The notes beneath the pieces were generated by a model, which searched no databases, had not been told where the DNA came from, and saw only the letters and a program-made list of their open reading frames with translations. From NCBI RefSeq assembly GCF_006345805.1, contig NW_021825917.1, positions 1 to 14,011 on the forward strand: a stretch of DNA of 14,011 nucleotides, read 5' to 3'. The stretch is from Octopus sinensis. Taxonomy: Eukaryota. Both the position numbers and the translations under genes were made by a program. This document shows, one piece after another, positions 1-14,011 of this stretch; positions within the stretch are counted from its first letter, which is position 1, and the number at the start of each line of letters is the position of its first letter.

Positions 1-20
1 ATTGGTGTATATACATATTA

Positions 21-24
21 TATG

Positions 25-55
<31 letters not shown>

Positions 56-97
56 TGTATGTATGTATGTATGTATGTAATGTATGTATGTATGTAT
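21..97. repeat. (TATG)n microsatellite
   Basis: Near-perfect tandem TATG run. Confidence 0.95.
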
Positions 98-267
98 AAA
101 GACATTTGTATAAGGTATTACGTTGCTGGATGGAACCTAAGATATGATGATAATAAAGCATACTTCATAAGTACTCTGTAAGCGTATATAAGACCTCGGA
201 GGTCGTTATAGATCTGGACAAAACTCACAAGAGAAGGGCTGGCCCATCAAATGGAACCCAGGACTCT

Positions 268-555
268 ATTTTAGCGATTCAACGAAGGGGCGAAAAGCAA
301 GGTTGGCATCGGATGGACTTCAAATCAGAAATTGCGATCAATGTCACAAGTTACCAACGCTCTAACGATTCTACCACAGCACCCCGCTCCTATAATTATT
401 TCAAATTTTGGGGCAAGTTCAGCCATTTTGAGGCGAGGGTCTTAATTGATAGGTCAACATAAATACTTGACTGGTACTTTATTTTGTCGACCTCGGAAGG
501 ATGAAAGCCAAAATTGACCTTGGCGGCACTGGAAACTACGATTTAAAACGACGCG
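268..555 (-). mobile_element. Two heavily decayed tandem SINE family A remnants
   Basis: Degenerate matches to blocks of the young copies in this window: ACTGGTACTTTATTTTGTCGACCTCGGAAGGATGAAAGCCAAAATTGACCTTGGCGG and CTAACGATTCT (reverse complement of the A-box region). Boundaries approximate. Confidence 0.6.
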
Positions 556-570
556 ATAATGGTTGTGTCT

Positions 571-808
571 TTTTTCTTTCACTTGTTTCAGTCATGTGAC
601 TGTGGCCATGCTGGAGCACCGCCTTTAGTCAAACAAATCGACCCCGGGACTTATTCTTTGTAATCCTAGTACTTATTTTATCGGTGTCTTTTGCCGACAC
701 GCTAACATCGGTTGACAAGCGATGGTGGGGGGACAAACACACACATATATGTATATCTACGACAGGCTTCTTTCAGTTTCCGTCTAATAAATCCACTCAC
801 AAGGCTTT
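571..808 (-). mobile_element. SINE family B, 5'-truncated copy (3' tail at left, internal CA/TA microsatellite)
   Basis: Shares CTGTGGCCATGCTGGAGC...GTACTTATT...TTGCCGA...GCTAA...GATTGACAAG with the copy at 10562-10780. A-rich tail and 3' hairpin on the minus strand. Resembles a common Octopus SINE (recalled). Confidence 0.75.
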
Positions 809-816
809 ATATATAC

Positions 817-860
817 GGCCGCAGCTCTGAGCTGAAACTAGAAAAAAAATAGAAAAAAAA
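817..860 (+). mobile_element. Isolated SINE 3' tail remnant related to family B (hairpin plus (TAGAAAAAAAA)2)
   Basis: GGCCGCAGCTCTGAGCTGAAACTAG aligns with the family B tail GGCCACAGTCACATGACTGAAACAAG. Confidence 0.5.
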
Positions 861-1086
861 TATATATATTACATATATATATATATATATAACATATATA
901 AATATATATAATAGTATAGATAGATAGATAGATAGATAGATATATAGATAGATAGATAGAGATAGATAGATAGATAGTAATATCGATAGATAGATAGATA
1001 TGTAACGTTGCACATATATGTATATATGTATGTGTGTATATATATGTGTATGTATGTATGTATGTATGTATGTATGTATGTTATAT
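861..1086. repeat. Compound (TA)n/(TAGA)n/(TATG)n microsatellite
   Basis: Direct inspection. Confidence 0.95.
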
Positions 1087-1304
1087 GTAGCCATAGACTT
1101 TCTGAGGACTGTGTGCCCGGTGGTAGAAGAGGAGGTGTTGGGCGACCGGGAGGGTTGAGGTTATGTAGGAAAGATTAGAACACTTAACGACCGGATGGCA
1201 TGCTGAAAGGACGGCGGGACATCACCTCCACCATAGGGTTTGTCAGAATATAGGTCTGTTATTTTTAGGGTCTCATGTACAACATTGTATAAATAACCAA
1301 ATTA

Positions 1305-1498
1305 TACGCACGCAGACACACGCACACAACCACACGCTCACACACATACACACACGAACACATTGAGGAATGTGACATCAATACACAGTAGAATATATGT
1401 AATATAAACATATATAGGATATTATACACGCAAGCACGTAATCACATGTATATATATATACATAAATTACACACATACATATACGCATGCGCGCGTAC

Positions 1499-1534
<36 letters not shown>

Positions 1535-1965
1535 CCATACAGACACGCACACATACACACACAAACACAAATATATATATATACATATATATATAGATAT
1601 ATAGATATATATATATATATGTATGTATGTATATATGGATATAGATTGATAGATATAGATATATAGATATGTATATATGGGGCCCGTAGGTATATGCGCA
1701 CGTTTTGACGCATGACCTTGCATATATGCGTACAATATGTATATTTATATTAAATGAATATGTGTGTGTGTATACATGCACGCACACACACCTATATGTA
1801 CGTGTATGTACGTGTTTATATATATGTATATATATATATAAATATATATACATATACATGTATATATACACATGTATATATATATATATATATATATATA
1901 CATACATACATACATACATACATACATACATACATACATACATACATGTATACATATATACACAC
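1305..1965. repeat. Compound (CA)n/(TA)n/(TAGA)n/(CATA)n low-complexity block
   Basis: Direct inspection; source of the I/Y/H/T-rich spurious ORFs. Confidence 0.9.
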
Positions 1966-2067
1966 ATAATTAAAGAGTTAACGATTCACCGCTGTTTAAT
2001 TATAAATACCAACTTTATATAACCAGTTGAGTGCGCTGTCCTTTGCACGCAACAACGCGCACGCTGC

Positions 2068-2186
2068 ATGTATGTATATATATATATATTGTATGTATGT
2101 ATGTATGCATGTGTGTGTGTGTATCGCATACATATATGTGTGTATGAATGCGTGTACGGATGTGTATACACACGCGCGCGCGCGCA
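2068..2186. repeat. (TA)/(TATG)/(TG) microsatellite ending in (CG)6 at 2173-2184
   Basis: Direct inspection. Confidence 0.9.
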
Positions 2187-2628
2187 CAAAGAAGGTGATT
2201 TGGTAAAACAAACAGGATAAATAAAACCACAATCCATGAATAAATACATTGTATTATCTTTAATCGGCAGAACTTCCAAGGTGGCTCAGAGGACCCATTA
2301 GAAGTACACCACACGCATTAAATGCCAAGAAGGTTCGCCAAGGACGGCGAAACTATAAAGTCATTCGCACCATCTATTATAAAGAATCTATTTTCTTGAC
2401 TCTGCCTTTCATATTGAGCACTCTATGTGTTAACGATTTATCAGAAATTCATATATACTAAAAACCGCAGCGAGAATCAAACTGTCTTTCCCTCATTGCT
2501 TGATGACTCCTTGAGATTATCACATTTTTGCCGTTAAGTGTTTGTATACTTTCTCTCGAAGCGAAATATAGTTTCAGTAAATGGAAGATGTTATTTAGAA
2601 TGGTATTTAGTATATTTTGTAGAAATTC

Positions 2629-2760
2629 GTGGCCAAGTCGTTGGGGCGTTGCATTCACGCTCGCTGGATCGTGGTTTCGATTCCCTGTCCGGTTGGTGCG
2701 TCGTGTTCTTGAGCAAAACACTTCATTTCATGCTGCTCCGGCCCAATCGGTTGTAAATAG
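2629..2760 (+). mobile_element. tRNA-derived SINE family C with CORE-like central domain
   Basis: A-box-like TGGCCAAGTCG (2630-2640), B-box-like GGTTTCGATTCC (2673-2684), then GTGTTCTTGAGCAAAACACTTCATTTCA...TGTAAAT, resembling the recalled CORE motif GTGACCTTGGGCAAGTCACTT...CTGTAAAAT. Second copy at 8990-9211 (-). Confidence 0.75.
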
Positions 2761-3168
2761 ACTGGCTTTCCACTGGATTGTCCTTCCGATGGACTGGCCT
2801 TCCAATGGACTTGCCTTCCGACGGACTGGCTTTCCGACGGACTGGCCTTCCAACGGACTGGCCTTCCGATGGACTTGCCTTCCGACGAACTGGCCTTCCG
2901 ATGGACTGGCCTTCCAATGGACTTGCCTTCCACTAGATTGGCCTTCCGACGGACTGACCTTCCGATGGACTGGCCTTCCGACGGACTGCCTTCCGACGGA
3001 CTGGCCTTCCGATGGACTGGCCTTCCGACGGACTGGCCTTCCGACGGACTGCCTTCCGACGGACTGGCCTTCCGATGGACTGGCCTTCCGACGGACTGCC
3101 TTCCGACGGACTGGCCTTCCGATGGACTGGCCTTCCGATAGACTGGCCTTCCGATAGACCGGCCTTCC
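2756..3168 (+). repeat. 16-bp minisatellite (GAYGGACTGGCCTTCC), 26 units, three of them 15 bp
   Basis: Units counted by hand from 2756 to 3168. Confidence 0.97.
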
Positions 3169-3171
3169 GAT

Positions 3172-3202
<31 letters not shown>

Positions 3203-3353
3203 CGATGATGATGGTGATGGTGGTGGCGGTGGTGATGGTGACAATGATGGTGATGACGAGGATGATGGTGAGGAGGATGAGGATGAGGATAATGATGATG
3301 GTGAGGGTGGTGGTGGTGGTGATGGTGACAATGATGATGACGACAATGATGAT
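3169..3353. repeat. Compound (GAT)n/(GGT)n/(GAG) trinucleotide microsatellite
   Basis: Direct inspection; begins seamlessly with the GAT of the last minisatellite unit. Confidence 0.95.
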
Positions 3354-3529
3354 GCTGAAAATACCAGCCAATCATAGTAGATTTATAACTGTTACACTTG
3401 CCCGTCATTCATTAGTCAGGTGTGGCAGTGATTAGCATGAAATATTAACCAAATTAAAGATATCTAAACAAAATGTGCAAGAGTTCGATTCCCAGCAGGG
3501 TCGTTGTTACTTCTTTTTTTTTTATTTTA

Positions 3530-3794
3530 GGTATGTGTCTGTGTGTCCTCCCCCCACATGTGTACGAGTATGAGAATGCGTGTGTTGCTGTTTGTGTGTG
3601 CATTTGCGTGTATGTGTGCGTGTGCGTGTGTCTGTGTGTCTGTGCGTGTCTCTGTGTGTATGCAGGTGGGTGGAAGTGTATGTATTCGTGTAAAAATGTG
3701 TCGCTTACACATTGCCCTCACACACATCTTCAACCATATATACGCACAGCAGCGCACACATACACACACTCCTATAACAGCATACCTACACCAG

Positions 3795-3841
<47 letters not shown>

Positions 3842-3870
3842 CACATACATAGAGAGCGCCACCTACACAC
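3530..3870. repeat. Degenerate (TG)n followed by (CA)n/(TA)n
   Basis: Direct inspection. Confidence 0.85.
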
Positions 3871-3959
3871 TCAGACACACGGACAGAAGCAGCAGGTTTA
3901 TGGATGTCGAAGCCTCCAGGGAGATATCTATTAACACCAATGAGCGGTGAGTGAAAATA

Positions 3960-4306
3960 AAATGTGTGTATATAGCGTGTGTATGTGTGTGTGTATTTGT
4001 GCGTGTGTATGTGTGTCTGCGTGTGTGTGTGTGTATGTTTGTGCGTGTGTCTTTGTGTGTCTGTGCGTGTGTGTGTGTGTGTTTGTGTGTCTGCGCGTGT
4101 GTGTGTGTGTGTGTGTGTCTGTGTGTGTGTGTCTATGTGTGTGTGTGTGTGTGTCTGTCTGCGTGTGTGTGTGTCTTTGTGTTTGTGTGTGTGTGTGTTT
4201 GTGTGTTTGTGTGTGTGTTTGTGTGCCTGCGTGTGTGTGTGTTGTGTGTTTGTGAGTGTGTGTTTGTATGTGTGTGTGTTTGTGCGTGTGTGTGTTTGTG
4301 CGTGTA

Positions 4307-4344
<38 letters not shown>

Positions 4345-4590
4345 GAGATAGAGAGAGAGAGAGAGAGAGAAAGAGGGAGATGGTAGAGAGAGAGAGAGAG
4401 TAGAAAGAGAGACAGACAGACAGACAGACGTAGATAGTCAGGCATATATATGCGGGAATGAGACGAAAGCAGAAAGGTAAGAGAGAGGCAAAGGTAACTT
4501 GTGGGAAAGAGACAGACAGACAAATAGAGAGAAAGAGAGAGGCGGGGGGAGAGATAGAAAGAGAGAGAGAGATAGAAAGAGAGAGAGAGT
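3960..4590. repeat. Long imperfect (TG)n, then (TA)n, (GA)n/(GACA)n polypurine tract
   Basis: Direct inspection. Confidence 0.95.
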
Positions 4591-4734
4591 GTTGCGTATA
4601 ATTTGGCACCGTTTGATAATTTATTGCTGGTAAAAACTAACAAATGTGGGATGTGACGGTGGGGTGGTGGGTGGTAGTTGAATGGATCGAGGGTATGTGG
4701 TGGGGGGATCAGTAAGGGTCAATAAGGGTCGTTA

Positions 4735-4760
<26 letters not shown>
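4735..4760. repeat. (GA)n microsatellite in G-rich context
   Basis: Direct inspection. Confidence 0.95.
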
Positions 4761-4767
<7 letters not shown>

Positions 4768-4931
4768 AGTGGTGGAGGGTAGGGATAAAGAGTGAGTGTG
4801 GCGGGGGTGAGGGGATTATTGTTTACAACTTTGCGCTCCATTAAACCAATTGGTCGAGATGATATTTAAAACATTGAAGTGTTTGTTGTTGTAGTTGTCG
4901 TTGGCGGTGGTGGTGGTAATAGAGACGGCGA

Positions 4932-5349
4932 AAGGTGGCCAGATGGCAGAACTGGTAGCGCGCCGGGCGAAATGCTAAGCAGTATTTAGTCTGCCGTTAC
5001 GTTCTGAGTTCAAATTCCGCCGAGGTCGACTTTGCCCTTCATCCTTTCGGGGTCGATTAAATAAGTACCAGTTACGCGCTGGGATCGATATAATCGACTT
5101 AATCCGTTTGTCTGCCCTTGTTTGTTCCCTCTGTGTTTAGCCCCTTGTGGGTAGTAAAGAAATAGGTATTTCGTCTGCCGTTACGTTCTGAGTTCGAATT
5201 CCGTCGAGATCGACTTTGCCTTTCATCCTTTCGGTGTCGATTAAATAAGTACCAGTTACGCACTGGGGTCGATATAATCGACTTAATTCCTTTGTCTGTC
5301 CTTGTTCGTCCCCTCTGTGTTTAGCCCCTTGTGGGTAGTAAAGAAATAG
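4932..5349 (+). mobile_element. Young tRNA-derived SINE family A, dimer (one head plus two 184-bp body units)
   Basis: A-box TGGCAGAACTGG (4944-4955), B-box GAGTTCAAATTCC (5006-5018). Unit repeats from 4982 to 5166 (period 184). Tail GTAGTAAAGAAATAG. The central GCCTTTCATCCTTTCGGGGTCGATTAAATAAGTACCAG resembles the recalled Meta/MESC SINE domain (unverified). Confidence 0.9.
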
Positions 5350-5510
5350 ATATGGGCCGGTTTAAATGCTAAAGGGAGAAATCCGGTTTGCTTCGTTATA
5401 CACTAAATTCCCTCTGAGCGGAATGAAAAAACCACGTCGAGCCTGGTTCCAATTCAAAAACCGGAGAATGAAAACGAAACTGTGCTGAATATTTCATTGA
5501 AAGATCGGTG

Positions 5511-5691
5511 CAACGCCTGAAATTCGAGGGAGGATATCATCGTTCAAGTGAATGACTGGAATTTTATTTTATCGATCCTGGAGGATTAAAAGACAAAATC
5601 GATTGCTGTAGGATTTGAACTCAGAACGCTGAAACAAATATTATGAGTCCTTGTTTTCACCCCACCCCCGCCTCAGATGCTCTAACGATTC
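5511..5691 (-). mobile_element. Old, decayed SINE family A host copy (CAAGGCCTGAAATT-type tail) interrupted at its A box
   Basis: CAACGCCTGAAATT tail, GGATTTGAACTCAGAACG B-box region, ends at CTAACGATTCT. Confidence 0.65.
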
Positions 5692-6115
5692 TTATTTCTT
5701 TACTGCCCACAAGGGGCTAAACATAGAGGGGACATATAAGGACAGACAAAGGAATTAAGTCGATTACATCGACCCCAGTGCGTAACTGGTACTTATTTAA
5801 TCGACTCCCGATTGGATGAAAAGCAAAGTCGACCACGGCGGAATTTGAACTCAGAACGTAGCGGCAGACGAAATACCTATTTCTTTACTACACACAAGGG
5901 GCAAAATGAAAACATAGAGGGGACAAACAAGGACAGACAAAGGAATTAAGTCGATTACATCGACCCCAGTGCATAACTGGTACCTATTTAATCGACCCCG
6001 AAAGGATGAAAGGCAAAGTCGACCTCGGTAGAATTTGAACTCAGAACGTAGCGGCAGACGAAATACCGCTAAGCATTTCGCCCGGTGTGCTAACGTTTCT
6101 GCCAGCTCGCTGCTT
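5692..6115 (-). mobile_element. Young SINE family A dimer
   Basis: Two body units (CTCAGAACG at 5850 and 6040; period 190 with an insertion of about 6 bp) and a head ending GCCAGCTCGC at 6101-6110. Confidence 0.9.
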
Positions 6116-6179
6116 GAGGGCGTGAAACTTAGTCCATCGTCTTAACTACTCGTCTGCGATGACCAAGTCTAAGAATTCG

Positions 6180-6785
6180 TTCTAGTGTAGGTACAAGGCC
6201 TGAAATTTTGAGGTGGGGGAGACGATTACATTTGTACTTTTATTTTTCATCGACCTCGTAAGAATAAAATGCAAAGTCGGCCTCAGTGGAATTTGAACTC
6301 AAAGCATAAAGCCGGAAGAAATACCGCTAAGCACTTTGTCCGGTACATTAACGATTAACAACCCGAGGCCAGCAATCTAGAAGAGGTGGGGTTAGTCGAT
6401 ACTATTGACCCCAGAACTTAACTGGTACATTATTTTATCCACCCTGAAAAGATGAAGAGAAAAGTTGACTTCGGTGGGATTCGAACACAGAACATAAAGT
6501 CGGAAGAAAAGTGCCAAGCATTTTGTTCGACGCACTAACGATTCTACCAATCCACAGCAACAACAATAATGATTCTTTCACAAGGCCTGAAATTTCGGTG
6601 GGAGGGACTAGTCGATCATATCGACCCCAGTGCTCGATTGGTACTTCTTTTATCGATCTCGAAAGGATGAAAAGACACGTCGATCTCGATGGAATTTGAA
6701 TTCAGACCGTCGTAAAGACGGACGAAATGCCGCTTAGCATTTTCTCCGGTGCACTTACGATTCTGTCAGCTCACAACCTTCGCCT
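6180..6785 (-). mobile_element. Three head-to-tail older SINE family A copies (about 6180-6360, 6380-6550, 6570-6785)
   Basis: Each shows the GGTAC(T/A)TT-ATCGA-GATGAAA-GGAATTTGAACTCA-GAAATACCGCTAAGCA-CTAACGATT block order, with many substitutions. Confidence 0.75.
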
Positions 6786-6813
6786 TAATAATAAAATGAC
6801 GATAATTTGTTTC

Positions 6814-7238
6814 GGATCTTTTCGGTTTGAACGGCAGTTTTTTTTAATAATTTCCACGTAACTAAACACTTTTAAACTTCGCATACTGGTAGAATATGTT
6901 TATAAAACATCTTTTTCTCCTGGCTTTATTGAGAAAATTCTATAGTCTGTAAGATATTTGTTGTTTTTTTTTCTTCAATTTCTGCAATTTCAACCAATCA
7001 ATGACGTCTGTTGAGATGAAAACATTCTGTGCCGTATGAATATGTCCCTCGTTTAAGAAACAGATTGGGTTTATTTACATTTCTGAAGAAAAAAAAGATG
7101 CCCTTCCCCCCACCTATAACCCTAACCCTAACCCTAAAACAGATTGAAATGCAATAGATCGATACTTGGCTCATAATTATGGGTGACAATTTCATATGAC
7201 ACCGCTAGAAAAAACTGCCGTTCAAACCGAAAAGATCC
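6814..7238. mobile_element. 425-bp MITE (non-autonomous DNA transposon), 30-bp perfect TIRs, 8-bp TSD
   Basis: GGATCTTTTCGGTTTGAACGGCAGTTTTTT (6814-6843) is the exact reverse complement of 7209-7238. TTTGTTTC is directly repeated at 6806-6813 and 7239-7246. No transposase ORF. Confidence 0.95.
7117..7137 (-). repeat. Interstitial telomeric-type repeat (TTAGGG)3.5 inside the MITE
   Basis: TAACCCTAACCCTAACCCTAA. Confidence 0.9.
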
Positions 7239-7703
7239 TTTGTTTCTAACATTGATGCATGTGTAATGTTGGGAAAACAGGGCAAAATCGGTACGAATCT
7301 ACCCCAGAATGGGGAAAGGAAAAGTTGTCTCTTGTAAAATTCGAACTTACAACGTAAAAGAGAGAGACTTTACACTATAAACGATCGAGTTTGCCATTCA
7401 CGAATCTACTTAAATAACATTCACATCTGTGACAACAACAACAAAACTAACAAAACAATATGTTGAATTTAAATGCAAATTAGAACGATTAGCTCAACCA
7501 TAATGTGTATATGTCAATATATATTTCAACACACATACATGTGGGTGTATACATACATATTTGTGTATGTTTGTATGTAGGTGAGAGAGAAAGAGAGAGA
7601 GATTAAAAGAAAAATTATAAATAAGAAATAAAATAATACAATATCTTCTTTCAAAGTCGCATTCCATGACAGGGAAATAAACTGAAGGTTTGTGTATGGA
7701 ATC

Positions 7704-8348
7704 ATGTCAGTTCTTCTAAGAAATCCCACCCTAAATCATCGACTGGAAGTGATTGTTCAACCACAATACTTCGAAGAGGCTCTTTCATGTCTTGTGGAAT
7801 CAATCATATACGTAAGAAGCAAAGGCAAAATGGTACGGGATCCAAAACTTGTTTATCGCGAAGACACGATGAAAACGGCCATGAAATACTGCACATCGTT
7901 TAATCTGCAATATTCTTGTAATGAATCGAGTGAACTTCAGAGCAGAATTCTGGACCAAATCCAAAGAATTCGGTGGCTTTGCTGCGTAGAAGGACAAAAT
8001 GCAAACTGCAGTTTGAGCATGAAATTCTACAAGAATTTCATCAGTCCAACTAAATTTAGCAGTGCTCTGCAAATTTTTGAAATATGGCAGATACGCATTC
8101 GAATAGTGACTTGCGCAGAGGCGGGACATTCTCAAAACCAAGTACAGGAAATGGTAAATACTTTAAGGGACTGTATATCTTATATCCACGAATGCAAATT
8201 TTGTATTTCCCCTTTATCGAACATTGATACTTTTGAAGATTTGGTCAATATTCTTGACTTGGTATCCTTCACTGATGTTTCGTTGTATCATTTCTTCTTT
8301 GATCTTAACTTCCAAAATCCTGATGAAGATCAAAGCGTTTCGCAATAA
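7704..8348 (+). CDS. ATG101: Divergent ATG101-like HORMA-domain protein, 214 aa, uninterrupted ORF
   Basis: First in-frame ATG at 7704 (A at -3; in-frame TGA upstream at 7683-7685; the track's 7692 start is GTG). Gap-free hand alignment to recalled human ATG101 over 122 aa with 29 identities: LEVIVQPQYFEEAL/LEVSVEGRQVEEAM, RSKGK/RSTGK, YCTSFNLQY/DCDFIDFTY, SSEL/SEEL, SLSMKFYK/QMSLEFYQ, FEIWQIRIRIV/WEVWTVKVHVV, LRDCISYIHE/LCEKIINIVE, DVSLY/DVQPY. 645 nt open in AT-rich, non-repetitive DNA. Confidence 0.87.
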   Translation: MSVLLRNPTLNHRLEVIVQPQYFEEALSCLVESIIYVRSKGKMVRDPKLVYREDTMKTAMKYCTSFNLQYSCNESSELQSRILDQIQRIRWLCCVEGQNANCSLSMKFYKNFISPTKFSSALQIFEIWQIRIRIVTCAEAGHSQNQVQEMVNTLRDCISYIHECKFCISPLSNIDTFEDLVNILDLVSFTDVSLYHFFFDLNFQNPDEDQSVSQ

Positions 8349-8349
8349 A
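8344..8349 (+). terminator. Candidate polyadenylation signal AATAAA overlapping the TAA stop
   Basis: CAATAAAA contains the stop codon (8346-8348). GT/T-rich tract GTTTCGGTTTTTGGTTTT lies 15-35 nt downstream. Use unproven; a second AATAAA lies at 8441-8446. Confidence 0.4.
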
Positions 8350-8409
8350 ATGATTTCTTTGAAGTTTCGGTTTTTGGTTTTATTATTTTGACATGTGGAT
8401 TTTTCTATG

Positions 8410-8610
8410 CGGTGGATTTGTAGAATCGCTAGAGCGTCAGAATAAAACGGCCTTGTGGTTTGTTTTCCGATTCGTTACGTTCTGAGTTCAAATCCTGTAG
8501 AGATAACCTCTCATCCTTTTGAGATCGCCAAAATAAGTACCAGTAAATTTAGTGGGGTCGATGCAATAGGCTTGGCTCTTCCCTTAGAATTACTGGCATT
8601 GTAGTAAAAT
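8410..8610 (+). mobile_element. Decayed SINE family A copy just 3' of the ATG101-like ORF
   Basis: TGTAGAATCGCTAG head, GTTACGTTCTGAGTTCAAATCC B-box region, CATCCTTTT...AATAAGTACCAG...GGGGTCGATG body. Confidence 0.7.
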
Positions 8611-8989
8611 TAGAACTTTTTAATTAATTTATCTAACGGTTATATTTCAAAAAATGCTTTATTTGTTAAGCTTATAATTATTTTTATGCCATTTTTAATA
8701 TTCCAAAAGGAAAACGGCCACTTCCAGAATACGATAGAGTAACTTAATATATTTTGCTACTTTCGTTTCTTTCGCGTTCAAAACTATCCGAAGGTAATAT
8801 TTATTTTACCTCCCTCCTAGGATCGAAATAATAATGTTTTAAATCGATCGCACCCTTACACCTAAAATTGCTGTCTGTCTTCTAAATTTAGGAATATCCA
8901 CTTTTTCTTAAAAAGATTAAATATGACATTTTTGTTGTACAATATTGATTTCTAGTCTAGACTTAAGTATTATCGCAAGTTCTAAAACT

Positions 8990-9211
8990 CCCGGGGCCGG
9001 TTACCCAGTATCCACGGCCTCTAAGTGAACGACATCACACCATTCACCCTGATCGGAAGACTAATCCGTCGCCAGGTTACTCATTTACAGTCAAGTGAAC
9101 TGGGGCAATGTGAAATGAAGTGTCTTGCTCAAGAACATAACGCACCACTCGGTCTGGGAATGGAAACCAAAATCTTATGTTCGTAAGTGAAATACCCAAA
9201 CCGTTAGGCCA
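8990..9211 (-). mobile_element. SINE family C (CORE-like) near full-length copy
   Basis: Minus strand: A-box TGGCCTAACGG (9211-9201), GGTTTCCATTCCC, ATGTTCTTGAGCAAGACACTTCATTTCAC...CTGTAAATGAGTAACC; colinear with 2629-2760. Confidence 0.75.
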
Positions 9212-9268
9212 GGTTCCTTCACAACTTATACCTAAGGTCACTAATATATTCTGTGTGCAGGGAAATAC

Positions 9269-9464
9269 TTTTCTACTCTAGGCACAAGGCCTGAAATTTT
9301 GGGGGAAGAGGCAGTCGATTAGATCGACCCCAGTGCGTAACTGGTACTTAATTTATCGACGCCGAAAGAATGAAAAGCAAAGTCGACCTCGGCGGAATTT
9401 GAACTCAGAACGTCAAGTCAGACGAAATACTACTAAGCATTTCACCCGGCGTGCTAACGTTTCT
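9269..9464 (-). mobile_element. SINE family A host copy (CAAGGCCTGAAATTTT tail) interrupted at its A box
   Basis: Well-preserved body ending at GTGCTAACGTTTCT. Confidence 0.85.
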
Positions 9465-9861
9465 TATTGCCCACAAGGGGTTAAACATAGAGGGGACAAA
9501 CAAGGACAGACAAAGGGATTAAGTCGATTGCATCGACACCAGTGCGTAACTGATACTTATTTAATCGACCCCGAAAGAATGAAAGGCAAAGTCGACCTCG
9601 GCGGAATTTGAACTCAGAACGTAGCGGCAGACGAAATACCTATTTCTTTACTACCCACAAGGGGCAAAACATAGAGGGGACAAACAAAGGAATTAAGTCG
9701 ATTACATCGACTCCAGTGCGTAACTGGTACTTATTTAATCGACCTCGAAAGAATGAAAGGCAAAGTCGACCTCGGCGGAATTTGAACTCAGAACGTAGCG
9801 GTAGACGAAATACCGCAAAATATTTCGCCCGGCGTGCTGGCAATCCTGCCAGCTCGCCGCC
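9465..9861 (-). mobile_element. Young SINE family A dimer
   Basis: Two body units (CTCAGAACG at 9613 and 9787; period 174 owing to a small deletion) and a head ending GCCAGCTCGCCGCC. Confidence 0.9.
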
Positions 9862-10491
9862 CTCTAAGGATAGATATTGATGAGTATGAATCTCTTTTTA
9901 AATATAATTCTGGAGAACCAGCTACCTTGTGTTACTCATTTCCACCCTGAATATGTTATAATGTTTTCAAGGCCTTTAGAGAAGGGCATTTGCTTTGCTG
10001 ATATAGTTTTGTAAAGTAGTGAACCTTTGCACAAAATAATTTTTTCTCAGTCAAAACTGTAGTAAATTATCCTCGTTGTGACCCCTACCCCACCCTGCAA
10101 CAAAATACATTTTGGTCATTGTTCTACTCACCGTCGCCACCCACACTTATTTCTTTTGTCTATGGGTTGCATTACACGCGTTACGGTATCTTTTACTCGT
10201 GGGTTCAAATCCTGTTGATTCAACTTAACTTTTTGTTTTATCAAAGCTGACAGAATTACCTTTAATACACATTACGATTATTGACAGCCAATTATTTGAT
10301 TTATTAAATAATTTGCAAACAAATCATTGATCTTTGATTCAAATCCTTGCCATTCTCCTTCTCCACGAACTAATGATAGTTGTTCCAAAAGTCCGGCAAT
10401 CAACTTTTACACCCGTTTCACGAGTATAACAATAGTCGCTTTACTAATCCTTTGGTCCATAAAAGATTAAAAATTGACTGTTGATAATAGG

Positions 10492-10497
<6 letters not shown>

Positions 10498-10562
<65 letters not shown>
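10498..10562. repeat. Perfect (GA)n-(GT)n compound microsatellite
   Basis: Direct inspection. Confidence 0.97.
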
Positions 10563-10563
<1 letters not shown>

Positions 10564-10780
10564 GTTTCTGGCATTAAACTGTGGCCATGCTGGAGCTCTG
10601 CCTTGAAGAGCGAATCGACTCTAGGCTTTTTTTCCCCCTAAAGCCTGGTACTTATTCTGTCTGTTTCTTTGCCGATCGGCTAAGTTACGGGGACGTAAAC
10701 ACACCAACAACGATTGACAAGAGATGATAGGGAACACACACACGTACACACACACATATATATATATATACATATATATA
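10563..10780 (-). mobile_element. SINE family B, decayed and truncated at its internal CA/TA microsatellite
   Basis: CTGTGGCCATGCTGGAGC...AAAGCCTGGTACTTATTC...GCTAAGTTACGGGGACGTAAACACACC; colinear with 571-808. Confidence 0.7.
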
Positions 10781-10973
10781 CTCAGAACGTAGCGGCAGAC
10801 GAAATACTTTTTTCTTTACTACCCACAAGGGGCAAAACATAGAGGGGACAAACAAGGACAGACAAAGGAATTAAGTCGATTATATCGACCCCAGTACGTA
10901 ACTGGTACTTAATTTATCGACCCCGAAAGGATGAAAGGCAAAGTCGACCTCGGCGTAATTTGATCTCAGAACG
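10781..10973 (-). mobile_element. Circularly permuted single SINE family A body unit (184 bp plus 9-bp terminal redundancy)
   Basis: CTCAGAACG at 10781-10789 and 10965-10973; dimer-type tail/body junction inside at about 10801-10820; no head. Confidence 0.85.
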
Positions 10974-11206
10974 AACAGGACAAGTTATTACACTTGCAAA
11001 AGTTCAGGACAACTCATTACATCTGGTAAAGTACAGAACAAGAAAATTTTTACTTAAAATATTGCGGCTAAGGATAAAATTTCAAATATAATATTTAGAT
11101 TTAGAAAATATTAATTTTTATTAAAATTTTATTAGTCGTGAGCCAATGCCTATTTTTTAAATAATGAATTTACCTACCATATATACACTATTTTACTTTG
11201 TATTAA

Positions 11207-11260
11207 ACTTTAGATATTGGTACTTTAGTTATATTGGGACTTTAGTTATATTGGTACTTT
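11207..11260. repeat. 17-bp tandem repeat ACTTTAGTTATATTGG(T/G), about 3 copies
   Basis: Units at 11222 and 11239 plus degenerate flanking copies. Confidence 0.85.
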
Positions 11261-11439
11261 TGGCTGTGTCCATTTTTAATAAAATTATGGTACCTTTTTT
11301 AATCATAGTGTTATTTTGTATAACCGTAGATTGGTCTTGTGGTTTGTTCCAGGTGTGGCGTAGGTATAAAAAGGACACGAATGAGATTACAATTTTATAA
11401 TTCTACTGAAACAGCTGTTGTATATTTTGTGTTCTTTCA

Positions 11440-11606
11440 TATGTCTGTATGTGTGGTTTGAATATATATATGTGAATATATATGTGTGTGTGTGGTGTGG
11501 TGTGAATATATATATGCATATATATATATATGCATATATATATATATATATTATATATATGTAGAGGTAGGTACGTACATATATGTATATATGCATATGT
11601 TTTATT

Positions 11607-11668
<62 letters not shown>

Positions 11669-11680
11669 ACGGGTGTGTGT
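11440..11680. repeat. (TG)/(TA)/(GA) compound microsatellites
   Basis: Direct inspection. Confidence 0.9.
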
Positions 11681-11703
11681 GATTATGTATAGAAGAATAT
11701 ATT

Positions 11704-11715
11704 TATTTCTTTACT
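11704..11715 (-). mobile_element. 12-nt SINE-A tail micro-insertion flanked by 18-bp direct repeats
   Basis: TGTATAGAAGAATATATT at 11686-11703 and 11716-11733. The insert TATTTCTTTACT equals the reverse complement of the SINE-A terminus AGTAAAGAAATA. Confidence 0.7.
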
Positions 11716-11929
11716 TGTATAGAAGAATATATTAATAAAAGGAATTCCAACCTTGTCTGATTTTCACGTTTTATTTACAATCTTATAATGAAATAATATA
11801 ATATAATAAAATAAAATAATAGAATGTTAAATGTTCATTCTGATTGAACTAGAACTTTCATGCATTAAATTCTGCAATCTTCAGGTTCATGTAGTAGTGG
11901 TGACAGCCATGCTTCACAATTTTTGACTG

Positions 11930-11963
<34 letters not shown>

Positions 11964-12015
11964 ATGTTATATATATATATATATATATATTATATTATAT
12001 ATAGATATATATACC
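11930..12015. repeat. (TA)n microsatellite
   Basis: Direct inspection. Confidence 0.95.
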
Positions 12016-12148
12016 CATATGCACAAATACAAAACCTCCCTGAACTAGAACCTTTATACAAATATAACCCTTGCCATAATTATACTCTCAACGAGGGGCA
12101 ATTACACAATATTAATGCATCGTATTATCTCATCAGGCAGCCGAATGT

Positions 12149-12585
12149 GGCGAGCTGGCAGAATCGGTTGCACGCCCATTAAGATGCTTTGCGACATTTC
12201 ACCCGCTTTTTTTTTTTTTAATTCTGAGTTCAAATTCCGCCGAGGTCGACGTTACCTTTCATCCTTTTAGTTTCAGCAAAATAAATACCTATTTCTTTAT
12301 TACCCACAAGGGGCTAAACACAGAGGCAACAAACAAGGACAGACATAGGTATTAAGTCGATTACATCGACCCCAGTGCGTAACTGGTACTTTAATTTATC
12401 GACCCCGAAAGGATGAAAGGCAAAGTCGACCTCGGCGGAATTTGAACTCAGAACGTAACGGCAGACGTAATACCGCAAAGCATTTCGTCCGGCGTGCTAA
12501 CGTTTCTGCCAGCTCGCCGCCTTGCAGCAAAATAAATACCAGTTAAACCCTGGGGTCGGTGTAATCGACTTACCTTCTTCCACTA
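12149..12585 (+). mobile_element. Older SINE family A host copy split by an antisense insertion
   Basis: A-box TGGCAGAATCGG (12156-12167), B-box GAGTTCAAATTCC (12226-12238). The body resumes after 12540 with CAGTTAAACCCTGGGGTCGGTGTAATCGAC. Confidence 0.8.
12290..12524 (-). mobile_element. Full-length young SINE family A monomer (235 bp) with 16-bp TSD
   Basis: TSD CAGCAAAATAAATACC at 12274-12289 and 12525-12540; head AAGGCGGCGAGCTGGCAGAAACGTTAG; tail AATAAAGAAATA. Confidence 0.95.
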
Positions 12586-13409
12586 AAACAACCATAAACC
12601 AAAAAGCCCTCAATATGTTGAACCCTTACCCCACCCACTCTTACAAATGTGTGGACTCTTTCAACTTAATAAATCGAGAAACCAAAAACATCAGGATGCA
12701 ATCTTCTAAAGCCGCGATTTTTAAGTTCAAACTCTGCCGAAGTCAATTAAATTATGTTCTGCCCTAATAATGTTTTCTCACCCTCATGTATATAATTTCA
12801 TACGATCCAGACACTAATATAGTATTTCAGAAAGAAATGTGTGTGTGCGTGTGTGTGTGAGAATGTGGACTAGTTAGTAACAGTAGAATGATATTTGATC
12901 TCTTACACAAACTTTGTTATATTAAGGGAAGAAAGAAACAGGATATGTTGAAAATTGTTGTGTTTCTTTTTCCTACGGTCATTAAAGTCCTTAATTGAAA
13001 TGAGTTTGTGAAACCAGGCGACTAACTTTTCATATTAAGAATAGATTTCCTGCCCTAAACTACGAAAAGCTCGCTTCCTTTTAAGAATACTCTTCAAGCA
13101 ATAAGATATATGATGGCTCTTTTATTGACGCGCAGTATTAAGGTTAACCAGACACGGAAACATTTATTCTCTTCAAAAGGGACATTAAGGACTTCTTTTT
13201 GTAAGGGCTCAGTCTGCAGAGTAAGGGCCGTGTCAACGAATTGTTTCCTGGGCCTCCGTGATGTGCGGATTGAAGTTTTCTTGAAACCAGAGTCTTGGCC
13301 CCAGTATTTGTAGCAGTGTGAGTTCTGTTAAATACAGCGAAATATGATATGGTGGAATTATATCGGGCGACATTTGAAGTCTGTCCTCAGCAGAACAGAA
13401 ATGATCCTT

Positions 13410-13520
13410 TCTACGGACGACTTCCACGGTTTCTGTTTACTAAATTTCAGTCACGTTTTTGTCGATGCGAGGCTATGGAAGATACTTGCACGACGTACAA
13501 TTGGATTGAAACCAAATTAA
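13410..13520 (-). mobile_element. Decayed SINE family B-like head-proximal fragment
   Basis: GGTTTCTGTTTACTAAATTTCAGTCACG resembles CAGTTTCCGTCTAATAAATCCACTCAC at 775-800, followed by GAGGCTATGGAAGATACTTGC (recalled family continuation). Confidence 0.45.
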
Positions 13521-13559
13521 TGCATTATCTTTGATGGCATATAAGATGCGGCTTCCCGC

Positions 13560-14011
13560 ACAAGGCCAAGTCAGGGAAGATGTGGAACATGCACCGTTGC
13601 AGCACGTTGCAGCCCGTTGCTATCATTCACCATTTGTCAGTATATTTCCAGGTCCACTCGGAGATCCGCAGGCCAGAGTCCAAACTGGTCTCCATCTCCT
13701 CATCTGCTGTATCCATGTGGCATGCGGTTGATCAACACAAGCCATCAGTCTATCAGGATCCTCAGAGAAGAGAACACTAAGCAGGATCTAACTCGGGAAA
13801 TTGGGCAACATGGCCAGTCAGTCTGAGCTGGCGCACATGAATCATACAAGTAGAAGGACGCATTCCAGTTTCTGTGTAAAGTCATTGACTGGATGCGAAA
13901 TTCGATCAATGGCAACCCATAATACTACGAAATGCTCTGATATCAAAGGAATTCAGATGGCCCCTAAGTGCTCCTGGCCTTAGAGTATCTTGATATAAGA
14001 TAAAACCCAGT
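13560..14011 (-). mobile_element. Decayed RTE-clade non-LTR retrotransposon (LINE), 3' end of ORF
   Basis: Minus-strand frame reads LRGHLNSFDIRAFRSIMGCH*SNFASSQ*LYTETGMRPSTCMIHVRQLRLTGHVAQFPELDPA*, then after a frameshift EDPD...PHATWIQQM and ATCCNGACS. This matches the recalled RTE C-terminal pattern RRI.G..W.DFVSN..L...TG....I..RQLRL.GHVAR. Stops at 13906-13908, 13882-13884 and 13777-13779. Probably continues beyond the window. Confidence 0.8.

What the first reader, a model, noticed from the sequence alone, without database searches (positions are those of the whole stretch)
7704..8348. Highly divergent, intact ATG101 paralogue: a possible non-canonical HORMA autophagy regulator
Seen: a 214-codon open frame in non-repetitive DNA whose translation aligns gap-free for 122 aa (29 identities) and nearly gap-free to the end against recalled human ATG101. 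Established: ATG101 is a HORMA-fold subunit of the ULK1-ATG13-FIP200 complex, usually single-copy and strongly conserved in animals. Inference: about 24% identity with perfect length conservation and no stops or frameshifts fits a fast-evolving paralogue under selection for the fold rather than the orthologue or a pseudogene. It also carries 10 Cys versus 5 in human.
Basis: partly seen in the sequence, partly recalled or inferred. Interest (0 to 1): 0.88.

Follow-up and report, generated by a model that had tools for sequence, protein, structure and literature searches.

The report
Divergent intronless ATG101 copy in octopus
This octopus scaffold carries an intact, fast-evolving, intronless second copy of the autophagy gene ATG101. 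It is kept under selection in octopods but lacks both parts that anchor the normal protein to membranes, so it probably modulates autophagy rather than acting as a standard subunit.

Summary
Window 7704-8348(+) is a 214-codon ORF that passes Pfam's ATG101 threshold (39.5 bits against a cut-off of 26.5) and matches human ATG101 structures.

The same genome has a canonical ATG101 on another contig (C16). That gene has at least 7 coding exons and its exons are 48-67% identical to human. So this is a paralogue. It is single-exon, which points to a retrogene origin.

It belongs to a small clade: only 5 clusters among 5.8 billion proteins. Members are an Octopus-level orthologue (76% identical), Argonauta hians (34%) and three unidentified relatives. 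The clade is monophyletic (100/100) on a very long stem.

Selection is relaxed but purifying. dN/dS is 0.55 in one close pair and 0.22 in another. The coding sequence is 86% identical between species while the flanks are 68-73%, and all indels are in frame.

The predicted fold is ATG101-type HORMA (TM 0.84 to 5XV4).

All members lack the Trp of the WF finger and the whole C-terminal amphipathic helix. These are the two membrane-docking and PI3K-linking elements of ATG101. Only 11 of 55 canonical-conserved positions survive.

My best reading is an ATG101-derived HORMA adaptor that may pair with ATG13 without docking to membranes. Expression and binding partner are untested. It is a new variant of a known kind, of moderate interest.

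The parts
7704..8348 (+). Single-exon coding sequence (214 codons plus TAA) of a divergent ATG101 paralogue (protein P0001). The predicted HORMA domain covers residues ~10-202. The C-terminal tail is short, acidic and unstructured.
   Evidence: ORF. Pfam PF07855 at 39.5 bits. PDB ATG101 hits. AF2 pLDDT 86.7 and Foldseek TM 0.84 to 5xv4_N. Orthologues with intact frames and dN/dS below 1.
7616..7621 (+). TATAAA, a TATA-like box 89 nt upstream of the ATG. It sits at the equivalent place (-87) in the orthologous contig L005. This is a candidate core promoter element, inferred only.
   Evidence: plus the sequences. Its function was not tested. It is absent at that position in the Argonauta and P0004-group loci.
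8344..8349 (+). AATAAA overlapping the stop codon, conserved in the Octopus-level orthologue. This is a candidate polyadenylation signal, inferred only.
   Evidence: A second AATAAA lies at 8441-8446. No transcript data were available.
8441..8446 (+). Second AATAAA, 93 nt after the stop. This is an alternative candidate polyadenylation signal.
   Evidence: It is not conserved in L005.
7308..7703 (+). 5' flank that aligns with the orthologous contig at 68% identity with 13 gap openings. It serves as the near-neutral yardstick against which the coding sequence (86% identity, only in-frame indels) is conserved.
8349..8984 (+). 3' flank that aligns with the orthologous contig at 72-73% identity. 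It includes a SINE-like element at about 8455-8590 that both species share.

Best explanation
SHOWN:
- Window 7704-8348(+) encodes a 214-aa member of the ATG101 family. It is a paralogue of the genome's canonical, multi-exon ATG101 on contig C16.
- It is single-exon in every lineage where it was found.
- It belongs to a small monophyletic clade present at least in Octopodidae and Argonautidae.
- It evolves roughly ten times faster than canonical ATG101, yet it is under purifying selection.
- It is predicted to keep the ATG101-type 'open' HORMA fold with a short (5-residue) beta5-alphaC loop.
- All clade members have lost the Trp of the WF finger.
- All clade members end before the C-terminal amphipathic helix.

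INFERRED:
- It arose by retroposition of an ATG101 mRNA before the Octopus-Argonauta split, then acquired its own promoter.
[quoted passage not shown] The C-terminal region also links ATG101 to the PI3K complex. The dimerising HORMA core is kept.
- So the most likely mechanism is that the protein acts through HORMA-HORMA pairing. Its most plausible partner is the ATG13 HORMA domain, the only known partner of the parent protein.
- The resulting dimer could not dock on PI3P membranes. That would make it a lineage-specific attenuator or tissue-specific modulator of ULK-complex recruitment, not a redundant ATG101.

My confidence by layer: functional ATG101-derived paralogue 0.9; retrogene origin 0.7; ATG13-pairing, membrane-docking-deficient modulator 0.3.
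For: Family membership:
- Pfam PF07855 is above threshold for all 6 clade members tested.
- PDB ATG101 chains match by sequence.

Fold:
- AF2 with the mixed alignment gives pLDDT 86.7 and pTM 0.85.
- Foldseek top 14 hits are all human ATG101 chains: E 5e-17, TM 0.84, rmsd 2.3 A. S. pombe Atg101 and O-Mad2 follow.
- A paralogue-only alignment gives a weak model (pLDDT 53), but its top hits are again ATG101 (E 3e-11, TM 0.65).

Paralogy:
- Canonical exons lie on C16. They match P0013, annotated as Octopus vulgaris ATG101, at 99%.
- No second copy of P0001 exists in the genome.

Intron content: the paralogue has one exon here, in Argonauta (L020 10001-10624) and in the Logan contigs. The parent has at least 7 coding exons over more than 23 kb.

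Clade: a full HMMER scan of 1.84 billion representatives found only P0001, P0003, P0004 and P0005 ahead of canonical ATG101s at E about 1e-4. A profile search of 5.8 billion clusters found 5 clusters. The tree gives 100/100 support.

Selection:
- omega 0.55 (bootstrap 0.33-0.92, Fisher p 0.016).
- omega 0.22 (p 6e-5).
- Octopus-Argonauta dN is 0.56 with dS saturated.
- The coding sequence is 85.8% identical and the flanks 68-73%.
- About 14 indels are expected from the flank rate. Two were seen, both in frame.
- Under substitutions alone at flank-like divergence, the ORF would stay open in 0.1-2% of simulations.

Lost elements: W110 is T/T/S/D/D in the five paralogues. The C-terminal ~20 residues are absent.

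What those elements do:
[quoted passage not shown] - The C-terminal region binds PtdIns3K components (PMC8430637 citing Kim et al. 2018).

Other points:
- Many canonical-invariant positions are replaced by different residues that are themselves invariant in the clade: H26 to E, Q186 to S, L189 to H, P166 to S. That fits a changed function rather than decay.
- The aromatic residue at human Y45, the ATG9A-HDIR contact, is kept as Y/F.
Against: - No expression evidence. The Logan contigs break at repeats and look genomic.
- Binding to ATG13 is untested. Only 11 of 55 canonical-conserved columns survive, so the ATG13 interface may also have changed. I could not obtain the ATG101-side interface residues because the papers are not held.
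- The high-confidence AF2 model leans on canonical sequences in its alignment. The paralogue-only model is poor.
- Retroposition hallmarks (poly(A) tract, target-site duplications) were not seen.
- omega of 0.55 is high and could mix relaxed constraint with positive selection.
- The window is an unplaced 14-kb scaffold, so the host locus is unknown.
- One relative (L019) carries a frameshift.
Confidence: 0.5

Rival explanations
1. A neofunctionalised HORMA adaptor that has left the ULK complex. The paralogue keeps the fold but pairs with a different partner, either another HORMA protein or a peptide ligand, and works in a process other than autophagy initiation.
For: - 44 of 55 canonical-conserved positions are changed. 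Many are fixed to new clade-specific residues.
- The stem branch is extreme, at 6.5-7.6 substitutions per site.
- Cys content is 7-10 against 1 in the octopus parent.
- No divergent ATG13-like partner gene was seen.
Against: - The only documented role of the ATG101 fold is dimerisation with ATG13 (PMC4657174).
- The aromatic residue at the ATG9A-contact position and core motifs (R32, G35, K36, E120, W122 in human numbering) are retained.
- No alternative partner is suggested by any data here.
Confidence: 0.3
2. A rapidly evolving decoy in a genetic conflict. The paralogue would be under recurrent positive selection, for example as bait for a pathogen factor that targets ATG101/ATG13, or in reproductive conflict as with many young retrogenes. 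This would explain both the speed of change and the retention.
For: - 76% amino-acid identity between Octopus-level species, while canonical ATG101 is 99% identical across the same level.
- Pairwise omega is 0.55.
- The surface loops are variable, including the beta4-beta5 loop.
Against: - Pairwise omega is below 1 in both close pairs.
- There is no site-level test, because too few sequences are available and dS is saturated beyond the close pairs.
- The alphaA segment is strongly conserved within the clade.
Confidence: 0.12
3. A processed pseudogene, or a chance ORF with no function.
For: - The gene is intronless and embedded in SINE- and microsatellite-rich DNA on an unplaced scaffold.
- One relative has a frameshift.
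- There is no expression evidence.
Against: - The frame is intact in five lineages although synonymous divergence between them is saturated.
- omega is significantly below 1 in two pairs.
- Coding identity exceeds flank identity, and indels are only in frame.
- The chance of staying open under neutral change is 0.1-2% even for the closest pair.
Confidence: 0.05
4. The orthologous (only) ATG101 of this animal, or foreign or contaminant DNA.
For: It is the only ATG101 hit found as one piece in a six-frame Pfam scan. The scaffold is unplaced.
Against: - Canonical multi-exon ATG101 is present on C16.
- The flanks carry the same SINE family as the Argonauta locus.
- An orthologue sits in a 19.9-Mb Argonauta hians scaffold.
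- The flanks are homologous in a sister species.
Confidence: 0.01

Closest known systems
Canonical ATG101 (Pfam PF07855; human ATG101, PDB 4WZG/5C50/5XUY/8DO8; Octopus vulgaris ATG101 = P0013)
   Same: - The same family profile applies and the length is the same (214 against 218 aa).
- The order of secondary-structure elements is the same, as is the predicted open-HORMA fold (TM 0.84).
- The beta5-alphaC loop is short.
- Core residues are retained: E19, R32, G35, K36, C57, Y64, S69, L72, F102, E120, W122 and D179 in human numbering.
- The aromatic residue at Y45 is retained.
   Different: - 22-23% identity.
- Intronless, against at least 7 coding exons.
- The WF-finger Trp is absent.
- The C-terminal amphipathic helix is absent.
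- 44 of 55 metazoan-conserved positions are changed.
- 7-10 Cys against 1 in the octopus parent.
- About ten times the evolutionary rate.
- Restricted to a small cephalopod clade.
p31comet (MAD2L1BP), a divergent HORMA protein that mimics a Mad2 conformer and binds C-Mad2 to antagonise signalling
   Same: This is a functional analogy only. Both are diverged HORMA-fold proteins that could act by occupying the dimerisation face of a closed-HORMA partner without performing the partner's downstream function (PMC4657174).
   Different: There is no sequence relationship beyond the fold. p31comet is ancient and widespread. Antagonism by the octopus protein is hypothetical.
Engineered ATG101 WF|DD and delta-CTH mutants (bioRxiv 10.1101/2025.11.07.687251; Suzuki et al. 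2015; Kim et al. 2018)
   Same: The natural protein lacks the same two elements. In human cells these mutants still bind and stabilise ATG13, but fail in membrane docking and downstream recruitment.
   Different: The mutants differ from wild type only at those sites. The octopus paralogue differs almost everywhere, so retention of ATG13 binding cannot be assumed.
Functional retrogene paralogues of stress-pathway genes (e.g. HAPSTR2, PMC9834230)
   Same: It is an intronless copy of a conserved single-copy regulator, preserved under purifying selection in one clade.
   Different: It comes from a different protein family. Retroposition hallmarks are eroded here, and expression is unknown.

Membership tests
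ATG101 (Pfam PF07855) | Sequence matches the family profile above the curated gathering score | tested here: met
   39.5 bits against 26.5, E 6.6e-10. All 6 clade members match, best E 5.8e-12.
ATG101 (Pfam PF07855) | ATG101-type HORMA fold in the open (O-Mad2-like) topology, with a short beta5-alphaC loop | tested here: met
   AF2 gives pLDDT 86.7 and pTM 0.85. Foldseek top hits are ATG101 chains with TM 0.84 and rmsd 2.3 A. The loop at 135-139 is 5 residues, as described for Atg101. Caveat: the paralogue-only alignment gives pLDDT 53, though ATG101 remains the top hit.
ATG101 (Pfam PF07855) | WF finger: conserved Trp and Phe in the beta4-beta5 loop | tested here: not met
   Human W110 aligns to T/T/S/D/D. 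F112 is kept in three members and is V in two. There is no Trp between residues 105 and 125.
ATG101 (Pfam PF07855) | C-terminal amphipathic helix / C-terminal region (human ~199-218) | tested here: not met
   All paralogues end 10-15 residues after the last HORMA strand. Their tails are short and variable, and acidic in Octopus. AF2 confidence there is below 50.
ATG101 (Pfam PF07855) | Heterodimerises with the ATG13 HORMA domain and stabilises it | not testable with these tools
   No multimer prediction or assay was available. Canonical ATG13 is present on C7.
ATG101 (Pfam PF07855) | Orthology to metazoan ATG101 (shared exon structure and locus) | tested here: not met
   The canonical gene lies elsewhere (C16) with at least 7 coding exons. 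The paralogue clade is separate, with 100/100 support.
Retrogene (functional processed copy) | No introns, while the parent gene has introns | tested here: met
   It is a single ORF here, in Argonauta and in the Logan and ENA contigs. Parent exon map.
Retrogene (functional processed copy) | Located away from the parent gene | tested here: met
   Contig C2388 (unplaced, 14 kb) against C16. The chromosomal position of C2388 is unknown.
Retrogene (functional processed copy) | Poly(A) remnant and target-site duplications | tested here: inconclusive
   None is evident downstream of the stop in any lineage. Erosion is expected at this age.
Retrogene (functional processed copy) | Purifying selection and a conserved open frame across species | tested here: met
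   omega is 0.55 and 0.22. Coding identity is above flank identity, and indels are only in frame.
Retrogene (functional processed copy) | Transcribed | not testable with these tools
   The contigs found look genomic, because they break at repeats. No RNA-seq mapping was available.

The most novel reading that the evidence does not exclude
Octopods carry a natural 'membrane-blind' ATG101. It would be an old retrogene-derived HORMA protein that still pairs with ATG13 but cannot insert a WF finger or C-terminal helix into the membrane. It would then act as a built-in competitive brake or tissue-specific switch on ULK-complex recruitment. No such endogenous antagonist of autophagy initiation by HORMA mimicry, analogous to p31comet for Mad2, has been described in animals.
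Probability: 0.2. Interest if true: 0.75.

Novelty: new variant of a known kind. Interest (0 to 1): 0.52.

Why it matters
ATG101 is an essential, slowly evolving subunit of the autophagy-initiating ULK complex. In the searches run here, other animal lineages contributed only canonical-type sequences.

This lineage-restricted copy has been kept for a long evolutionary time while losing exactly the two elements recently shown to dock ATG101 on membranes. That makes it a ready-made natural separation-of-function variant. It could show which ATG101 activities depend only on the HORMA core.

If it binds ATG13, it would be the first candidate for an endogenous HORMA-mimic regulator of autophagy initiation.

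It also adds a dated example to the small set of documented functional retrogenes in cephalopods. The library searched holds no paper that mentions both ATG101 and octopus.

Tried and rejected
(1) Species behind the SRA/ENA runs that hold the relatives (SRR11869390/94, ERR12370320, ERR129213xx, SRR82816xx, ERZ21867824). Text searches found nothing usable. I therefore cannot say whether the P0004/P0005 group is another octopod family or a more distant cephalopod.

(2) Order of branching inside the clade. The free tree puts the P0004 group outside Argonauta plus Octopus. The alternative is not rejected (p-AU 0.32).

(3) ATG101-side residues of the ATG13 interface. The primary structure papers (Qi 2015, Michel 2015) are not held. 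I report only overall conservation by structural element.

(4) A co-duplicated divergent ATG13. The 214-aa open frame on C7 is just a large exon of canonical ATG13. The other hits are weak and carry stops.

(5) Synteny between the window and the Argonauta locus. Only a shared SINE family aligns.

(6) Transcript evidence from contig ends. The contigs end in A-rich or SINE repeats, so they look genomic.

(7) A 214-aa ORF 6 kb downstream in L019. It is a low-complexity frame with an internal stop and shows no resemblance to ATG101 on inspection.

(8) Rfam and tRNA scans of the window found nothing.

(9) AF2 with the paralogue-only alignment gave low confidence.

(10) Deep pairwise dN/dS. dS is saturated, so only pN/pS and dN are quoted.

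Full report
**1. Observation**

Window 7704-8348(+) is an ATG-to-TAA frame of 214 codons. It is the only long open frame in the 14,011-bp window that is not made of microsatellite or tandem-repeat DNA. At this base composition an open frame of that length is expected about 4e-4 times per window.

The protein (P0001) matches ATG101 by three measures:
- Pfam PF07855: 39.5 bits against a gathering score of 26.5, E 6.6e-10.
- Human ATG101 chains in the PDB: E about 3e-6 over residues 13-204.
- BLASTP: 23% identity to mouse ATG101 with three gap positions, and 22% to this genome's own canonical ATG101.

**2. Source and canonical copy**

The window is the whole of an unplaced 14-kb contig (C2388) of a 2.72-Gb, 13,516-contig genome.

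A six-frame search with the human sequence finds exon-sized matches at 48-67% identity on contig C16. Mapping the annotated Octopus vulgaris ATG101 (P0013) places at least six of its coding exons between 56,405,319 and 56,428,829 on the minus strand. The first exon, about 23 codons, lies outside the 30 kb I fetched. P0013 is 99% identical to my reconstruction from the genome.

So the animal is an Octopus and has a normal ATG101. The window's gene is a second copy, and P0001 has no other copy in the genome.

**3. Relatives**

A word-indexed search of 5.8 billion protein clusters found one close relative. This is P0002, 76% identical, from Logan contigs of runs SRR11869390/94.

A full HMMER pass over 1.84 billion representatives added three more:
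- P0003, 34% identical, 207 aa: Argonauta hians hypothetical protein GAB1601838.1, one exon on a 19.9-Mb scaffold.
- P0004, 40% identical, 216 aa, from Logan contigs. Close variants P0009-P0011 occur in eight further runs.
- P0005, from an ENA contig.

Canonical ATG101 sequences only appear at E about 1e-4 in that scan. A profile built from the clade retrieved the same five clusters and nothing else.

P0005's locus (L019) has one 1-bp insertion near codon 108. Both halves are otherwise open and conserved, so this is either an assembly error or a very recent lesion.

In maximum-likelihood trees the clade is monophyletic at 100/100 on a stem of 6.5-7.6 substitutions per site. Its attachment among canonical sequences is unresolved. 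Inside the clade, Octopus groups with the SRR species. The order of Argonauta and the P0004 group is not settled (p-AU 0.32).

Octopus and Argonauta belong to different families of Incirrata, so the gene predates that split. From my own knowledge that split is Mesozoic. I did not verify this here.

**4. Gene or relic?**

Against the Octopus-level orthologue:
- The coding sequence is 85.8% identical, while the alignable flanks are 68-73% identical.
- Nei-Gojobori dN/dS is 0.55 (bootstrap 0.33-0.92; Fisher p 0.016).
- The flanks carry 21 gap openings in 943 columns, which predicts about 14 in the coding sequence. Two are seen, both multiples of three.
- With substitutions alone at flank-like divergence, the frame stays open in 0.1-2% of simulations.

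An independent close pair, P0004 against P0009, gives dN/dS 0.22 (p 6e-5). Between Octopus and Argonauta, synonymous sites are saturated and dN is 0.56, yet both frames are intact.

This is a gene under relaxed but real purifying selection, not a pseudogene.

It evolves much faster than its parent. The path between the Octopus and Argonauta paralogues is 2.2 substitutions per site. Summing the canonical branches of the same tree from Octopus to Patella gives about 0.8.

**5. Origin**

The paralogue has no intron in any lineage. Its parent has at least seven coding exons spread over more than 23 kb.

Retroposition of an ATG101 mRNA is the simplest origin. This is an inference: no poly(A) remnant or target-site duplication is visible, as expected at this age.

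Two signals are conserved between the two Octopus-level species but not beyond them:
- A TATAAA at -89 (7616-7621).
- An AATAAA overlapping the stop codon (8344-8349).

They are candidate promoter and polyadenylation signals only.

**6. Structure**

With a 28-sequence alignment of paralogues and canonical proteins, AF2 gives pLDDT 86.7 and pTM 0.85. Foldseek's first 14 hits are human ATG101 chains (E 5e-17, TM 0.84, rmsd 2.3 A). S. pombe Atg101 and open Mad2 come next.

That model could be driven by the canonical rows, so I repeated the prediction with the six paralogues alone. Confidence falls to pLDDT 53 and pTM 0.60. The order of secondary-structure elements is the same, and ATG101 is still the top hit (E 3e-11, TM 0.65).

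The beta5-alphaC loop is 5 residues. This length is said to lock Atg101 in the open state.

**7. What is kept and what is lost**

Of 55 alignment columns at least 90% conserved in 19 canonical metazoan ATG101s, 11 are kept in all paralogues: E19, R32, G35, C57, Y64, S69, L72, F102, E120, W122 and D179 in human numbering. Fourteen are kept in the Octopus protein.

Many of the others are replaced by a different residue that is itself invariant in the clade, for example H26 to E, Q186 to S, L189 to H and P166 to S. This is the pattern of a changed constraint rather than none.

Two canonical elements are missing in every member:
- The Trp of the WF finger. Human W110 aligns to T/T/S/D/D. F112 is kept only in the Octopus and Argonauta proteins.
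- The whole C-terminal amphipathic helix. The proteins stop 10-15 residues after the last strand.

What the literature says about these elements:
[quoted passage not shown] - The C-terminal region also binds PtdIns3K-complex components and affects ATG101 ubiquitination (PMC8430637).
- The aromatic residue equivalent to Y45, needed for ATG9A-HDIR binding (bioRxiv 10.1101/2022.07.12.499634), is kept as Y or F.

Cys enrichment holds across the clade, at 7-10 against 1 in the octopus parent. C29 and C63 are invariant within the clade. I have no explanation for this.

**8. Mechanism**

Shown: this is a selected, ATG101-derived HORMA protein without the membrane-docking elements.

Inferred: it acts through HORMA pairing, most plausibly with ATG13. 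ATG13 is present as a normal gene on C7, and no second divergent copy was seen. The resulting dimer could not dock on PI3P membranes or bridge to PI3K. The protein would then be a lineage-specific attenuator or context-specific modulator, loosely like p31comet for Mad2 (PMC4657174). I put this at about 0.3.

The main rival, also about 0.3, is that the interface has changed as well and the protein has a new partner. A conflict-driven decoy is possible (0.12). Pseudogene, sole orthologue and contaminant are effectively excluded.

**9. Novelty**

No paper in the searched library mentions both ATG101 and octopus. The broader search for ATG101 with paralogue, retrogene or duplication terms required only two of six terms, and none of the 15 papers it listed contained ATG101, so it says little either way. 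The Argonauta protein is annotated only as hypothetical.

It is a member of the ATG101 family by profile and fold, but it fails two of the family's functional hallmarks. I therefore class it as a new variant of a known kind.

Interest is moderate. It is not a new kind of system. It is, however, an unusual, long-retained separation-of-function copy of an essential gene for which the searches here turned up no comparable second copy in other animals, and it gives a directly testable hypothesis.

Noticed in passing
window 4930-6800 and 9290-11040 (also ~8455-8590): The gene is flanked on both sides by many copies, in both orientations, of a ~184-nt SINE-like element with the core GGAATTTGAACTCAGAACG. 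The same family occurs at the Argonauta hians locus (L020 15053-15226). The copy just 3' of the ORF is shared with the orthologous contig L005. ARAGORN and Rfam do not recognise it.
   Followed up: partly
window 2760-3171: A tandem array of a 16-bp unit (GACTGGCCTTCCGATG, about 26 copies), followed by (ATG)n and long (GT)n/(AG)n tracts up to ~4430. These produce long spurious ORFs of 200-310 aa on both strands.
   Followed up: no
window 7120-7137: Three tandem CCCTAA units (telomere-type repeat) about 570 bp upstream of the ATG. This is a very short interstitial tract of unknown significance.
   Followed up: no
L019 10001-11130 (ENA ERZ21867824 ctg94170l): The orthologue in this unidentified relative has a single 1-bp insertion near codon 108, in a GTTTT run. 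Both halves are otherwise open and conserved. This is either an assembly error or a very young pseudogene. The source's gene caller read it with TGA=W and produced a scrambled C-terminal half (P0005).
   Followed up: partly
G000:C16 56,405,319-56,428,829 (-); protein P0013: The canonical octopus ATG101 has a single Cys. Its C-terminal tail (…TSTFLPNPIGKIFNRSLQM) departs from the metazoan consensus (…SVxTTMRKFIKDTLAL). Its terminal branch is longer than those of other molluscs in the trees.
   Followed up: no
window 1-14011 = G000:C2388: The whole window is one unplaced 14-kb scaffold, and it holds the only copy of this gene in the assembly. The chromosomal context of the paralogue in Octopus is therefore unknown.
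   Followed up: partly
P0006/P0012 (Anopheles bellator / A. cruzii 'ATG101-like') and P0008: These were the best canonical-type hits to the octopus paralogue. They are themselves somewhat divergent ATG101s. P0008 has an insertion in the WF-finger loop and lacks the Trp. Variation of this loop may not be unique to octopods.
   Followed up: no

What the first reader, a model, noticed from the sequence alone, without database searches (positions are those of the whole stretch)
8043..8060. WF finger lost: S-R-W-P-F-S replaced by S-P-T-K-F-S at exactly the same position
Seen: codons 8049-8057 encode T116-K117-F118 and align without gaps to human W110-P111-F112 between the conserved FY and EIW motifs. 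Established: the exposed WF finger is needed for autophagy downstream of ULK1-complex assembly but not for ATG13 binding. Inference: this protein cannot perform the canonical WF-finger step, so it may be a decoy/dominant-negative or bind a different partner.
Basis: partly seen in the sequence, partly recalled or inferred. Interest (0 to 1): 0.75.

Follow-up and report, generated by a model that had tools for sequence, protein, structure and literature searches.

The report
Divergent octopus ATG101-like gene lacking membrane anchors
The missing tryptophan is real, but it sits in a fast-evolving, intronless, octopus-lineage copy of the autophagy gene ATG101 that has changed most of the family's conserved residues and also lost its second membrane-binding element, so it is best read as a re-purposed extra copy, not a damaged standard gene.

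Summary
ORF 7704-8348 (+) of this Octopus sinensis contig encodes a 214-aa ATG101-family HORMA protein. Codons 8043-8060 (S-P-T-K-F-S) align without gaps to human S108-R-W110-P-F112-S113. Trp110 is present in 119 of 120 canonical animal ATG101s.

The context changes the reading:
- **Divergence:** the ORF is only about 21% identical to canonical ATG101 and scores 39.5 Pfam bits against 110-153. It keeps 18 of 70 near-invariant positions.
- **Gene structure:** it is intronless, whereas the scallop gene is multi-exon and spans 5 kb.
- **Second loss:** it also lacks the C-terminal amphipathic helix, the other membrane-binding element.
- **Family:** related copies occur in a second octopus, Argonauta hians and two unnamed species. 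None has the Trp.
- **Selection:** the family is under purifying selection (dN/dS 0.14-0.55), and ORF retention is far beyond neutral expectation.

This looks like an old, probably retroposed, re-purposed ATG101-like paralogue. The "cannot do the WF-finger step" inference is reasonable. "Decoy/dominant-negative" is untested, and most conserved residues of helix αC, the probable ATG13-contact helix, are also replaced. I could not show that octopus also has a canonical ATG101, so a fast-evolving sole orthologue remains a minority rival.

The parts
7704..8348 (+). Intronless coding sequence of a 214-aa ATG101-like HORMA protein, including the TAA stop at 8346-8348.
   Evidence: Translation. Pfam PF07855 scores 39.5 bits against a cut-off of 26.5. 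Human ATG101 PDB chains match at E about 3e-6. The AF2 model has pLDDT 88 and Foldseek TM 0.84 to 5xv4/5c50. The ORF is conserved in L001, L004, L005 and L006.
8043..8060 (+). The flagged hexapeptide S114-P115-T116-K117-F118-S119. It is positionally equivalent to human S108-R109-W110-P111-F112-S113.
   Evidence: Gap-free alignments. Canonical W110 is present in 119/120 sequences and F112 in 118/120.
8040..8063 (+). Predicted beta4-beta5 loop (residues 113-120), the 'finger'.
   Evidence: DSSP on both AF2 models shows strands 101-112 and 121-134. Loop pLDDT is about 73 in one model and below 50 in the other.
8316..8345 (+). Short acidic C-terminal tail (N205-PDEDQSVSQ214, part of the 12-residue tail FQNPDEDQSVSQ) in place of the canonical 23-residue amphipathic C-terminal helix.
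   Evidence: The alignment to human ends at residue 195. Beyond that point the canonical tail is typically 23 aa with mean charge +1.6, whereas the four family tails are 6-12 aa with net charge 0 to -4. The role of the helix in membrane binding is described.
7854..7856 (+). Codon for Y51, equivalent to human Y45. The Y45D mutation abolishes ATG9A-tail binding. The residue is retained as Y/Y/F/F in the family.
   Evidence: Alignment. PMC9931213.
7696..7719 (+). Out-of-frame 7-codon upstream ORF that overlaps the main start codon. It is conserved in the second octopus.
8344..8433 (+). AATAAA (8344-8349) overlapping the stop codon, plus about 85 nt of comparatively well-conserved 3' flank. This is a possible 3' UTR.
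   Evidence: Identity to L001 is 85% (70/82) here against 74% further downstream.

Best explanation
ORF 7704-8348 is not the standard ATG101 gene. It is a member of a small, previously undescribed family of ATG101-like HORMA genes seen so far in octopods (Octopus sinensis, a second Octopus-lineage species, Argonauta hians) and in two unnamed species.

Shown here:
- The gene is intronless, very divergent and evolving quickly, yet kept open by purifying selection.
- Its predicted fold is the locked 'open-MAD2-like' ATG101 HORMA fold, with the family's short 5-residue beta5-alphaC loop.
- It lacks both elements that dock canonical ATG13:ATG101 onto membranes. These are the Trp of the WF finger (together with the neighbouring basic K/R residues) and the C-terminal amphipathic helix.

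Inferred:
- It arose by retroposition of an ATG101 mRNA in an ancestor of these cephalopods, and the canonical gene still exists elsewhere in the genome.
- Its product is a soluble HORMA subunit that cannot insert into the phagophore membrane.

Mechanism I commit to, at roughly one chance in three: it pairs with a closed-HORMA partner, most probably ATG13. The resulting complex is membrane-docking-deficient, so it attenuates or re-routes ULK-complex recruitment. This would parallel the way p31comet antagonises MAD2. Almost as likely is that the altered alphaC surface has been re-targeted to a different partner.
For: - **Source:** the contig is VCDQ01008190.1 of GCA_006345805.1, which is O. sinensis.
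- **Homology and fold:** Pfam ATG101 scores 39.5 bits. The AF2 model with the mixed alignment has pLDDT 88 and Foldseek TM 0.84 to human ATG101. The control model built from the four family members alone still finds ATG101 first, at TM 0.71-0.73.
- **Divergence:** identity to canonical sequences is 17-23%. Family members score 36-43 Pfam bits against 110-153 for canonical proteins. Only 18 of 70 positions that are at least 95% conserved in 120 canonical ATG101s are retained. At several of those positions the family has its own invariant residue: E13->Q, H26->E, P166->S, Q186->S, L189->H.
- **Finger:** the four database family members read T/T/S/D at W110 in the alignment, and the fifth copy (L006) also has no Trp in the loop.
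- **Tail:** the amphipathic helix is absent in the four aligned members, and the fifth copy also ends in a short tail.
- **Gene structure:** the ORF is uninterrupted in the genomic sequences available (window, L004, L006). Pecten maximus ATG101 spans 5035 bp in several exons.
- **Selection, O. sinensis vs the second octopus:** dN 0.137, dS 0.247, omega 0.55 (bootstrap 95% 0.34-0.92; Fisher p 0.016). dS is about equal to flank divergence of 0.21-0.27.
- **ORF retention:** about 10 indel events are expected in 642 nt from the flank rate, and 2 are observed, both in frame. P(no stop codon under 90 random substitutions) is 0.03.
- **Deeper comparisons:** omega is 0.14 for the X1/X2 pair and about 0.3 for Octopus vs Argonauta.
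[quoted passage not shown] The finger is not needed for ATG13 binding.
Against: - I could not retrieve a canonical ATG101 from any cephalopod. 'Paralogue' therefore rests on gene structure and rate, not on seeing both genes in one genome.
- There is no expression evidence. The Logan contigs are collinear with genomic flanks and end in repeats.
- No poly(A) remnant or target-site duplication supports retroposition.
- Omega of 0.55 in the Octopus pair is high.
- F118, F112 and I113 leave some hydrophobic character in the loop, so residual membrane affinity is not excluded.
- Six of the eight near-invariant alphaC residues are changed in the window protein, which weakens the assumption that ATG13 is still the partner.
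Confidence: 0.6

Rival explanations
1. Sole, fast-evolving orthologue. Octopods lost the ancestral multi-exon ATG101 and this intronless gene is their only ATG101. [quoted passage not shown]
For: No cephalopod canonical ATG101 was seen among the listed hits or named cluster members. The family is under purifying selection. The HORMA fold and Y51 (human Y45, the ATG9A-binding residue) are kept.
Against: Only 120 of 700 hits could be inspected, so the absence is uninformative. Canonical ATG101 is very well conserved in the other molluscs and lophotrochozoans listed: 67-82% best identity among them and 60-61% to the fish query. This family falls to 34% identity between Octopus and Argonauta. A sole essential subunit would not be expected to evolve at omega 0.3-0.55 or to replace 52 of 70 near-invariant positions. 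From general knowledge, ATG101 loss is known only where ATG13 carries a compensating cap, as in budding yeasts.
Confidence: 0.1
2. Processed pseudogene or decaying relic. The ORF is open by chance and the Trp loss is part of neutral decay.
For: The gene is intronless and lies in a repeat-rich 14-kb unplaced contig with no other gene. Omega is 0.55. One relative (L006) carries a 1-bp insertion. No expression data exist.
Against: Open reading frames of 207-216 codons are kept in at least four lineages at 34-40% identity. Omega is below 1 in every comparison and is 0.14 for X1/X2. There is a strong deficit of indels and stops relative to the flanks. Forty-two residues are invariant within the family, many of them specific to it. 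The L006 frame stays open for 107 codons after the extra base, which suggests an assembly error or a very recent event.
Confidence: 0.07
3. Neofunctionalised HORMA adaptor outside autophagy. The protein no longer binds ATG13 and uses its HORMA surface for a different partner, for example in a tissue-restricted role as with many retrogenes.
For: There is family-specific invariant chemistry at positions that are invariant for other residues in ATG101: the CLVE motif in alphaA, and Q146/E149/M150/Y160/I161 in alphaC. Conserved charged alphaC residues (E136, R137, R141, K151) are lost. Both membrane elements are lost.
Against: Nothing identifies another partner. Y51 (human Y45) and the overall ATG101-specific fold, including the short beta5-alphaC loop, are retained.
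Confidence: 0.23

Closest known systems
Canonical metazoan ATG101 (human ATG101; PDB 4WZG, 5C50, 5XV4, 8DO8; Pfam PF07855)
   Same: Same Pfam family and same predicted open-HORMA fold (TM 0.84). The length is similar. The FY and E-x-W motifs flank a finger loop of identical length. The beta5-alphaC loop is the same 5 residues. F112 and Y45 equivalents are kept.
   Different: Identity is about 21%. The Trp of the WF finger, R109, P111 and the K106/K107 basic residues are replaced. The C-terminal amphipathic helix is missing. Of 70 near-invariant positions, 52 are changed. The gene is intronless, evolves fast and is lineage-restricted.
Fission-yeast Atg101 (PDB 4YK8)
   Same: HORMA fold; Foldseek E 3e-6 to 8e-8.
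   Different: It is much more distant than the human protein (TM 0.52-0.57). The yeast protein conserves the Trp and Phe of the finger.
p31comet (MAD2L1BP), a HORMA protein that mimics one MAD2 conformer and antagonises MAD2 signalling
   Same: It is a functional analogy only: a divergent HORMA relative that pairs with the closed partner but cannot carry out the downstream step. This is recalled knowledge. PDB 2QYF appears only as a weak fold hit (rank 25).
   Different: It has no specific sequence or structural relationship to the octopus protein. Antagonism by the octopus protein is not shown.
Functional retrogene paralogues of stress-pathway genes (for example HAPSTR2, PMC9834230, listed)
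   Same: An intronless copy of a conserved multi-exon parent that is preserved by selection.
   Different: The parent gene has not been demonstrated in the octopus genome here. No poly(A) or target-site-duplication traces remain. The divergence is much greater.

Membership tests
ATG101 family (Pfam PF07855) | Significant match to the family profile, above the curated cut-off | tested here: met
   The score is 39.5 bits against a cut-off of 26.5, E 6.6e-10. It is far below canonical proteins at 110-153 bits.
ATG101 family (Pfam PF07855) | Open-MAD2-like HORMA fold with a short (about 5-residue) beta5-alphaC loop | tested here: met
   AF2 models give TM 0.84 with the mixed alignment and 0.71-0.73 with the family-only alignment, both to human ATG101. 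Strand 121-134 is followed by a 5-residue loop and helix 140-163. This is a prediction, not a solved structure.
Canonical (autophagy-competent) ATG101 | WF finger: exposed Trp and Phe in the beta4-beta5 loop | tested here: not met
   Trp is replaced by T116, and by T/S/D in the aligned relatives. Phe is kept as F118. W is present in 119/120 canonical sequences.
Canonical (autophagy-competent) ATG101 | C-terminal amphipathic helix (human G201-L218) that binds membrane | tested here: not met
   The protein ends in FQNPDEDQSVSQ. Family tails are 6-12 aa with net charge 0 to -4, against a typical 23 aa and mean +1.6 in canonical proteins.
Canonical (autophagy-competent) ATG101 | Heterodimer with the ATG13 HORMA domain, stabilising ATG13 | not testable with these tools
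   No cephalopod ATG13 sequence or complex prediction was available. Six of the eight near-invariant alphaC residues are changed in the window protein, so the result could go either way.
Canonical (autophagy-competent) ATG101 | Hydrophobic groove residue Y45 used for ATG9A tail binding | tested here: met
   Y51 aligns to Y45. The family reads Y/Y/F/F.
One-to-one orthologue of ATG101 | Conserved multi-exon gene and slow evolutionary rate | tested here: not met
   The ORF is uninterrupted in the genomic sequences available, whereas the Pecten gene spans 5 kb in several exons. Octopus and Argonauta share 34% identity; omega is 0.14-0.55.
Retrogene (retroposed functional copy) | Intronless copy of an intron-containing parent | tested here: met
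Retrogene (retroposed functional copy) | Parent gene present elsewhere in the same genome | not testable with these tools
   No tool searches the octopus genome. The protein searches were exhausted without listing a cephalopod canonical ATG101.
Retrogene (retroposed functional copy) | Poly(A) remnant and target-site duplications | tested here: not met
   By eye there is no A-tract after the 3' flank, and I did not search for flanking direct repeats. This is expected to be erased at this age, so it carries little weight.
Functional (selected) gene rather than pseudogene | dN/dS below 1 and ORF retention beyond neutral expectation | tested here: met
   Omega is 0.55 (p 0.016), 0.14 and about 0.3.
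Functional (selected) gene rather than pseudogene | Transcription and translation | not tested
   No RNA-seq data were accessible. There are only indirect hints: a conserved AATAAA, a conserved 3' flank and a conserved uORF.

The most novel reading that the evidence does not exclude
Octopods carry a natural separation-of-function ATG101. It is either an endogenous HORMA antagonist that binds ATG13 but cannot dock on membranes, making it a built-in brake on autophagy initiation, or it is the only ATG101 of these animals. [quoted passage not shown]
Probability: 0.15. Interest if true: 0.75.

Novelty: new variant of a known kind. Interest (0 to 1): 0.45.

Why it matters
[quoted passage not shown] A naturally occurring, selected HORMA relative that has dropped both while keeping the fold is a ready-made separation-of-function variant. 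It could show whether animals regulate autophagy initiation with HORMA decoys, as the spindle checkpoint does with p31comet. It is also one more lineage-specific gene family in cephalopods. No paper in the searched library mentions it, and its only named database entry is annotated 'hypothetical protein'. If it turns out to be the sole ATG101, the current membrane-recruitment model would not be universal among animals.

Tried and rejected
1. **Canonical cephalopod ATG101.** A profile search with canonical sequences returned 700 hits, of which only 120 are listed and none is a cephalopod. Cluster look-ups of 20 unnamed proteins, 17 of them canonical hits, gave tubeworms, mussels and oysters or no name. 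Contig look-ups for P0085, P0060, P0088 and P0090 gave unrelated samples. The question stays open.
2. **Naming the Logan/ENA samples.** Literature searches for SRR11869390, ERR12370320 and ERZ21867824 found nothing useful. L006 shares no octopod SINE with the window, while Argonauta does. This only hints that X1/X2 are more distant cephalopods.
3. **Phylogenetic placement.** Scoring canonical sequences with a profile of the four family members gave insects and fishes at the top with near-equal scores. The family is too divergent to place.
4. **ATG13-contact residues.** Qi et al. 2015 and Kim et al. 2018 are not held. Only ATG13-side hot spots were found. The statement about alphaC is therefore an inference from HORMA dimer geometry.
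5. **Literature on ATG101 in cephalopods or ATG101 retrogenes.** Nothing was found.
6. **Other genes or RNAs in the window.** There are no tRNAs, no Rfam hits and no Pfam hits in the other long ORFs, which lie in micro- and minisatellites.
7. **Rejected: sequencing error or chance alignment at the finger.** See the observation check.
8. **Rejected: pseudogene.** See the rival explanations.

Full report
**What is at the coordinates.**
The window is contig VCDQ01008190.1 of assembly GCA_006345805.1, which two papers identify as Octopus sinensis. An ATG at 7704 opens a 214-codon ORF ending at TAA 8346-8348. Codons 114-119 occupy 8043-8060 and read S-P-T-K-F-S. The ORF hits Pfam ATG101 (PF07855) at 39.5 bits against a cut-off of 26.5. 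It hits human ATG101 chains in the PDB at E about 3e-6. That alignment runs without a gap from the FY motif to the E-x-W motif, with 16 residues between them in both proteins. T116-K117-F118 therefore face W110-P111-F112.

**Is the Trp really invariant?**
I collected 120 canonical ATG101 sequences covering vertebrates, insects, molluscs, annelids, nemerteans, echinoderms, hemichordates and chelicerates. After alignment, W110 is Trp in 119 and F112 is Phe in 118. The one exception at W110, P0008 from a JGI metagenome, has a gap there. An Anopheles bellator 'ATG101-like' protein reads W-S-Y. Loss of the Trp is thus highly unusual for the family.

**The ORF is not an ordinary ATG101.**
- Identity to canonical sequences is 17-23%.
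- The Pfam score is 36-43 bits for this protein and its relatives, against 110-153 bits for canonical proteins.
- Of 70 alignment positions that are at least 95% conserved in the canonical set, the window protein keeps 18.
- Around the finger, R109, P111, E115, P118 and W119 are replaced in all four aligned family members. I117 survives only in Argonauta, and the basic K106/K107 become F112/I113.
- Canonical proteins end in a tail of typically 23 residues after human residue 195, with mean charge +1.6. This tail contains the amphipathic helix G201-L218. The octopus protein instead ends in FQNPDEDQSVSQ, net charge -3.

A recent preprint shows that the WF finger inserts into the membrane, with a smaller contribution from this C-terminal helix. 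The WF->DD mutation nearly abolishes GUV recruitment and ULK1 activity on membrane substrates (bioRxiv 10.1101/2025.11.07.687251). Earlier work showed the finger is dispensable for ATG13 binding but required to recruit LC3, WIPI1 and DFCP1 (PMC4824606). The octopus protein has therefore lost both known membrane-docking elements, not one.

**A small family.**
Exhaustive phmmer against 1.84 billion representatives found only three close relatives plus weak hits to canonical ATG101. A profile search added nothing further. The members are:
- the window protein;
- P0002, 76% identical, from Logan runs SRR11869390 and SRR11869394, on a contig collinear with window 7308-8984;
- P0003, 34% identical, 'hypothetical protein Ahia01_000462300' of Argonauta hians, on a 19.9-Mb scaffold;
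- P0004, 37-39% identical, with three variants more than 90% identical to it, from Logan run ERR12370320;
- P0005, from ENA assembly ERZ21867824.

P0005 differs from an intact gene by one extra G. The frame stays open for 107 codons after it, so the extra base is probably an assembly error or very recent. The ORF is uninterrupted in the genomic sequences available (window, Argonauta scaffold, ENA contig). None has a Trp in the finger: S-P-T-K-F, S-S-T-K-F, T-E-S-K-F, and a longer PPEST(T/A)DYVS(Y/F)I loop in the last two. All five have short C-terminal tails. The Argonauta locus shares the window's SINE family, whereas the 20-kb ENA locus does not. This hints that the last two come from more distant cephalopods, but I could not name them.

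**Fold.**
With a 58-sequence alignment, AlphaFold2 gives pLDDT 88 and pTM 0.86. Foldseek places human ATG101 first (TM 0.84, E 5e-16), then fission-yeast Atg101, then MAD2 and REV7. That alignment contained canonical sequences, so I repeated the prediction with only the four family members. Confidence falls to pLDDT 62, but the order of secondary-structure elements is the same and ATG101 is still the top hit at TM 0.71-0.73. In both models residues 113-120 form the loop between strands 101-112 and 121-134. Strand 121-134 is followed by a 5-residue loop and helix 140-163. This matches the short beta5-alphaC loop that is thought to lock Atg101 in the open conformation.

**Selection.**
O. sinensis was compared with the second octopus by the Nei-Gojobori method.
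- dN is 0.137, dS is 0.247 and omega is 0.55. The bootstrap 95% interval is 0.34-0.92 and Fisher p is 0.016.
- dS matches flank divergence of 0.21-0.27.
- The flanks carry 15 indel events in 959 aligned columns, of which 13% are multiples of three. That rate predicts about 10 events in the CDS. Two are seen, both in frame.
- Ninety random substitutions leave the ORF free of stops in only 3% of simulations.
- For the X1/X2 pair, dN is 0.18, dS is 1.29 and omega is 0.14.
- Octopus vs Argonauta gives omega of about 0.3, with dS near saturation.
- Forty-two residues are invariant across the four database members. Several replace a different residue that is invariant in canonical ATG101: H26->E, Q186->S, L189->H, P166->S.

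This is the pattern of a gene under its own constraints, not of a decaying copy.

**Origin.**
The scallop ATG101 gene spans 5035 bp with coding segments split at least near residues 65, 97 and 190. The octopod genes are single exons. Retroposition is the simplest explanation. No poly(A) or target-site-duplication trace remains, and I could not show the parent gene in an octopus genome. 'Paralogue' is therefore an inference from gene structure and evolutionary rate. I put the alternative, a sole fast-evolving orthologue, at about 10%.

**How it most likely works.**
Shown: the HORMA fold is kept, both membrane elements are missing, and purifying selection is acting. Inferred: the product is a soluble open-HORMA subunit.
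- If it still pairs with ATG13, the resulting dimer could not dock on PI3P/WIPI membranes. I give this roughly one chance in three.
- Against it, six of the eight near-invariant residues of helix alphaC are replaced in the window protein. By HORMA-dimer geometry alphaC should face ATG13's alphaC, where the ATG13 hot spots I131, R133, V134 and Y138 lie. A switch to another partner is therefore about as likely.
- Y51, the equivalent of human Y45 whose mutation abolishes ATG9A-tail binding, is retained as Tyr or Phe throughout the family.
- F118, F112 and I113 leave some hydrophobic character in the loop, so residual membrane affinity cannot be ruled out without an assay.

**Surroundings.**
The rest of the 14-kb contig holds micro- and minisatellites and SINE copies. 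There is no tRNA, no Rfam hit and no other Pfam-recognisable ORF. Three features near the gene are conserved between the two octopuses and fit a transcribed gene without proving it:
- a 7-codon out-of-frame uORF overlapping the start codon;
- an AATAAA overlapping the stop codon;
- about 85 nt of 3' flank at 85% identity, against 74% beyond it.

**Comparison with what is known, and novelty.**
The protein belongs to the ATG101 Pfam family and fold. It fails two features that define an autophagy-competent ATG101 (the WF Trp and the C-terminal helix), and it fails the gene-structure and rate expectations of an orthologue. Full-text searches found no paper on ATG101 in cephalopods or on WF-less ATG101 paralogues. 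I rate it a new variant of a known kind. Interest is moderate: it is a natural separation-of-function variant of a mechanistically topical protein, but it has no expression or binding data, and the parent gene has not been demonstrated.

Noticed in passing
window 7696-7719: An out-of-frame upstream ORF (ATG GAA TCA TGT CAG TTC TTC TAA) overlaps the main ATG at 7704. The second octopus (L001) has the equivalent ATG AAA TCA TGT CAG CTC CTT TAA. It could be a translational control element.
   Followed up: partly
window 8344-8433: AATAAA overlaps the stop codon and is conserved in L001. The first ~85 nt after the stop are 85% identical between the two octopuses, against 74% further downstream. This suggests a short conserved 3' UTR.
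   Followed up: partly
window ~8440-8600; also 4982-5353, 5707-5859, 9307-9413, 9695-9796, 10817-10963, 12416-12460; L004:15053-15226: There are multiple copies of a SINE-like repeat of about 180 bp that looks tRNA-derived. One copy lies directly 3' of the gene and has an orthologous copy in the second octopus. One tandem pair has a 184-bp period. A related copy lies in the Argonauta locus. None was found in the 20-kb ENA locus L006.
   Followed up: partly
window 2760-4430: A 16-mer minisatellite (GACTGGCCTTCCGATG, 26 copies) is followed by (ATG)n, (GT)n and (AG)n tracts. These explain the GC-skew peak and the long spurious ORFs listed at 2500-4650. None of those ORFs has a Pfam match.
   Followed up: yes
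L006:10323-10339: The ENA copy of the gene has a single extra G that shifts the frame. The downstream frame stays open for 107 codons. This is either an assembly error or a very recent inactivation. With the base ignored for analysis, dN/dS against L005 is 0.14.
   Followed up: partly
P0008 (JGI metagenome) and P0006 (Anopheles bellator 'ATG101-like'): These are two other unusual ATG101 relatives. P0008 scores 111 Pfam bits but lacks the finger Trp (…KKRT-PFS…) and has an insertion after it. P0006 is only 38% identical to the fish query and reads W-S-Y. Divergent ATG101 copies may exist in other lineages too.
   Followed up: no
L001:340-402: The gene caller extended the second octopus's protein by 21 residues from an upstream in-frame ATG. 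That extension is not open in O. sinensis, where the in-frame ORF begins only at 7692. The conserved start is therefore the ATG equivalent to 7704.
   Followed up: yes
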